Assembly (NCBI GenBank): GCA_963664825.1
Contig: OY761614.1
Location: 1,632,001 to 1,696,000 of the forward strand
Direction: 5' to 3'
DNA length: 64,000 nt
Origin: an uncultured Holophaga sp.
GTDB lineage: Bacteria; Acidobacteriota; Holophagae; Holophagales; Holophagaceae
Below, one piece after another: positions 1-64,000 of this stretch. The position numbers were made by a program, and so were the translations under genes. Position 1 is the stretch's first letter; the number at the start of each line of letters is the position of its first letter. The notes below the pieces were generated by a model, which was given only the letters and a program-made list of their open reading frames with translations, made no database searches and had not been told where the DNA came from.

Positions 1-860
1 AGAAGGTCGAGGCCAAGAAGACTGTCAAGAAGGCCGAGCCCAAAGCCGAAGAGAAGGCTGCTGAGCCCAAGGCCGAGAAGAAAGTCACCAAGAAGGCCAA
101 GAAGGCCGTGAAGACCGAGGCCAAGGTCGAAGAGAAGAAGGCCCTGGGCCTGGAAGAGAAGAAGGCTGATAAGGCCCCCGTCAAGGCCGAGGACAAGAAG
201 GCTGACGCCAAGCCTGAGAAGAAGGCCAAGAAGGCTAAGAAGGCAGCCAAGGTTGCCGAGCCCAAGGCTGAAGAGAAGAAGGCCATGAGCCTGGAAGACA
301 AGAAGGCTGACAAGGCCCCCGTCAAGGCCGAGGACAAGAAGGCTGACGCCAAGGCCGAGAAGAAGGCCAAGAAGGCTGCCAAGAAGGCCGAGAAGAAGGC
401 CGAGCCCAAGGCTGAAGAGAAGAAGGCCATGAGCCTGGAAGACAAGAAGGCTGACAAGGCCCCCGTCAAGGCCGAGGACAAGAAGGCTGACGCCAAGGCT
501 GAGAAGAAGGCCAAGAAGGCTGCCAAGAAGGCCGAGAAGAAGGCCGAGCCCAAGGCTGAAGAGAAGAAGGCCCTGAGCCTCGAGGACAAGAAGGCTGAGC
601 CCGCCGCTGCCGACAAGAAGGCTTGCGCCAAGGACTGCAAGAAAGAGTGCTGCACCAAGAAGGCTGCCAAGAAGGCCGAGAAGAAGGCCGAACCCAAGGC
701 TGCTGAGAAGAAGGCCATGAGCCTCGAAGACAAGAAGGCTGAGAAGGCTCCTGTCAAGACCGACGACAAGACCGCTGAGCCCAAGGCCGAGAAGAAGGCC
801 AAGAAGCATGCGAAGAAGGCCAAGAAGGCTGTTGAGCCTGCGACCGAAGCGGCGAAGTAA
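1..860 (+). CDS. Lys/Ala/Glu-rich tandem-repeat protein (histone H1-like composition), 5'-truncated by the window edge
   Basis: Frame is open from position 3 to TAA at 858-860. About 48-aa repeats (AEPKAEEKKAMSLEDKKADKAPVKAEDKKADAKAEKKAKKAAKKAEKK) with strongly biased codons, followed by a terminator. Confidence 0.8.
   Translation, partial: KVEAKKTVKKAEPKAEEKAAEPKAEKKVTKKAKKAVKTEAKVEEKKALGLEEKKADKAPVKAEDKKADAKPEKKAKKAKKAAKVAEPKAEEKKAMSLEDKKADKAPVKAEDKKADAKAEKKAKKAAKKAEKKAEPKAEEKKAMSLEDKKADKAPVKAEDKKADAKAEKKAKKAAKKAEKKAEPKAEEKKALSLEDKKAEPAAADKKACAKDCKKECCTKKAAKKAEKKAEPKAAEKKAMSLEDKKAEKAPVKTDDKTAEPKAEKKAKKHAKKAKKAVEPATEAAK
114..830 (+). repeat. Intragenic tandem repeat, 144-nt period
   Basis: Unit starts (gccga[ga]cccaaggctg) at 255, 399, 543 and 687, exactly 144 nt apart; a more diverged unit starts near 114. 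Confidence 0.9.
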
Positions 861-877
861 GACACTTCCCCTTCAAA

Positions 878-911
878 AAGAAGAGCGGGCCCGTGAGGGC
901 CCGCTCTTCTT
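878..911. terminator. Probable bidirectional intrinsic terminator
   Basis: aagaagagcgggccc-gtga-gggcccgctcttctt perfect stem between convergent genes. Confidence 0.85.
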
Positions 912-1002
912 GTACTGTCCGGGGGACCGGTTGCGTCAACACCCCCGGGCCCCCGCGCCCTCCCGCGGCAGAGCCTCAGGAGGGCTTGATCTTGGGCGAA
1001 GT

Positions 1003-2112
1003 CTACATAATTGTGTGCATCCAGTTGCGGGTATCGGGGGTGAGGCCGTACTGGATATCCAGGAGGGCGGCGCGGAGGCGGATGGAGACTTCACCGACCT
1101 TGTTGTCGTTGATGGTCCATGTGCCACGGCGGGACATGAGGCTGCCGATGGGGGAGATCACGGCAGCCGTGCCGCAGGCGAAGGCCTCCTTCAGGGCGCC
1201 CGTGCGATGGGCCTGTTCCACCTCGTCGATGGAGATGCGGCGTTCCGCCACCTCATAACCCAGTTCCTTGGCCACGGTGATGAGGCTATCGCGGGTCACC
1301 CCTTCCAGGATGCTGCCCGATTTCTCCGGCGTGGCGATGACCGTGCGGGAGCCTTCCTGGAGAACCAGGAATACGTTCATGCCGCCCAGCTCCTCCAGGT
1401 ATTTGCGTTCGACGGCATCCAGATAGAGGGCCTGGTCGCAGCCCCGCTGTTTGGCGAGCTTGCCGGGCAGGAGGCTGCAGGCATAGTTGCCTGCGCACTT
1501 GGCTCGGCCGGTGCCGCCGGGGGCGGCGCGGACGTATTCTTCCTCCACCCAGATGGTCACGGGCTTGATGCCACCTTGGAAGTAGGCACCGGCGGGACCG
1601 CCGATGATGATGAAGAGATATTCCTCTGCGGCCTTGACGCCCAGGAAGTCGCCCAACCCGATCATGAAGGGGCGGAAGTAGTAGCTCTGGTCATGGAGAC
1701 GTTCGCTATCGATGGCACCGGGGACCCACTCGCGGTCCGTCCGGCAGAGCAGATCGGCGGCTTCCACGAAGATATCCAGGGGCACTTCCGGCATGGCCAG
1801 GCGCAGGGCGGATTCGTTGAAACGCCGACCGTTGCTATGGGGGCGGAAGGACTTGACCCCTCCATCGGGCTGGCGATAGGCCTTGAAGCCCTCGAAGATG
1901 GCCTGTCCGTAGTGCAGCACATTGGCCGCCGGGCTGAGGGAGAGCGGGCCGTAGGGCTTGAGCTGGCCCTTCAGCCATCCCTCGCCCTCCCGGTAGGGCA
2001 CGACCACCATGTGCTCGGAGAGGACTTTGCCGAAGCCCAGGTTCTGCATCTTGGCCTTACGGTCGGCCTCGGGCAGCCGCGGGTCGGCCAACTGGATATC
2101 AAAAGGGATCAT
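1003..2112 (-). CDS. ilvE: Branched-chain amino acid aminotransferase (PLP fold IV)
   Basis: Motifs LHYGQAIFEGFKAY, AKCAGNY (PLP Lys), ILEGVTR, GTAAVISP; GGAG RBS before ATG at 2112. Confidence 0.93.
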   Translation of the reverse strand: MIPFDIQLADPRLPEADRKAKMQNLGFGKVLSEHMVVVPYREGEGWLKGQLKPYGPLSLSPAANVLHYGQAIFEGFKAYRQPDGGVKSFRPHSNGRRFNESALRLAMPEVPLDIFVEAADLLCRTDREWVPGAIDSERLHDQSYYFRPFMIGLGDFLGVKAAEEYLFIIIGGPAGAYFQGGIKPVTIWVEEEYVRAAPGGTGRAKCAGNYACSLLPGKLAKQRGCDQALYLDAVERKYLEELGGMNVFLVLQEGSRTVIATPEKSGSILEGVTRDSLITVAKELGYEVAERRISIDEVEQAHRTGALKEAFACGTAAVISPIGSLMSRRGTWTINDNKVGEVSIRLRAALLDIQYGLTPDTRNWMHTIM

Positions 2113-2125
2113 TGGAACTCCTTGG

Positions 2126-3604
2126 TCAAAGGGCAACGGAAGGGCGGACCCGAATCAGGCCGCCCAATCGTGCGATCGCCTCGCGGGTGACGCTAGGCGC
2201 ATGGGTGGAAAAATTAAGCCGAAAGCAGTTGGTGCCTCGGCCGTCGGCAAAAAAGAGAGGGCCGGGGGCGAAGCCCAGGCCCTGGGGAATGGCTTCCTTG
2301 AGGAGCTCCAGCGACGAGAGATCCTCCGGCAGAATGACCCAGAGATGCATTCCACCCTTGGGCTCGGTGATCTCGGTGTCCTGGGGAAAATGGGCGTGCA
2401 AGGCCTCCAGCATGGCATCCCGGCGCTCCCGCAGGGCGCGCCGAAGCCGCGTGACATGCCGCTTGAATCCGCCGCTCTCGATGAACTGGGCCACCGCCGC
2501 CTGGGACAGGATGGGCAGGGCGATGGTGTGGACCTCCTGCACGGGGGTGAGGCGCTGGAGCAGGGATTCCGGCGCGATCACGTAGCCCAGGCGCAGACCT
2601 GCGGCCAGGGACTTGGAGAAACTGCCCACATGGATCACATGATCGGCGCCGGGCAGCATGCGGAAGCTGGGGACGGGCTGTCCGGAGAATCGGAGATCGG
2701 CATAGGTGTCGTCCTCCAGCAGGGGTACCCCATGGGCGCGGGTGAGCGCCAGCACCCGTTCCCGCCGGGAGCGGCTGAGGGTCATGCCCGTGGGGTTGTG
2801 GAAGGTGGGCACCAGGATGATCAGCTTGGCATCCCCCTTCTGAAGGGCCGAAGCCAGGCGTTCCGGGTTCAGGCCGCTGGCATCCACCGGCACAGGAACG
2901 GCTTCGCGGCCCATGGCCCGCAAGAGGGCCAGGGTGCCCACATAGCAGGGGCTTTCCACCAGGACCCGGTCCCCGGGCACGGTCAAGGATTCCACCACCA
3001 GGGCCAAGCCGGACTGGGCGCCTGGGATGGCGCGCAGGCCCCATCCCGGTAGCAGAGGTTCTCCCTCCGAACTCAGCCAATCGGCAACAGCCTTTAGGTA
3101 GGCGGAATGCCCCGCTGGGGCGGAGTAGACCCAGGCTTCTGAGCCCAGTTCCTTCATGGTCCGGGTGTAGACCCGCCGCAGGGCGTCGCCGGGGAGGAGA
3201 TCGGAAGGCGGGAATCCCGCGGAAAAGCTGATGAGCTGGCGGTTCTGAGCCCTCTCTAGGGTCTCCCCCAGCCAAGGCCCCAGCTCGCCCTCGTGGACCC
3301 TCAGTGCCGAGCCCTCGAAGGGGAAGGCTTCCAGACCCCGCAGGGCCGGGGCCTGGGGGAGGTAGTCGGCCACGAAGGTCCCTCGACCCGTCACGGTCTG
3401 GACCCAACCCGTGCGCTTGAGCCCGGCCAGGGCCTTCAGGATGGTGAGGCGGTGCACTTGGAAGCGTTCCGCCAATTCCGGGACCGCGGGGAGCCGCAGG
3501 CCTGGCCGCCATTCACCATTCTGGATGAGGGCGCGCAGGTTCCGCTGCACCTGAAGGTACAGGGGGCTCGCGGCGCCGGGATTGAGGGGGACTTCAGGCT
3601 TCAT
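2126..3604 (-). CDS. MocR/GabR-family regulator (GntR wHTH + PLP aminotransferase domain)
   Basis: N-terminal PLYLQV...LPAVPELAERFQVHRLT...GRGTFV; C-terminal PTFHNPTG, EDDTY, GSFSKSLAAGLRLGY. Confidence 0.92.
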   Translation of the reverse strand: MKPEVPLNPGAASPLYLQVQRNLRALIQNGEWRPGLRLPAVPELAERFQVHRLTILKALAGLKRTGWVQTVTGRGTFVADYLPQAPALRGLEAFPFEGSALRVHEGELGPWLGETLERAQNRQLISFSAGFPPSDLLPGDALRRVYTRTMKELGSEAWVYSAPAGHSAYLKAVADWLSSEGEPLLPGWGLRAIPGAQSGLALVVESLTVPGDRVLVESPCYVGTLALLRAMGREAVPVPVDASGLNPERLASALQKGDAKLIILVPTFHNPTGMTLSRSRRERVLALTRAHGVPLLEDDTYADLRFSGQPVPSFRMLPGADHVIHVGSFSKSLAAGLRLGYVIAPESLLQRLTPVQEVHTIALPILSQAAVAQFIESGGFKRHVTRLRRALRERRDAMLEALHAHFPQDTEITEPKGGMHLWVILPEDLSSLELLKEAIPQGLGFAPGPLFFADGRGTNCFRLNFSTHAPSVTREAIARLGGLIRVRPSVAL

Positions 3605-3661
3605 GACCCCTGAAGTTTGCGTTGATTCCCGGAAAAATTCAGTGATTCCGAGCCAAATAAA

Positions 3662-3729
3662 TAGTCCAGTGCAGACCACCCTGGGGGATGGGGGAAGGAC
3701 CGGGGAATCCGTAGACCAGAACAGACCAC
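3662..3729. promoter_or_regulatory. Candidate MocR operator (paired AG[A/T]CCA direct repeats)
   Basis: tagtccagtgcagaccac (3662-3679) and tagaccagaacagaccac (3712-3729), 15/18 identical, each with two hexamers 10 bp apart, upstream of the MocR gene. Confidence 0.55.
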
Positions 3730-3733
3730 TGGT

Positions 3734-4324
3734 TCAGATCAGGTCCAGCAGGGAGGCCACTTCGTTCCGAAGCTCCGGGATGCCCGTGCCCTTCAGGCTG
3801 CTGGCCCAGGCGATATCCCCCGGCAGGAGGCCCAGGGAGGCGGCCACGTCCCGGCGCTGAGCGAGCTGGCGGCTGGGCTTTACCTGATCGGCCTTGGTGG
3901 CCACGATGCGGCAGGGCAGTTCCGTATGGCGCAACCATTCGATCATCTGATGGTCCAGTTTGGTGGGCCCGATCTCCGCGTCCACCAGCACGAAGACCAT
4001 GCGCAGGTTGCGGCGCCCCGTGAGGTAGCCCTCGATCATGGCGCTCCAGGTGGCGTTCTCGGCCTTGGGGCCTCCCGCATATCCGTAGCCCGGCAGGTCC
4101 ACGACCCAACGATCCGGTCCCGTTAGGAACACATTGATGAGCCGCGTGCGCCCAGGGGTCTTGGAAACCCGCGCCAACTGGGTTTGCTTGGCCAGGGCAT
4201 TCAGCAGGGAGCTCTTGCCCACATTGGAGCGGCCCACAAAGGCCACTTCTGCGCGGCAGACTCCCAGCTGCTTCACATCGGAGGCGGAAGTGACGAATTT
4301 TAGGTCGTGGAGCTGTTGGGCCAT
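3734..4324 (-). CDS. engB: Ribosome biogenesis GTPase YihA/YsxC
   Basis: GRSNVGKSS, SKTPGRT, VDLPGYGY, TKAD motifs. Confidence 0.95.
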   Translation of the reverse strand: MAQQLHDLKFVTSASDVKQLGVCRAEVAFVGRSNVGKSSLLNALAKQTQLARVSKTPGRTRLINVFLTGPDRWVVDLPGYGYAGGPKAENATWSAMIEGYLTGRRNLRMVFVLVDAEIGPTKLDHQMIEWLRHTELPCRIVATKADQVKPSRQLAQRRDVAASLGLLPGDIAWASSLKGTGIPELRNEVASLLDLI

Positions 4325-4333
4325 GGGAATAGT

Positions 4334-5455
4334 CTAGCCTTCATAGACCCGGGATACCCTTTCGTTGATCTGGCAGGTTACCTCGTAGGTGATGGTGCCG
4401 AGCTGCTCGGCCCATTCCTGGGCGCTGATCTCCTGATGGCCGCTGCGGCCGATGAGCACCACCTCGTCGCCGACCCGCACCTCCGTCTCGGGGCCCAGGT
4501 CCACCATGCTCTGGTCCATGCAGATGCGACCCACGATGGGATAGCTCTGGCCAGCGATGAGGACGCGCCCGCGGTTGGAGAAGAGGCGGTTGAAGCCATC
4601 GGCGTAGCCGACCGGTATGGTGGCGATCCAGGTATCCCGAGGGGCGATCCACGTGCGGCCATAGCCGATGGAGGTGCCCGCCTTCACCCTCTTCAAGAAT
4701 GAAACCCGCGTGAGGAAGGAGAGCCCCGGCAGGAGGGGGATGCTGCGGGGTGTGCCGGCATCCGGGTAGAAGCCGTAGATCATGATCCCGGGCCGCACCA
4801 GGTTGAGCCAGGCCTCTTCATGACCCAGGACGGCGCCGGAATTGGCGCAGTGGGCCAGTTCCAGCTTCCGGCCCAGGGCCTCTTCCACGCTGGCCACCAT
4901 GGCCTTGAACCGGGCGATCTGGGCCTTGGTGAAGGCCGTGTCGGCTTCGTCGCTCACGGGCAGATGGGTGAAGATGCCCTCCAGCTTCACGTGGGGGCAC
5001 TGCTGTTCCAGGAAGGTCGCCAGGGCGGGAGCCTCTGCGGGGATGACCCCGATGCGGCCCATGCCTGTGTCCACCTTGAGATGGACCACGGCCTGTACGC
5101 CGACTTTGAGAGCGGCGAGTTCCAGGGCCTCGGCATTGTCCCGGCTGCAGACCGCCAGGGTGATATGCCCGAGGATGGCCGCCTCCATTTCTTCGGGGAA
5201 GGTCGGGCTGAGCTTCAGGATGGGCAGGCCGATGCCCGCTTCCCGCAACTGGAGCCCCTCGGGTACCGTGGCGACCCCGAGCCAATCGATGCCCATGGAT
5301 TGGGCCATGCGGGAGACTTCCACGGCCCCGTGGCCATAGGCGTTGGCCTTCACCGCGATGAGGATCTTCCGTTCCGGCCCCACGGCCTTGCGGATGCCGT
5401 CGAGGTTCTTGCGGATGTTCTGGAGATGGATGGGGGCGTGAGTCTGATAGAGCAT
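4334..5455 (-). CDS. alr: Alanine racemase (PLP fold III)
   Basis: AVKANAYGHG, HLKVDTGMGRIG, VRPGI, SIGYG, GRICMDQ; start reassigned to ATG at 5455 (MLYQTHAP). Confidence 0.9.
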   Translation of the reverse strand: MLYQTHAPIHLQNIRKNLDGIRKAVGPERKILIAVKANAYGHGAVEVSRMAQSMGIDWLGVATVPEGLQLREAGIGLPILKLSPTFPEEMEAAILGHITLAVCSRDNAEALELAALKVGVQAVVHLKVDTGMGRIGVIPAEAPALATFLEQQCPHVKLEGIFTHLPVSDEADTAFTKAQIARFKAMVASVEEALGRKLELAHCANSGAVLGHEEAWLNLVRPGIMIYGFYPDAGTPRSIPLLPGLSFLTRVSFLKRVKAGTSIGYGRTWIAPRDTWIATIPVGYADGFNRLFSNRGRVLIAGQSYPIVGRICMDQSMVDLGPETEVRVGDEVVLIGRSGHQEISAQEWAEQLGTITYEVTCQINERVSRVYEG

Positions 5456-5462
5456 GGGATTC

Positions 5463-6671
5463 CTAACGGACGAAGAGTTCGTGGTATTCGCGAAGTTGGG
5501 CGGCCCAGTGGCCGCCGATAAGCACCAGATGGTTCCCCAGGGGCCTGGAGAGGAGTTCGCGCACATCCCCGTCCAGGTGCACCTGGATCTGGGTGCGGCA
5601 GCGGAGTTCCGAATCGCCATTGGCCAGCAGCTCGCCATCCGTGAGGAAGACCTCCCGCAGATCGGAGCCGCCGATGCGGGCCAGGGTGATGGGCCCGGGT
5701 TCGAGTTCGCCCTGGATGCCCACTCCCAGCGAGGATTCAAAGTGGGAGCGCAGGGCGTAGCCCTTCAGGAGGTTGCGCCCGATGGTGCAGTGGGCGAGCC
5801 AGAGCGTGTTGGAAGTAGAATCGAGGTCCTGGGGATTGGCCATGAAGCTCGCCTGTCCCGTGACGGCCTGCATCCAGCTCATGGTGAGCGCCGCGGGCAG
5901 GTCGCCTTCGCAGCCGGCCACGATGCCTTCGTCCAGCAGCGCGGAAAGGGCCAGGCATCCGGTGGTCTGCAGATCCTTAACTAGATCGAAGCAGCGCACG
6001 GTGCAGGCATCCAGGTGGTGCTCTTGGACTACCCGCCGCAGGGCGACGCCCACGCGGGAGGCCATGCCCAGGTCCGAGCCGGAGGGCTCCAGGATGCTCC
6101 GGGCGCCGCCCTGGAAGGAATCCTGGAAGAGGCGCGAGGCCTCGGGATCGGCGGCCTGGATGGCTCTCCGCAGCACATCCAGGGAGATATCGAGGACCTT
6201 CGGGCCCCAGACTTCCTCCACCTGGTCAGCCCCTGGCGTGCTGGCCACCAGCCAATCGGAAGGCTCTCCGATGCGGCCCAGGCGCAGGAGCCCCAGGCGT
6301 GCATGCGCGTCCAGCAGGCGGTGGAGGGTCGCCAAGGAGGCAAAGCCTTCTTCTCCCCCGTTGAGGAGCACGATGCGCCCGGGGCGGCCCAACTGGTGGA
6401 GTCGGCTGAGGATCTCCAGGGAGGCCGGGAGGGAATTCTGATGAGGGTGGGCCAGGAGCAGGGCGGGTCCCTGCATGTGAGCGAGGGCGGCCAGGGCCAA
6501 GTGCTCGGTGCCCCCGGTGACGATGAGCAGGGCGTTGGGCGCCTCGCTGCCTTCTTCCAGCAGCTTGTAGGGAAGCAGGCGGGCCGACAACTGAGAGGCG
6601 ATTCCCTGGATCGTATCGCGCACCTGATCGGCGGAATGGAAGCTGGAAGCCAGGGGCAGGATCTTGAGCAT
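5463..6671 (-). CDS. L-fucose/L-arabinose-isomerase-like protein of unknown function
   Basis: VRCFDL, GCEGDL, LAHCTI, SHFES..GVGIQG, LGNH motifs resembling FucI-related proteins; 3-7 nt gaps to neighbours in the operon. Confidence 0.65.
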   Translation of the reverse strand: MLKILPLASSFHSADQVRDTIQGIASQLSARLLPYKLLEEGSEAPNALLIVTGGTEHLALAALAHMQGPALLLAHPHQNSLPASLEILSRLHQLGRPGRIVLLNGGEEGFASLATLHRLLDAHARLGLLRLGRIGEPSDWLVASTPGADQVEEVWGPKVLDISLDVLRRAIQAADPEASRLFQDSFQGGARSILEPSGSDLGMASRVGVALRRVVQEHHLDACTVRCFDLVKDLQTTGCLALSALLDEGIVAGCEGDLPAALTMSWMQAVTGQASFMANPQDLDSTSNTLWLAHCTIGRNLLKGYALRSHFESSLGVGIQGELEPGPITLARIGGSDLREVFLTDGELLANGDSELRCRTQIQVHLDGDVRELLSRPLGNHLVLIGGHWAAQLREYHELFVR

Positions 6672-6674
6672 GGT

Positions 6675-7751
6675 TCAGCCTTTCACGACGAGCTTCTGGA
6701 CATAGGGCGACGTGGAGAGGGCCAGGAGGGCGCCGTAACCAGGATAGAAGGCCACTTCCGCGCCCACCTGCAAGGGTTGAGAGGCCTCTTCCACATCCAG
6801 CAGCAGATGGTCGCTGGAGCCCCCGAGCACGATGATGCCCGGGTCCAAGGGCTCGAGGCCATCCACGACTACGTCTTGGCGGCCCAGATTGCAGATGGCG
6901 CGGGTGCGGATGCCCCTATCCACGAAGGTGGGCGTGCCGCCGAAGGCGTCCTGGCCCGTCTCGCCGATGGGGATGGAGGGCTTGCGCTCGACCTCGATGA
7001 CCTCCGCCACAAGCCTGAAGGTGTCCTGGCGTGTGCCGGGCCAAGGGCTGCGGTCCAGTACATTGCGCCCCAGCACGATGGCTTCCCCGATGCGGAAATG
7101 ATTGATCTCCTTCGGCATCTGACCACTGGCCAGCAGAGGCAGATTGGCGCTGTTGCCCCCTGAAAGGAGTTGCAGATCGAGGCCCGTGGCCTTGCGGCAG
7201 GCGTCCCGCACTTCGATGAGTTGCTGCATGTTGGTCACGCTGGGGATCACGCCGCCGTAGCAGGCCAGATTGCAGCCCAGGCCCAGCACATCCAGGTGTT
7301 TGAGCTTGGCCGCCTCCCGCAGCAGGGCCACGGATCGATCCGGCCAGACGCCCTCCCGCAGATCGCCCAGATCCACCATGAGGATCACGCCGTGGCGGGT
7401 CCCCGCGAAACCTGCGGCCTGGTCCAGGAGCCCCAGCGTGGAGAGGGAGGAGTTGAGGCTCAATTGGGCCGTGCGCACAACGTCAAGGGCCTCGCTGGGG
7501 GTGGGCAGGCGGAGGAGCAGGCGGGGCAGAGGGAGGCCCATTTCGGCCACGCGCTGGAGATTGGAGACTCGGCTATCGGCGAGCATATCGGCGCCCCCCA
7601 GCGCCAGCGCGCGCGCCACCGCCGGATGGGCGCTCGCCACCTTGGTGACGGCGGCCACCTGGGCTCCATGCCCATGACAGAGACCGATCACCGACCGCGC
7701 ATTGGCGGTGATGCGCTCTGGGTAGATCTCCAAACGTGGGCCACTGTACAT
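6675..7751 (-). CDS. orr: Ornithine racemase (alanine/ornithine racemase family)
   Basis: AVTKV, LADSR, MVDLGDLREG, SGGNS, RIGEAI, GGSSDH; located in the ornithine operon. Confidence 0.88.
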   Translation of the reverse strand: MYSGPRLEIYPERITANARSVIGLCHGHGAQVAAVTKVASAHPAVARALALGGADMLADSRVSNLQRVAEMGLPLPRLLLRLPTPSEALDVVRTAQLSLNSSLSTLGLLDQAAGFAGTRHGVILMVDLGDLREGVWPDRSVALLREAAKLKHLDVLGLGCNLACYGGVIPSVTNMQQLIEVRDACRKATGLDLQLLSGGNSANLPLLASGQMPKEINHFRIGEAIVLGRNVLDRSPWPGTRQDTFRLVAEVIEVERKPSIPIGETGQDAFGGTPTFVDRGIRTRAICNLGRQDVVVDGLEPLDPGIIVLGGSSDHLLLDVEEASQPLQVGAEVAFYPGYGALLALSTSPYVQKLVVKG

Positions 7752-7768
7752 GGGAAAGACTCCGGTGA

Positions 7769-9115
7769 TCATGCGCTTGGGTTTTCGCCTTCCACCCACC
7801 GCCGGAAGGTCGCCTTCACATCCTCGGGGTAGGCCTGGGCCAGGGTGCCCAGGGCGGAGAACAGGTAGTTTCGGTCCAGCAGGATGCGGGCCTCGGGGGC
7901 GGGCAGCAGATACTTGCCGGGGCCTGTGCAGATGGTCCGGAGGATTTCCGCGCCGCCCTCGATGCGCGTCAGGGCGCCACCGGTGCCGATGACCCAGCGC
8001 ACGGCGCTGAGATCCTTGCCCTTCACGACCTGTTTGCGGCCCGTGGCCGTGTAGATATCCGTGACGACGCCCGCGTGGCGCTTGGCGCCGGTATCAACGG
8101 CGAAGGCGCAGAGGGCACGGGTGAGTTCCCGCTCCCGTTCGGTGGCCGGCATCGCCTGGAGTTCCTTCAGGCGGGCCTCCCATTCCGCGTTTCCAGCCAG
8201 ATCCACGATATTGCGGGCGTTGACGAAGACTCCCAGATCCCCTTCCACCGTGCGCTTGGCCCGAGGCTCGGGCTCCACCATCCGGGCGGCCCATTCCGGG
8301 GCGCCGTCGGTAACGCTATGGACATCGGTTGTCGCCCCGCCCACATCGAAGACCAGGCAATCGCCCAGCTCCTCGGCGAAGAGCTCGGCCCCGCGCAGCA
8401 CGGCGCCCGGCGTGGGGAGGATGCCCCAATGGGTGAGCTCGCCAAATTTGGCCATGCCCGGCGCGTGGATGATGTGCCGGTTGAAGACCTCGTGGATGAG
8501 GTGGCGCAGGGGTTCGATATTGAGCACATCCACATCTGGGAATACATTATCGGCCACCAGGAGTTCCAGTCCTGCGGTTTGGAACTTCTGGTGAATGGGT
8601 TTTCGTAGGGCCACGTTCCCGGCATATACGATCGGGATGGAAAGCCCCAGAGATGCGATCTTCTCGGCGTTCTTGAGGACAGTGGTTTTTTCACCGAAGT
8701 CCACCCCGCCGGCCAGCAGGATGATATTGGGGTGGGTGGCGCGGATCTCCTCCAGTTCGAAATCGTCGAGCTCACCGGCGGTGACCATCTTCACGATGGC
8801 GCCCGCGCCAAGGGCGGCTTCCCGGGCGGCCCTGGCCGTCATGCTGTAGGTGAGCCCGTGGACGGTCATGCGCAGGCCGCCAGCGGCCGAACTATTGACG
8901 AAGGTCTCGGGGTGTCCGAGTTGACCCTGAAAACGGCTTTCCAGATCTTCGATGGCCTGCTGAACGCCGATGCCCACATCGCCCTGGGCCACGCTGGTGG
9001 GTGCGAAGCCCTGGGCCACGGCCTCGAAGCCCCCCTTGGTGAGGAGGTTGAATCCGTTCACTTTCGTGATGGTCGAACCCACCTCGATGGTGAGGACCTC
9101 GATTTCGGAGGGCAT
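7769..9115 (-). CDS. GlmL/MutL-related ornithine aminomutase reactivating factor
   Basis: EVGSTITK, SSAAGGLRM, DVGGATTDVHS, KRTVEGDLG; directly downstream of oraE. Confidence 0.88.
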   Translation of the reverse strand: MPSEIEVLTIEVGSTITKVNGFNLLTKGGFEAVAQGFAPTSVAQGDVGIGVQQAIEDLESRFQGQLGHPETFVNSSAAGGLRMTVHGLTYSMTARAAREAALGAGAIVKMVTAGELDDFELEEIRATHPNIILLAGGVDFGEKTTVLKNAEKIASLGLSIPIVYAGNVALRKPIHQKFQTAGLELLVADNVFPDVDVLNIEPLRHLIHEVFNRHIIHAPGMAKFGELTHWGILPTPGAVLRGAELFAEELGDCLVFDVGGATTDVHSVTDGAPEWAARMVEPEPRAKRTVEGDLGVFVNARNIVDLAGNAEWEARLKELQAMPATERERELTRALCAFAVDTGAKRHAGVVTDIYTATGRKQVVKGKDLSAVRWVIGTGGALTRIEGGAEILRTICTGPGKYLLPAPEARILLDRNYLFSALGTLAQAYPEDVKATFRRWVEGENPSA

Positions 9116-9135
9116 GGGAATCCCAAAAAAGAACA

Positions 9136-9231
9136 CCGCAGAGGGCGCAGAGAACGGAAAAGAGAACACAGAGAAGAACAATATGGCCGTCTCTCTGCGC
9201 TCTCCTTCCTTTTCCTCTGTGCCCTCTGTGG
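9136..9231. repeat. Long intergenic inverted repeat (REP-like, cagagggcgcagag type)
   Basis: ccgcagagggcgcagag (9136-9152) pairs with ctctgtgccctctgtgg (9215-9231), using two G-U pairs. Confidence 0.8.
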
Positions 9232-9240
9232 CTCGGTTTG

Positions 9241-11448
9241 TTACACGACGCCCCGCGCCTTGAGCACCTTCACCATGGCGTTGACCACATGGATGCCCTT
9301 GGTGCCGCGGCCGAAGGTGGCGTCCAGGCCGGTTTCCTTGGCCATATCGCGGTTCACCTGGGTGCCGCCGGCGATGAGGATGATCCTGTCGCGGATCCCC
9401 TTCTCCCGGCAGAGTTCAGCCAGCTTCCTCATCTGGGTGCGATGCACGTCGTTGTGGCTGATGATCGTGCTGATGAGGATGGCCTGGGCGCCGGTTTCGA
9501 TGGCGGCGTCCACCAGTTTCCCGATGGGCACGGAGGTGCCCAGGTAGTGGTATTTCACGCCGTATTTCTCGATGCCGCCGTGCTTGATATCCAGGATCTC
9601 GCGAAGACCCACGCTATGTTCGTCTTCGCCCACGGTGCCGGCCACCACCCGGAGGCCCAGCTGCTTGGCCACATCCCGCAGTTCCTGCTCGGGCAGGATG
9701 ACTTCCTTTTCGGGGATCTTGAGGGTGGTCTTGTCGATATCGAAGGCGACCTTGCCCTTCACCTCCACGAAGCAGCCTTCGGAGGGGTGCATGACCATGG
9801 TGTTGATGACCTCGGGATCGAGCAGCCCCATCTTCTTGGCCATCTCCACGGCATAGACCGGGGCGATGTCTTCGTTCTGGGGCACGAAGAGCTGGATGAG
9901 CACGGTGCCATCCCCAGCCCATTCGGCTTCGGGCTTGATCATGTTGCCCTTGCGGTAGGGGAGGGTTTTGGCGAGGCGGGCGTTGCAGCTATCCTCGGGA
10001 TCCAGTTCGTCGATGAAGACGATCTTCTCGGGGCGGCAGAGGGTGCATCCGCCGATGGCGTCACAGGCCTTCTTTAATCCCGCGGGCAGGTGGTTGTTTC
10101 CGAAGTGATCACAGACCGGTGCGAAGTAATCCTCATCCCGGACGATGAGGGTCCCTGCCCCCACGCCCCCCTTGCCGTCCCGGGCGATGCCATCGCCGTT
10201 GCGCTCGGGGTATTTGGCGGAATCCACGAAGAAGCCCTTCTCCACGGCGGCGAAATAGCCGCCGTTCTCCATGACTTCCTCCAGGAAGGCGACGGCGCGC
10301 TCCTTGAGATCGCGCACCATCTCGCCCAGAGGGCCCTCATGGTTGAGGGTCACCAGTTCCTTGATGCCATCCAGGGCCGCCCAGGTCTGCTTCACGGTCT
10401 GGATGCCCCGGATGTTGTTGTAGTGCCAGGGCACATTGCGGCCCTCGTCGGGCGTGATGGTCGACTGGATATCGGCGCTGGTCAGCATGGAGATGAGCGT
10501 GTCGACGGTGTGGGTGCGGACCGCCTCCTCGATATCGGCTTCGATGTAGCGCGTGTTCTGCTGGGCGCGCATTTTGAATTCGCTGAAGAAGTCGCGCAGG
10601 GCCACGGCGTAGGGCAGGTCGTACCAGAGCTTGGGCGCGGGAGGTGAATTGGGCGGCACGGTGGAGAGTCCGATGAGGCTCTTTTCCATGCCCACCGCCA
10701 CTGAGAAGGCGCAGTTGATGCCATGCTGCACCATGAGTTCGGGCATCACCAGCCAGCCGGCCTTGGCCGTGGCGTTGGCGTTGTGGGCCCCATCGATCTG
10801 GAAGATGCGGGCGCCAGCCATGACGCGCTTGGCTTCGGCGGCGTCCACGAAGGAGCGGTACATGTTCACGTTGCGATAGAGCACGTTGTACTGGGGGTCC
10901 TGATGGGCGCCATTGACGCCCTCTTCGGCGAAGAGCACGGCGACTTCGGGACCGGCCACGCCGGAGACGTAGCTATGGAAGTTGATGGGACGGCCCACCT
11001 CTTCTTCGATCAGGTCGCAGGCCTTTCGGGAAGCGCGGATCTGCTTGCGTGTGATGGGCACGCCGCCGATGCCTTCGGGAGTGCCCTCCAGCAGGCCATC
11101 GATATGGCTCTGGCCGGTGGTGCGGATCACCATGAGATGGTCCGCGCCGTGCCAGGCCGCCATGCGCATGCGGCGGATATCGTCCTCGAAGCGTCCGGAG
11201 GCTATTTCTGTGGTGACGACGCACTTGGGCTGGGGGTCGATGTTATCGAAGTACTTGGAGGCCGGCAGGCCGATGGAGTGCTTCAGGGGCGTGGACATAT
11301 CCCGGAAATGGAAGGGCCCCATGTTGACGCCTTCCGTAGGCACATCGCGCCAGGTCCAGCCCTTGCGGGGGGGATGGTAGTTCTCCAGGTCCTCGAGGAT
11401 GTGTTCGATATCGAGCTTCTTGGTGGGATCCAGGGGTTGCTTGGTCAT
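9241..11448 (-). CDS. oraE: D-ornithine 4,5-aminomutase large subunit (AdoCbl/PLP)
   Basis: EIASGRFEDDIRRMRMAAWHGADH, HQDPQYN, C-terminal B12 domain GEDEHSVG...DIKHGG; ATG at 11448. Confidence 0.95.
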   Translation of the reverse strand: MTKQPLDPTKKLDIEHILEDLENYHPPRKGWTWRDVPTEGVNMGPFHFRDMSTPLKHSIGLPASKYFDNIDPQPKCVVTTEIASGRFEDDIRRMRMAAWHGADHLMVIRTTGQSHIDGLLEGTPEGIGGVPITRKQIRASRKACDLIEEEVGRPINFHSYVSGVAGPEVAVLFAEEGVNGAHQDPQYNVLYRNVNMYRSFVDAAEAKRVMAGARIFQIDGAHNANATAKAGWLVMPELMVQHGINCAFSVAVGMEKSLIGLSTVPPNSPPAPKLWYDLPYAVALRDFFSEFKMRAQQNTRYIEADIEEAVRTHTVDTLISMLTSADIQSTITPDEGRNVPWHYNNIRGIQTVKQTWAALDGIKELVTLNHEGPLGEMVRDLKERAVAFLEEVMENGGYFAAVEKGFFVDSAKYPERNGDGIARDGKGGVGAGTLIVRDEDYFAPVCDHFGNNHLPAGLKKACDAIGGCTLCRPEKIVFIDELDPEDSCNARLAKTLPYRKGNMIKPEAEWAGDGTVLIQLFVPQNEDIAPVYAVEMAKKMGLLDPEVINTMVMHPSEGCFVEVKGKVAFDIDKTTLKIPEKEVILPEQELRDVAKQLGLRVVAGTVGEDEHSVGLREILDIKHGGIEKYGVKYHYLGTSVPIGKLVDAAIETGAQAILISTIISHNDVHRTQMRKLAELCREKGIRDRIILIAGGTQVNRDMAKETGLDATFGRGTKGIHVVNAMVKVLKARGVV

Positions 11449-11461
11449 GTCTCGATCCTTC

Positions 11462-11812
11462 CTAGAAGAGGCCATTGAGCACGTTCTTGTCGTCGAGAAT
11501 GGCCTGGGCGGCACCTCGGATATCCCGGCCGCACTTCTGGGAGAGTTTGAGGACGACGTGGCCTGCCCCCTTGCCCAGCAATCCGGCTTCCAGGATGCGG
11601 TCCACGACCCCATGGCTGGAGACGCTATCGACGCCCATGCGCAGCAGGACGGCCCGTTCGATGGAGGGGCTGGTGTGGGTTCGAGCCAGTTCGACGATGG
11701 GCTCCATCACCTTGTGGGTCAGCTCCCAGAACCGGGCCTTGAGCTGATCGTCACCCAATTTCGCAAGTTCCTTCCGGCGCGTCTCGAACCGGGCGATTCG
11801 TTCATCGGTCAT
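11462..11812 (-). CDS. oraS: D-ornithine 4,5-aminomutase small subunit
   Basis: RFWEL, HTSPSIERAVLLRMG, GLLGKGAGH; precedes oraE. Confidence 0.93.
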   Translation of the reverse strand: MTDERIARFETRRKELAKLGDDQLKARFWELTHKVMEPIVELARTHTSPSIERAVLLRMGVDSVSSHGVVDRILEAGLLGKGAGHVVLKLSQKCGRDIRGAAQAILDDKNVLNGLF

Positions 11813-11827
11813 GGGTTCTCCTTGGGC

Positions 11828-13228
11828 TCAGATCTTTTCGACGTGCTGTTTCACCCATGCCACCGTCGATTTGATATCGGCGGCGAGGAAGGCGAAATCG
11901 TTCTCGGTCCACTGGGCCACGGGATGGGCCTTGATGGCGTTCTTGAGGTAGGAGTGGCGAAGGTGATCCATGTCCTGGACCTTGCCGCGCACCTGGTCGA
12001 GATGTTCGGGGATGACGATGGTTTTGCCTGGGATATTGCCCGAGGGGTCGCCCACTCGGACCTCGATGCCGTTCTCCCGGGCGAAGGAGAGCTGGCGGTT
12101 GTGGTGCTTGCCGGCGCCGGTGTACTCCGTCTCCTGGACGACGACGATCTGGTCCCTGTCCATCTGGCGGGCCAGGGTCATGGCGGCCGTGAGGCTGGTG
12201 TTCCCGGCGGGGCCCCGCTCCAGGCCTTCGAGTTTGGTGAGCAGCTCGGTCACATAGAACACTTCGCCCTGGGTGACGAGCTGGTATTCATCCATGTAGC
12301 GCAGGGACCGGGCGGCGTTCCTGGGCACGTCCACGCGATCGGGCCAGGTGGCGAAGGGGATGCCGAAGCCCGTGTGGCCGGTGGTGAAGGACTTCTTGTT
12401 GAAGTCCGTGTCGGAGGCCATGTGCAGGCCCGCCAGATCCACGGAGCAGGCCACGACCCGGGCATTGCAGCCCGCAGCCAGGAGTCCGCGCGCGGTTCCG
12501 GTCAGGTTCCCGCCCCCGGCGTGTGTGATCACCACGGCGTCGGGATCCTTGCCGAACCTGGCCCTCACTTGTTCGGCCACCTCGACGCCGAGGGTCTCCA
12601 CGCCCCGGATGCCGAAGGGGGTATAGAGGCTGGCATTGAAGAATCCCGTTTCTTCCAGGGTCACCAGGAGCTGGTAGAAGAGTTCAGGGCCCACGGAGAG
12701 CCGCTGCACTTCGGCGCCGTAGGCCTCGCAGGCGCGGGACTTCTCAACGATCTCCGGTTGGCCGATGCCTTTGGAATCGAAGACCTCCTGGAGGATGATG
12801 CACTTCAGGCCGCGCATGGCGGCCTGGCTGGCTACCGCGGCGCCATAGTTGCCGCTGGTGGCGGCGGCGAGGCCCTTGTAGCCCTTCTTCTGGGCCTCGA
12901 AGGCACTGATGGCTGCGCGGCGCGCCTTGAAGGATCCGGAAGCGTTGGCCGCCTCGTCCTTGACCAGGATGCGCGCCCCCTTGCCGGGGGCCGCCGTGCG
13001 GCGCACCGCTTCGGTGAGGTTCGTCAGCTCGTAGAGGGGCGTATTGCCGACCTTGGCCTGGGACTGGATGCGGACCACGTCCTCCAGGCTGTAGCCGGTC
13101 TCGCGCATCATGCGCTCGTAGTCGAAGGCCACGGGGCTCTGGATGAAGTCGTTGTAGTCCATCCCCATGGACGCCTTCATGATCTCGTTCTTGCGGCCCA
13201 TGACTGCGGCGTAGCCCATGTCGCGCAT
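11828..13228 (-). CDS. ortB: 2-amino-4-ketopentanoate thiolase beta subunit (PLP)
   Basis: KDEAANASGSFKARR, ATSGNYGAA, ERGPAGNTS, QETEYTGAGKH; ATG overlaps the ortA stop by 1 nt (TGATG). Confidence 0.93.
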   Translation of the reverse strand: MRDMGYAAVMGRKNEIMKASMGMDYNDFIQSPVAFDYERMMRETGYSLEDVVRIQSQAKVGNTPLYELTNLTEAVRRTAAPGKGARILVKDEAANASGSFKARRAAISAFEAQKKGYKGLAAATSGNYGAAVASQAAMRGLKCIILQEVFDSKGIGQPEIVEKSRACEAYGAEVQRLSVGPELFYQLLVTLEETGFFNASLYTPFGIRGVETLGVEVAEQVRARFGKDPDAVVITHAGGGNLTGTARGLLAAGCNARVVACSVDLAGLHMASDTDFNKKSFTTGHTGFGIPFATWPDRVDVPRNAARSLRYMDEYQLVTQGEVFYVTELLTKLEGLERGPAGNTSLTAAMTLARQMDRDQIVVVQETEYTGAGKHHNRQLSFARENGIEVRVGDPSGNIPGKTIVIPEHLDQVRGKVQDMDHLRHSYLKNAIKAHPVAQWTENDFAFLAADIKSTVAWVKQHVEKI

Positions 13229-13500
13229 CAGAGTTCCCTCCCGATTTTGAGGAGTTCGGGCACCGTGTTTCCGAAGCTGTGGTTGTAGCTGGGATTCACC
13301 AGGCGTAGGACGCCCCGATGCTCGTGGCCGATGAGGGAACGCACGCGCACCTCCTGGCCCAGGTCGGCATCCTCGAGGAGGAACCCGGAGATGCGGAGTA
13401 TGTAGGGGGTCTTGGCCGTGTCTGCGGGGAGATTGGCTGCGCGCTGCTCTGGTTTCAGGAGCACTCGCTCGATCTCGACCCAGGTTCCACTCTTGATCAT
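13228..13500 (-). CDS. ortA: 2-amino-4-ketopentanoate thiolase alpha subunit
   Basis: WVEI...L.PEQRA.NLP.DT...NPSYNHSFG..VPELL; lies between ord and ortB. Confidence 0.92.
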   Translation of the reverse strand: MIKSGTWVEIERVLLKPEQRAANLPADTAKTPYILRISGFLLEDADLGQEVRVRSLIGHEHRGVLRLVNPSYNHSFGNTVPELLKIGREL

Positions 13501-13519
13501 GGTTCACCTCGAAAAAAAA

Positions 13520-13619
13520 CACCACGGAGACACGGAGGGCACTGAGCAATGAACACGGAGAGAAAACGACACTCTTATTTCCTCCGCGATCCCTCTGTGT
13601 CCTCCGTGTCTCCGTGGTG
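13520..13619. repeat. Long intergenic inverted repeat (REP-like, cacggagacacggag type)
   Basis: caccacggagacacggagg (13520-13538) is the exact reverse complement of 13601-13619. Confidence 0.85.
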
Positions 13620-13632
13620 CATCAGTGCTTTT

Positions 13633-14688
13633 TTATTCGCAGATCAGCTCGCGCATATCGCCCATGATGGCCCGGGGCACAGGCAGGTCGATCATGGTGT
13701 GCAGGCCGGGACGGGCATTGATGACATGGGGGATCATGTTGATGCACATGGCGATGGTGCCAATGCCGCCGGGGATCTCGGGCTTATTGGAGAGATTGAC
13801 ATTGGGTGTGCCCTTGATCACCACGTAGTCTCCCGTGTCCGTGCCCTCGAGCTCGGGCTCGATCTGCTGGGGGTGGTTCATCTCCACGGCCAGCTTGCCG
13901 TTCACATAGCCATAGCCCTTCATGGTGCAGCCCGCCACGTTGCCGGGCTTCACCTCGGCGTACTTGGTCTTGCGCAGCACATTGGAAACGATTGGGGCCA
14001 TGGTCTGCTCCACGGCCTTGTCCAGCTTCCAGCCGATGGCATCGCAGATCATATTGACGGATTCGTTGAAACCCACGTGCCCGGCCAGGTGGCCCGATGC
14101 CGATTGCTTATTGAATTCGTCCAGGGTGATGCCCACGCCCTGCTCTTCCATGACCGCGGGGCCGAAGGGGGAGAGGCTGTTCACGCGCTCGCACTTCACG
14201 AATTCGACATCCGTGCAGGCACCGGTCATGAGGATGGCCAGGAGATCCATGATGAGGCCGGGGTTGATGCCGGTGCCCAGCACGCTCACTCCGTTGGCCT
14301 TGGCGATGCGGTCCATCTCCTTGGTGAGTTCGGGCTCCTTGGCCTTGGGGTAGGACATCTCTTCGGCGGTGGAGACGACATTGATGCCCAATTCCAGGAT
14401 CAGCTTGATCTTGTCGAAGGCCTTGGCCGTGAAGCTATCGGTGGCCAGGAGCACCACGTCACAGCTCTTCTTGGCGATGATCTTGTGGATATCGCCCTGG
14501 ATGGTGATGTCCTTCCGGTCGCCCCGGGAGATGCCGAGCACCTCGAACATGCTCTTGTTCACGCGAGCGGGGTGGATATCGCAGACGCCGATGATATCCA
14601 CGCCCTTCTTGCGGAGCAGGACCTCGGCCATGCCGCTTCCCATGGCGCCGAAGCCCCAGATCGCGACCTTCACGTTTTCCTTTTTCAT
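13633..14688 (-). CDS. ord: 2,4-diaminopentanoate dehydrogenase
   Basis: WGFGAMGSG Rossmann motif, STAEEM, LGTGINPG, HVGF, PEIPGGIGTIA; GGGAGG RBS. Confidence 0.95.
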   Translation of the reverse strand: MKKENVKVAIWGFGAMGSGMAEVLLRKKGVDIIGVCDIHPARVNKSMFEVLGISRGDRKDITIQGDIHKIIAKKSCDVVLLATDSFTAKAFDKIKLILELGINVVSTAEEMSYPKAKEPELTKEMDRIAKANGVSVLGTGINPGLIMDLLAILMTGACTDVEFVKCERVNSLSPFGPAVMEEQGVGITLDEFNKQSASGHLAGHVGFNESVNMICDAIGWKLDKAVEQTMAPIVSNVLRKTKYAEVKPGNVAGCTMKGYGYVNGKLAVEMNHPQQIEPELEGTDTGDYVVIKGTPNVNLSNKPEIPGGIGTIAMCINMIPHVINARPGLHTMIDLPVPRAIMGDMRELICE

Positions 14689-14849
14689 GATGTCCTCCCT
14701 TTGTGTTTCGGATGGCTTGAGAATGGATGAGGGTCGCTCAAGGTTTCCTCAGTATGAGGTAGCTTCGGGGTCTTGCTTCCCTTAGCGGGTCGTGGTTGGA
14801 ACTCCGCTTGGGGACGCCCCCGGGACATGGCATCATCGGAGGGCATACG

Positions 14850-14891
14850 GGCAGTATATTGCCTATCATTTTTTGTGTGCAATATATTGCC
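14850..14891. promoter_or_regulatory. Two palindromic operator candidates GCA[A/G]TATATTGC
   Basis: ggcagtatattgcc (14850-14863) and tgcaatatattgcc (14878-14891) in the divergent ord/regulator gap. Confidence 0.65.
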
Positions 14892-14901
14892 AGAGGTCTG
14901 C

Positions 14902-15468
14902 ATGCTCTTTGATCCAAGGCACTTGCTTCAAGCCATTGCCGCCCAACTCGTCCAGAAGCGCCGCGAGCTGGACTGGAGCCAGCAGGATCTGGCGGACCGT
15001 TCCCAGGTAAGCCGCCGCATGATCGGCATGATTGAAAGCGGGGAGAGCAATGTGAGTCTGGCCACCCTGGGGCATCTGGCTGCGGCCCTGGGCATCACCT
15101 TCTCCGAACTGGTGGGAAGTGGCAGTGCGCCGGGGGGGAAGGGCAGTCGCCCCGAAAGGGGGCTGCGGCTCTGGCAGGGCAGCCGCCCGGGCACCAAGGT
15201 GGATCTCCTCCAGAGCTTTCCCGCATCGCGTTCCGTGGAACTCTGGAAATGGACCATCGCTCCCGGCGACCGCTACCAGGGGGAACCCGATCTCCCGGGC
15301 TATCGGGAGATGCTGTACGTGGTCCGGGGCTTCCTGTCCCTGGAACGCGCAGAGGGCACCCAGCTCCTCAAGGCCGGGGACGCCATCGCCTTCCCCTCGG
15401 ATCGCCCCTATGCCTTCGTCAATAACGGCAAGAGCAACCTCGTGTTCGTGCTCAACGTCGTGGCGTGA
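14902..15468 (+). CDS. XRE-family HTH + cupin transcriptional regulator
   Basis: WSQQDLADRSQVSRRMIGMIESGESNVSL HTH; C-terminal cupin (ELWKW, EMLYV, AGDAIAF); GAGG RBS. Confidence 0.9.
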   Translation: MLFDPRHLLQAIAAQLVQKRRELDWSQQDLADRSQVSRRMIGMIESGESNVSLATLGHLAAALGITFSELVGSGSAPGGKGSRPERGLRLWQGSRPGTKVDLLQSFPASRSVELWKWTIAPGDRYQGEPDLPGYREMLYVVRGFLSLERAEGTQLLKAGDAIAFPSDRPYAFVNNGKSNLVFVLNVVA

Positions 15469-15471
15469 GGG

Positions 15472-16158
15472 TCAGACCGTCACCGTGCTGGCGGGGGCCG
15501 GTAGATCGAAGGCCATGCGGCCGTGGTCCAATCCCAGCACGCGCTTGCGCATGCGCTGGATGAGGCTGCGGTCGTGGGTCGCCACCATCACCGTGGTGCC
15601 CGAACCGTTGATGCGCTCGAAGAGCAACATGATCTCCTGGGCCAGATCCGGGTCCAGGTTGCCCGTGGGCTCGTCGGCCAGGAGCACCAGGGGGTCGTTC
15701 ACCAGGGCCCGAGCGATGGCCACGCGCTGCTGTTCGCCACCGGAGAGCTGCAGGGGGAAGCTGGAGAGCTTGTGCTGGAGGCCCACCATCTTGAGGGCGC
15801 GGAAGGCGCGCTGCTTCTGCTCCGAGTAGCTCACGCCCAGAATCTTCAGCACGAAGGCCACGTTCTCGAAGACGGTTTGGGCCTGGATGAGCTTGAAGTC
15901 CTGGAAGACCACCCCCAGCTTGCGGCGCAGGAAGGGGATCTCCGCTTCGGGCATGGAGGCCAGCTTGTGGCCTGCCAGGCAGATCTCCCCACTGGAGGGC
16001 ACCTGTTCCCGGAAGAGCAGCTTCAGCAGCGTGGACTTGCCCGCGCCGCTGGGCCCGGTGAGGAAGACGAACTCTCCGGGCTCGATATGGAAATTCACAT
16101 CGGCCAGGGCTGTGTGGATGCGCCCGTACTGCTTGCCGACATGGGTGAGGGAGATCAT
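15472..16158 (-). CDS. ftsE: Cell division ABC ATPase FtsE
   Basis: GPSGAGKST, VVFQDFKLI, LSGGEQQRV, LADEPTGNLD, ATHD. Confidence 0.9.
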   Translation of the reverse strand: MISLTHVGKQYGRIHTALADVNFHIEPGEFVFLTGPSGAGKSTLLKLLFREQVPSSGEICLAGHKLASMPEAEIPFLRRKLGVVFQDFKLIQAQTVFENVAFVLKILGVSYSEQKQRAFRALKMVGLQHKLSSFPLQLSGGEQQRVAIARALVNDPLVLLADEPTGNLDPDLAQEIMLLFERINGSGTTVMVATHDRSLIQRMRKRVLGLDHGRMAFDLPAPASTVTV

Positions 16159-16247
16159 GCCCAAATTCTACCCCGGAGGAAGGGCGGTTGACATCCTTGG
16201 GCTTCAGCGGGAATCTACAATTTTGCGCCAGAAAGCTTGGAGTGCTC

Positions 16248-17351
16248 ATGTTTGGCAAGACCCCTGAAGGAAGTACCGGCCGACTCGTACAACTCTGCAC
16301 TGGGTATTTCGCCTTTTACATCGCCACGGGCCTCCTGGCGAAGCTGTTCACGGATCCGATCCACGGCCATGCGGCTCTGATGAATGGAATATCCTTTCTG
16401 GTCTACAACACCCTGGGAGCCAATCTCACCTGCCTGATACCGGTGCTGTTGCTGGGTTGGTGGCACATGAAGAGCATCCGCCCCATCCGCCTCGGTCGCT
16501 GGGAAATGCCCTCCGAATTCCTCTACATCATCCCCAGCGGCATCTGCACGGCGGTGGTGATCCCCACCACCACGCTGATGTACACCCTGCCCATCAGCGT
16601 GATGGTGGCCATGGTCATCATGCGGGCCAGTGTCATTGTCATCAGCCGCATCGTGGACGCGGTGCAGATCCGCCAGGGCATCCTGAAGAAGCGGGTCTAC
16701 TGGGAGGAAAACGCCGCGGTGGTCTTCGCAGTGGTGGCCGCCTGCATCCAGCTGTTCATGCCCGGAGGCAAGAACGGCGGCCAGCCCAGCTTCATCCATA
16801 ACATGGCCGCAGTGGTCATCCTCGGCAGCTACTTGCTGGCCTATCTGATCCGCATCTACATCATGAACTACTACAAGAACACCCGGCCCAAGGGCGCCAC
16901 GTCCGATAACCGGCAGTTCTTTGCCGTGGAACAGATTGCCGCCTCGGCCACCATGGCGCTCATGGTCATCGTGGTGATGCTGAGCCCCCGGTTCTTCCCC
17001 TCCTGGATGAACCTGCATCAGGTCTCGCAATTCGTGTCCGCTGTGCGCCAACCCCAGGCAGGATGGGGATGGGCTTCCCTGGCCGGGACCACCTTCGGCG
17101 TGGTGGCCTTCTTCAGTGTCTTCATCTTCATGTTCAAGGGGCGCACCGCGACCTTCACGGGGCTGGTGAACCGGCTGACCTCCCTGGTGGCGGGCACGGC
17201 AGCCACCCTGCTGGGTTGGTTCTTCCTGGGCTTCGCGTTCCCTAGCCTTCAGGATTGGGTCAGCCTGGGCTTCGTCTTCGTGGCCGTGGCTTTCCTCTCC
17301 CGTGCCGAGAAGAAGCGCACCTTGGAGATGGCGGCGGCCCAAGAAATCTGA
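16248..17351 (+). CDS. Uncharacterised polytopic membrane protein (about 10 TM)
   Basis: Multiple hydrophobic helices, host-like codon usage, GGAG RBS before ATG at 16248. Confidence 0.8.
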   Translation: MFGKTPEGSTGRLVQLCTGYFAFYIATGLLAKLFTDPIHGHAALMNGISFLVYNTLGANLTCLIPVLLLGWWHMKSIRPIRLGRWEMPSEFLYIIPSGICTAVVIPTTTLMYTLPISVMVAMVIMRASVIVISRIVDAVQIRQGILKKRVYWEENAAVVFAVVAACIQLFMPGGKNGGQPSFIHNMAAVVILGSYLLAYLIRIYIMNYYKNTRPKGATSDNRQFFAVEQIAASATMALMVIVVMLSPRFFPSWMNLHQVSQFVSAVRQPQAGWGWASLAGTTFGVVAFFSVFIFMFKGRTATFTGLVNRLTSLVAGTAATLLGWFFLGFAFPSLQDWVSLGFVFVAVAFLSRAEKKRTLEMAAAQEI

Positions 17352-17426
17352 CCTTCACCTGCTTGGTATCCACTGCGTGGATATCAAGGCCTGCTTTGGT
17401 GGGCCTGACGGATTATTTCGGGTCCT

Positions 17427-18572
17427 TCACCTGTATCTCTGTTTCAGCCATTTTTGCGGATCCTGTGGCTGGGCGAGGTGGCGGATTTCGAAGCCCAGGC
17501 GCGGGCCCTCCAGGGTGTCGCCGGAGGTTCCGACAGATTCACCGGAGCGCAGGATCTGGCCCTTGGTGACCTGGAAGTAGCGCAGATGGGTGTAGATGCT
17601 GCAGAAACCTCCCCCGTGGTCCAGGATCACCATGGGGCCGTAGTTCTGGTAGATCTCGGCGAAGATGACCTTGCCTTCGGCCACGGAATGCACGGGCGAA
17701 CCGGGCTCCGTGGCGATGAGCAGGCCCGTTTGGACGGTCTTGGTCTTGAAGCGGGGATGGAGATGGGTGCCGAAATCCTGGGCCAGGGATCCTTCGGTGG
17801 GCCGGGGCAGTTCACCCCTCAGGCTGGCGAAACTGGTGGAGGTCTCGAAGGTCTCGCCGCGCGGTTTGCCCAGCAACTGGGTGAGCATGCGCTCCAGTTG
17901 GAGGGCCTCTTCGGCGAGTTCGGCCTGCATCTCCTTCTGCTTGGACTCGTCCTGGCGGAGCCCGTCCAGGAAACCCTGGAGGCGCTCCTCGTTGAGCCGG
18001 AGGGCGGCCTGGAGTTGGGCCGCCTCTCGCTCCTCCTGGGCCAGGCGTACGAGGGCGGCCTGAAGATCCTTCTCCCGCAATAGGAGGTCGCCCTGGAGGC
18101 GCTGGACCTGCTCCAGCTTGCGCCGCTGCTGGCTGCGCCAATATTCCAGATAGCGTCCACGGGTGAGAAATTCCTCGAAGCCCTGGGTGGAGGGGAAGAG
18201 GCCTAGCCCCCCCAGGGGGCCCAGGGCCTGCATCCACCGCACCTGTTTGCGGATCTCGGTCCTCAGTTGGAGGATTTCCTTGTGGATGCCCTCCTTGCGG
18301 GAGGTGATCTGCTGAACTTCACTCTGGGCCTGGTCCCGCTTGATGCGGGCCCCTTCGGCCTGGGCCCGCATCCGGTCGGCCTGGAGGGAAATGCCCTGGA
18401 GTTCCACCAGCACGCCCTTGCGCCGCTTCTTCAACCCGCCCAACTGCTGGTCCACCTGGGAGAGCCGGGCCTGCACTTCCGCGAGGCGTTGCTTGATGCG
18501 GGCGGAATCCTGGCCGGGCGTCTGGGCTGGAAGGACCAGGGCCGACAACACCAGGAGGGTGCGCAGCTTCAC
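17427..18572 (-). CDS. envC: Murein hydrolase activator EnvC-like (coiled coil + degenerate M23 domain)
   Basis: Signal peptide, long coiled coil, C-terminal VAEGKV..YGPMVILDHG..IYTHL..FEIR. Confidence 0.8.
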   Translation of the reverse strand: MKLRTLLVLSALVLPAQTPGQDSARIKQRLAEVQARLSQVDQQLGGLKKRRKGVLVELQGISLQADRMRAQAEGARIKRDQAQSEVQQITSRKEGIHKEILQLRTEIRKQVRWMQALGPLGGLGLFPSTQGFEEFLTRGRYLEYWRSQQRRKLEQVQRLQGDLLLREKDLQAALVRLAQEEREAAQLQAALRLNEERLQGFLDGLRQDESKQKEMQAELAEEALQLERMLTQLLGKPRGETFETSTSFASLRGELPRPTEGSLAQDFGTHLHPRFKTKTVQTGLLIATEPGSPVHSVAEGKVIFAEIYQNYGPMVILDHGGGFCSIYTHLRYFQVTKGQILRSGESVGTSGDTLEGPRLGFEIRHLAQPQDPQKWLKQRYR

Positions 18573-19318
18573 CCCTTGCTCCGCTTGGGAGCCTTTCCAG
18601 GGCGGAACATCAGGAGGATCGCGAGCAGCAGCGGGCCGCCAAGGCAGAGGGGCAGGGCGTTCCAGGCGAGGGGGTCGGTGGGCAGGGTCTCCGTCGGTAA
18701 TAGATGGCCCAGGAAGGCCACGCTCTTCACCAGGGCCCTGGGGACCTCCAGGTCTTGGCCGAATTCACCCACCCAGGCCAGCACTCGGCCGATGGCCGCC
18801 AAGCCATAGGCCAAGAGGATGGCTATGCCGCGATTGGACCTGATCACAAGAGCCAGGGCCACCGTCCACAGCAGCAGCTGAAGGCCCAGCAGGAGGGCAT
18901 TCAGGTCGGCCTGGAGGATGGAGGGGGCCAAGGGGGATCCCAGCAATCGATAGCTGGCGGCCAGCATGGGCAGCATGGCCAGTTGGCTGAGGAACAGTCC
19001 GTGGGCCAGGGCCAGGCCCAGACCCAGGAAGAGTCCCTTGATGCGCTCCCCCTTGGCGGTGGCTGTGGTCCATTCGGTCAGGGGCAGGAAGGCGCCGAAG
19101 AGGATCACGGCCGGAACCATGGTGTAGATGAGACGACCCAGTCCCTGGGTGACATAGGGCTTGGCGTCCTGGAAACCCAGGGGAATGGCCACGCCGAAGA
19201 TCATCAATTGGCTGCCGTCGCCGCCGAAGCCCTGGATGCCACCCAGCACCAGTCCCGCCAGGAGCAGGCAGGCACAGGCCCAGATGATGCGGAAGAGGCT
19301 GCTGCCGAAGCGATCCAT
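18569..19318 (-). CDS. Hypothetical membrane protein
   Basis: About 6 hydrophobic segments; 4-nt overlap with envC. Confidence 0.75.
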   Translation of the reverse strand: MDRFGSSLFRIIWACACLLLAGLVLGGIQGFGGDGSQLMIFGVAIPLGFQDAKPYVTQGLGRLIYTMVPAVILFGAFLPLTEWTTATAKGERIKGLFLGLGLALAHGLFLSQLAMLPMLAASYRLLGSPLAPSILQADLNALLLGLQLLLWTVALALVIRSNRGIAILLAYGLAAIGRVLAWVGEFGQDLEVPRALVKSVAFLGHLLPTETLPTDPLAWNALPLCLGGPLLLAILLMFRPGKAPKRSKG

Positions 19319-19475
19319 GGGCGTCTCCTGTTTGCTTCGATTCTATCCTGGCATCTGCCTCGCCCGGGCCAACCAACACCGAACCTGTTCTTGCGGGCTG
19401 GAGTAAGATGGGCAACGATTAGCCAGGAATCCATTTGCGTCCCTAGAGTCAAGACCCCACGGAGTCTCCGCCCTG

Positions 19476-21008
19476 ATGCTCGAGCCCGGCCACATCCCCG
19501 AAGTTCCTTCCGAATCCTCGGAGATCCTCGGATTGCTGGGGCAATTGACAGCGGCCCAGGTCGATATCCGCAAGCTTCAGGCGGAACTGTACGAAGCCAA
19601 GCAGCAGGACCTTTTCACTGGGCTTCCCAACCGCCTGCGTCTGGCGGATCGCCTGGACCAGGCCATCCTGATGGCCCAGCGGCAGGAGCGTTCCGTTTCC
19701 GTCATCTTCATCGAGATCGACCGATTTAAGGCCATCAACCAGACCCTGGTCTTCCAGGAGCGGGACGAACTGATCCACCAGGTGGCCCGGCGGCTCATCT
19801 CCCCCTTGAGGCTAGGGGACACCCTGGCCTCGGTGAGCAATGACCAGTTCGCGGTCCTGCTGCCCGATCTGAGGGACCCCCTGGAGCCCTCCCGGGTGGC
19901 CCAGAGCATTCTCGAGGCCCTGCGGATTCCCTTTCGCGTGGGCAAGCGGACCATCCATCTCACCGCGAGCATGGGGATCAGCAGCTACCCGCAGGATGGT
20001 CCGGATTCCATCGCCCTTCAGAATCAGGCCGAAAGCGCCGCCAATCGAGCCAAGAGCGAAGGGGGCAACTGCGTGGAATGCAACACGCCCACCCTCAGCG
20101 AAGCCTTTCTCGAGAGATGCGAGATGGAGTCCTACCTCAGCGAGGCCATCGCCGCAGAGGAACTCGATGTCTTCTACCAGCCCCAATTCGGTTGGAACGA
20201 TAACATCATTGGCGTGGAGGCCCTCCTGCGCTGGAATCATCCAATCCTGGGCGTGGTGCCACCCTCGAAGATCATCCCCATGGTCGAGGAAAACCAGCTC
20301 ATCCATGTGGTGGGCGAGTGGGTTCTGCGCAAGGCCTGCCGCCAAGTGGCGGCGTGGCAGGCCCTGAGCCCGCACCCCTTGCGCCTCGCGGTCAATGTCT
20401 CGGCTTTTCAGGTAACCGATCCCAAATGGGTGGATAGCGTGGCCCGAGTCCTGCGGGATACGCGATTCCCCCCCTTCTGTCTGGAACTGGAGCTCACGGA
20501 GAGCTCTCTCCTGAAGAACGGGAAGCAGGGCCATGCCCCCTTGCATGAGATAAAGGCCATGGGCATCCGCATCGGCATCGATGATTTCGGCACCGGCTAT
20601 TCCTCCCTCAGCTACCTCCAGCGCCTGCCCATCGATACCCTCAAGATCGATCGTTCCTTCGTGGAGGGCCTCCACCCCGAGCATTCCGAGCCGAGTTCCA
20701 GAGCCATCATCCAGACCATCCTGCAGCTCGGCGAGAACCTGAAGCTCGATGTGGTCGCCGAGGGGCTGGAGACGGAGACCCAGCGGGAGACGCTGCATCT
20801 CATGGGATGCGAAATCTTCCAGGGCTTCCTGTTGGGGATGCCGATGGCCGCTTCGGATATGGGGCACCTCCTGGATGCCCGGCAGGCCTCCGTCTTTGAG
20901 ACCTTCCTGATCCCTGGGCCGGGTGGTACCAGGGGCCCAGCTTCTCTCCCGGCATCCCCTTCCGGGGCTTCGCCCCTGGGGGCGCGGGACGTCTCGCAAG
21001 CTGGATGA
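19476..21008 (+). CDS. GGDEF(degenerate)-EAL protein, probable c-di-GMP phosphodiesterase
   Basis: DLFTGLPNR; the GGDEF site reads SNDQF; intact YQPQ, EALLRW, DDFGTGYSS, LKIDRSF. Confidence 0.9.
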   Translation: MLEPGHIPEVPSESSEILGLLGQLTAAQVDIRKLQAELYEAKQQDLFTGLPNRLRLADRLDQAILMAQRQERSVSVIFIEIDRFKAINQTLVFQERDELIHQVARRLISPLRLGDTLASVSNDQFAVLLPDLRDPLEPSRVAQSILEALRIPFRVGKRTIHLTASMGISSYPQDGPDSIALQNQAESAANRAKSEGGNCVECNTPTLSEAFLERCEMESYLSEAIAAEELDVFYQPQFGWNDNIIGVEALLRWNHPILGVVPPSKIIPMVEENQLIHVVGEWVLRKACRQVAAWQALSPHPLRLAVNVSAFQVTDPKWVDSVARVLRDTRFPPFCLELELTESSLLKNGKQGHAPLHEIKAMGIRIGIDDFGTGYSSLSYLQRLPIDTLKIDRSFVEGLHPEHSEPSSRAIIQTILQLGENLKLDVVAEGLETETQRETLHLMGCEIFQGFLLGMPMAASDMGHLLDARQASVFETFLIPGPGGTRGPASLPASPSGASPLGARDVSQAG

Positions 21009-21079
21009 ATCTCCGGATTTCGTCACCCTGCTTCTTGCCGATGATGATCACACTGGTTTGGAACCGAGGGTTGGCGGCC

Positions 21080-21544
21080 TCACAGGTCCTCGGCTCCTTC
21101 TTCACCGATTTCGGGATCCACCGAGGCCCAGCGGGCTTCGGCCTGGAAGGCGGGGGCCTGGCAGCGTGCCATGAATTCGTTCATGCGTTTGCCCCAGGAC
21201 GAAGTCTCGGCGCTGCCTTCGGGCGTGAAGGAGAGGAGATCGCCGGGGGCATCCTCCAGGCAGAGTTGCGTGAGGATGAGACTCTGCTGGTAACTCTCGC
21301 CCACGGGGGTGAGGTTATCGGCCAGCTCGGCCAAGTGGTCGGCCAGTTCCTCCTCGCAACCTTCTGACAGTGTCTCGAGAATCTCAACCACCTGCTCCCG
21401 GGCCTTCAGGAGCTTGCAGTGGAGTCTCTCCAGCTCCTTGGCATCAGCGCCCTTGGATAGGGCATGGGCAGCGTCCTCCAGGTGGGGATGCAGCTTCTTG
21501 AAAAGGAGCTGGAGGGCGTTCTCGGCGGGCGTCGAAGGATCCAT
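21080..21544 (-). CDS. Hypothetical acidic helical protein
   Basis: 154-aa ORF filling the gap, with plausible codon usage. Confidence 0.65.
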   Translation of the reverse strand: MDPSTPAENALQLLFKKLHPHLEDAAHALSKGADAKELERLHCKLLKAREQVVEILETLSEGCEEELADHLAELADNLTPVGESYQQSLILTQLCLEDAPGDLLSFTPEGSAETSSWGKRMNEFMARCQAPAFQAEARWASVDPEIGEEGAEDL

Positions 21545-21590
21545 GGAGGGATTCTACCGGTGTCTGGAATAATGATTCCAGGAGTCTCCT

Positions 21591-21971
21591 ATGAAATCCG
21601 AAGGCATGCCTTCCCGTGACGTCCTCGATCCCGACACCATGCAGCAGTTGCTGGACTTGGATGATGGTGACCTGGGGCTCCTGCGCGAGATGTGTGAACT
21701 CTTTCGGGACGACACGCCTCCTCGAATCCTCCTGTTGGAGGAATCCATTCGATTGGACGACCGCGAACAGATGGGTGATGCTGCCCACGCCGTGAAGGGC
21801 GCGGCCAGCACCATGGGTGCCCCCAAGGTGCGGGCCCTTGCCCAGGCTCTGGAAGTGGGAAGCCGCACGGGCAATTTTGCCGAAGCCCCCGCGGAGTTGC
21901 TGGCCAAGCTGAAGGCTGCCTTCGCTGAGGCCCTGGTTGGGCTGGACGCGTTTATTGCGGGGAAGGCATAG
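21591..21971 (+). CDS. Hpt (histidine phosphotransfer) domain protein
   Basis: AAHAVKGAASTMGA motif; AGGAG RBS. Confidence 0.9.
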   Translation: MKSEGMPSRDVLDPDTMQQLLDLDDGDLGLLREMCELFRDDTPPRILLLEESIRLDDREQMGDAAHAVKGAASTMGAPKVRALAQALEVGSRTGNFAEAPAELLAKLKAAFAEALVGLDAFIAGKA

Positions 21972-22036
21972 TGCAGAACGAAGAAAGCAGTGGGGATTCC
22001 GGCAACGCTCTGGAAATGGTGTGCCGAACCCCGGGG

Positions 22037-23026
22037 ATGGACGTTGCGAAGCCCCTCCTGACGATCGCAATCCCCACCTACAACCGGGCCGAGTTATTGC
22101 ACTCCTGTCTTAAACATGTGCTTCCCCAAGTGGAGGCTCTGGGAGGGCGTGTGGAATTGCTTGTTTCCGACAATGCCTCCACGGATGCTACACAGGAATT
22201 GTTGGCGGGTCTCCTGGCCTCCGGCGCTTCCTTACGCTATGTGCGAAACAGCGAGAACATCGGTCCTGACCGCAATTTCGTCCAGTGTCTGGCACTCGCT
22301 TCCGGAACCTACTTCCTGCTGCTTGGGGACGACGATTTGGTGTTGGAAGGCACTTTGGAGAAACTGCTCCCTTTGCTTGAGGGGGAGAGGCCCGGAATCG
22401 TGCACCTCGGGAGTTTTCCCTTCAAGGGCGATCACAGGCGCAAAATCCACAGGCACATGCCCTCCGGAAAGGTCCTCCGATTCACGGATAGGACTGCGTT
22501 CGCAGCGAAGGTGAATGTCATGTTCACCTTCATCTCTGCCAACGTCATCGACAAGTCCTCTCTAGGACCGGAGTTCTGTTCGGAGGAGTTCTTGGGTACC
22601 AACCTAGTGCAGCTCTCCTGGACGCTTGAGGCCCTCCTCCACTCTGGGTTGAGTCTCTTTGTGGATGATCATCTAATTGCGGCAACGACGGATAACTCTG
22701 GTGGGTACGGATTTTATAGAGTTTTCGGCGTCAACATGAACCATGTTTTTGATAAATTTATGGCTCGTGGGGCCGATCCTTCGATCTTTGAGGCCATCAA
22801 CCGGAAGACGATCACGACTTTTTTCCCCGACTGGATCCTGCGACAGCGGAGGAAAAGACAGGATAGCTTTGTCGAGGAGAACCCTGTCGAGGTGTTGCGG
22901 CCAATTTTCAAGGGATTTCCGGCCTTTTGGCTCATGATCCTTCCCGTCTCCACTTGGCCTCTATTCATCGCGAAGCCCTGGTACAAGGCCTGCCGCAAGT
23001 GGCTAAAGCTCACGTGGCGATGGTGA
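22037..23026 (+). CDS. Family 2 glycosyltransferase (resembles dideoxyhexosyltransferases)
   Basis: TIAIPTYNR, SDNASTD, NIGPDRN, LGDDD; start uncertain (21971-22037). Confidence 0.88.
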   Translation: MDVAKPLLTIAIPTYNRAELLHSCLKHVLPQVEALGGRVELLVSDNASTDATQELLAGLLASGASLRYVRNSENIGPDRNFVQCLALASGTYFLLLGDDDLVLEGTLEKLLPLLEGERPGIVHLGSFPFKGDHRRKIHRHMPSGKVLRFTDRTAFAAKVNVMFTFISANVIDKSSLGPEFCSEEFLGTNLVQLSWTLEALLHSGLSLFVDDHLIAATTDNSGGYGFYRVFGVNMNHVFDKFMARGADPSIFEAINRKTITTFFPDWILRQRRKRQDSFVEENPVEVLRPIFKGFPAFWLMILPVSTWPLFIAKPWYKACRKWLKLTWRW

Positions 23027-23162
23027 TTCGGTGGGGCGGTGGGCGCGGGAGATTCACGTGGTGTGGTGAGCCTTTGGCCGAATGGGCTCCAGCGCCGAAT
23101 GTGGTGTAGGGCTTGTGCAGAAGGCATCCGTTAAACTCAAGCCACCCTTGCAAAGGAACGGC

Positions 23163-24959
23163 ATGGTCAAAGTCAGCGACTACATCGCACGGAAACTCCA
23201 CGCTATGGGAGTTCGGCATGTATTCATGGTGACGGGTGGCGGCGCCATGCACCTCAACGATGCCTTCGCTAGGTCTGCTCTGTTCCGGGTGATCTACAAC
23301 CATCATGAGCAGGCCTGTGCCATTGCGGCCGAAGGGTTGTACCGCGCAACAGGGCAGATCGGCGTCGTCAACATCACCACGGGGCCCGGGGGGCTCAATA
23401 CGCTAACGGGAGTCCTGGGCCAATGGACGGATAGCATTCCTGCAATCTATGTTTCCGGGCAAGTGAAGCATTCCACCACGCTGGATTGTTGCCGGGAATT
23501 GCCCCTGCGCCAGCTGGGCGACCAGGAGGTGGACATCGTCCCTGTCGTGCGTCCCCTTGTGAAGTACGCCGTGAGTGTGAGGGATCCGCTCCAGATCCGG
23601 AGGGAACTGGAGCGTGCCTTCCATATCGCCACCAGTGGCCGCATGGGACCCGTATGGGTCGATGTGCCCATGGATGTCCAAGGCGCCAATGTCGATGAGG
23701 AGGCTCTGATCGGTTTCGTTCCAGAAGAGACTGGGGTGCCACAGTCTTCGGCCGCCTTCCTGCTGGATCTGCTCCAGGCCAGCCATAGGCCTGTGCTTGT
23801 GCCCGGGCATGGTGTGCGTCTGGCGGGGCAGATCCGGAACCTGCATCGGCTACTCGAGGTGCTGAAGGTTCCGACGCTGGGCACCTTCAACGGTTTCGAC
23901 CTGATTCCCAATGATCATCCGGCCTACAGTGGGCGCATCGGCTCCCTGGGCACAAGGGGGGGAAACTTCACGCTCCAGAATGCCGATCTGGTGATCTTCC
24001 TGGGCACCCGCAATAACATCCGCCAAGTGAGCTACAACTGGGAGAATTTTGCCCACAGAGCCATCACTGTGGCTGTGGATATCGATGGGGCGGAATTGGA
24101 GAAACCCACCTTTCAGGCCACGCACAAGATTTCTGCGGATCTGCGCTCCTTCCTGCCGGGTTTCCTGACACTCCTAGAAAAGGCTCCCGAACTCCCGGAC
24201 TGGACCGAATGGCTGGCGTGGGCTCAGGAGCGTACGCGCCTGAACCCTGTGGTTCCACCAGAGCCCATGGCTGAGTCAGAGCGCATCCCGCCCTACCCCT
24301 TCATGGAACGTTTCACGGCGGCTCTGCCTGTGGATGCCACGGTTGTGGCGGGGAACGGCAGTGCCTGCGTCGTGCTGTTCCAGGCCGGGGTCGTGCAGGA
24401 AGGCCAGCGCTACTTCTGGAACAGTGGGTGCGCCTCCATGGGCTTCGATCTGCCCGCTGCCATCGGGGCCGCGGCGGATGGGGACCGCACCGTGTGGTGC
24501 CTGGCGGGAGATGGCAGCCTTCAGATGAACCTGCAGGAGTTGGCCACCGTCGCGCAGAACCGCCTTCCCATCAAGCTGGTGTATCTGAACAATGGCGGCT
24601 ACGCTTCCATCCGCCAAACCCAGGCGAATTTTTTCGGCGCCGAGTATGGGTGCAGTACGAAATCGGGTTTAGGTTTCCCTGATATGGAAAAATTGGCCGG
24701 GGCCTACGGGCTGCCCTTCGTCCGCACCCGGAGCCTTAGCGAGCTCGCCGAACATCAGGCCTGTGTCCAGAGCCAGGAGGGACCCGTCGTTTGGGAAGTG
24801 CTCCTGAAAACGGATTACGCTTTCGAACCCAAGCTCTCTTCCCGAAAACTTCCGGACGGGCGGATGATTTCCCCTCCCCTGGAGGACATGGCGCCCTTCC
24901 TAGACCGGGAAGCCTTCGTTTCCAATATGCTAGTGCCGCAGGAGATCTTGGATGCCTAG
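23163..24959 (+). CDS. Thiamine-diphosphate-dependent enzyme (acetolactate-synthase-like, YerE-like context)
   Basis: HHEQAC, TTGPGGLN, GDGSLQMNLQEL...NNGGY TPP motif. Confidence 0.9.
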   Translation: MVKVSDYIARKLHAMGVRHVFMVTGGGAMHLNDAFARSALFRVIYNHHEQACAIAAEGLYRATGQIGVVNITTGPGGLNTLTGVLGQWTDSIPAIYVSGQVKHSTTLDCCRELPLRQLGDQEVDIVPVVRPLVKYAVSVRDPLQIRRELERAFHIATSGRMGPVWVDVPMDVQGANVDEEALIGFVPEETGVPQSSAAFLLDLLQASHRPVLVPGHGVRLAGQIRNLHRLLEVLKVPTLGTFNGFDLIPNDHPAYSGRIGSLGTRGGNFTLQNADLVIFLGTRNNIRQVSYNWENFAHRAITVAVDIDGAELEKPTFQATHKISADLRSFLPGFLTLLEKAPELPDWTEWLAWAQERTRLNPVVPPEPMAESERIPPYPFMERFTAALPVDATVVAGNGSACVVLFQAGVVQEGQRYFWNSGCASMGFDLPAAIGAAADGDRTVWCLAGDGSLQMNLQELATVAQNRLPIKLVYLNNGGYASIRQTQANFFGAEYGCSTKSGLGFPDMEKLAGAYGLPFVRTRSLSELAEHQACVQSQEGPVVWEVLLKTDYAFEPKLSSRKLPDGRMISPPLEDMAPFLDREAFVSNMLVPQEILDA

Positions 24960-25632
24960 TTGCGAGAAACGGATGGCCTTGCTTACGGGAGGAGCCCGGG
25001 GGATCGGAGCGGCGATTCGGTCCGAACTGGAGGGGAAGGGCGTTCACGTTCTTGCCCCCTCCAGGGCGGAGTTGGATTTGGGGCGGAATGCATCGGTGAG
25101 CGAGTGGTTTTCCATTCATCCGGATCTGCCTGTGGACATCCTGATCAATAATGCGGGCATCAACCATCTGCGGAGTCTGCAGGATCTGGATGATTCCACA
25201 TGGGCCGAGATGGTTCAGACCAATCTCACCGCCGCCCTGCGTTTGACCCAGGCCTATGCCCCGCGGATGGCCGCCCAGGGTTGGGGGCGGGTCCTCAACG
25301 TGTCCTCGATTTTTAGCATCGTGACCAAGGAGGGGCGGGTTGCCTATTCCATGACCAAGGCGGCCATCAACGCCTTGACTCGCAGCACTGCGGTCGAATT
25401 CGGGCCTGGGGGGGTGCTCGTGAATGCGCTCGCTCCGGGCTATGTGGATACGGCCTTGACGCGCCAGAACAATTCCCCTGAAGCCATCGAATCAATCTGC
25501 GCCGCTATTCCCCTGGGGCGGATGGCCCGGGTCGAGGAATTAGCCCGCCTGGCGGTCTTCTTGGTCTCCGAAGAGAACACGTATATGACGGGGCAGGTAG
25601 TCGTGGCGGACGGAGGCTTCACATGTCGCTAG
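24952..25632 (+). CDS. Short-chain dehydrogenase/reductase
   Basis: TGGARGIG, NNAG, YSMTK, PGYVDT. Confidence 0.92.
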   Translation: MPSCEKRMALLTGGARGIGAAIRSELEGKGVHVLAPSRAELDLGRNASVSEWFSIHPDLPVDILINNAGINHLRSLQDLDDSTWAEMVQTNLTAALRLTQAYAPRMAAQGWGRVLNVSSIFSIVTKEGRVAYSMTKAAINALTRSTAVEFGPGGVLVNALAPGYVDTALTRQNNSPEAIESICAAIPLGRMARVEELARLAVFLVSEENTYMTGQVVVADGGFTCR

Positions 25633-26705
25633 GAATGACCATCCAAAGCCGATCCCATGCGTATACCGTTGAGGGTTTCCCCGATCTAAGGGAAGCCCTC
25701 AAAGCCGTCTCCCGCCCCGAACGTGCTCATTTCCTGGTGGACCGGAACCTCGCGAGGCTCTATCCGGATGTGCTGGCTCCGGCCTTGCCGGAAGGGCGGA
25801 CCGTGATCCTGGAGGCAACGGAAGACCAGAAATCCTACGAGGCCATCGCCCCCGTCTTCCTTCAGCTCATCGAGAAGGGCCTCAAGCGGGATGGCAATCT
25901 CGTGGTAATAGGCGGTGGTGTGTTGCAGGATATCGGATGTTTCGTGGCCACGAATTTGGCGCGAGGCATCCCCTGGGAGTTCATTCCGACGACGTTGCTC
26001 TCCCAGGCGGATAGCTGCATCGGAAGCAAGAGTTCCATTAACATCGGGTCCTTCAAGAACCAGATCGGATCCTTCTATGCCCCCCATCGGGTGCTGGTGA
26101 CCCATTCGGTCCTGCACACGCTGCCCTGGGACCAGATCTGCTCTGGATTGGGGGAGATCCTAAAACTGGCGGTCCTGACGGGCCGCAGCGAAATTGAGGA
26201 ACTAAGTGCGGATCTCTCTGCCTTCTCTGGAGAGACCGAGATCATCGAGAAATGGGTCGCCAGGGCTCTGGCAATCAAGAAGGTCTATATCGAGGAGGAT
26301 GAATTCGACCGTGGGCGGCGCAACCTGCTCAACTATGGACACACCTTCGGGCACGCGTTTGAATCCACCACCCACTTCGGCGTTCCCCACGGGATTGCGG
26401 TCAACCTGGGCATCCTGGCGGCCACCTACACATCGGTCCGTCTAGGAATGGTCGCCCAGGAGCATTATCTAGAGATCAGGGGGAAACTGGTACCCTGGTG
26501 CACGCCCTTCGGTCAGGTCGTGGCCCAGGTTGATGTGGAGGCCCTCCTCCAGGCCATGCGCCATGACAAGAAAAATTCCAGTTTTGGGGTCACCTGCATC
26601 CTGACCCGAGGTTTTGGCGCCATGGAGAAGTGCTCCCTGGATGCCGAGAATCAACTGAGGCCAATTCTTGGCGCGTTCCTTTCCTCTGAACTGGCAAACC
26701 TCTAG
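25623..26705 (+). CDS. 3-dehydroquinate-synthase-like protein (sugar phosphate cyclase family)
   Basis: GGGVLQD, PTTLLSQADSCIGSK, LNYGHTFGHA, HGIAV, DKK. Confidence 0.85.
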   Translation: MSLGMTIQSRSHAYTVEGFPDLREALKAVSRPERAHFLVDRNLARLYPDVLAPALPEGRTVILEATEDQKSYEAIAPVFLQLIEKGLKRDGNLVVIGGGVLQDIGCFVATNLARGIPWEFIPTTLLSQADSCIGSKSSINIGSFKNQIGSFYAPHRVLVTHSVLHTLPWDQICSGLGEILKLAVLTGRSEIEELSADLSAFSGETEIIEKWVARALAIKKVYIEEDEFDRGRRNLLNYGHTFGHAFESTTHFGVPHGIAVNLGILAATYTSVRLGMVAQEHYLEIRGKLVPWCTPFGQVVAQVDVEALLQAMRHDKKNSSFGVTCILTRGFGAMEKCSLDAENQLRPILGAFLSSELANL

Positions 26706-26730
26706 AATCGATCACCCACCCCAGGAGTTC

Positions 26731-27549
26731 ATGATGAATCCCCTCGAAAAGCGCATGGTCGAGCAATTGATTGATCTGCGGGAAAACCACCACATTGCAG
26801 GGGTCAAGGCTGAATTTGAATCGGAAGGTACCCGCATGGAGGAGGCCCTCCGCCTCAAGGAAGTGATCACCAAGGCGGGCCTGGACTTGACCATCAAGAT
26901 TGGAGGCTGCGAGGCCCTCAAGGACTTCTACGATGCCCGGGCCATCGGCGTCACGCATATTGTGGGGCCCATGATCGAATCCGCCTATGCCCTGAAGAAA
27001 TTCCTGGCGTCCGCCAAAACGGCCTTTCCGCCGGACGAATTCGATTCGGTCCAGTTTCTCGTCAATATCGAAACCCACACGGCCTGCAGCAACATCGAGG
27101 AGGTCCTGGGGAAGTACGATATCTCGGGCCTTTCGGGCATCGTGCTTGGTCGGGTCGATCTCACGGGATCCCTGGGCCTGACCCGGGAGGACGTGAACTC
27201 CGATCGCATCTTCGAAATCGCCTCCCGGGTGTTCCAGGAGGCGAAGAAATACAATTTGGATGTCGTGGTGGGCGGCGGCGTCTCCAAGGAGACCGTGCCC
27301 TTCCTCCAGCGCTTTCCGGAAGGGATGATCGCCCGGTACGAGACCCGAAAGGTCATTTTCCAGTGCCCCGCAGCCACCACGGGGGACTACGAAAAGGGCA
27401 TCCTGAAGGCCGTTGGCTTCGAACTGATGTGGCTGAAGAACAAGCGGGATTTCTATGGCCTCATCCACCACGAGGACAAGCGGCGGATCGAGATGCTCGA
27501 GGCCAGATACAAGAAGCTGATCGAAGAGGCGGGCGGTAGTGTCAACTAG
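26731..27549 (+). CDS. HpcH/HpaI aldolase / citrate lyase-like protein
   Basis: KIGGCEA, PMIES, NIET, GRVDL motifs; AGGAG RBS. Confidence 0.75.
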   Translation: MMNPLEKRMVEQLIDLRENHHIAGVKAEFESEGTRMEEALRLKEVITKAGLDLTIKIGGCEALKDFYDARAIGVTHIVGPMIESAYALKKFLASAKTAFPPDEFDSVQFLVNIETHTACSNIEEVLGKYDISGLSGIVLGRVDLTGSLGLTREDVNSDRIFEIASRVFQEAKKYNLDVVVGGGVSKETVPFLQRFPEGMIARYETRKVIFQCPAATTGDYEKGILKAVGFELMWLKNKRDFYGLIHHEDKRRIEMLEARYKKLIEEAGGSVN

Positions 27550-27591
27550 CTCGAGACTGGCCTGTCCTGTTGTCCTATCGCGAGGTCGAAA

Positions 27592-28362
27592 ATGAAAGCC
27601 GTCATTCTCGCAGGTGGTCTGGGCTCACGAATCAGCGAGGAGAGCACGGTTCGCCCCAAGCCCCTCATTGAGGTGGGGGGGCGCCCGATCCTGTGGCACA
27701 TCCTGAAGATGTATTCGGCCCACGGCATCAACGATTTCGTGGTCTGCCTAGGCTACAAGGGTTACATGATCAAGGAATACTTCGCCAACTACTTCCTCCA
27801 CATGTCGGATGTCACCTTCGATATGGCCAACAACAGGATGGAGGTCCACCAGAGCAATTCGGAACCCTGGAGGGTGACGCTGGTGGATACGGGCGAAGCC
27901 ACCATGACCGGTGGGCGGCTCAAGCGCATCCGGGAGTACATCGGCGACGAGGAATTCTGCGCCACCTATGGCGATGGCGTCGGCAATATCGATATCACGG
28001 CGCTCCTCCAATACCACCGCCTACAGGGCACCTGGGCGACCCTCACGGCGACGCAGCCTCCTGGGCGTTTCGGCGCGCTGGTCTTTGAAGGTGGAAGGGT
28101 CAAGGCCTTCCAGGAGAAGCCCACGGGAGATGGCGGGTGGATCAACGGAGGCTTCTTCGTGCTGTCCCCCAAGGTCTTCGATCTCATCGAGGGTGATCAG
28201 ACCCTCTGGGAGCGCGAACCCATGGAGCGCTTGGCTTCCATGGGGCAGCTTTCGGCTTACCTGCATCACGGTTTCTGGCAACCCATGGATACCCTGCGGG
28301 ACAAGAACCAGCTCGAGGAACTATGGATGAGCGGACGGGCTCCCTGGAAGATGTGGCCATGA
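27592..28362 (+). CDS. rfbF: Glucose-1-phosphate cytidylyltransferase
   Basis: [45 protein letters not shown]. Confidence 0.96.
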
Positions 28363-29444
28363 ATCCCGGCTTCTGGCGGGGCAGGCGGGTCCTGGTGACC
28401 GGGCACACGGGTTTCAAGGGGGGCTGGCTGTGCCTCTGGCTCCAGAGCCTGGGCGCCGAAGTGGTGGGCTACGCGCTGGAACCGCCCACACGGCCCAGTC
28501 TCTTCGATGCCGCAAATGTGGGAGAGGGGCTGGCGGCCTCCCATCTGGGTGATGTGCGGGACCTGGATCATCTGCAGGAGGTCTTCCGGGCATTTCGTCC
28601 AGAGGTGGTCTTCCACATGGCCGCCCAGCCCCTGGTGCGTCTCTCCTATGCCGAACCCGTGGAGACCTACGCCACCAACGTGATGGGTACGGTCAATGTG
28701 CTCGAAGCCGTGCGCCGCGGGCCGGGTGTCCGGGCCCTGATCAATATCACCACCGACAAATGCTATGAGAATCGGGAGTGGCTATGGGGCTACCGGGAAA
28801 TCGACCCCATGGGGGGCCATGATCCCTACAGCAGCAGCAAGGGCTGCGCGGAGCTGGTCACGGCCGCCTACAGGTCCTCGTTCTTCGGTCCCAAGGATTT
28901 CGAGCGCCATGGCGTGAGCGTTTCCACGGTGCGCGCCGGCAATGTCATCGGTGGTGGGGACTGGGCCGGGGATCGTCTCATTCCCGATATGATCCGTGCC
29001 TTCACCGCGGGAGATCCCGTCATCATCCGCAGCCCCCACGCCATCCGCCCCTGGCAGCATGTGCTGGAGCCTCTGCGGGGGTACCTGATGCTGGCCGAGC
29101 GCATGATGGGTGCCGGCCCGGAATTCGCCGAAGGCTGGAATTTCGGCCCCCGGGATGAGGACGCCAGGCCCGTGCAATGGATCGTGCAGCGGTTGGCTGA
29201 ACTCTGGGGAGAGGGCGCCTCCTGGAATCTGGACGAGGGCCAGCATCCCCATGAGGCCTCTTACCTGAAGCTGGACTGCTCCAAGGCCAGGATGCGCCTG
29301 GACTGGCACCCGCGATGGGATCTATCCACGGCCCTGGATCGTATCGTCTCCTGGTACCGTGCCTTCAATAGGGGCGAAGACATGCGGGCCCTCACGCTCC
29401 AGCAGATCTCCCAATACACCTCTGAAGCAGGAATGACGCGATGA
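28359..29444 (+). CDS. rfbG: CDP-glucose 4,6-dehydratase
   Basis: [39 protein letters not shown]. Confidence 0.96.
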
Positions 29445-30775
29445 TCCAGCCCCCCTCCGAATCCAACCTGCGCGAGCAGATCCTCAATCTAGTGGGCCAG
29501 TACACCGAGCGATCCCTGGCGCCCAAACCCTTCGAACCCGATGCCACCATGGTGCCTCCGGCGGGCAAGGTCCTGGGGGCTCTGGAGATCCAGAACATGG
29601 TCGAGGCCGCCCTGGATGGTTGGCTCACCACGGGGCGCTTCAATGACGCCTTTGAAAAGAAGCTGGCGGCCTTCCTAGGTGTGCGCCACGTGATCACGGT
29701 CAATTCGGGCTCTTCGGCCAATCTGGTGGCCCTGGCCACCCTCACCTCGCCCAAGCTCGGGGAGCGCGCCCTGAAGCCGGGAGACGAAGTCATCACCGTG
29801 GCCGCGGGATTTCCCACCACGGTCAATCCCATCCTGCACTTCGGGCTGGTGCCGGTCTTCGTGGATGTCCACATTCCCACCTACAACATCGACCCCTGCC
29901 TCATCGAAGGCGCCATCACGCCCAAGACTAAGGCCATCATGATCGCCCACACCCTGGGCATCCCCTTCGATCTCACGGAAGTGATGCGATTGGCTCGGAA
30001 GCACGGACTCTGGGTGGTGGAGGACTGCTGCGATGCCCTCGGCTCCACCTACGAGGGGCGTCTGGTGGGCACCTTCGGGGATATCAGCACCCTCAGCTTC
30101 TACCCCGCCCATCACATCACCATGGGCGAAGGGGGAGCGGTGTTCACCCAGAATCCGGAGCTGAAGCGCATCGCCGAATCCTTCCGGGACTGGGGCCGGG
30201 ATTGCTGGTGCGCGCCGGGTTGCGACAACACCTGTCACAACCGCTTCGGCTGGCAGTTGGGAGAGCTTCCCCAGGGCTACGACCACAAGTACACCTACTC
30301 CCACGTGGGCTTCAATCTCAAGATCACGGATATGCAGGCCGCCTGTGGGCTGGCCCAGTTGGAACGCCTGCCTGGTTTCATCGAGGCCCGCAAGCGCAAT
30401 GCGGCCTTCCTCCAGGAGCACCTGGCCCCCCTCCGGGATTTCCTGGTCCTGCCCGAAGCGACTCCGGCCAGCGATCCCTCCTGGTTCGGGTTCCCCCTCA
30501 CCCTCCGGGAGGAATGCGGCCTCAGCCGGGTGGATCTCCTGAAGCATCTGGATCAGCATCGGATCGGCACCCGCCTGCTTTTCGGCGGCAACCTCACCCG
30601 GCAGCCCTACTTCCAGAACCAGCATTACCGCATCCATGGAACCCTGACGAACACGGACAGGATCATGAACCAGACTTTCTGGATCGGCGTCTTCCCGGGG
30701 CTTTCCAGGGAAGCCCTGGAGCATGTGGTGCGAGTCCTGAAGGGCTTCTTCGAGGCCCGGAAGACAGAGGGGTAG
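29441..30775 (+). CDS. rfbH: CDP-4-keto-6-deoxyglucose 3-dehydrase (E1, DdhC)
   Basis: [41 protein letters not shown] Fe-S motif, YDHKY. Confidence 0.95.
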
Positions 30776-30779
30776 ATGG

Positions 30780-31820
30780 ATGACCGGGCCACTGGAGAGG
30801 GATCTGGAGGAGATCCTGGGCCTCACGGAGGCCCTGTGGCCCCGGCTCCGGGGTGCCCGGCTGCTCATCACCGGAGGCACGGGCTTCATGGGGTGCTGGC
30901 TGCTGGAGAGCCTTCTTCACGCCAACCGCCGCTTCCAGTTGGGGGTGGAGGCCGTGGTCCTGACCCGGGACCCCTCGGCCTTCGCGCGGAAGGTGCCCCA
31001 CTTGGCCCAGTCTCCCGCCATTCGATGCGTCCGGGGCGATGTGCTCCGATTCCCGGAGCTGGAGGGGGGATTCACCCATCTGATCCATGGCGCCACCGAC
31101 GCCAGCGCTAGGCTCCTTGAGGAAAACCCTCGCCTGATGTTCGACACCATCCTGACGGGCACACGGGGGGCGCTGGAATTCGCAGAGCGGAAGTCCGTCC
31201 AGCATGCGCTCTTCCTCAGCTCCGGCGCCGTCTATGGCCGCCAGCCTCCGGAACTGGAGCGTGTGCCGGAGGAATGGGCCGGGGGGCCGGATTGCGCCGA
31301 TCCCAGGGCTGCCTACGCCGAGGGCAAACGAGCCGCCGAGACCCTCTGCGCCATCTTCGCCCAGCGGCATGGGGTTCCAATCTCCATCGCCCGCTGCTTC
31401 GCCTTTGTGGGGCCCTATCTGCCCCTGGATGTCCACTTCGCCATCGGAAATTTCATCCGGGATGCCATGGCCGGGGGGCCCATTCAGGTGCTAGGGGATG
31501 GCACACCCTATCGCTCCTACCTCTACGCCACCGATCTCACGGCCTGGCTCTGGCATCTGCTGCTGCGGGGGGAGCCGGGGGTGGCCTTCAATGTGGGTTC
31601 AGAAGAGGCCCTCTCTATCGCCGAACTGGCTGGGGTGGTGGGCCGCACGGTGGGGGGCGTTGCCTTCCGGGTCCATGGTCATCCGGATCCAGATGCCAGG
31701 CCCGAACGCTACGTGCCCAGTGTGGGGCGCATCCGCTCTCGCCTGGGGCTCCGCCAGACCGTTTCCCTGGAAGAGGGCATTGCCCGCACGGTGGCTTGGC
31801 ACGGGGCCGCGTTACCATGA
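30780..31820 (+). CDS. NAD-dependent epimerase/dehydratase (extended SDR)
   Basis: TGGTGFMG, SSGAVYG, YAEGK, RSYLY. Confidence 0.9.
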   Translation: MTGPLERDLEEILGLTEALWPRLRGARLLITGGTGFMGCWLLESLLHANRRFQLGVEAVVLTRDPSAFARKVPHLAQSPAIRCVRGDVLRFPELEGGFTHLIHGATDASARLLEENPRLMFDTILTGTRGALEFAERKSVQHALFLSSGAVYGRQPPELERVPEEWAGGPDCADPRAAYAEGKRAAETLCAIFAQRHGVPISIARCFAFVGPYLPLDVHFAIGNFIRDAMAGGPIQVLGDGTPYRSYLYATDLTAWLWHLLLRGEPGVAFNVGSEEALSIAELAGVVGRTVGGVAFRVHGHPDPDARPERYVPSVGRIRSRLGLRQTVSLEEGIARTVAWHGAALP

Positions 31821-31871
31821 CCTCGTCTTTCCCCCCTTGGCCTTTTCCTTTTCCTCCCCGGTCCTGAATCC

Positions 31872-33329
31872 ATGACAGCATCCCCTGCCAACCCCTCCAT
31901 CCTGATCCTGGAAGACGAAGCCAGCTTCCGGGAAGTCATGCAGCTGGGTCTGTCTCCCCGTGGCTTCGACCCCGTGACGGTAGGCACCCTCCAGGGGGCC
32001 AAGGACCTCTTGAAGGAGCGCCGCTTCGATGCGGTCGTATCGGATCTGCGCCTGAAGGATGGCAGTGGCATCGAGCTCCTCCTCTGGATGAAGGAACAGG
32101 CCATCGAGACGCCCGTGGTGATCATGACCGCCTTCGCCACCACGGAGACCACGGTGCAGGCCCTGAACCTGGGGGCCGTGGATTTCTTGACCAAGGCCAA
32201 GAACGATCTCCAGGAACTCACGAAGGTCCTCAAGGGGCTCTTCGCCGTCCAAGCCTTTCCCGCGAACTCGGAGGTCCATGAATTGGGGGACCTCGTGGGC
32301 GTGGGCGACACCATGCGGAAGGTCCAGGCCTTTGTGGGCAAGGTGGCCCTGGCCGATATCACCGTGCTCATCACCGGCGAGAGCGGCACGGGCAAGGAGA
32401 TCGTGGCTCGGCTCATCCACCGCTATTCAGAGCGGGCGCGGGGGCCCTTCGTCCCCGTGAACGTCGGAGCTCTCCCGGAAAGCCTGCTGGAATCCGAACT
32501 CTTCGGCTATGAGAAGGGGGCCTTCACCGGCGCCAATTCCACCAAGCGCGGCCTCTTCGAGGAGGCCCAAGGGGGAGTGATCTTCCTGGATGAGATCGGG
32601 GAGATGCCCCTGCAGCTCCAGGTGAAGCTGCTGCGGGTGCTCCAGGAACGCCGCATCCGGCGCCTGGGCGCCAACGAGGAACGGGCCGTGGATGTGCGCG
32701 TGATATGCGCCACCAACCAGAATCTCCGTCAGCGGGCCGAGCAGAACGAGTTTCGGCAGGATCTCTACTATCGCCTCAACATCCTGCATATCGAACTGCC
32801 TCCCCTTCGGGAACGCCCGGAGGATCTGCCGGTGCTGGTGGAGCACTTCCTCTCCCGCTCCTGCCACAAGCTGGGCAAGCCGCCCATGACGCTCTCGGTC
32901 GAGGCCTTCGAGGTGCTGGGCAAGTACGGCTTCCGCGGCAATGTGCGGGAATTGGAAAATCTCATGGAGCGCTGCGTGGCCCTGAACGCCGGAGGGCCCA
33001 TCGGCATCGATCTCTTTCCCGAGAACATCCTGGCTGAAGCCGAGGGCCGGGGCGATCGGAACTCCTTCGCGCCCCTGTGCCTGGAGATTCCTGCGGAGGG
33101 CTTCGATCTGGAGGCCTACCTGGGCAGTCTCAAGAGTCATCTCATGTTCAAGGCCCTGGAGCGCTGCGAGGGCAACCGCACCCGGGCTGCTCGTCTCCTG
33201 GGCATGAGCTTCCGGGCCTTCCGCTACTGGGTCCAGGAACTGGGAGGCACAGAGGCGCTCGCCACGGCCTTCCCGTGCCCCGAGAACCATCCCGCCAAGG
33301 CGCCTCCCGAACTCGACGCAGAGGGATGA
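31872..33329 (+). CDS. Sigma54-dependent response regulator (PilR/NtrC family)
   Basis: Receiver domain (SDLRL), GESGTGKE, GAFTGA, FLDEIGE, GNVRELEN, C-terminal Fis-type HTH. Confidence 0.93.
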   Translation: MTASPANPSILILEDEASFREVMQLGLSPRGFDPVTVGTLQGAKDLLKERRFDAVVSDLRLKDGSGIELLLWMKEQAIETPVVIMTAFATTETTVQALNLGAVDFLTKAKNDLQELTKVLKGLFAVQAFPANSEVHELGDLVGVGDTMRKVQAFVGKVALADITVLITGESGTGKEIVARLIHRYSERARGPFVPVNVGALPESLLESELFGYEKGAFTGANSTKRGLFEEAQGGVIFLDEIGEMPLQLQVKLLRVLQERRIRRLGANEERAVDVRVICATNQNLRQRAEQNEFRQDLYYRLNILHIELPPLRERPEDLPVLVEHFLSRSCHKLGKPPMTLSVEAFEVLGKYGFRGNVRELENLMERCVALNAGGPIGIDLFPENILAEAEGRGDRNSFAPLCLEIPAEGFDLEAYLGSLKSHLMFKALERCEGNRTRAARLLGMSFRAFRYWVQELGGTEALATAFPCPENHPAKAPPELDAEG

Positions 33330-33426
33330 TCCCTTGTAAATTCCGTCATCAATGGCATACTGAAATGCTCGGGTAGATGCGTACCCTGCCTGATCTTTTT
33401 TTACCTATCTCCCTCCTGGGGCTCCC

Positions 33427-33888
33427 ATGCGCCAATTTCGACAGAAAGGCTTCTCGCTGCTCGAACTGCTCGTCGCCATGACGATTTTGGCGGTGATCGG
33501 GACCATTGGCTTCGTCCAGTTCAAGAAGAACACTGCCCAGGCCAGGCACATCAAGGCTCAGAGCTACATTGATGTCGTGGGTGGAGGCCTGGATAACTAC
33601 TACCTGAAGCACGGTGTTTTTCCGGATTTGGGCAGTTTCGAGGCCATGGTTGAAGCCAATTCCCCGCTGGTTAAGCAAGACTTGATTCCTCCGAACACAC
33701 CCTCCAAGGATCCCTGGGGCCAGCCCTTCGAGGGGGTCTCGGCAAAGGGCAATTACACGCTGAAATGCCTTGGTGACCCCACCCATCAGGAGGAATACGG
33801 GCCAATAACGAGGACGCCGGGTGCGTACTCTGGTTCGACTTCGCCCGAAGCCCCCGCCCCAGCCCCTGGTGGAGAGGCACCTAAATGA
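33427..33888 (+). CDS. Type II secretion pseudopilin (GspG-like) / prepilin
   Basis: KG|FSLLELL N-methylation motif; DPWG motif typical of GspG. Confidence 0.85.
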   Translation: MRQFRQKGFSLLELLVAMTILAVIGTIGFVQFKKNTAQARHIKAQSYIDVVGGGLDNYYLKHGVFPDLGSFEAMVEANSPLVKQDLIPPNTPSKDPWGQPFEGVSAKGNYTLKCLGDPTHQEEYGPITRTPGAYSGSTSPEAPAPAPGGEAPK

Positions 33889-34442
33889 TCGAGCTGGCTA
33901 AGCTCGGCGCCGAAGGCGTCCGCCTGGAGGGAGTCGAAGCCCTGTTGCCCCTGGAGGGCAAGGAGGGTCTTCGTGATCTCCATTGGAGCCTCTTCGCGCT
34001 GCCCTCGGGCGAGGATGTGTTCCTGGAAATCCGCGGGAAGGCGATCTGGGATTGCACCTGTTCCCGCTGCCTGGAACCCTTCGATCAGCCCCTTGAATTC
34101 ACGAGCCAGTTCCTGGGGAGCAAGGATCCCGATCTAGTGGCCCGGGGCTCCCATGCCCTCGGCACTCAGGATCTGGATGTGGTCTTCCTGCCCGAGACCG
34201 AACTCGACGAACTCTCCCTGGTGCGCGAACAGTCCCTGCTTCAACTGCCCATGCACCCCCTCTGCAAAGAGGAATGTCAGGGACTCTGTCCCAGATGTGG
34301 TAAAAATTGGAACAAGGGGCGCTGCAATTGCCCCCCTGAGGCGCCGAAAGAACCCAGCGCACTCGCCAAGGCTCTCTCCGGGTTGAATCTGGTTTTTGAC
34401 AACCCTTCCCCAGATGCCGAGAAACTCGACCTGGAATCCTGA
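33885..34442 (+). CDS. yceD: DUF177 / YceD 23S rRNA accumulation protein
   Basis: CSRCL, PMHPLC..CQGLCPRCG; directly upstream of rpmF. Confidence 0.9.
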   Translation: MIELAKLGAEGVRLEGVEALLPLEGKEGLRDLHWSLFALPSGEDVFLEIRGKAIWDCTCSRCLEPFDQPLEFTSQFLGSKDPDLVARGSHALGTQDLDVVFLPETELDELSLVREQSLLQLPMHPLCKEECQGLCPRCGKNWNKGRCNCPPEAPKEPSALAKALSGLNLVFDNPSPDAEKLDLES

Positions 34443-34466
34443 AAACCGACACCATACGAGGTCCCC

Positions 34467-34652
34467 ATGCCGAATCCTAAGCGCCGCCACTCCCGCGCCC
34501 GTCGTGACCGTCGGCGCACCCACGACTCCCTGGACACCATGAGCTCCAGCACCTGCCCGAACTGCGGCGTAGCCAAGCTGCCCCATCGCGTGTGCCCCTC
34601 TTGCGGGTTCTACCGCGGCAAGCAGGCGGTCCGGACTCAGCAGACGGTCTGA
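34467..34652 (+). CDS. rpmF: 50S ribosomal protein L32
   Basis: MPNPKRRHSRARRDRRR...CPNCG..LPHRVCPSCGFYRG. Confidence 0.97.
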   Translation: MPNPKRRHSRARRDRRRTHDSLDTMSSSTCPNCGVAKLPHRVCPSCGFYRGKQAVRTQQTV

Positions 34653-34660
34653 GCAGCCGG

Positions 34661-35713
34661 GTGGACACTCCCTCGGTCTATCGAATTGCACTGGACGCGA
34701 TGGGGGGCGATCATGCCCCTCGCGCCACGCTGGACGGGGCTAAGCTCGCCCTGACGCAGCACGAGGATCTCTTCCTCCTGCTCGTCGGCGACGAGGGGAA
34801 GCTGCGCCCGCTCCTCAAGCACCATGGAATCATCGGTGAACTGGCCGAGCGCGTGGAGATCGTCCATGCGGATTCCGTGGTCACCATGGAAGACAAGCCG
34901 ACTTCCGTCCTCAAGGACAAGAAGGATAGTTCCATCCGCGTCGCCACTCAGCTTGTGCGCGAGGGCAGGGCCGATGGCGTGGTGAGCATGGGGAATACCG
35001 GGGCCGCCATGGTGGCCTCCGTCATGGTCATCGGCACCCTGGATGGCGTGGACCGGCCCTGTCTGGCCAATGCCATGCCCAACATGAAGGGGCGCCCCAC
35101 GGTGCTCCTGGATGTGGGCGCCAATGTGGACAGCAAGCCCGAGCACGTGGCCCAGTTCGCCCTCATGGGCGCCGTCTATGCCGAGGAAGTGCTCGGCGTG
35201 AAGCACCCGCGCATCGGCCTGCTCAGCGTCGGCGAAGAGGACACCAAGGGCAACGAGACCACCCGTGCCGCCGCTCAGATCCTCAGGGGGATCGATATCA
35301 ATTTCGTGGGCAACGCCGAAGGCCGGGATATCTGGAACGGCACCTTCGATGTGGTGGCCTGCGATGGTTTCGTGGGGAACGTGGTGCTCAAGTCCTCCGA
35401 GTCCTTGGCCGAGGGCATCATGCGGGGGCTCAAGGAGAGCCTCAACCAGAGCTTCCGGGCCAAGGTGGGAGGCCTCCTCGCCAAGAACGCCATGAAGAGC
35501 TTCATCAAGAGGCTCGACTACGCGGAATACGGCGGCGCTCCCCTCCTGGGCGTGAAGGGCGTCTCCATCATCGGTCATGGCCGCAGCGATGGTCGGGCCG
35601 TGGCCAGCGCCATCCGCGCCGCGCTTCGTGCCTGTGAACACCGGGTGAATGAGAACATCCAGACTTCCCTCCGCCGAATGCTGCCCACGGTCCCCAGCGG
35701 CGAAGGGCGCTGA
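34661..35713 (+). CDS. plsX: Phosphate acyltransferase
   Basis: ALDAMGGDHAP, GNTGA, LDVGAN, DGFVGNVVLK, YGGAPLLG, HGRS; GTG start approximate. Confidence 0.95.
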   Translation: MDTPSVYRIALDAMGGDHAPRATLDGAKLALTQHEDLFLLLVGDEGKLRPLLKHHGIIGELAERVEIVHADSVVTMEDKPTSVLKDKKDSSIRVATQLVREGRADGVVSMGNTGAAMVASVMVIGTLDGVDRPCLANAMPNMKGRPTVLLDVGANVDSKPEHVAQFALMGAVYAEEVLGVKHPRIGLLSVGEEDTKGNETTRAAAQILRGIDINFVGNAEGRDIWNGTFDVVACDGFVGNVVLKSSESLAEGIMRGLKESLNQSFRAKVGGLLAKNAMKSFIKRLDYAEYGGAPLLGVKGVSIIGHGRSDGRAVASAIRAALRACEHRVNENIQTSLRRMLPTVPSGEGR

Positions 35714-35733
35714 ATTTGCTTTAGTCATGTGTG

Positions 35734-35763
35734 AAACCCCGGTCCCCGTGCCGGGGTTTTTTT
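35734..35763 (+). terminator. Intrinsic terminator after plsX
   Basis: aaaccccgg-tccccgtg-ccggggttt followed by a T run. Confidence 0.8.
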
Positions 35764-35791
35764 GAAACAATCGCTACAATCCGGAGTCTCC

Positions 35792-36496
35792 ATGAAGTTC
35801 AAGCGCATCCTCCTGAAGCTATCCGGCGAGGCCCTCATGGGCGCACAGGCAGGCGGCATCGATCCCGCGGTGGTCACGATGGTCGCCAACCAGGTGAAGG
35901 CCATCCAGGAGTTGGGCGTTGAAATCGGTCTGGTGATCGGCGGGGGCAATATCTTCCGCGGCGTGGCCGGGGCCACCAAGGGCATGGACCGGGTCACGGG
36001 GGACCACATGGGCATGCTGGCCACCATGATCAACGCCCTGGCCCTCCAGGACTCCCTGGAACAGAAGGGTGTCCAGACCCGGGTCATGAGCGGCATCGAG
36101 ATGCCCAAGATCTCCGAAAGCTACATCCGGCGCCGGGCCGTCCGCCATCTGGAAAAGGGCCGCGTCGTCATCTTCGGCGCGGGTACGGGCAATCCATACT
36201 TCTCCACCGACACAGCCGCCGCTCTGCGGGCCAACGAGATCGCGGCCCAGGTGGTGATGAAGGCCACCAACGTCGATGGCGTCTACAGTGCCGACCCCAA
36301 GAAGGACCCCACGGCCACCAAGTACGACCGGGTGGGCTACCAGGAGGTTCTGGAGAGGGGCCTGAAGGTCATGGATGCCGCGGCCATCGCCCTCTGCATG
36401 GAAAACAAGCTGCCCATCCTGGTCTTCAGCATGGCGGAGCCGGGTAACCTGCTGGCCGCCGTGGAGGGCAAGGTCATCGGGACGCTCGTGGGCTGA
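35792..36496 (+). CDS. pyrH: UMP kinase
   Basis: [37 protein letters not shown]. Confidence 0.97.
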
Positions 36497-36694
36497 GCCC
36501 TTCCGCCCCCAGTGCACGTCCACGGTCTTCACGCCGTGCGTCTCGCAGCGGCAGCGAGGCACCTGGGCCGTGAGATAGGCCGCGTGCTGAAAGAAGTCAG
36601 GGTGCCGCCAGGTCTTCTCCTCTATGTCGTGGGCCTTGCTCGGCTCCCCGCACTCGGGACACGGGAAGGAAGCCCCCTGTTGGAAGTCCAGCCG
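36497..36694 (-). mobile_element. ISL3-family transposase fragment (zinc-finger region)
   Basis: RLDFQQG..FPCPECG....HD....TWRH.DFFQH..YL.A.VPR..C..HGV; no start and no catalytic domain; abuts the pyrH stop. Confidence 0.85.
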
Positions 36695-36870
36695 CGTGGA
36701 TGCACTGGAGCTATCCGGCCCCGGTGACGCCGGTTGGCAGACCCACACCCGAAATTGGGCGCTTTGGCTTGAGCCGCATGGTACTCACGTGCGCCCAAAT
36801 TCGGATTTCAGTGTACGACGCTCTGATTGCGCTCTGCTGTCGGAATGACATGCTCGGGGTGTTTATGGGG

Positions 36871-36900
36871 TTGACCAACAAAGGAGGCATAACCTAAAAT
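36871..36900 (+). promoter_or_regulatory. Candidate sigma70 promoter for the peptide gene
   Basis: TTGACC-N18-TAAAAT, 23 nt before the ATG at 36924. Confidence 0.45.
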
Positions 36901-36923
36901 TAATCCCCAACCAAGGAGGCCTC

Positions 36924-37103
36924 ATGGCCAAGCTTATTCTCAATCACAACTTCAAGCGTGTTGACCCCACGACGCTTAATAAAATGGTCACTGGTGGTAG
37001 CTTTTGCGATGTCCTGGCGGAGTCGCGGATGACTGCTGCAAGACAAGGTGACAACGTGCGCCATACTTTTTTGTGTCACATGTATGTCACTCTCTGCCAA
37101 TAA
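36924..37103 (+). CDS. Double-glycine-leader precursor peptide, 59 aa (RiPP/bacteriocin-like)
   Basis: AAGGAGG RBS (36913-36919). Translation MAKLILNHNFKRVDPTTLNKMVTGG|SFCDVLAESRMTAARQGDNVRHTFLCHMYVTLCQ. Has its own terminator and lies near C39 exporter genes; below the ORF-track size cut-off. Confidence 0.8.
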   Translation: MAKLILNHNFKRVDPTTLNKMVTGGSFCDVLAESRMTAARQGDNVRHTFLCHMYVTLCQ

Positions 37104-37131
37104 TAGGTAAATATTGATTGTGTTTTGTGTG

Positions 37132-37162
37132 CCGCCTGAGATATTCTCGGGCGGTTTGTTTG
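37132..37162 (+). terminator. Intrinsic terminator after the peptide gene
   Basis: ccgcctgaga-tat-tctcgggcgg followed by tttgtttg. Confidence 0.75.
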
Positions 37163-37170
37163 TGTCCGGT

Positions 37171-37253
37171 GTCGACAAATGGTGCCTATCTTTTTGCACA
37201 ATATCACCATGTGCAAGAGGACCTTCGAAGAGATGGTCGAATCCGGGAGGCGA
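37171..37253 (+). mobile_element. Degenerate 5' remnant of an IS1595-like element
   Basis: 37209-37253 matches the reverse complement of 40094-40138 at 33/45 nt (MCKRTFEEMVESGR vs MRKEAFEGMLESVGR), with weaker similarity upstream. Confidence 0.55.
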
Positions 37254-37707
37254 GCCTTGAGGTCTGGATCACTCGTGTTCCGCGGCTCGGGCACTTACTG
37301 CCCCTGAGGTGGCGATTCTGAAATTCTGGCACCGAACAGGCCCATGCGGTTCGACCTCGGCACGGAATATTACAGAAATTTTCAAAATTAATAACTCAAA
37401 AAAACATGTATCTCGAGCTTTAGGCGTAGAGCTAATTGGGTCGATTTAAATTAATTGATCCGGTGGCTATGGAAATATGACTATTCCCATGTCAGTCTTG
37501 GGTTCTTTGATTGTCAACTTTCCGCCAAATTAATTGATTTCCTTGCTGCTGGTTGGTATATTACTGTTTATTGCTACCCAATAGGATGATTCGTTAGTGA
37601 TTATCGTTGATGTTACCAATGACAAGGTTTTATCTGTAATAAGTATAGATTTGGATAAGGTTGAATTCTCGAATTGACGAAAGGTATTTTCTCGGGGTAA
37701 ATAGATA

Positions 37708-39336
37708 ATGAACAAATATGATGTCCAGATTGTTGATGTGGTTGATCACCTCTTAGGGCATCTTGGACTATACAAGAAAAAAAAAGATGTGTTTTACGAT
37801 TTAATGTGTCATCCTCGATTCCCTTCGATTTTATCCATTGTGGATACCTTGAAATTATGGGGCATTTCAAGTGACGCCTACTATTTTCAGGTCGATAAAG
37901 ATCTTGATGGAGAATTACCAGGGATTGCGAGATTGAAAACCGATGATTTTGTAGCAATTCACAGCATAAAAAATAATTGTGTAACTTACTGGCACCCGAA
38001 GCATGGGACATGCATACATGGAGCTGACAAGTTTGAATTTCTCAGAGAAGTAATATTGGTTGACAAGTGTGATGTGAGTAGGATAAAACCAATTGGTTCA
38101 CTCGGTAATGTTTTAGATTACAAGTTTATTAGCGTTTATGCTGTATTAGCGCTGTTGGCTCCTTTTGTATTGGTGTCGGGATATTTTACAAAATACTGGC
38201 TTGCATTTTTATTAGTCTTATTGACTGAGATCGTGTTAAGTCTGATTTTGTATCTTTCACAATTTTCAGATAGAGGTTCGCCAGGATATTTGTGCCCAAC
38301 TAATCGGTTCTTTGATTGTTCCTCGGTTATAAATTCTCCAGCAGGGGAACTATTTGGTAAGCCCATGAGCGAGTGGGGAATCATAATATTTGGTGGTTGT
38401 CTTTTGACGGTATTTATAGCATCTATACTTAAGGTTCTGCCAGATATAATCCCTTGGCTAATGTTGGAGCACCTTCTGATATTGTTATATTGTATGTATT
38501 TAATTTTGTACCAAAGCGTAGTTATTAAGAAGTGGTGTATTTTGTGTTGTATTGTGCATGGGCTAATTGCATCGAATTTATTCCTATTGGTAAGTATTTT
38601 ACAACATCAGCAACGATCTGATCGTTTTTTTATTGCAAAAGTATCAATAAGCATGGTTGCGGGAGTGTGCTATTCGTTTATCGTCTGGTCGATGTATAAA
38701 AAAATTATCAACATGTTGCATGACAATAGGCAAAATAAAATTGAACTATTGCGAGTCAGGCGCGATCCGACATATATCGAAAGTTTGATTTCCAGCGAGG
38801 TACCTCTCCGGATCGATCGATTTCATCGAGAATTGATCTGGGGTGATCCAATAGCACCGAGGACAATTACAATTGTAATAGGTCTTGGGTGCCGCTACTG
38901 CAGGAACTTAGTAGAAGCTCTGGATAAACTTGTTATGTCTGAATTTAAAAATTACAAAATTTTCGTAAGATTCATAGGACAAGAGGATGGTTCGCGTATT
39001 ACTTTGAACGATTCTGTGGTATTGCGTTTAATAGAAATATCTATGCATAACGGCGGGGCTCAGGCAATGCAGGCGCTGATGGATTATTATTCAATGCAAA
39101 CAAATGTTAAAAATAAATATTTATATACGTGGTTGGAAAAGTATAACCTAAATTATGCTGATATCTCTAGAGAGGCGCATGCGTTGTATAAGCAACACAA
39201 TAAATGGCGCAATGATATGGGAATAGTTGAAGTGCCTACGGTATTGATTGATGGGGTAGCTTTGCCTAAAAATATTCCACAAATAGATGCAATATATTAT
39301 ATTCTAAAAAAAGATAGAGAAATTATCGGGGGTTAA
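37708..39336 (+). CDS. C39-peptidase-like + VKOR + thioredoxin-domain membrane protein
   Basis: N-terminal HPRFPSILSIVDTL; VKOR loop cysteines LCPTNRFFDCSSV and TM CxxC WCILC; C-terminal GCRYC and VPTVLIDG; AT-rich codon usage. Confidence 0.85.
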   Translation: MNKYDVQIVDVVDHLLGHLGLYKKKKDVFYDLMCHPRFPSILSIVDTLKLWGISSDAYYFQVDKDLDGELPGIARLKTDDFVAIHSIKNNCVTYWHPKHGTCIHGADKFEFLREVILVDKCDVSRIKPIGSLGNVLDYKFISVYAVLALLAPFVLVSGYFTKYWLAFLLVLLTEIVLSLILYLSQFSDRGSPGYLCPTNRFFDCSSVINSPAGELFGKPMSEWGIIIFGGCLLTVFIASILKVLPDIIPWLMLEHLLILLYCMYLILYQSVVIKKWCILCCIVHGLIASNLFLLVSILQHQQRSDRFFIAKVSISMVAGVCYSFIVWSMYKKIINMLHDNRQNKIELLRVRRDPTYIESLISSEVPLRIDRFHRELIWGDPIAPRTITIVIGLGCRYCRNLVEALDKLVMSEFKNYKIFVRFIGQEDGSRITLNDSVVLRLIEISMHNGGAQAMQALMDYYSMQTNVKNKYLYTWLEKYNLNYADISREAHALYKQHNKWRNDMGIVEVPTVLIDGVALPKNIPQIDAIYYILKKDREIIGG

Positions 39337-39716
39337 TCTATATTACTGTCGAATTGCATATGGTCGAATCAAGATTTAGTCCATTATGAAATAACGGAGA
39401 AATTCAATATCTGCGCGATTATTGGTTTTTGAATTGTGGTATAATGATAAATGTATAGGTCAAAATGGATGTTGGCGAGGAGCTAAGTCTCAGACACTGC
39501 TTGACGCCGATCGAGCGTGAAAGCAGCTGGTTTGCATCGGACAGTACCTTCGCGAGCCTGAGTGGTCGGCACTGTATAATCCAACAAACGCAATCCTGAT
39601 ACGTTTTTATGGGGATCTATCGCATTTAAGAAAGATTAGGGTGAGCTGGGTGGTGAATACGATGGGATAATCTCTAGGTCAAGGCATACGGGTCACTAGT
39701 GTCCCACGATTGCATT

Positions 39717-40208
39717 GGCTATGTTCGCGTTGTTCGTTGGTAGTGATCTGCCCCGAGTGAAACCCGGATGAGTTTGCTTGGCGTGAGGGTTTCGGAGTGG
39801 CCATCCAGGAGGCGGTGCCAGCCGAGGTAGTTGGGGAGATAGTAGGTGCCGACGCCATGGAACCGGGCGATCCAGGCCTTGAGGCGGCTGTAGTAGGCGT
39901 TGACGTTCTGGACGTGGAAGGCCTGGCGAATGCGTATGTGGGCACTCAGGTTCACAGATTCGTGCACGATGGCCATGGATTTGGCGAACGCTTCGTAAAC
40001 CGGGCACCCTACGGAACCGGCCTCGCCGGAACTCTTACACCACGAGATGGGACGCGGGCTCTCCACCAGCGCGTTTCGTTGCCCCGGCGTCAATCGCCCT
40101 ACGGATTCCAGCATCCCCTCGAAGGCTTCCTTGCGCATGGCAACCTCCCGCACAAGTCCAGTTCACTTATCGACTTGGGAAATACCCATGATTAGCGCAG
40201 ACATAGCC
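39717..40208 (-). mobile_element. Internally deleted IS1595-family element (492 bp, MITE-like)
   Basis: Terminal IRs ggctatgt.../...acatagcc; 8-bp target duplication attgcatt (39709-39716 and 40209-40216); transposase C-terminus FHVQNVNAYYSRLKAWIARFHGVGTYYLPNYLGW. Confidence 0.92.
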
Positions 40209-40275
40209 ATTGCATTTGTATCTATTTTATGTGTACCTGTTATCTGCGAAGGTCCTCTGTCCATCTGGAGCTCCA

Positions 40276-41496
40276 TTGGAATGCGATTCTCAGCCTCGAT
40301 CATCCCTCTTCCGTCAGGAGGCCCTGGAACATCTATTTAAAAATCATGATATCCGTGAACCCTTGTGGGTCTCGCCTCCCTGGACCTGGTTGCTCTTCTT
40401 CGCCCTCGGAAGCGTCTTGCTGGTGGCCCTTCTGGCGGCAATCGTCGGCAAGGTAGAAGTTCAGGACACGGGCAAGGGGATTCTGCACCCTGTGGCGGGT
40501 GTGCGCCTGATCCAGGCTCAGGTTGGGGGAGTGCTGGCCGAGACCTATGCTCACAGTGGCGATACCTTGAGAGAAGGCCAGCCCATCGCCCGCATTGATT
40601 CGGCCCAGGTGCAGGGCGCCATCCTGGAAACGGATCGTCAGTTGCAGCTCCTTCGCTCCCAGGGGCAAACCTTCACCGAGCGAGAAGACAAGTTGCTCCA
40701 GGAACAACTTCGCGCCGTCCAGACGAAGCTTGTCCATCAGAACACGCAAGTGAAAAGCTTTGAGAGTTCCGTGAAAATCCAGGAAAAGAGAGTGGAAGCT
40801 ACGCGCAGACTGCTTGTGGAAAAATTGGTGGCACCCATCAATCTAGACGAGGCTCAAGATCAACTCAATGCGGCCCTACGCACACTCGATAGCGCGAAGC
40901 AGCAAATGGTGCAGCTTCGCCAGGAGTTTTCGACTCTTGAGAGCCAGCGGCAACGCAACCAGTGGCAACGGCTCCAGGACCTGAATGGCTCCCAGTCCAA
41001 GCGGGATGCCCTGGATTCGTCCTTGCGTCAGACCAATGTCGTAGCGCCGGTGGCGGGTTTTCTGGAAGCCCTGGTGGCGCGTCCAGGGGATCTTCTTCAG
41101 CCGGGGCAGACCATCGCCAAGATTATCTCCGAGGATTCACCGCTGCAGGTGGTGGCCTTCCTGCCCGAAAAGGACCGGGCCTTCGTCAAGTCGGGCGATC
41201 AGGTATTGCTGGAAATGGAGGCCTATCTTTTCACGGAGTTTGGCACATTGAAAGGCCGCGTCACGCGCATTGGGTCTGATCTGGCCTCTCAGTATGAAAT
41301 CCAGGAAGCCCGTGGGGAAACGGGCAAGCTGGATACGCCAGCCTATCGCGTGGAGATCGAACTGCGGCCCGAGCGCTCCAAGCGTTTCTCGGGCGTGAAG
41401 ATCCGCCCCGGTATGCTGCTTTCGGCTCGCTTTACCCTGCGGCGGCAGCGCCTCATCACCATCGTGCTGGATCCCCTGCGACGCTGGCTGGAGTAG
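40276..41496 (+). CDS. HlyD-family membrane fusion protein of a peptide exporter
   Basis: SLFRQEAL N-terminus, one TM, lipoyl-like halves, coiled coil, EFGTLKGRV, IRPGM; probable TTG start after GGAG. Confidence 0.9.
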   Translation: MECDSQPRSSLFRQEALEHLFKNHDIREPLWVSPPWTWLLFFALGSVLLVALLAAIVGKVEVQDTGKGILHPVAGVRLIQAQVGGVLAETYAHSGDTLREGQPIARIDSAQVQGAILETDRQLQLLRSQGQTFTEREDKLLQEQLRAVQTKLVHQNTQVKSFESSVKIQEKRVEATRRLLVEKLVAPINLDEAQDQLNAALRTLDSAKQQMVQLRQEFSTLESQRQRNQWQRLQDLNGSQSKRDALDSSLRQTNVVAPVAGFLEALVARPGDLLQPGQTIAKIISEDSPLQVVAFLPEKDRAFVKSGDQVLLEMEAYLFTEFGTLKGRVTRIGSDLASQYEIQEARGETGKLDTPAYRVEIELRPERSKRFSGVKIRPGMLLSARFTLRRQRLITIVLDPLRRWLE

Positions 41497-41502
41497 CCCG
41501 TG

Positions 41503-42329
41503 ATGCACCGCGTTCCTTACGTCCCCCAGATGGAAATGGTGGAGTGCGGCGCCGCCGCGCTGGCTATGGTGATGGGCTATTGGGGCCATCATGCGCCCCT
41601 TCCAGAGGTGCGCGAGGCCTGCAAGGTCTCTCGGGATGGCGCCAACGCCGCCAATATCCTTCAAGCTGGGCGGAGTTTTGGCCTGGAGGCCGAGGCCGTG
41701 AAGGTGGAGGTGCAGCACATTCGGGATCTTCCTCTTCCCGCAATTCTCCACTGGGAGTTCAAGCATTTCGTGGTGTTGGAGCGCATCACCTCCAGGGGTG
41801 TCCATATCGTGGATCCTGGGATGGGCAGGCGCTTCGTCACTTGGGCGGAATTTCGAACATCATTTACGGGAGTGGCGCTGGTATTCGCTCCCGATGACGA
41901 CTTTGTCGAACGTAAGCGGCGCTTCCCAAGCTTGGGCCGCTACCTGGAAATCCTGCGGAGCGTTCGGCCCAGTCTCGTGCAGCTTCTGGGGGCTTCCCTC
42001 ATGCTCCAGGCTGTGGGTCTGATATTTCCCGTGGCCAGTCAGGTCCTGGTGGACCGGGTGCTTTTGCCCCACTACCAGCCTTGGTTATGGGGACTTGCAG
42101 TGGGTCTCGCGTCTGCCGTGATCGGATACCTGGCCAACGCCAGCTCGTGGCTATCACAGCGGTCCTGGCCTCAGACAAACATCTCCTGCTCCTGGACGAA
42201 GTCCTTTCCAATCTAGACTGGGTGAGCCGCCAGCGTATCCTCCAATGCCCCCGGTTCAAAGGCAGAACCATCATCTATGCAAGTCATGAGGAAGTCCTGG
42301 TGGGAAGAGAAGAGGGGAAAATGTTGTAA
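41503..42329 (+). pseudogene. C39-peptidase ABC transporter with a large internal deletion
   Basis: Intact C39 domain (QMEMVECG, LHWEFKHFVVL, IVDP) and about 2 TM helices. Near 42125 it jumps into another frame encoding an ABC C-terminus (PGQRQL..LLLLDEVLSNLD..ASHEE). Most of the TMD and Walker A are absent. Confidence 0.85.
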
Positions 42330-42402
42330 TTATTTATTAATTGAATTGCATTAGGCGGTGGTTTCATGCATGGCATAGCCCCCGGCTAAACTGAGACAAT
42401 AA

Positions 42403-43740
42403 ATGCACCCCTTCCCGGAGATCCCCCAGGCCCGCATGATCCTCGACCCCGAGGGGCTGGAGGCCTACCGGCGGGACGAATCCCATCTCCAGGGGCCAAG
42501 GCCCCTGGCCGTGGTGAAGCCCCGCGGTCCCCAGGCCCTTCGGGAGCTGGTGCGCCTGGCCAAGACCGAAGGCTTCGCCTTGGTGCCCCGGGGCACGGGC
42601 ACGGGGAAGGCCGGGGGCTGCGTGCCCACGGAGCGATGCGTGGTGGTGGACTTGAGTGAATGGCCTGGGGAGATCCGCATCTCCCGCCCGGATCTCGCCC
42701 TCCAGGCTCCGGCCAGCGTGCTCCTGAGGGAGGTGAAGGCCGCTGCCTTGGCTCAGGGCCTCTTCTATGCCCCTGATCCGAATTCCTGGGATCAATGCTC
42801 CTTTGGCGGCACCCTGGCCACCAACGCGGGTGGGCCCTCCGCCGCCAAGTACGGCATGACCCGGCACTGGGTGTTGGCGGTGGAGGCCCTCATGGGCGAC
42901 GGCGAGATCCACACCTTCGGCATTCCCACCGTGAAGAACAACGCCGGGCCCGCCCTGGCCCAACTCCTGGTGGGCAGCGAGGGCATCTTCGGCATCCTGC
43001 TGGGCGCCACCGTGCGCTTGATCCCCGCGCCCCGGGAGCGGCTCACCCTGCTCTTGCCCGCCCGGGATTGGCACAGCCTCCTGGAATTGCCCTCCCTGCT
43101 GGTGGGCGCGGGACTCCTGCCCAGCGCCTTCGAGTTCTGGGACCCGGCGGTGCTGGAGCTGTTGCGCCACTTTGGCCCCGAAGAGGCCCGCCGGATGCCG
43201 GGAGAGGGTCTCGCCCTGCTGGAATTCGATGATCCGGGCTGCGGAACGGAAGCCTTCCTGGAACAACTGCTGGAGCTCCTCGGCCCGGTCTCCGAGGATC
43301 TGCAGAGCGCCACCGACGCCCGCCAGCGGGAAGCCCTCTGGGCCATCCGTCGCCAGACCAGCGTCGTGCTCAAGGATCACTTCCCCCGGAAGATGAGCGA
43401 GGATATCGTCGTGCCGAGAAGCCAGGTGCGCGCTTTCTTTGAGGGTGTAGACGCCCTCCATCTGCCCCTGGTGACCTACGGGCACCTGGGGGATGGCAAT
43501 CTGCACGTGAATTTCCTCCAGGCCGGGGAATGCGCGCCCCCGGAGATGGAGGCCCATCTGATGGCCCTATTCCGTCTATGTCTCCGGTTGGGGGGCACCC
43601 TCAGCGGCGAACATGGCATCGGCCTGGCCAAGCGGGAGGCCTTTCTGGCCCTCTCCGATCCGTACCAGATCCAGGCCCTGCGCGCCCTCAAGGGGGCCCT
43701 GGACCCCTTCGCCCTCTTTAATCCCGGAAAGGTCATTTGA
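42403..43740 (+). CDS. FAD-linked oxidase (GlcD/D-lactate dehydrogenase family)
   Basis: PRGTGTGKAGG, APDPNS, GGTLATNAGG, GSEG, GHLGDGNLH, SGEHGIG, NPGK. Confidence 0.92.
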   Translation: MHPFPEIPQARMILDPEGLEAYRRDESHLQGPRPLAVVKPRGPQALRELVRLAKTEGFALVPRGTGTGKAGGCVPTERCVVVDLSEWPGEIRISRPDLALQAPASVLLREVKAAALAQGLFYAPDPNSWDQCSFGGTLATNAGGPSAAKYGMTRHWVLAVEALMGDGEIHTFGIPTVKNNAGPALAQLLVGSEGIFGILLGATVRLIPAPRERLTLLLPARDWHSLLELPSLLVGAGLLPSAFEFWDPAVLELLRHFGPEEARRMPGEGLALLEFDDPGCGTEAFLEQLLELLGPVSEDLQSATDARQREALWAIRRQTSVVLKDHFPRKMSEDIVVPRSQVRAFFEGVDALHLPLVTYGHLGDGNLHVNFLQAGECAPPEMEAHLMALFRLCLRLGGTLSGEHGIGLAKREAFLALSDPYQIQALRALKGALDPFALFNPGKVI

Positions 43741-45347
43741 TGCGATCTCCCTTCGCTGCGGTGCTCATGGCGGGCATGGCTCTGGGCATTCTTCAGGGGG
43801 CCCCTCCCAAGAAGGCGGCCCCGAAGACTCAAGCCCGCAAGGCCCTGCCCGATATCCCGGCAGCCGGGGCCAGCGGCGAGCTTCTGGACCTGGAGAGCGG
43901 GCGCAGTCGGGCCCTCGGCGCCATGCTGGAGAGCCGCACGGATTTCCAGGCCACGGCCTTTCCCGAGGGCCGAGTCCTGATCACCGGCGGCAGCCTGAAG
44001 GGGGGCACGACGGAGTGGTTCGACCCTGGCACCCGGCGTTTCACGGCGGGTCCCTCCATGGCCCAGGCGCGCCAGGGCCACAGTGCGCTGCTCCTGAAGG
44101 ACGGCCGGCTGCTGGTGGCAGGGGGCACGGAGAACCCCTCGGCGGCGGAGATCCTGGATCCGGCCACCGGGAAATTCGAAGCCCTGCCCGGGGATATCCG
44201 TTTCGGCCTTTCCGCCGAGCTCCTGGAGACCGAAGGTGGGGTATTGCTGGTGGATGGACAGACGGGTGCGTGCTGGCTCTGGGGCGGACAGGCCAAGGCT
44301 CCCCGATCCACAGGCAGCCTGGGGAACCCCCGGCTTTTCTTCCGTGCCCTGCGCCTCGGGGATGGGCGCGTGCTGGTGACGGGGGGCTGGCGCCCGGAAC
44401 CTTCCAAGGCAAGGCGGCCCCTGCCATCCAAACCCGTCTCCGCCGATATTCCCGCCGAGATCTTCAATCCCCGGAAGGGCCGCTGGAGCGCCTGGAAGGC
44501 TTCCCTTAGGCCCCGGGCGCGCCACCAGGCGGCCCTGTTGCCGGATGGAAGGGTGGCCCTCTTCGGGGGCTTCGGCGCCCGGGCGGAGATCGCCGAGGAC
44601 AGCCTGGAGATCCTGGATCCCATCCATGAGAGCGTGACGGTGGCCGGGAGGCTCTCCCCCAGGGGGCTCCCTTCCCCGGGGTGGGCCTCTCTGGGAGAGG
44701 GCGGCCTCTATCTTCCCGAGGGCGCCACCTCCCCGTGGAAGATCACTGCGCCTGAGGGGTGGCTGAATCCGGGCCCCACGGCCTGGCGTCTGGGCAATGC
44801 CTATCAGGCTCCCGTCCTGGTGCCCCTCAAGGGCATGGGGCTGCTGGTGGTGGGCTCCAGCGTATGGGGCCCCGGCTTGGAGCGCTGGGATCCCCGGATT
44901 GGCCAGTGCCAGTATCTGGGGGCCCTGCGGGCGGGCACGGAAACTTTGAGTCTGGTGGGCGGCAAGGTGCTCGCCCTCGGGCCCATCGTGGACGCCGTGG
45001 ATCCCAAGACCGGTGCGCTCACGGTCCTGGGCAGGCGCGAGGAACTGACAGCCCAGCTAAAGCAGGGCCGGACCCCAGGCGCTCCGCAGCCCCTCGGCCT
45101 GCCGCCCTTCCCCCCGGGGCAGGTCCTGCGGGATTGCCTGGTCCTGCGCCTGGATGCCCAGAAGGCGCTCGTCCTGGGAGGGCGTTCGGAGGCTTTCCCC
45201 GAGGGCACGGACCAGGTCTGGGTCTGGGATCTGAAGAAGAAGACCCTCAGGCCCAGTGGCCCCATGAAGACCAAGCGGGTCTTCCCGGCCATCCCCCAGG
45301 GCCAGGGGGCGCTCAAGCTGGGGGACGGTTCTGTGCTCATCTGGTAG
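43740..45347 (+). CDS. Secreted Kelch-repeat protein
   Basis: Signal peptide; repeated R..H.A.LL.DGR.L..GG......AE..DP motifs. Confidence 0.8.
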   Translation: MRSPFAAVLMAGMALGILQGAPPKKAAPKTQARKALPDIPAAGASGELLDLESGRSRALGAMLESRTDFQATAFPEGRVLITGGSLKGGTTEWFDPGTRRFTAGPSMAQARQGHSALLLKDGRLLVAGGTENPSAAEILDPATGKFEALPGDIRFGLSAELLETEGGVLLVDGQTGACWLWGGQAKAPRSTGSLGNPRLFFRALRLGDGRVLVTGGWRPEPSKARRPLPSKPVSADIPAEIFNPRKGRWSAWKASLRPRARHQAALLPDGRVALFGGFGARAEIAEDSLEILDPIHESVTVAGRLSPRGLPSPGWASLGEGGLYLPEGATSPWKITAPEGWLNPGPTAWRLGNAYQAPVLVPLKGMGLLVVGSSVWGPGLERWDPRIGQCQYLGALRAGTETLSLVGGKVLALGPIVDAVDPKTGALTVLGRREELTAQLKQGRTPGAPQPLGLPPFPPGQVLRDCLVLRLDAQKALVLGGRSEAFPEGTDQVWVWDLKKKTLRPSGPMKTKRVFPAIPQGQGALKLGDGSVLIW

Positions 45348-45385
45348 AGCTGGGGAACATCATGGAATTTCCACCGGAGGCAATC

Positions 45386-46033
45386 ATGCCCTTGATCCTT
45401 GGCCACCGCGGCCTTTCCGCAAAGCATCTGGAGAATTCCGGGGAGGCCTTTCGCGCCGCCCTCCAGGCGGGCATGGACGGCTTCGAACTGGATGTCCAGC
45501 CCACCCAGGACGGCGTCTCCATGGTGCTCCACGATGATGATCTGGCCCGTACGGCGAGCGCTTCGGGCCTCCTCCGGCAGATGAGGTCCACGGAACTGCC
45601 GCGGCTCAAGAACGGCGAGGAGGTTCCCAGGCTCTCGGATGTGCTGGAACTGCCCGCCCGGCTCATCAATGTGGAGCTCAAGGGGGAACCGGGCTGGAAG
45701 CAGGCCCTGGCCGCCGTGGATGCGGCCGAGGCCCTGGACCGGGTGCTCTTCTCCAGCTTCGAGCCCAGCGAGGTGCTCCAGCTCTGGGCGGAATGCCCCG
45801 AAGCCCGGTGCGGCTTCCTGTGGGAGACCGAGGAAGCCGAGGCGCTCACCGAGGAGGAACTGGGCGGCCTCCCTCCCAAACTGATGCTCCACCTGCCTCT
45901 GGAGGCCGTGCAGGCCCGCCCGGAATTCTGGAGGCCCTACGCCGATCGGCTGGTGCTGTGGGGCATGAAGACGCCCGGAGAGGCCGCAGGGCTCGGCTTC
46001 GCACCCGCGATCCTCATCACCGACGGGCTCTGA
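45386..46033 (+). CDS. Glycerophosphodiester phosphodiesterase
   Basis: GHRG, ENS, ELDV, LHD, NVELK, SSF; GGAGG RBS. Confidence 0.9.
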   Translation: MPLILGHRGLSAKHLENSGEAFRAALQAGMDGFELDVQPTQDGVSMVLHDDDLARTASASGLLRQMRSTELPRLKNGEEVPRLSDVLELPARLINVELKGEPGWKQALAAVDAAEALDRVLFSSFEPSEVLQLWAECPEARCGFLWETEEAEALTEEELGGLPPKLMLHLPLEAVQARPEFWRPYADRLVLWGMKTPGEAAGLGFAPAILITDGL

Positions 46034-46037
46034 GGTC

Positions 46038-47345
46038 CTACGGACGCCGGGGGAGGCTGCGTTGCAGGCTCCCCAGCTGGAACCCCGCCCAGTACCAGAG
46101 TCCCGATAGCCCCACAGCAATAGCTGCCACGGGTACGGCCAGCCAGCCCAGGCAGGCCGGGGCCCAGGCCCCCAGGAAGTCCCCGCCCCGGTAGACGAAG
46201 GTGTCGATGAAGGGCTTGGATTTGTATTTCTCGTCGGGCCCCAGGGGGATGTAGAGGATCTCCCGGGCGGGCCGGTCCACGGCGTAGTGCAGGCCCCTTC
46301 GCAGCACCTGGAAGAGGGCGAGCACGACGAAGGTGGGCCAGATCCAGAGGGCGCCGAAGCCTGCGATGGTCATGACGGGCAGCAGGACGAGCACGGGCCT
46401 CAATCCGAAGGTGGTGATCAGCCTGCCCGTGAGGAAGAGTTGGGTCAAAAGCGTCAGGATGTTCACCCACAGATCGATGCGCGCGAAGGCTGCCGTGCGG
46501 GCCGCCGAACTGGTGAAGGCCTTGGCCACGATGCTGCCCTGGGCCATGTAGAGGAGGGTGGTCGTGAGGGTAAAGAGCAGGATGTAGGCGCAGATGAGCG
46601 CCAGGTAGCGGGACTTTCCGATGAGACGCAGCCCTTCCAGGAAGCCGGGCCCCGGCTCCCGGGGGCCCCCGGCCTTATTACCCAGTTGGTAGCGCCGGGC
46701 CAGGGCCAACACGCACTGGGTGGCCAGCTCCAGGAAGGCCGCGGCCACCAGGATGAGGGCACCGGGGCTGGCCTTCACGGGCAGGGAAAACCCGAAGGCG
46801 ATTCCGCGACTGAGGGCCTCCGTGAGGCCCGCTCCCACGATGGCGCCCAGGGTGCCCCCCATGGCGATGAAGGCGAAGAGGCGCTGGCCCTGCTCCTCCT
46901 CGAAGAGATCGGACATGAAACCCCAGAACACGCTCACCACGAAGAGGTTGTAGACGCTCAGCCAGACGTAAAAGGTATAGCCCAGGCCTGGGCCGCCGTG
47001 TCCCGGGAGCAGTTGGAAGAGCCCAAAGAAGACCAGCAGATTCAGCCCGAAGAACCGGTAGGCCATGGGGATGAAGCGCCGCCGGGGCAGGTGCGAGACG
47101 AGGGCGGCGAAGGCCGGATTGGCCAGCAGCATGGCCAACAGCGTCCCCGTCATCAGCCAGGGCAGCTTGTCGGCCCCCCGGGCGATACCCATGGCCTCCC
47201 GCAGGGGCCGAAGCAGGTAGTAGCCCAGCATGAGGCAGAAGAAGTAGGCCGATGAAAGCAGCAGCGCCCGCCCCTCGCCGGGCTTCACGCTCACCAGTCG
47301 TCCCAGGAGGCCCGGTCTTGGCGCGGTATCAGGGACTTCATGCAT
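46038..47345 (-). CDS. MFS-fold NTP/NDP exchange (ATP/ADP translocase-like) transporter
   Basis: YYLLRPLRE, SVFW.FMSD.F, RPARE.LY, KYKSKPFIDTFVYRGGD. Confidence 0.85.
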   Translation of the reverse strand: MHEVPDTAPRPGLLGRLVSVKPGEGRALLLSSAYFFCLMLGYYLLRPLREAMGIARGADKLPWLMTGTLLAMLLANPAFAALVSHLPRRRFIPMAYRFFGLNLLVFFGLFQLLPGHGGPGLGYTFYVWLSVYNLFVVSVFWGFMSDLFEEEQGQRLFAFIAMGGTLGAIVGAGLTEALSRGIAFGFSLPVKASPGALILVAAAFLELATQCVLALARRYQLGNKAGGPREPGPGFLEGLRLIGKSRYLALICAYILLFTLTTTLLYMAQGSIVAKAFTSSAARTAAFARIDLWVNILTLLTQLFLTGRLITTFGLRPVLVLLPVMTIAGFGALWIWPTFVVLALFQVLRRGLHYAVDRPAREILYIPLGPDEKYKSKPFIDTFVYRGGDFLGAWAPACLGWLAVPVAAIAVGLSGLWYWAGFQLGSLQRSLPRRP

Positions 47346-47413
47346 GGCATTCTCCAGATTCGTGGCTTGCATTGGATACTCGAGCGATTATATATGTAAG
47401 CTTACGAGGCATT

Positions 47414-47427
47414 GTGAATCGATTCAC
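47414..47427. promoter_or_regulatory. Perfect palindrome, LacI-family-like operator
   Basis: gtgaatcgattcac in the divergent gap; central CG typical of LacI/GalR sites. Confidence 0.5.
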
Positions 47428-47452
47428 CTTCGGCCCATTTCCAGGAGCTCCC

Positions 47453-48571
47453 ATGGCCCTTCTTCGACGGCTCTTCCCTCCGTGGATCTTCGTTCTAGGC
47501 GCTTTCGCGTGCCTGCCCGGGAGCCTCTCCGCCGCGCCCGTGAAGCCCCTGCGCATCCTGATTCTGGGAGGCACGGGCTATCTGGGGCCCGCCACCATCG
47601 AGGCCGCCCAGGCCCGGGGCCACAGGGTGACGATGTTCAACCGCGGCAAGACCCGTCCGGATCTCTTCCCTGGCGTCGAGAGGCTCCACGGGGAGCGTGA
47701 TCCCCTGAAGGGCGAGGGTCTGAAGGCCTTGGAAAAGGGCGAATGGGACGTGGTCATCGATAACAGCGCCTACTACCCGCGCCTGGTGAAGGTCTCGGCG
47801 GAACTGCTGGCCAAGCGTTGCAGGCAGTACATCCTCATCAGCTCCATCTCCGCCTACAAGGAACCCAATCCCGTCCGCGGCGATGAGGCCGCGCCCCTGG
47901 CCACCATGCCCGATCCGGCCCTGGAAAATATGGGCAAGAATTCCGAATACTACGGCGCCCTGAAGGCCCTCTGTGAGCAGGCCGCAGAAAAGGCCATGCC
48001 CGGCCGGGTGACGGTGGTGCGCCCAGGCTACATCGTGGGCCCCGATGACCCCACCGGGCGCTTCACCTATTGGCCCGCCCGCTTCCAGCGGGGCGGCGAG
48101 ATCGCCGTGCCGGGCCGGGCTTCCGATCCCATCCAGATCATCGATGTGCGGGATCTGGGCAAGTGGCTGGTGCGCCTGGCGGAAAATGGCACAACGGGCA
48201 CCTTCAACGCCTGCGGTCCCGAGAAGGCACTGACCTGGGGGCGTGTGATCGAGGCCTGCCAGAGGGCCACCTTCACTCAGTCCACCCTCCAATGGATACC
48301 GGCGACCTTCGTGACCCAGCAGGACGGGCTGGAATTCCCCATCTGGGCTCCCGCCGAGGGGGAGACCCGGGGCTTTCATACCTGGAACAATGCCAAGGCC
48401 ATCAAGGCCGGACTGCGGTTCCGCCCTGTGGAGGAGACCGTGAAGGACACGCTGGCTTGGTTCAAGACCCAGGAGACCCTGGAGAAGGGCCGGAACAAGC
48501 TGGCGGGCCCCAGTCTTGATGCCGAGGCCAAGCTCCTGGCCGCCTGGAAGGCCGCGGCCAAGAAAAAGTAG
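47453..48571 (+). CDS. NAD-dependent epimerase/isoflavone-reductase-like SDR with N-terminal signal-like segment
   Basis: [40 protein letters not shown]. Confidence 0.88.
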
Positions 48572-48702
48572 GTTCGGGGGGATTTTTGGAAGAGGGGTCG
48601 CCCAGGACGGGTTCCCGTGGTGAAATTATTGTTTCGCCTCGTGAAGGGTCCGCGCGTCCCCTTCCCAGGGTTTGTCCCAACGATGCCGACGGAGAATCAA
48701 CC

Positions 48703-49695
48703 ATGGCCGTCAACCTCAAGGGTCGCAGCTTCCTCACCCTCATGGACTTCACGCCTTCTGAAGTCCGCTACATGCTCGATCTCAGTCACGATCTGAAGGC
48801 CAAGAAGCGGATGGGCGTCTTCAACTACCTGCTCAAAGGCAAGAACATCGTCCTGCTCTTCGAAAAGGCCTCCACGCGCACGCGCTGCGCCTTCGAGGTG
48901 GGGGCCCTGGAAGAAGGCGCCCACGTCACCTTCCTGGATTCCAATAGCTCCCAGATGGGCAAGAAGGAGAGCCTGGAAGATACCGCCAAGGTGCTGGGCC
49001 GCTTCTTCGATGGCATCGAGTATCGCGGCTTCAAGCAGGAGGTGGTGGAACAGCTGGCCAAGCATAGCGGCGTGCCCGTCTGGAATGGCCTCACGGATTC
49101 CGATCACCCCACCCAGATCCTGGCCGATTTCCTCACCATCGAGGAGCACTGCGCCAAGCCCCTCAGCAAGGTGAAGCTGGTCTTCTGCGGCGATATCCGC
49201 AACAACATGAGCTACGCCCTGATGTATGGCGCGGCCAAGACCGGCATGCACTTCGTGGCTCTCGGCCCCGATAGCCTCAACCCCGATCCCAAGGTGCTGG
49301 CCGTCGCTCGCGAAGCCGCCAAGGAGACCGGCGCCATCATCGAGGTCTGCCACGACATGAAGACCGCCGTGAAGGACGCCGATGTGCTCTACACGGATGT
49401 CTGGGCCTCCATGGGCGAAGAGGCCCTGATCCCCGAGCGCGTCAAGCAACTCACCCCCTACAAGGTCACGATGGAAATGATCGAAGCCACCGGCAACAAG
49501 GACGTGCTCTTCCTGCACTGCCTGCCCGCCTTCCACGACTTCGAGACCAAGCTGGCCAAGGAGCAGAAGGAGAAGGGCTTCGATATCCGGGAAGTCACCG
49601 ACGAGGTCTTCCGCTCCCGCCACAGCGTCGTCTTCGACGAGGCGGAAAACCGCATGCACACGATCAAGGCCGTGATGGTCGCCACCATCGGGTAA
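48703..49695 (+). CDS. argF: Ornithine carbamoyltransferase
   Basis: [38 protein letters not shown]...WNGLT resembles the ArcB/ArgI type. Confidence 0.94.
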
Positions 49696-49709
49696 GGCGT
49701 TGCTGCGAT

Positions 49710-49744
49710 AAAAGAACGGGCCCTTTTCCGGGCCCGTTCTTTTT
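49710..49744 (+). terminator. Intrinsic terminator after argF
   Basis: aaaagaacgggccc-ttttcc-gggcccgttctttt. Confidence 0.88.
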
Positions 49745-49780
49745 ATTTGAGAGGGGATTGACTCTTGGGTTTCGCAGATT

Positions 49781-49797
49781 ACTCTGTATTGCAGAGT
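49781..49797. promoter_or_regulatory. Inverted repeat ACTCTG-N5-CAGAGT, candidate operator
   Basis: Overlaps a possible -10 (TTGACT at 49758, TACTCT at 49780) upstream of a 3-gene operon ending in a wHTH regulator. Confidence 0.5.
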
Positions 49798-49848
49798 TCT
49801 CCTTGGCAATGGTGCCGATTGAGCTCTGAACCGACCCCGGAGGTCCCC

Positions 49849-50412
49849 ATGATCCCTTCCCGTTTTTTCCTTCCCCTCTTCTGCTGCGCGGCTCTTGCCG
49901 CTTCTGCCCCCGAATCTTCTGCCCAGCTCATGGAGAAGCCGGTGGCCTTCAGCGGGCCTTCCGCCATCCAGACCTTCGCGGAAGGCACCTTCTTCCACTT
50001 GAGCCTCAGGACCACCTATCCGGAGATCCCGGCCCGGATGATGGAACTGGTGCCCCAGCTTCAAAGGGCCCTGGCGGCCGCGGGTCTGACGAATGCGAGT
50101 CCCCTGCAGGTTGTCTATCACGGGATGAATGGGGACCCGAGCAAGGCCTTCGAAATGGAGGTGGGCGTGCGGGTGCCCAAGGGCACCCAGGCCTCCGGTG
50201 GGTGCCAGGTGCGGACCCTCCAGGCCTTCACCTGCGCCACCAAGGTTTTCACGGGTTCCTTCTCTCAAATCGGGAAGGCCTATGCGGACCTGTATTCGAC
50301 CCTGGTGGCCAGTGGCAAGCAGCCCCAGCCGGAGACCCGCCAGATGGTCCTGTTCTGGGAGGGCGAAACCTCCATCAACAACATGCTGCTGATTCAGATC
50401 GGCATCCAGTAG
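49849..50412 (+). CDS. Secreted GyrI-like small-molecule-binding protein
   Basis: Signal peptide; FEMEVGVRV, FTGSFSQIGKAY..LY pattern; GGAGG RBS. Confidence 0.75.
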   Translation: MIPSRFFLPLFCCAALAASAPESSAQLMEKPVAFSGPSAIQTFAEGTFFHLSLRTTYPEIPARMMELVPQLQRALAAAGLTNASPLQVVYHGMNGDPSKAFEMEVGVRVPKGTQASGGCQVRTLQAFTCATKVFTGSFSQIGKAYADLYSTLVASGKQPQPETRQMVLFWEGETSINNMLLIQIGIQ

Positions 50413-50462
50413 CCTGAACCCGCCACGCAGGTCATCTACACTTGAATCCGATTGGAGCGAAT

Positions 50463-51047
50463 ATGCCCACCATCACCCAGGAGGAAGCCCGGGATGCCCT
50501 GGCCGATATCGACCAGGTGGCCCGCCAGACCCGTCGCGCCGTGGCTGGAAGTGAGCTGGGCACCAATCTACTCCTCTGGGGGGCCGTCTGGATCCTAGGG
50601 TTTACCCTAAGCTACCTTTCTCCTCGGAACAGTGGCCGGATCTGGATGGTGCTTTCGGCCTTGGGCATCGTGGGCACGGTGGGGGCGGGAATTCGCCATC
50701 ACCGGAAGGGGATGGTGCAGAGCGAACAGGCCCGGAAACTGCTGGGGCAGATCGCCCTCTTCTGGCTGGCCGTGATCACGTACGCCATGGTGCTGGGGTT
50801 GCTGATCCCCAGGAAGAATGGCGTGGACGAGCTGACCCTGATCATCAGCGTCATGATGCTGGCCTATGTGCTGATGGGCATCTGGCTCCGAAGCCCCATC
50901 CTCAGCGCCATCGGGATCCTGGTCACGATCGCCACATTGGTGGGCCGCGCATGGTTGCCGCCCCGGTACTTCATGCTCTGGATGGCGGTCTTCGGCGGGG
51001 GCGGACTCTTCGTGCCGGGCCTCTACGTCAAGCTGCGCTGGAAGTGA
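50463..51047 (+). CDS. Hypothetical membrane protein (about 6 TM)
   Basis: Hydrophobic helices; GGAG RBS. Confidence 0.8.
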   Translation: MPTITQEEARDALADIDQVARQTRRAVAGSELGTNLLLWGAVWILGFTLSYLSPRNSGRIWMVLSALGIVGTVGAGIRHHRKGMVQSEQARKLLGQIALFWLAVITYAMVLGLLIPRKNGVDELTLIISVMMLAYVLMGIWLRSPILSAIGILVTIATLVGRAWLPPRYFMLWMAVFGGGGLFVPGLYVKLRWK

Positions 51048-51049
51048 TC

Positions 51050-51343
51050 ATGGCCGAACTCAATGAGGTCATCCACCAGCCCGTTCGTCTGAGGATCGTC
51101 GCCGCCCTGGCGGCCCTCGACGCGGATGCCCGGGTGGATTTCACCTACGTGAAAAATCTCCTGAAGCTCTCCGATGGCAATCTGGGCGCCCATCTCCTGA
51201 GGCTGGAAGAGGCGGGCTACCTCGTCCAGGACAAGACCTTCGTGGACCGCAAGCCCCGCACCTACCTGCATCTGACCCCGGAGGGCCGGGCCGCCTTCCA
51301 ACAGCACGTGAAGGCCCTGAGGGAGATCCTGGGGCAGGGGTGA
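51050..51343 (+). CDS. Winged-helix transcriptional regulator (HTH_34/MarR-like)
   Basis: IHQPVRLRI, DF..VK..L.LSDGNLGAHL..LEEAGY, KPRT, LT.EGR.AF. Confidence 0.92.
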   Translation: MAELNEVIHQPVRLRIVAALAALDADARVDFTYVKNLLKLSDGNLGAHLLRLEEAGYLVQDKTFVDRKPRTYLHLTPEGRAAFQQHVKALREILGQG

Positions 51344-51454
51344 TGTCCTGTAATACATTAAATAACTCAGAATGTTTTATAGGGGCTAAACTCAGAGGAA
51401 TTCCAACAAAGGTCTACCCCGCTCCGGGTGGGCTAACTCCCAAAGGATTCCTCC

Positions 51455-51604
51455 ATGGACCTTTGTGCTCTCACCGAGTCCGACATATGGAATCAGTTCA
51501 TCACCCCTGCCCTTCAGGCGGCCGGGTGGGACCTGGAAATCCAGAATCGCCGCAAGGTCATATACACGGCTGATCGGATCAGGGTTCGCGGTCGAATGAG
51601 GTAG
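51455..51604 (+). pseudogene. hsdR: N-terminal relic of a type I restriction subunit HsdR (EcoAI-like)
   Basis: MDLCALTESDIWNQFITPALQAAGWDLEIQNRRKVIYTADRIRVRGR* follows the L[ST]E.DI...FITPAL..AGWD...Q.R.....T.GRI.VRG start of EcoAI-type HsdR; stops after 49 aa. Confidence 0.75.
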
Positions 51605-51665
51605 ACCTCATTACTGAAACTGCCGGAAAAACCATCAAGAGACTCCAGGTTCCAAAGGACCACCC

Positions 51666-54248
51666 ATGCAACCTGACAAATCCTCGATCGTCCAGCTCTT
51701 CGATAACCGTGAGCAGTATCTGATCCCGCTCTTCCAGCGAGGTTATGTTTGGACCCTCACGGAAGAGGTTCTGCCGCTATGGGATGACATCACGGACCGG
51801 GTAGAAGGCCTGAGGGAACGGTATTCCGTCCTAGAGGCGGGAGCCAAGGAAAGCCAGCTCAAGCCCATCCGGAAACATTTCCTCGGCACGCTGGTGCTGG
51901 GCGCCCCTTCGGACAATGGCGGCGATCGTATCAACACCCGGGAGGTCATTGATGGCCAGCAGCGCATCACCACCTTCCAACTGATGTTCCTGGCCTTCCG
52001 GGATCTTGTGAAGGTCACGGGGGACGAAGGCCTGATGGATGACCTGAGGCAACTCACTCGGAACAAGGGCGACTACAAGGACAAGACCGATCACCACAAG
52101 GTCCGCCCGACCAATGTGGGGCGGGATATCCTTCAAGGGTTGGTGGAGCAAGGGGGGCTTGAGCCCGTATGCAAGCGCTACCCCGTGAAGGTGAACGGCA
52201 AGCGCACGGAACGTCCGCCCCTCGTCCAGACCTACCTTTTCTTCTATGGCCTGCTGTCCCTGTTCCTGCGAGGGAAGGCCCATGACGAGCGGATTCCTAT
52301 CGAGCGGGACCCGGAAGGGCAAACCTTGGCCCACGCCCTGATCCATTCCATCGGTCGGGATTCCTATCTCCAGATCCCCTACGGACATCTCCCCATGGAG
52401 TTGGCCAACGCACGGTTGCTGATGAAGGCGCTCCACCATTGCTTCCAGGTAATGGTGCTGAAGCTAGATGATCGCGAGGATGACCCTCAGATCATTTTCG
52501 AGACCCTGAATGCCCGGGGTGTGCCCTTACAGCCCAGTGATCTGGTGCGGAACTACCTCTTCCTGCAGTTCTCCCGGAATGGCGAGGATGTGGACGCCCT
52601 CTACGACCAGTTTTGGAAGCCCTTTGACGAAAAGCCGGACAACGAGGCTGGCGCCAAAGGCACCAAGTTCTGGAAAGTGGAAGAAACCCAGGGGCGCCTC
52701 AAGAACTCCCGCCTGGACCTGCTGCTCTATCACTACCTGGGGCTGCGCCGCCAGGAAGACCTCAAGGTTTCCTCTGTTTTCGAAGGCTTTCGGGAGTGGT
52801 GGGGTGCCAAGGAACGCAATACCGAACAGGAACTTGAGCAACTTCACAACATCGCAGGCTATTTTTCGACCTTCCTGGCACCAACGCAAGGAACCCGGCT
52901 TGGGTCCTTCTGCCGCCGGATGAAGTTGCTGGATACCGCCACCCTGACGCCGTTGGTGCTGTATTTCCTGGAACAGCACGGGGAGGAAGCGGAGGCTGTT
53001 ACGGCCGTACTGGACGATCTGGAATCCTACGTGGTGCGCCGCTTCGTCTGTGGTTTCACTCCCAAGGGTTACAACCGCATCTTCCTGAACCGCCTCCTGG
53101 GTGAGATGGTTCGCGATGGATCCTCGGATCCGGGCCTGCTAAGAAAGAAGCTGCACGACCTGGATGGCGAGAGCCAGCGCTGGCCAGCCGACCCCGAGTT
53201 CCGCCAGGCATGGTGCCATCGCGCGTTGTACACGAACCGGGCGAGCAAGGTCCGGGGCCTGCTGGAAGCCCTGGAACTGTCGCTGCGTTCCGACAAGCAG
53301 GAATGGCAGAACCTGCCGACGGCCCTGACCGTGGAACACGTTCTTCCGCAAAAGTGGGCTCCGGACCATTGGCCGATCGAAACCATGACGGATGAATCCA
53401 TCGCTACCCGGACGAGGCTCCTGCACAGCATCGGGAACCTCACCCTGGTCACCCCCCAATTCAATTCGTCCCTAAGCAACGCTCCCTTCAAGGCAAAGCG
53501 GAAGGAGATCGTCAGCACCAGCCTCCTGATGCTGAACACCTACTTCCAGAAGTTCACGGACGACCAGGCTTGGGACGAAATCCGCATCAAAGCCCGAAGC
53601 GAGGAACTCTTTGAACTGGCCACGAAGATCTGGCCCCACCCTGGACCAAGGGCCGGTGCGACCCAGGTAGCCATTCAGACAATTGATGGGACCGCAGATG
53701 ACACCCCGGCCTCCGAAATTTGGCAGCCGCTCAAGAAAGCCAGGAAACCTACTGTTGGGGAGCAAGGGCCGTGGAATGGCGAATACTACGCCGCCTTTGG
53801 CGACGAGGAATCCCGGAACTGGTTCGAGGCGATCAAATATGGCTTCATCTCTGCTGGGGGTGGCCCTTGGTACAGCAAGACCCTCGCCCTACTGAAACCC
53901 GGCGGCCGCGTCTGGGTGTTCATTCCTGGCCGGGGCTATGTCGGCGTCGGGATCATCGAAGAGCCCGTCGTCAAGGTGGATGCCTTCCAGGTGACGCTTG
54001 AGGATGGCCGGCGAGTCCCCATCCACCATCCCGATGCCCGGATCCAAGCTCCGCAGATGTTCACGCACATGGCCGACCCAGAAAAGGCCGAATATGTGGT
54101 GCGGGTGAAGTGGATTCAAACTCATTCCCCATCCGAGGCCGTCTGGGAACCAGACCTTTTCGCGATCCAGCATTCGGCCTGTCGGCCCAGGTCCTTGGCA
54201 TGGTCGCGGACAGTGGGGCGGCTGAAGGAAATCTGGGGGGTGCAGTGA
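51666..54248 (+). CDS. GmrSD-like type IV restriction nuclease (DUF262 + DUF1524/HNH) with an extra C-terminal domain
   Basis: IPLFQRGYVW, VIDGQQRITT, IFETLNARG; TVEHVLPQ, IGNLTL..NSSLSN; about 160-aa tail starting PWNGEYY. Confidence 0.88.
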   Translation: MQPDKSSIVQLFDNREQYLIPLFQRGYVWTLTEEVLPLWDDITDRVEGLRERYSVLEAGAKESQLKPIRKHFLGTLVLGAPSDNGGDRINTREVIDGQQRITTFQLMFLAFRDLVKVTGDEGLMDDLRQLTRNKGDYKDKTDHHKVRPTNVGRDILQGLVEQGGLEPVCKRYPVKVNGKRTERPPLVQTYLFFYGLLSLFLRGKAHDERIPIERDPEGQTLAHALIHSIGRDSYLQIPYGHLPMELANARLLMKALHHCFQVMVLKLDDREDDPQIIFETLNARGVPLQPSDLVRNYLFLQFSRNGEDVDALYDQFWKPFDEKPDNEAGAKGTKFWKVEETQGRLKNSRLDLLLYHYLGLRRQEDLKVSSVFEGFREWWGAKERNTEQELEQLHNIAGYFSTFLAPTQGTRLGSFCRRMKLLDTATLTPLVLYFLEQHGEEAEAVTAVLDDLESYVVRRFVCGFTPKGYNRIFLNRLLGEMVRDGSSDPGLLRKKLHDLDGESQRWPADPEFRQAWCHRALYTNRASKVRGLLEALELSLRSDKQEWQNLPTALTVEHVLPQKWAPDHWPIETMTDESIATRTRLLHSIGNLTLVTPQFNSSLSNAPFKAKRKEIVSTSLLMLNTYFQKFTDDQAWDEIRIKARSEELFELATKIWPHPGPRAGATQVAIQTIDGTADDTPASEIWQPLKKARKPTVGEQGPWNGEYYAAFGDEESRNWFEAIKYGFISAGGGPWYSKTLALLKPGGRVWVFIPGRGYVGVGIIEEPVVKVDAFQVTLEDGRRVPIHHPDARIQAPQMFTHMADPEKAEYVVRVKWIQTHSPSEAVWEPDLFAIQHSACRPRSLAWSRTVGRLKEIWGVQ

Positions 54249-54295
54249 GGGAAAGCTCTTCGCTGGCTTTGGGCAATCATTCCCGGGGATATCCC

Positions 54296-55276
54296 ATGCG
54301 CCCTATCCCCTTCATCCTGGTCTTCTCCCTGCTGCCCCTTTCCGCTCAGTCGCCGGATGAAGAGATGGCCCGCCTTCGGGACGCCGATCAGGCCGTCCGC
54401 CAAGGGCCCATGCCCACGGAGAAGGAGCGGATCCTGGAACTCCAGGCTCAGGAACTCCAACGCCGGGATCGGGCGCGGGCCCTGCTGCGGGAAGACCGGC
54501 TGAAGGACGCACATAGCTACGGCGCTGCGGCCCTCATCTTCCAGCACGGGGACAGCCTAGACGATTTCCTGGTGGCCCGGGAACTAGCCCTCCTGGCCTG
54601 TTTCAGGAAGGCCACGTATGGCAACATGCCCTTCCTGGCCGAGGACCGCTTCCTCACTAGGCTAGGCCGCCCCCAGCGCTTTGGGTCCCAGTATCTGAAT
54701 CAGCACACCCGGGACCAGGAACCCATCGAGGAGAAGGGCGCCAACGTGGTTACGGACGCCCTGCGCCTGGATGCCTTCCTGCCGCCCCTGCGCGTGAGTC
54801 GTGCTGGCACTCCGGAGCAAGCCAACGCGGAAGCCTCCTCCGCGATCATGGCCCGCATCAGGGGCCGCATGAAGGCGGACGCCAAGGGGCCGGAATGGAT
54901 CACGGACCCCGCGCGCAGTCCCGCGGCACCTGTCCTGGCCAGCCTGGATGCGAAGGGGGATCCGGCGAGTCTCCGGGCGAGGCTGTTCGATCTCTACCGC
55001 AGGGACCAGTTTTTCATCCCCGGGGACTACCACCGGGCCGCCGAGCTGCTCCTAGCCGTGGCCCAGGGTTCGTCGGATCTGCTCCTGGCCAACGAATGGG
55101 CCGCCCTGGCCGTGATGCGCCTGTATGGTCCAGCCTGGCGCACCTTCGCGCATTCCTGGGACCGCTACGCCCAATCCATCGGACAGCCCTCCCGTTACGG
55201 GACCCTGCCTGGCAGCGCTCAGGTCCCCTCCATCCCGCCCGCCGTGGTCAGGGCGATGCGGGCCGAGGGCCTCTGA
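54296..55276 (+). CDS. Secreted hypothetical protein with a duplicated DUF6624-like helical module
   Basis: Signal peptide; DQAVR, AALIFQHG, DRFL..LGRPQRFGSQ, repeated as DRYA..IGQPSRYGT. Confidence 0.7.
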   Translation: MRPIPFILVFSLLPLSAQSPDEEMARLRDADQAVRQGPMPTEKERILELQAQELQRRDRARALLREDRLKDAHSYGAAALIFQHGDSLDDFLVARELALLACFRKATYGNMPFLAEDRFLTRLGRPQRFGSQYLNQHTRDQEPIEEKGANVVTDALRLDAFLPPLRVSRAGTPEQANAEASSAIMARIRGRMKADAKGPEWITDPARSPAAPVLASLDAKGDPASLRARLFDLYRRDQFFIPGDYHRAAELLLAVAQGSSDLLLANEWAALAVMRLYGPAWRTFAHSWDRYAQSIGQPSRYGTLPGSAQVPSIPPAVVRAMRAEGL

Positions 55277-55321
55277 TCGACCCCTGGGGCCTCTTTCCGG
55301 GATACTGGGAGCGGAGGTCCT

Positions 55322-56935
55322 GTGCGCGCCCTTACTCTCCCCCTCATAACCCTGATCTCGGCCCTGCCCGTCCTTTCCGCTCCGCGGCCCAGCCTCGTGG
55401 TGGTCATCTCCGTGGATCAGTTCTCGGAAGATCTCATGGCGCGCTGGGGCAAGGATCTGCCCGGGGGCCTCGGCCGCCTGGCAGGTGAGGGCACGTGGTT
55501 CCGGGGGGCCTACCATGACCATGGCTACACGGAGACCGGACCGGGGCATTCGGTGATCCTGAGCGGCCGCCATCCGGCCCACACCGGCATCACGGAGAAT
55601 CGATGGCTGGATCGAGCCACGGGCAAGTGGGCGTACTGCGTGGAGGATCCTGCATCCCCAGTGCTGGGGGCCGGGAGGCGCGGGGCCAGCGCCCTGAACT
55701 TTCGCGGCACGACCCTGGGCCAGTGGGTGCGGAATCAGATTCCCGGGGGGCGGAGCTTTGCCATGACCGGCAAGGATCGTTCGGCGATCCTCATGGCCGG
55801 GGCCCAGGGGGACGGGGTCTACTGGTTCGAGCCGGGGGTGGGCTTCACCACTTCCACCGCCTACGCCAAGGAACTCCCCCCATGGCTCCAGGCCCACAAC
55901 CGCCAACTGCTCCAGGGGATCCAGAGCGGCAGCTTCTTCTGGGAGGCCTCCGCAGGCCAGCCGGAGCCGGGGGGGACCTACCTCATCCGGGGGAAATCCA
56001 TCTCCTTTGGACTGCCCCGGCTGGTCCAGGGCGTGGGCATGCCCTTGGACGGCGCCTTCTGGAACCGCTTCAAGGCTTCGCCCTTCTTCGATCAGTCCAT
56101 CCTGGACGCCGCGGAAGCCCTCATGGAACACGAGCATCTGGGGCTGGGCAAGGGCACCGATCTGCTGGCCCTGGGCCTTTCGGCCACGGACTATGTGGGC
56201 CATGAATTCGGCAACCAGGGCCCGGAGATGCGGGATCAGATCCGCCGATTGGACCACGCTCTGGGGGAATTCCTGGCGCGCCTTCAAAAGAGGAACCCCG
56301 GAGCCTGGGTCGTCCTGACGGCGGATCACGGGGCGGGCGATTTTCCCGAGCGCCTCCTGGCCCAGGGCATCACCTCCCAGCGCCTGGATATCATCGCCTG
56401 GGGTCGCGCCCTGGACCGCGCAGTGGGCCAGCATCTGGGCGTAGAGCGCCCCCTCTTCCGCACGCCGGATTCCGCGCAGCTCTATCTGGATGAAGGGGCC
56501 CTCCGCGCCACCGGGAAGCGCCGCAGCGAGGTCCTCCGCCTGGCCGCGGAAATCGCGAAGAAGGATCCCGATATCCTCGAGGCCTGCACGGCAGAAGAAC
56601 TGGAAGCCATGGACCCGGCAGGGAATCCCAATCCCGAGGGGCGTCCCTATGGGGAGCGCCTGCGCCTGAGCTATGTGCCGGGGCGCTCCGGGGATCTCCT
56701 GCTGGCCTTCCGCCCCTCGGTGATGATCGATGATCCAGCCCATGTGGCCAACCATGGCCATCCGTGCGACACGGACCGCCGGGTGCCCCTGATCTTCTGG
56801 GGCCCCTGGGAGGCAGCAACACGCTTCGAACCGGTGCGCATCGTGGATTTGGCCCCGACCCTGGCCCGGGAACTCCAAATCCGCCCCGGGGAAGGTGTGG
56901 ATGGCAAGCCCCTGGAACTGGGCCGCAGGCCCTGA
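55322..56935 (+). CDS. Alkaline phosphatase superfamily protein (PafA-like)
   Basis: ISVDQ, TETGPGH, KDRSAI, TDYVGH.FG, TADHG, HG.P.D.DR.VP. Confidence 0.9.
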   Translation: MRALTLPLITLISALPVLSAPRPSLVVVISVDQFSEDLMARWGKDLPGGLGRLAGEGTWFRGAYHDHGYTETGPGHSVILSGRHPAHTGITENRWLDRATGKWAYCVEDPASPVLGAGRRGASALNFRGTTLGQWVRNQIPGGRSFAMTGKDRSAILMAGAQGDGVYWFEPGVGFTTSTAYAKELPPWLQAHNRQLLQGIQSGSFFWEASAGQPEPGGTYLIRGKSISFGLPRLVQGVGMPLDGAFWNRFKASPFFDQSILDAAEALMEHEHLGLGKGTDLLALGLSATDYVGHEFGNQGPEMRDQIRRLDHALGEFLARLQKRNPGAWVVLTADHGAGDFPERLLAQGITSQRLDIIAWGRALDRAVGQHLGVERPLFRTPDSAQLYLDEGALRATGKRRSEVLRLAAEIAKKDPDILEACTAEELEAMDPAGNPNPEGRPYGERLRLSYVPGRSGDLLLAFRPSVMIDDPAHVANHGHPCDTDRRVPLIFWGPWEAATRFEPVRIVDLAPTLARELQIRPGEGVDGKPLELGRRP

Positions 56936-56942
56936 TGCTTTC

Positions 56943-58784
56943 CTAGGGAATGATCGGTCCCTCCGCCTTGGCAGAGGGCTTCCTGCTGGCGGCGATTGCT
57001 CTTATCCATCGGGGCGTGGCGTCCACGAGGATGAGCAAGAGGCAGAGGAGGATCACGCCCGTGAGTGCGAAGTTGATGGCGCCGCTGACGCGGGTGGAAG
57101 CCACCGTCATCTGGGGCCAATAGAGGTTCTTCATGTTCAGGAGGCTGGCTGTGACGGTGACGACGCCCACGAAGACCATGGGCACCAGCGTCACCCAGGC
57201 GTACCGGGCCTTGCCCCGGTTGAGGAGGAAGCTGGTCCCCACCGCCAGGGCGATGACGGCCAGGAGCTGGTTGGCCGTGCCCAGGAGGGGCCAGAGGGTC
57301 ATGATGTTGCCGGTGTAGATGAAGTAGCCCCAGCTCACGACGATGAGCGTGCTGGAAATGAGCGTCCCGGGCAGCCAATTGGGCCTTCCGAAGGGTTTCC
57401 ACAGCTTGCCCCCGGCCTCCTGGAGCACGAAGCGGGCGATGCGCGTGCCCGCGTCGATGACCGTGAGGATGAAGAGGGCCTCGAACATGATGGCGAAGTG
57501 GTACCAGTAGGACATGAGGGACTTGAGGCCTGGGATGGCGCTGAAGATCTGAGCCATGCCCACCGCCAGGGAGACGGCGCCTCCCGTGCGGCCCGCCACG
57601 TGCTCACCTACCTGGCGAGAGAGTTCGGGCAGATTGCTCTGGGTGAAGCCCATGGCATGGAGCTGGTTGGCGATGGCGGCGAACTTGTCGGCCGGCACGT
57701 TGATCTGGAAGTAGTCCAGGGGGAATAGGGAGCAGGCCGCCACCAGCGCCAGCACGCTCACCACGGTTTCCGTGAGCATGGCGCCGAAGCCGATGATGCG
57801 GGCGTCTCGCTCCCGGGTGATCATCTTGGGCGTGGTCCCGGAACTCACCAGGCTATGGAAGCCGCTGATGGCGCCGCAGGCGATGGTGATGAAGAGGTAC
57901 GGGAAGAGGGTCCCGGGCACCACGGGCCCGTGCCCATGGATGAAGGTCGTCACGGCGGGCATGCGCATGTGCGGCCCCACGAAGATGACCCCCAGGGCCA
58001 GGGCGCCGATGACCGTCACCTTCATGATGGAGCTGAGGTAGTCCCGGGGGGAGAGCAGCAGCCACACGGGCAGGACGGAGGCCGTGAAGCCGTAGGCGCA
58101 GAGCAGGAGGGTCAGGGTGTGGTGGCTGAAGGTGAAGTAGGGAGCCAGACTTGAGCCCGGGATGAAGCGACCGAAGATCACCGCCAGGCTCATGAGGATC
58201 ACCCCCGCGATGGTGGCTTCCACGATCTTGCCGGGGCGCAGCTTGTACATCCAGAGGCCCATGGCGATGGCGATGGGGATGGTGGCCGCGATGGTGAAGG
58301 TGCCCCAGGAACTCTCCGCCAGGGAGTTCACCACCACCAGCCCCAGGGAGGCCATGGAGATGAGGATCACGAACAGGATGGCGATGGAGGCCAGGATGCC
58401 GCTGGGGCGGCTGATCTCGGCGCTCACGATCTCCGCCAGGGACTTGCCGTCGTGGCGCAGGCTGGCCACCAGGATCACGTAGTCGTGGACGGCGCCGGCG
58501 AGCACGGATCCAAGCAGCATCCACAGGAGCCCGGGCATGTAGCCGAACTGCGCGGCGAGGACGGGCCCCACCAGCGGGCCGGCGCCGGCGATGGCGGCGA
58601 AGTGGTGGCCGAAGAGCACCCAACGGCTGGTGGGATAGAAGTTGTGGCCATCGTAGAAACGGTGGGCGGGGGTGACGAGGGCGTCGTCGAGAGTGGCCAC
58701 CTTGGCGGCGATCCAGCAATGGTAGAAGCGATAGGAGAGAGCCAGGAAGGCTAAGGAGAGCAAGACCAGAGGCATCGCGTTCAT
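56943..58784 (-). CDS. cstA: Carbon starvation protein A family transporter
   Basis: TPAH, GHHFAAIAGAGPLVGP, GAVHD, IACGAISGFH, HFAIMFEALFILT. Confidence 0.95.
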   Translation of the reverse strand: MNAMPLVLLSLAFLALSYRFYHCWIAAKVATLDDALVTPAHRFYDGHNFYPTSRWVLFGHHFAAIAGAGPLVGPVLAAQFGYMPGLLWMLLGSVLAGAVHDYVILVASLRHDGKSLAEIVSAEISRPSGILASIAILFVILISMASLGLVVVNSLAESSWGTFTIAATIPIAIAMGLWMYKLRPGKIVEATIAGVILMSLAVIFGRFIPGSSLAPYFTFSHHTLTLLLCAYGFTASVLPVWLLLSPRDYLSSIMKVTVIGALALGVIFVGPHMRMPAVTTFIHGHGPVVPGTLFPYLFITIACGAISGFHSLVSSGTTPKMITRERDARIIGFGAMLTETVVSVLALVAACSLFPLDYFQINVPADKFAAIANQLHAMGFTQSNLPELSRQVGEHVAGRTGGAVSLAVGMAQIFSAIPGLKSLMSYWYHFAIMFEALFILTVIDAGTRIARFVLQEAGGKLWKPFGRPNWLPGTLISSTLIVVSWGYFIYTGNIMTLWPLLGTANQLLAVIALAVGTSFLLNRGKARYAWVTLVPMVFVGVVTVTASLLNMKNLYWPQMTVASTRVSGAINFALTGVILLCLLLILVDATPRWIRAIAASRKPSAKAEGPIIP

Positions 58785-58997
58785 GGGACCCTTCGCTAAA
58801 AGGCGTTGGACAACTTATGTCTTCATTCTATAGAGGAACCCCGGGACCTGTGCCGAGGGGCACAAACTCTGAGAGGAGGGCCCGGGGCAGTCCAGGGACT
58901 GGTTTGGCACGGCCCTAGCTTCATCCCATCAGGGAAATCATCCTTAACCAGGGTCCTGTGGGATCCCGTGGGTCACAATGAATATTGGAGGGATGTC

Positions 58998-60908
58998 ATG
59001 CAATGCGCCCCATTCGATCGAAGCAAGCTGACGCTGGCCCTGCTCATGGCCCCCGTCGCCATTGTCTCCCCCGCGCTGCGCGCGCAAGCGCCGGACGAGG
59101 ATTCCTATCTGGGAGAAAGCCCCGAGCGCTACGCCCAGGTGAAGGTGCTAGAGGGTGATGTGCGCATTCACAAGGGCGAGGGAGAAGAGGCTCTCAGCCG
59201 GGGGATCCCTGTGGCTGAGGGGGATGTGGTGGAAAGCCGCGGACGTGGTGTCCTGCAACTGGGCGACGGGAGCCGCATCGCCTTTGGGAGTTCGACCCGC
59301 TTCCAGGTCGCCGCGCTCTTCACCGATCAGAAGGGAGCGCGCCAGGTGCTCCTGCGCCTGGACTACGGACGCCTGCGCGTCATGGTGGGTTCCCAGAGCG
59401 AAGCCCGCATCCGCATCGACACGCCCTCCGGCACGGCCACCCTGGCCGACAAGTCCAGCGCCAGCTGTGAGGTCGAACAGGATCGCACCGTGCGCGTGCG
59501 GGTCCATAGCGGCAGGGCCACCTTCGCCAACGATGCCGATCACAGCACCCTTTCCGCAGGGGAGCGGCTCACGGTCTACAGCAGGCAGGACCGCCTGGAC
59601 CGGGTGCGCAGCTTCAACACCTACGACGCCGATGCCTTCGACGGGTGGTGCGACGACCATCTGGCCATCCGCCGCGGGGCCAGTTGGGACAAGGTGCCCC
59701 AAGAGATCCGCTACTACGCCGATGACCTGGATAAAAACGGGGAATGGATCTACGTGGACGAAACCAGCAGTTGGTGCTGGCGGCCCACGGGGGTGAGCGT
59801 GGAATGGCGCCCTTACTGGAACGGCCACTGGGGCGCCTATGCCGGGGGCATGACCTGGGTCAGCGACGATCCCTGGGGCTATGTCACCCACCACCATGGC
59901 CGCTGGGGTTGGGGCGCGAGCTTCGGGTGGTACTGGGTGCCCGGCGTCTACTACAGCCCGGCCTGGGTGGCCTGGAATTCGAGTGATAGCTACTTCGGTT
60001 GGGCCCCCTTGGGCTACTGGAACGCTCCCTGTCACTGGGGCTATGGCGCCTGGGGCGGCGGATATTGCTGGAATGTCGTGGATGTGGGCTACATCGGGCG
60101 TCGCGACCTTCACTACCGCATCCACTCCGATGTGAACATCCTCCGCAATTTCAACCGTGTCCCGGGCGGGCGCTCCCTCACGCCTCCCTGGCAGCGGGGT
60201 CCCCTCATGGTCACCCGCAATGAATTCGCCAACCCCGGGCAGTTCCAGCACGCGGTGACCCAGCGTCCCCTGCTCCGGGAGCGGATGCAGACCTATGATC
60301 GCCAGGCCCAGGCTGCCACGGGCCGCACCATCCTGCGTCGGGATCCCGGGACCCCTGGGCCCGCCAATCGTGGGGTTCAAAACCCTGGTAGCCGCGATCT
60401 CCGCCCAACGCCCTTCGAGGACCGCACCCGCCCTGTTCCCGGGCGCCCCGTCATCCGGGACAATCGCCCCGGTCCGTCTGCGCCCCGTCAATCCCAGCCC
60501 GATCCGCGGCCCGCGGCCCCGGGACGCGTCACCTCCCCGGGTCGGCCCACCACCCCTCGGGACGTGCCCGTCCGGGGTCAGGAAGACCGGGGGCGCGTCC
60601 CAGAGCGCCCGACGGTCCGGGACACTCCCCGGGAGCGAATGGAACCCTCTCGCCAGGAAACGCCTCGGGAACGAACGGCCCCCGCGTCTCGAGAGGTGCC
60701 TCGAGAGCGGATGCAGGAACAGCGCTTTCGCGAGGTGGAGCGCCCCACGGTCCGGGAGACTCCTCGGGAGCGCACCGAGCCCTCCCGACAGGAGGGTCCC
60801 CGGGAAACGCCTCGCTCCGAACCCTCCCGGCAGGAGCGTCCCTCCAGTCCCAGCGCCTCCCAGTCGGCCCCGGAACGCCCCTCCGCCGATCGCTCCAGGT
60901 CGCGCTAA
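58998..60908 (+). CDS. Secreted FecR-domain + DUF6600 (YXWGXW-repeat) protein with a Pro/Arg-rich tail
   Basis: FecR-like beta region (IDTPSG), W/G/Y-rich WRPY..GHW..PWGYVTHHHGRW, low-complexity repeated C-terminus. Confidence 0.82.
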   Translation: MQCAPFDRSKLTLALLMAPVAIVSPALRAQAPDEDSYLGESPERYAQVKVLEGDVRIHKGEGEEALSRGIPVAEGDVVESRGRGVLQLGDGSRIAFGSSTRFQVAALFTDQKGARQVLLRLDYGRLRVMVGSQSEARIRIDTPSGTATLADKSSASCEVEQDRTVRVRVHSGRATFANDADHSTLSAGERLTVYSRQDRLDRVRSFNTYDADAFDGWCDDHLAIRRGASWDKVPQEIRYYADDLDKNGEWIYVDETSSWCWRPTGVSVEWRPYWNGHWGAYAGGMTWVSDDPWGYVTHHHGRWGWGASFGWYWVPGVYYSPAWVAWNSSDSYFGWAPLGYWNAPCHWGYGAWGGGYCWNVVDVGYIGRRDLHYRIHSDVNILRNFNRVPGGRSLTPPWQRGPLMVTRNEFANPGQFQHAVTQRPLLRERMQTYDRQAQAATGRTILRRDPGTPGPANRGVQNPGSRDLRPTPFEDRTRPVPGRPVIRDNRPGPSAPRQSQPDPRPAAPGRVTSPGRPTTPRDVPVRGQEDRGRVPERPTVRDTPRERMEPSRQETPRERTAPASREVPRERMQEQRFREVERPTVRETPRERTEPSRQEGPRETPRSEPSRQERPSSPSASQSAPERPSADRSRSR

Positions 60909-60925
60909 GCCTCGAAATCCTAAAT

Positions 60926-60955
60926 GAAGAAGGGCCCCAACTGGGGCCCTTCTTC
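60926..60955. terminator. Probable bidirectional terminator
   Basis: gaagaagggcccca-ac-tggggcccttcttc between convergent genes. Confidence 0.85.
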
Positions 60956-60972
60956 TGTTTCGGAACTTCTCT

Positions 60973-62727
60973 TCAGAAATGTTCGATGGGGTAGGCACCC
61001 TTCTCGATGAGCTGGGCCGCCACGCGATCCCGTCGCTTGGCGCCAGCCACGGGCACGAAGCTATCGAAGGCGCGCAGATCGGCCAGGGCTTTGTCCAGGG
61101 CCTCGCCTTCCAGCACTTCGGCCACCAGCAGTCGGGCGTGGTTCATGACCTTGCCGAAGCTCTCGTTCACATGGATCTCGGCGCAATCCCTGGCCAGTTC
61201 GGCCCAGCGATGCCCGGCCGTCGTCATCTTGGCGGCGCGCACCACGGCTGATTCCATGGTGTAGACCTCGCTGACCATATCGGCCACCCGGGCGGCGGCC
61301 TCCTGGTTTTCGATGAGCTTCTGGCCCGTGATCTCCAGACAGGCCGCCGTGGCGTAATGAGCCTGGCGCTTGGCCAATTCCACGGCTCGCTCGGCCTGGG
61401 CCAGGGGCCCCGTCCCCAGCTGGGGCAGATCGGCCGTGTCCTTGCGCAGGGGGAGGATGCCGTTGCTGGATTTCTTGAAGACCTGGCCCGCGATGATCAT
61501 GCGGTTGATCTCGTTGGTACCTTCGAAGAGGCGGTTGATGCGGTTATCGCGGTAGATCTTCTCGGGCGGGTATTCCGCGGAGAAACCGTAGCCGCCGAAG
61601 CACTGGACGGCATCGTCGGCGATGAGGCCCAGGGCTTCCGAATCCCAGACCTTCATGATGGAGGCTTCCATCTGGAACTCGTCCATGATCTCCATCTTCC
61701 GCTTGGCGGCATCCGGCAGATCCCAGCTGGCGGCATGCATGCCCTCGTTGATGTAGCCGATGGTGCGGAAGTTCATGCTTTCGGCCACGAAGATGCGGGT
61801 GGCCATATCGGCCAAGTATCTGCGGATGAGGCCGAAATTGTTGATGGTCTTATTGAACTGCATCCGCTCGCCGGTGTATTTCAGAGTGTACTTGAGCACC
61901 TCCTTGGCGATCCCGTTGCAGCCCGCTCCCAGCTTGAAGCGCCCGATGGCGAGAATGCCGAAGGCGATGCGATGGCCCTTGCCGATCTCGCCCAGCAGGC
62001 GGTCCTTGGGGATGCGGCAGTTGTCGAAGCTGAGGGCGCGGGTGGAGGAACCCTTGATGCCCAGCTTGTGTTCCTCGGCGGCGATATGGAAACCGGGGTC
62101 CGTCTTTTCCACGATGAAGGCGCTGAACCTGCGGCCATCCACCTTGGCGAATACCACGAAGACATCGGCGAAACCCGCGTTGGTGATCCACATCTTCGAA
62201 CCGTTGAGGACCCACTGATCTCCATCCAGCGTGGCCACGGTCTTGGAGTTCATGGCATCAGAACCCGCGCCGGGCTCCGTGAGGGCGTAAGCCGCCGCCC
62301 ACTCGCCGCTGCCGAGCTTGGGGAGATACTTAGCCTTCTGCTGCTCGTTTCCGAAGTAGACGATGGGCAGCGTGCCGATGCCCGTGTGGGCGCCATAGGT
62401 GACCGAGAAGCTGGCCTGACGGCCCAGTTCCTCGAGCACCATCAGGCCGGAGATCTTATCGACATCCATGCCATCGTAGGCCTCGGGGATCTCCAGGCTC
62501 AGGAGGCCCAGTTCCCCAGCCTTGCATAGCAGTTCCCTGGTGAGGTCCAGGTCCAGCTTGTCGATCTCGGCGTCCCGCGGAATGATCTCCCCTTCCACGA
62601 ACTCCCGGGCGGCCTGGCCAATGGCCCGGGCGTCCTCGCTGAGTTCTTCGGGCGTAAACTGGAACTGGCTACCGATGGGAGTCAGCAGAAAGCTGCCCCC
62701 AAAGATCGTCTCGTGCGTTGTTTCCAT
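60973..62727 (-). CDS. Acyl-CoA dehydrogenase (long FadE type)
   Basis: GGSFL, YALTEPGAGSDA, GSKMWITN, KLGIKGSST, RINRLFEGTNEINR; GGAGG RBS. Confidence 0.94.
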   Translation of the reverse strand: METTHETIFGGSFLLTPIGSQFQFTPEELSEDARAIGQAAREFVEGEIIPRDAEIDKLDLDLTRELLCKAGELGLLSLEIPEAYDGMDVDKISGLMVLEELGRQASFSVTYGAHTGIGTLPIVYFGNEQQKAKYLPKLGSGEWAAAYALTEPGAGSDAMNSKTVATLDGDQWVLNGSKMWITNAGFADVFVVFAKVDGRRFSAFIVEKTDPGFHIAAEEHKLGIKGSSTRALSFDNCRIPKDRLLGEIGKGHRIAFGILAIGRFKLGAGCNGIAKEVLKYTLKYTGERMQFNKTINNFGLIRRYLADMATRIFVAESMNFRTIGYINEGMHAASWDLPDAAKRKMEIMDEFQMEASIMKVWDSEALGLIADDAVQCFGGYGFSAEYPPEKIYRDNRINRLFEGTNEINRMIIAGQVFKKSSNGILPLRKDTADLPQLGTGPLAQAERAVELAKRQAHYATAACLEITGQKLIENQEAAARVADMVSEVYTMESAVVRAAKMTTAGHRWAELARDCAEIHVNESFGKVMNHARLLVAEVLEGEALDKALADLRAFDSFVPVAGAKRRDRVAAQLIEKGAYPIEHF

Positions 62728-62842
62728 GGAACCTCCAACAGGGTACAGATTCGCGCCAAAGGATCCATTGTACCTGAGGCCCATGGCATCTTCGCACGGC
62801 GGTTTTTCCCCATGTCGAAGAACATGCATCAACGAGGTCGCG

Positions 62843-63541
62843 ATGCCCGAAGGAACCAAGGTCCAGTCGATGTTCAGCGCCATCGCGCCCCGCTACGATC
62901 TGCTCAACCACCTATTGAGTCTGGGACTGGATTCCTACTGGTGGCGGCGCATGGCGAAGGTCTCCGGCGCGGCGCCCGGGATGCGCATGCTGGATGTCGC
63001 GGCGGGTACAGGGGATTCCAGCCTGGCCCTGGCACGGCGCGGTGCCGAGGTCCTCAGCACGGATTTCACCCAGGGCATGCTGGCCCTGGGACCCGCCAAG
63101 TTTCAGCGCCAGGGCATGGACCTCCTCGTCTGGGCGAGCGTGGTGGCGGATGCTCAACGCCTGCCCTTTGCCAGCGAATGCTTCGATGGCCTCACGATCT
63201 GCTACGGCATCCGCAATGTGGAGCACCGCCCCTTGGCCTTCGCGGAGTTCCTGCGCGTCCTAAAACCCGGCGGCCGGCTCACGATCCTGGAGTTCAGCCG
63301 TCCCCGCTGGGCCTGGCTGAGGGCCCTCTACGATCTTTACAGCCTGAAGGCCCTGCCGAGGATCGGAGGTTGGATCAGCGGAGACGCGAGGGCCTATCGC
63401 TACCTGCCCGAGAGCATCCGCGCCTTTCCCGACCAGGAGTCCCTGGCGATGGAACTGAAAAGTGCCGGCTTTTCCAAGGTCCTGTGGAGGGATCTCACGG
63501 GGGGCATCGTGGCACTGCACGTGGGGGAAAAGGGCGCTTGA
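62843..63541 (+). CDS. ubiE: Ubiquinone/menaquinone biosynthesis methyltransferase
   Basis: MFSAIAPRYDLLN, LDVAAGTGD, YGIRNV, RVLKPGG, YLPESI. Confidence 0.94.
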   Translation: MPEGTKVQSMFSAIAPRYDLLNHLLSLGLDSYWWRRMAKVSGAAPGMRMLDVAAGTGDSSLALARRGAEVLSTDFTQGMLALGPAKFQRQGMDLLVWASVVADAQRLPFASECFDGLTICYGIRNVEHRPLAFAEFLRVLKPGGRLTILEFSRPRWAWLRALYDLYSLKALPRIGGWISGDARAYRYLPESIRAFPDQESLAMELKSAGFSKVLWRDLTGGIVALHVGEKGA

Positions 63542-63628
63542 AGAGGCCGAATCCCCCGGATGGTCTACAATGAAGGATATTCACTCAGGCGTTCGTCTGC
63601 TCGCCTCTGCGCATCTTGAGGTGCCGCT

Positions 63629-63835
63629 ATGTCTAAGCCCGATCCCTCCATCACCGCCAACCTCCTGGGCAGCCTCACGGGCAAACCGGGGTCGGAAGGC
63701 CTGGGGGGCAATGCCCAGCCCGGCCTGCCCGGCCACGCCGAGCGCCATCCCGCTCCCTCTGCCCACAAGACCACCCGGCCCGCCCCTTCCAAACAGGCGA
63801 TGGGCCGTACGCGCACCAGCAATAGGGGCAAATAG
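63629..63835 (+). CDS. Small basic hypothetical protein
   Basis: GAGG RBS, 68-aa ORF; no recognisable domain. Confidence 0.5.
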   Translation: MSKPDPSITANLLGSLTGKPGSEGLGGNAQPGLPGHAERHPAPSAHKTTRPAPSKQAMGRTRTSNRGK

Positions 63836-64000
63836 GCCTTCCGCTCGCACGGTGGGGTCGAAGGGAATTGACAGACTGTAGGCTGTGACATTCTCCTGAT
63901 GGCGACTTGCCTACCATGGACTCTGGCGGCGGTGGCGGCCTGGGAGTGATCCATGCTTGGTTTTTTCAGCACCATGATGTTCGCCTTCCTGGCGCTCTTC

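Follow-up and report, generated by a model that had tools for sequence, protein, structure and literature searches.

The closest described counterparts of the peptide system examined here are the bacteroidetocin loci of Bacteroidota, which encode a class IIf four-Cys peptide with a double-glycine (GG) leader and a migration consistent with disulfides, a C39-ABC exporter, and a thiol oxidoreductase and a membrane protein that are both needed for full activity (PMC6671954). Enzymes with a comparable redox core are the VKOR-thioredoxin of Synechococcus and the VKOR-DsbA of Clostridium (PMC12453122). An inward-facing orientation has been described for VKORs of a few Crenarchaea, among them ApVKORi of Aeropyrum pernix, which is cited in PMC13486548.

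We analysed a window of 64,000 nucleotides from an uncultured Holophaga sp. (contig OY761614.1, positions 1,632,001 to 1,696,000), for which a disulfide-tailored peptide system had been proposed from the DNA letters. Its central enzyme fuses a catalytically dead C39-like domain to VKOR and DsbA domains, and we found no description of this fusion or its peptide system in the open-access main-text literature. In the bacteroidetocin loci, the oxidoreductase and a five-helix protein are separate genes, whereas the island holds one dead-C39/VKOR/DsbA polypeptide, and the main text of the bacteroidetocin paper names no VKOR (0 occurrences); compared by description, a leader of about 15 aa and a 42-aa four-Cys core stand against a 25-aa leader, a 34-aa three-Cys core and a broken exporter in the window (PMC6671954). 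The Synechococcus enzyme shares the VKOR core, the loop Cys pair, the membrane CxxC and the thioredoxin-fold CxxC (Z 13.2-13.3 to 4NV2/4NV5, E 0.003 to 4NV6), and the Clostridium enzyme likewise joins a VKOR core to a thioredoxin-fold CxxC; compared with both, the family studied here has an extra N-terminal helix, a C39-like domain, a predicted opposite orientation, and ties to peptide genes instead of general envelope folding (PMC12453122). ApVKORi has catalytic Cys on the cytoplasmic face, as predicted for the fusion family, but is archaeal, and the citing text makes no mention of a C39-like domain or peptide cluster (PMC13486548). Residues 1-130 of the fusion share the fold of PCAT1 (6V9Z), 6MPZ and the C39-like domain of a secretion ATPase (3B79; Z 13-16 throughout); unlike these, the fusion has neither the catalytic Cys nor the His and is joined to an oxidoreductase, not a transporter. 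The exporter of the island derives from the lineage of a class I lanthipeptide cluster (LanB, LanC, HlyD, C39-ABC1, ABC2; NF038153 leaders), while the island has no LanB or LanC and its precursor no NF038153 match.

The fusion enzyme and the putative precursor

The enzyme gene (37708..39336, + strand) encodes 542 aa, in which Pfam, a family profile, hhalign and a structure model together identify C39-like, six-helix VKOR and DsbA domains, confirming the proposed architecture in its order and with all six redox Cys kept. An HMM scan had been suggested as a check, and Pfam recovered VKOR at residues 170-293 (E 4.6e-15) and, just over the cut-off, Thioredoxin_4 at 375-521 (E 7.8e-5), but detected no C39 domain in the protein. 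That domain was found instead by a 4-sequence family profile matching the PCAT1 peptidase domain (E 1e-9), by hhalign of the enzyme N-terminus with the adjacent C39 (97.5%), and by the model (pLDDT 89.8, pTM 0.86; it replaces a 31-row model of pTM 0.45), whose residues 1-130 match PCAT1 and 6MPZ, a complex of GG-motif protease and leader (Z 15-16, rmsd 2.8-3.0). The catalytic Cys and His of C39 align with Ile8 and Asp80, in agreement with the earlier reading that this domain has no catalytic Cys motif. The redox residues are C196-x7-C204, C277ILC280 and C395RYC398, accompanied by the VKOR Ser (S210) and the DsbA cis-Pro (P510), and the model contains six VKOR helices. A phmmer search of the C-terminal part against the PDB returned chance matches alone; the top structural matches of this domain are ScsC-type proteins (Z 16-17), which are isomerases.

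With a GC content of 0.37 and a GC3 of 0.36, against 0.83-0.88 in the host, the gene is AT-rich. Of 38 conserved positions its product departs from 11, where the median fusion departs from 3 and only one of the 248 does worse; among these departures, Gly174Glu affects a site that is 99% conserved. These departures may reflect sampling, because the family loci were collected by the pattern WCPLCL, which the WCILC of the enzyme does not match, and because even the nearest relative shares only 30% identity with it. Close relatives were absent from 36 family genomes and from two metagenome scans, in which 8 of 28 pattern matches were distant homologues, and a tree of 52 rows (8 dropped, as they had no regex motif; bootstrap not settled) did not resolve the donor. 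Word-based protein searches gave 4, 5 and 41 matches, far below the HMMER scan described below. Over 1.6 kb the AT-rich frame is unbroken and has lost neither any of the six Cys nor the cis-Pro, an observation that speaks against long decay.

Upstream lies the predicted Cys-containing GG ORF (36924..37103, + strand), a putative 59-aa orphan precursor with a strong ribosome-binding site (AAGGAGG, spaced 4 bases from the ATG), a Gly-Gly pair at 24-25, a 25-aa leader and Cys at 28, 51 and 58. Since its 34-aa core, which also contains 5 Ser/Thr, has three Cys, full pairing is impossible and one disulfide is the maximum. A called gene for the identical protein exists in the records, as a singleton; neither family profiles, protein records nor 132 family genomes contained a relative, the sole match in the latter (E 0.03) being unlike a precursor gene on inspection. 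A likeness by eye to a lanthipeptide precursor of a congener was discarded when BLASTP gave no alignment. On the VKOR-type leader HMM the leader scores 2.4 bits (median 27; matched by 49 of 300 shuffles), in a separate family leader scoring -0.7 bits, and on a home-made lanthipeptide-leader HMM 2.9 bits, a score that 19 of 300 shuffles reach. The three leaders that NF038153 detects in the genome do not include this precursor, which gives no match at E <= 1. Judged from its sequence, the peptide appears to fit both tested leader families poorly. A typical adjacent precursor of the family would carry the family leader and an even number of mostly 4-8 Cys, which this ORF does not; three Cys occur in 1 of 139 VKOR-type relatives vs 2 of 12 lanthipeptide-type precursors, and the leader has an L-x-L-N motif at the same spacing to GG as in one precursor of the paralogous exporter locus. 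When enzyme residues 1-124, in an alignment of 146 rows, were co-folded with the full-length precursor, the score of 0.27 lay below the mark of 0.32, and this uncontrolled result is counted neither for nor against.

The best sigma70-like promoter candidate upstream of the precursor (36871..36900, + strand; 10/12 match) is weak, and promoter-like sites in the region are at chance level (8 vs a shuffled mean of 8.1). A terminator-like hairpin of 11 pairs with a T-rich tail follows the precursor (37131..37165, + strand), such hairpins being no more frequent than in shuffles (6 vs 6.7). Two further ORFs were rejected as precursors: 37179-37307 has no GG, no family match and no record, 37114-37260 shares sequence with the hairpin, and the leader HMM gives negative scores for the two.

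Conservation, predicted topology and neighbourhoods of the fusion family

The family comprises 2,342 clusters at 50% identity (HMMER scan, E <= 1e-30). Five of the six redox Cys occur in 248/248 fusions and C395 in 247/248, while the active-site D/E-C-G is found in none of the 248 C39-like domains. A bias of Lys and Arg toward the Cys side is present in 246/248 fusions, but in only 6/35 control VKORs (29/35 reverse it), and 243/248 fusions have no signal-like N-terminal segment. Six helices place all three modules on one side of the membrane, and from the charge bias the redox Cys of the family are predicted to face the cytoplasm, opposite to those of ordinary VKORs. This predicted topology, which the original prediction did not include, is the most unusual feature of the system. 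The enzyme of the window has a weak charge bias of its own (0 on the five-window measure; 11 vs 5 Lys/Arg at equal density, compared with a family mean of 12.9 vs 0.65), so we assign its orientation by analogy with the family and by the lack of a signal peptide.

The original prediction would have failed if the fusions were not associated with Cys-containing GG ORFs or C39 exporters. The association is strong: among 46 homologous loci with full flanks, which include related Bacteroidota loci and are therefore not independent, same-strand GG-leader precursors occur at 43, and within 1.5 kb at 42 (opposite strand: 4), C39-ABC at 34 and HlyD at 27. Even, non-zero Cys counts are found in 115/139 cores, and the nearest precursor per locus (n=62) has an even number in 55 cases, an odd number in 6 and none in one. 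In the wider set of 80 loci, other tailoring enzymes are rare (LanB, with LanC, in 2/80, ATP-grasp in 0/80, rSAM-motif ORFs in 6/80), and all 42 full-length neighbouring ABCs retain D/E-C-G. For the family, the suggestion that oxidative folding may be the sole tailoring is consistent with these counts; for the window locus it is unsupported, as LanB and LanC exist in trans. We regard it as probable that the family enzyme acts on GG-leader Cys peptides and faces inward; leader binding and peptide oxidation by the fusion are functions that we infer from domains and neighbours. Even Cys counts are equally compatible with metal binding, and AhpC/TlpA-like redoxins, encoded at 18/80 loci, could share the redox work. 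The Holophaga locus is an occurrence of the module outside Bacteroidota.

A mosaic island with a broken exporter

The accessory island that had been proposed is borne out by congeners: 3/8 join pyrH and the FAD-oxidase gene, which flank it, across 25-50 bp, 2/8 carry an unrelated sensor kinase at that site, and 3/8 are uninformative. No target-site repeat was found at either island end. The island is neither wholly on the + strand nor contiguous: two elements on the - strand lie within it. Directly after pyrH, at the left edge, lies an ISL3 transposase fragment (36495..36690; Zn_ribbon_ISL3 in Pfam, E 5.6e-10; NF033550, E 6.7e-12), whose DNA is matched at 83-88% by multi-copy sequences of congeners, and between enzyme and HlyD an internally deleted IS1595-family element (39706..40219; NF033547, E 5.7e-16) with imperfect terminal inverted repeats (arms 39706-39742 and 40183-40219). 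With GC3 at three levels across its parts (0.36, 0.55 and 0.68-0.70), the island is probably a mosaic copy that combines parts of differing origin.

The predicted HlyD adaptor is intact (40276..41496, + strand; probable TTG start at 40276, open frame from 40210) and is a copy of the HlyD of the lanthipeptide cluster (C1:2659250-2658015; 95.6% aa identity, dN/dS 0.09, dS 0.23). The predicted C39-ABC transporter turned out to be a 238-aa stump (41500..42216, + strand) in which an intact C39 domain and the beginning of the membrane domain of ABC1 are followed by 27 nt from ABC2, a frameshift and a stop. Out of frame with it follows what is left of the 3' end of the second ABC gene, covering the Walker B and H-loop region (42132..42329, + strand; 80% nt identity to the paralogue and 83% to two congeners; dS 1.0, dN/dS 0.09). 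Compared with the paralogue, deletions of 2,461 and 868 bp fused the remnants of two ABC genes, so that the C39, complete membrane domain and NBD of a PCAT are together in the paralogue (C1:2655873-2658008) and not in the island. An assembly artefact was rejected, since short-read contigs from two studies (X1 and X2) match 42078-43000 without differences; they bridge the second junction by 54 bases and the first by about 30, at the margin of the method, and X1 may be the source sample.

Over 1,854 bp, the island HlyD/ABC region is 95% identical in nucleotides to the exporter of the lanthipeptide cluster, which is intact and lies about 1 Mb away on the same chromosome, beside LanB and LanC; the island region is a second copy of the lanthipeptide exporter of the host family. 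The ABC2 tail, with its dS of 1.0 at a low dN/dS, suggests that this copy was functional for long apart from the paralogue. Related cassettes in family loci accompany LanB in 11/14 cases and the fusion in 0/14. LanB and LanC with a precursor are missing from the island, as had been noted, but not from the chromosome, which has two C39 genes and one VKOR gene. In the host genome we found two futalosine-pathway menaquinone genes, no DsbB and no Thioredoxin_4 protein besides the enzyme.

Proposed mechanism, alternatives and significance

With slightly better than even confidence, we read the island as a mosaic version, probably in decay, of an export system for disulfide peptides; it kept a full-length oxidase while deletions destroyed its own exporter. 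Decay is suggested by the doubly deleted pump next to the enzyme, by the poor fit of the lone peptide to the family, by the IS remnants and by the departures of the enzyme from conserved positions. In an intact system, the dead C39 domain would hold the GG leader, as its fold and neighbours suggest, and the DsbA CxxC would take electrons from core thiols and pass them via C196/C204 to the membrane CxxC and on to quinone, a relay modelled on the conserved VKOR relay and on six Cys present in nearly all 248 fusions. The six helices would keep all modules on one side, the predicted cytoplasm, and an active C39-ABC with HlyD would then remove the leader and carry the folded core out of the cell. 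Leader cleavage and export by C39-ABC are established for PCATs. In Holophaga, the AT-rich enzyme gene may have come to adjoin a second copy of the lanthipeptide exporter, which was first under purifying selection and later deleted, and the lone three-Cys peptide would need the intact paralogue about 1 Mb away.

The enzyme could also act in trans, forming one disulfide in the 34-aa core or in the distant lanthipeptide precursors, with LanB/LanC possibly adding a thioether at the spare Cys and the paralogue exporting the product. We consider this unlikely: loss of the cis exporter would be tolerated as redundant with a paralogue whose C39 region is 96% identical, the reading frames of the precursor, the enzyme and HlyD are unbroken, and the Ser/Thr-containing three-Cys core, the L-x-L-N spacing and the two loci at which LanB/LanC adjoin a fusion all point this way, but the NF038153 result, the lanthipeptide-leader score within reach of shuffles and the lack of precursor homologues in the 132 family genomes point away from it. 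More doubtful still is the broader idea of leader-guided cytoplasmic oxidases for disulfide-rich peptides, one of which was co-opted in trans with lanthipeptide machinery to yield a hybrid disulfide-thioether product. Separate arrival of enzyme, 59-aa ORF and exporter copy, which never cooperated and left the small ORF without a role as substrate, would explain the three GC3 levels, the IS remnants between the parts, an exporter lineage that pairs with LanB rather than the fusion, the poor leader match and the unrelated gene at this site in other congeners. Yet the order GG peptide, fusion, HlyD and C39-ABC reproduces the family gene set on a chromosome with so few C39 and VKOR genes, and the ABC2 tail points to an exporter copy that functioned separately from the paralogue for a long time, which makes such chance assembly quite improbable.

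Two further alternatives concern the enzyme itself. Most VKORs face outward (PMC13486548), the host has no DsbB or other DsbA, and the charge bias of this enzyme is weak, all of which would suit an enzyme that oxidises exported peptides or envelope proteins and carries its C39-like domain as a relic; this is very improbable, as with six helices the C39-like domain, which has no signal, lies on the Cys side, the family charge bias is opposite to that of controls, and the leader is already removed once a peptide is exported. We assign the lowest probability of all to a reversed or editing relay, in which core thiols are kept reduced or are isomerised for export or metal binding and oxidation follows outside. 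The ScsC-like C-terminal domain would fit such a role, as would the cost of net oxidation in a cytoplasm that already provides reductants; however, a cytoplasmic substrate stays reduced without a membrane machine, tested VKOR-DsbA fusions form disulfides (PMC12453122), and the inward archaeal VKOR serves as a control for cytoplasmic oxidation (PMC13486548).

If the reading of the family as inward-facing peptide oxidases holds, a leader-docking VKOR-DsbA would represent a substrate-targeted cytoplasmic oxidase. Disulfide formation in bacteria is, to our knowledge, taken to be extracytoplasmic. In addition, the family would point to a large and diverse reservoir of peptides with 4-8 Cys, most of them in Bacteroidota, and in the case of co-option the host would have no other recognisable disulfide-forming enzyme. 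The Holophaga locus is less important in itself, as a fusion module next to a lanthipeptide-type exporter outside Bacteroidota, and it would be a poor choice for experiments, for which intact loci such as L049, L091 or L112 are better suited.

A three-module fusion family

We found that the 542-aa ORF at 37708-39336 (+) is, as originally predicted, a three-module protein with a C39-like N-terminus, a VKOR core and a thioredoxin domain: Pfam assigns VKOR and Thioredoxin_4, profile comparison recovers the C39 fold, and in the alignment the peptidase Cys and His are both replaced, in line with the predicted loss of the catalytic cysteine. In a structural model from a 146-row alignment (pLDDT 89.8, pTM 0.86), residues 1-130 match PCAT1 and 6MPZ (Z 15-16), residues ~160-305 match VKORs (Z 13-15) and residues ~365-540 match ScsC/DsbA proteins (Z up to 17). 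Five of the six redox cysteines occur in 248/248 aligned homologues and C395 in 247/248. Of 38 conserved positions, the enzyme departs from the consensus at 11, the second-highest number among the 248, whose sampling favoured other subclades; none of these homologues exceeds 30% identity to it.

This is a large family, with 2,342 representatives at E <= 1e-30. Among the best 80 of 242 confirmed genome loci, on which our study of the neighbourhoods is based, 77 belong to taxa which we take to be Bacteroidota, judging by record title, with one presumed Planctomycetota, one Bacillota and one unassigned. The VKOR-core tree places the enzyme with Bacteroidota fusions in a 37-row clade (support 98/99), within which its own position is unsettled. 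No match covering the whole fusion profile was present in 400 host-phylum genomes. At least two partial matches among the 30 host-phylum loci listed proved to be full-length, GC-rich fusions (L196:135-1943 and L197:754-2562; 602-aa C39-like/VKOR/thioredoxin proteins with ATP-grasp-like ORFs behind them). In a tree carrying a long-branch warning, the VKOR cores of these two fall among the controls and not among the Bacteroidota fusions, a hint that the fusion may have arisen separately. VKOR-DsbA fusions working in the periplasm are already known (excerpts of PMC12453122). A full-text search of the main text of open-access papers gave no description of the three-domain fusion or its peptides.

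Peptide genes beside the fusions

The association with Cys-containing GG-leader ORFs and C39 exporters, set beforehand as a test, is present at the family level: where 5 kb or more is available on either side of the fusion (46 loci), a same-strand GG precursor occurs in 43, a C39-ABC in 34 and HlyD in 27, as against four for precursors on the opposite strand. Across the best 80 of 242 loci, same-strand precursors occur in 62, C39-ABC in 46 and HlyD in 38; many of the 18 without a precursor call are short contigs, and the fixed leader rule used for calling also misses real precursors (e.g. at L069). Every one of the 42 full-length ABCs in these neighbourhoods retains its catalytic Cys motif. 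Even, non-zero Cys counts characterise 115 of 139 cores (six in 63, four in 34), with 19 odd and five lacking Cys, in a list that contains some lanthipeptide precursors and a small number of false calls, and that stems from related loci; with one core per locus, the counts are 55 even, six odd and one without. Other enzymes are rare in the best 80 of 242 loci (LanB in two, ATP-grasp in none, rSAM-motif ORFs in six), and AhpC/TlpA-type redoxins occur in 18. Because of these even counts and this rarity, the cores look suited to disulfides, and the fusion is, judged by gene content, the sole recognisable core-modifying enzyme in most loci.

Among characterised systems, the bacteroidetocin locus comes closest: excerpts of PMC6671954 describe a four-Cys GG-leader peptide and a C39-ABC, but the thiol oxidoreductase and membrane protein as separate genes. 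The fusion system would resemble a bacteriocin locus that has its own disulfide catalyst, but in membership tests the island studied here does not qualify as a PCAT, a class I lanthipeptide or a bacteroidetocin system.

At L036 and L099, the fusion directly adjoins LanB and LanC together with Cys-rich precursors of class I type, which makes these loci candidates for peptides combining thioether and disulfide. L087, L091 and L093 carry tandem arrays, in which a GG precursor alternates with a 350-480-aa AhpC/TlpA-domain protein up to four times per locus.

A broken exporter and its intact paralogue

The window is positions 1632001-1696000 of C1, a single 3.47-Mb contig, and the island occupies 5.9 kb between the pyrH end (36496) and the FAD-oxidase gene start (42403), in the order ISL3 fragment, 59-aa ORF, 542-aa ORF, internally deleted IS1595 element, HlyD and C39 ORF. 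Three of eight congeners lack it (gap of 25-50 bp), two have an unrelated sensor kinase at this site, and three are uninformative.

The complete C39-ABC exporter of the original prediction is not there: the C39 ORF encodes 238 aa. Compared with an intact paralogue (C1:2659250-2653805; 95% nucleotide identity over 1,854 bp), one deletion of 2,461 bp runs from ABC1 into ABC2 and another takes out 868 bp inside ABC2, so that the ORF ends with 27 nt of ABC2 followed by a frameshifted tail. The junction region is identical in short-read contigs of two studies. The three surviving exporter pieces all have dN/dS of 0.09-0.13, at dS of 0.23, 0.03 and 1.0, from which we infer an older independent copy that selection maintained into recent times and that has probably been homogenised in part with the paralogue. 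With the catalytic residues of its C39 domain (Cys and His) and its first hydrophobic stretch still in place, the stump (41500-42216) could cleave leaders while tethered to the membrane, without transporting them.

The paralogue belongs to a class I lanthipeptide cluster (G000:C1:2653483-2667745; L003, L004) with intact LanB, LanC, HlyD, C39-ABC1 and ABC2, interspersed transposase-like ORFs and three divergent GG precursors with 3-5 Cys, which match NF038153, one above cut-off. Phage- or transposon-like genes adjoin this cluster. HlyD of the cassette has matches in 29 of 132 host-family genomes; the LanB/LanC/HlyD/ABC1/ABC2 arrangement is widespread there (L135-L148), some loci having two LanC genes. 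Across 14 host-family loci fetched out of 35 listed matches to HlyD, LanB accompanies the cassette in 11 and the fusion in none. A literature search for Holophagaceae and lanthipeptide gave no match.

Orientation and standing of the locus

Family hydropathy and the enzyme model give six helices, an even number that puts the C39-like domain, loop pair, membrane CxxC and DsbA domain on one side. Together with the missing signal-like N-terminus (243/248) and the Lys/Arg bias toward the cysteine side (246/248), this predicts a cytoplasmic cysteine side for the family. The bias is reversed in 29 of 35 control VKORs (41 supplied from the host phylum, minus four without motif and two duplicates), and two of the six exceptions are themselves fusions. 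Most VKORs face outward, and inward orientation is known from a few Crenarchaea (excerpts of PMC13486548). We consider it likely that, across the family, the dead C39 domain would dock the leader, electrons would pass on the cytoplasmic face from DsbA via the loop pair and membrane CxxC to quinone, and C39-ABC/HlyD would then cleave the leader and export the peptide. The host genome (completeness 96.6%) has two C39 genes (island and paralogue), one VKOR and two futalosine-pathway genes, and no DsbB or further Thioredoxin_4 protein.

For this locus, a mosaic in decay is our best reading, on balance. The proposed 59-aa precursor (36924-37103, +) is plausible by its strong ribosome-binding site, GG at 24-25 and called gene on record, but its three core Cys recur as a count in only 1/139 family precursors, and its leader scores are equalled by 49/300 shuffles (family HMM) and 19/300 (lanthipeptide-leader HMM); sequence searches found no homologue. 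Continued activity through the distant intact exporter, perhaps with LanB/LanC, appears unlikely. Chance assembly of parts that differ in GC3 (59-aa ORF 0.55, enzyme 0.36, HlyD/C39 0.68-0.70, against 0.83-0.88 in three host genes), next to the recurrent gene association of the family, is improbable. The enzyme itself scores zero on the charge-bias measure, and its loops carry five positively charged residues against a family mean of 0.65, which counts against inward orientation; given the family pattern, we still hold an outward-facing enzyme to be very improbable. A reductase or isomerase seems the least probable of all. The fusion family merits experiments, for which the copy in this probably decaying island is a poor choice.

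Stand-alone VKORs of 215-230 aa at L006-L010 (family f40, host phylum) share the inverted pattern and a clade with the fusions and have neither a C39-like nor a DsbA domain, with no evident peptide gene within ~1.5 kb. The small VKORs at L184, L185, L189 and L029 (family f23), also Lys/Arg-biased toward the cysteine side, are a possible second, independent inward-facing group.
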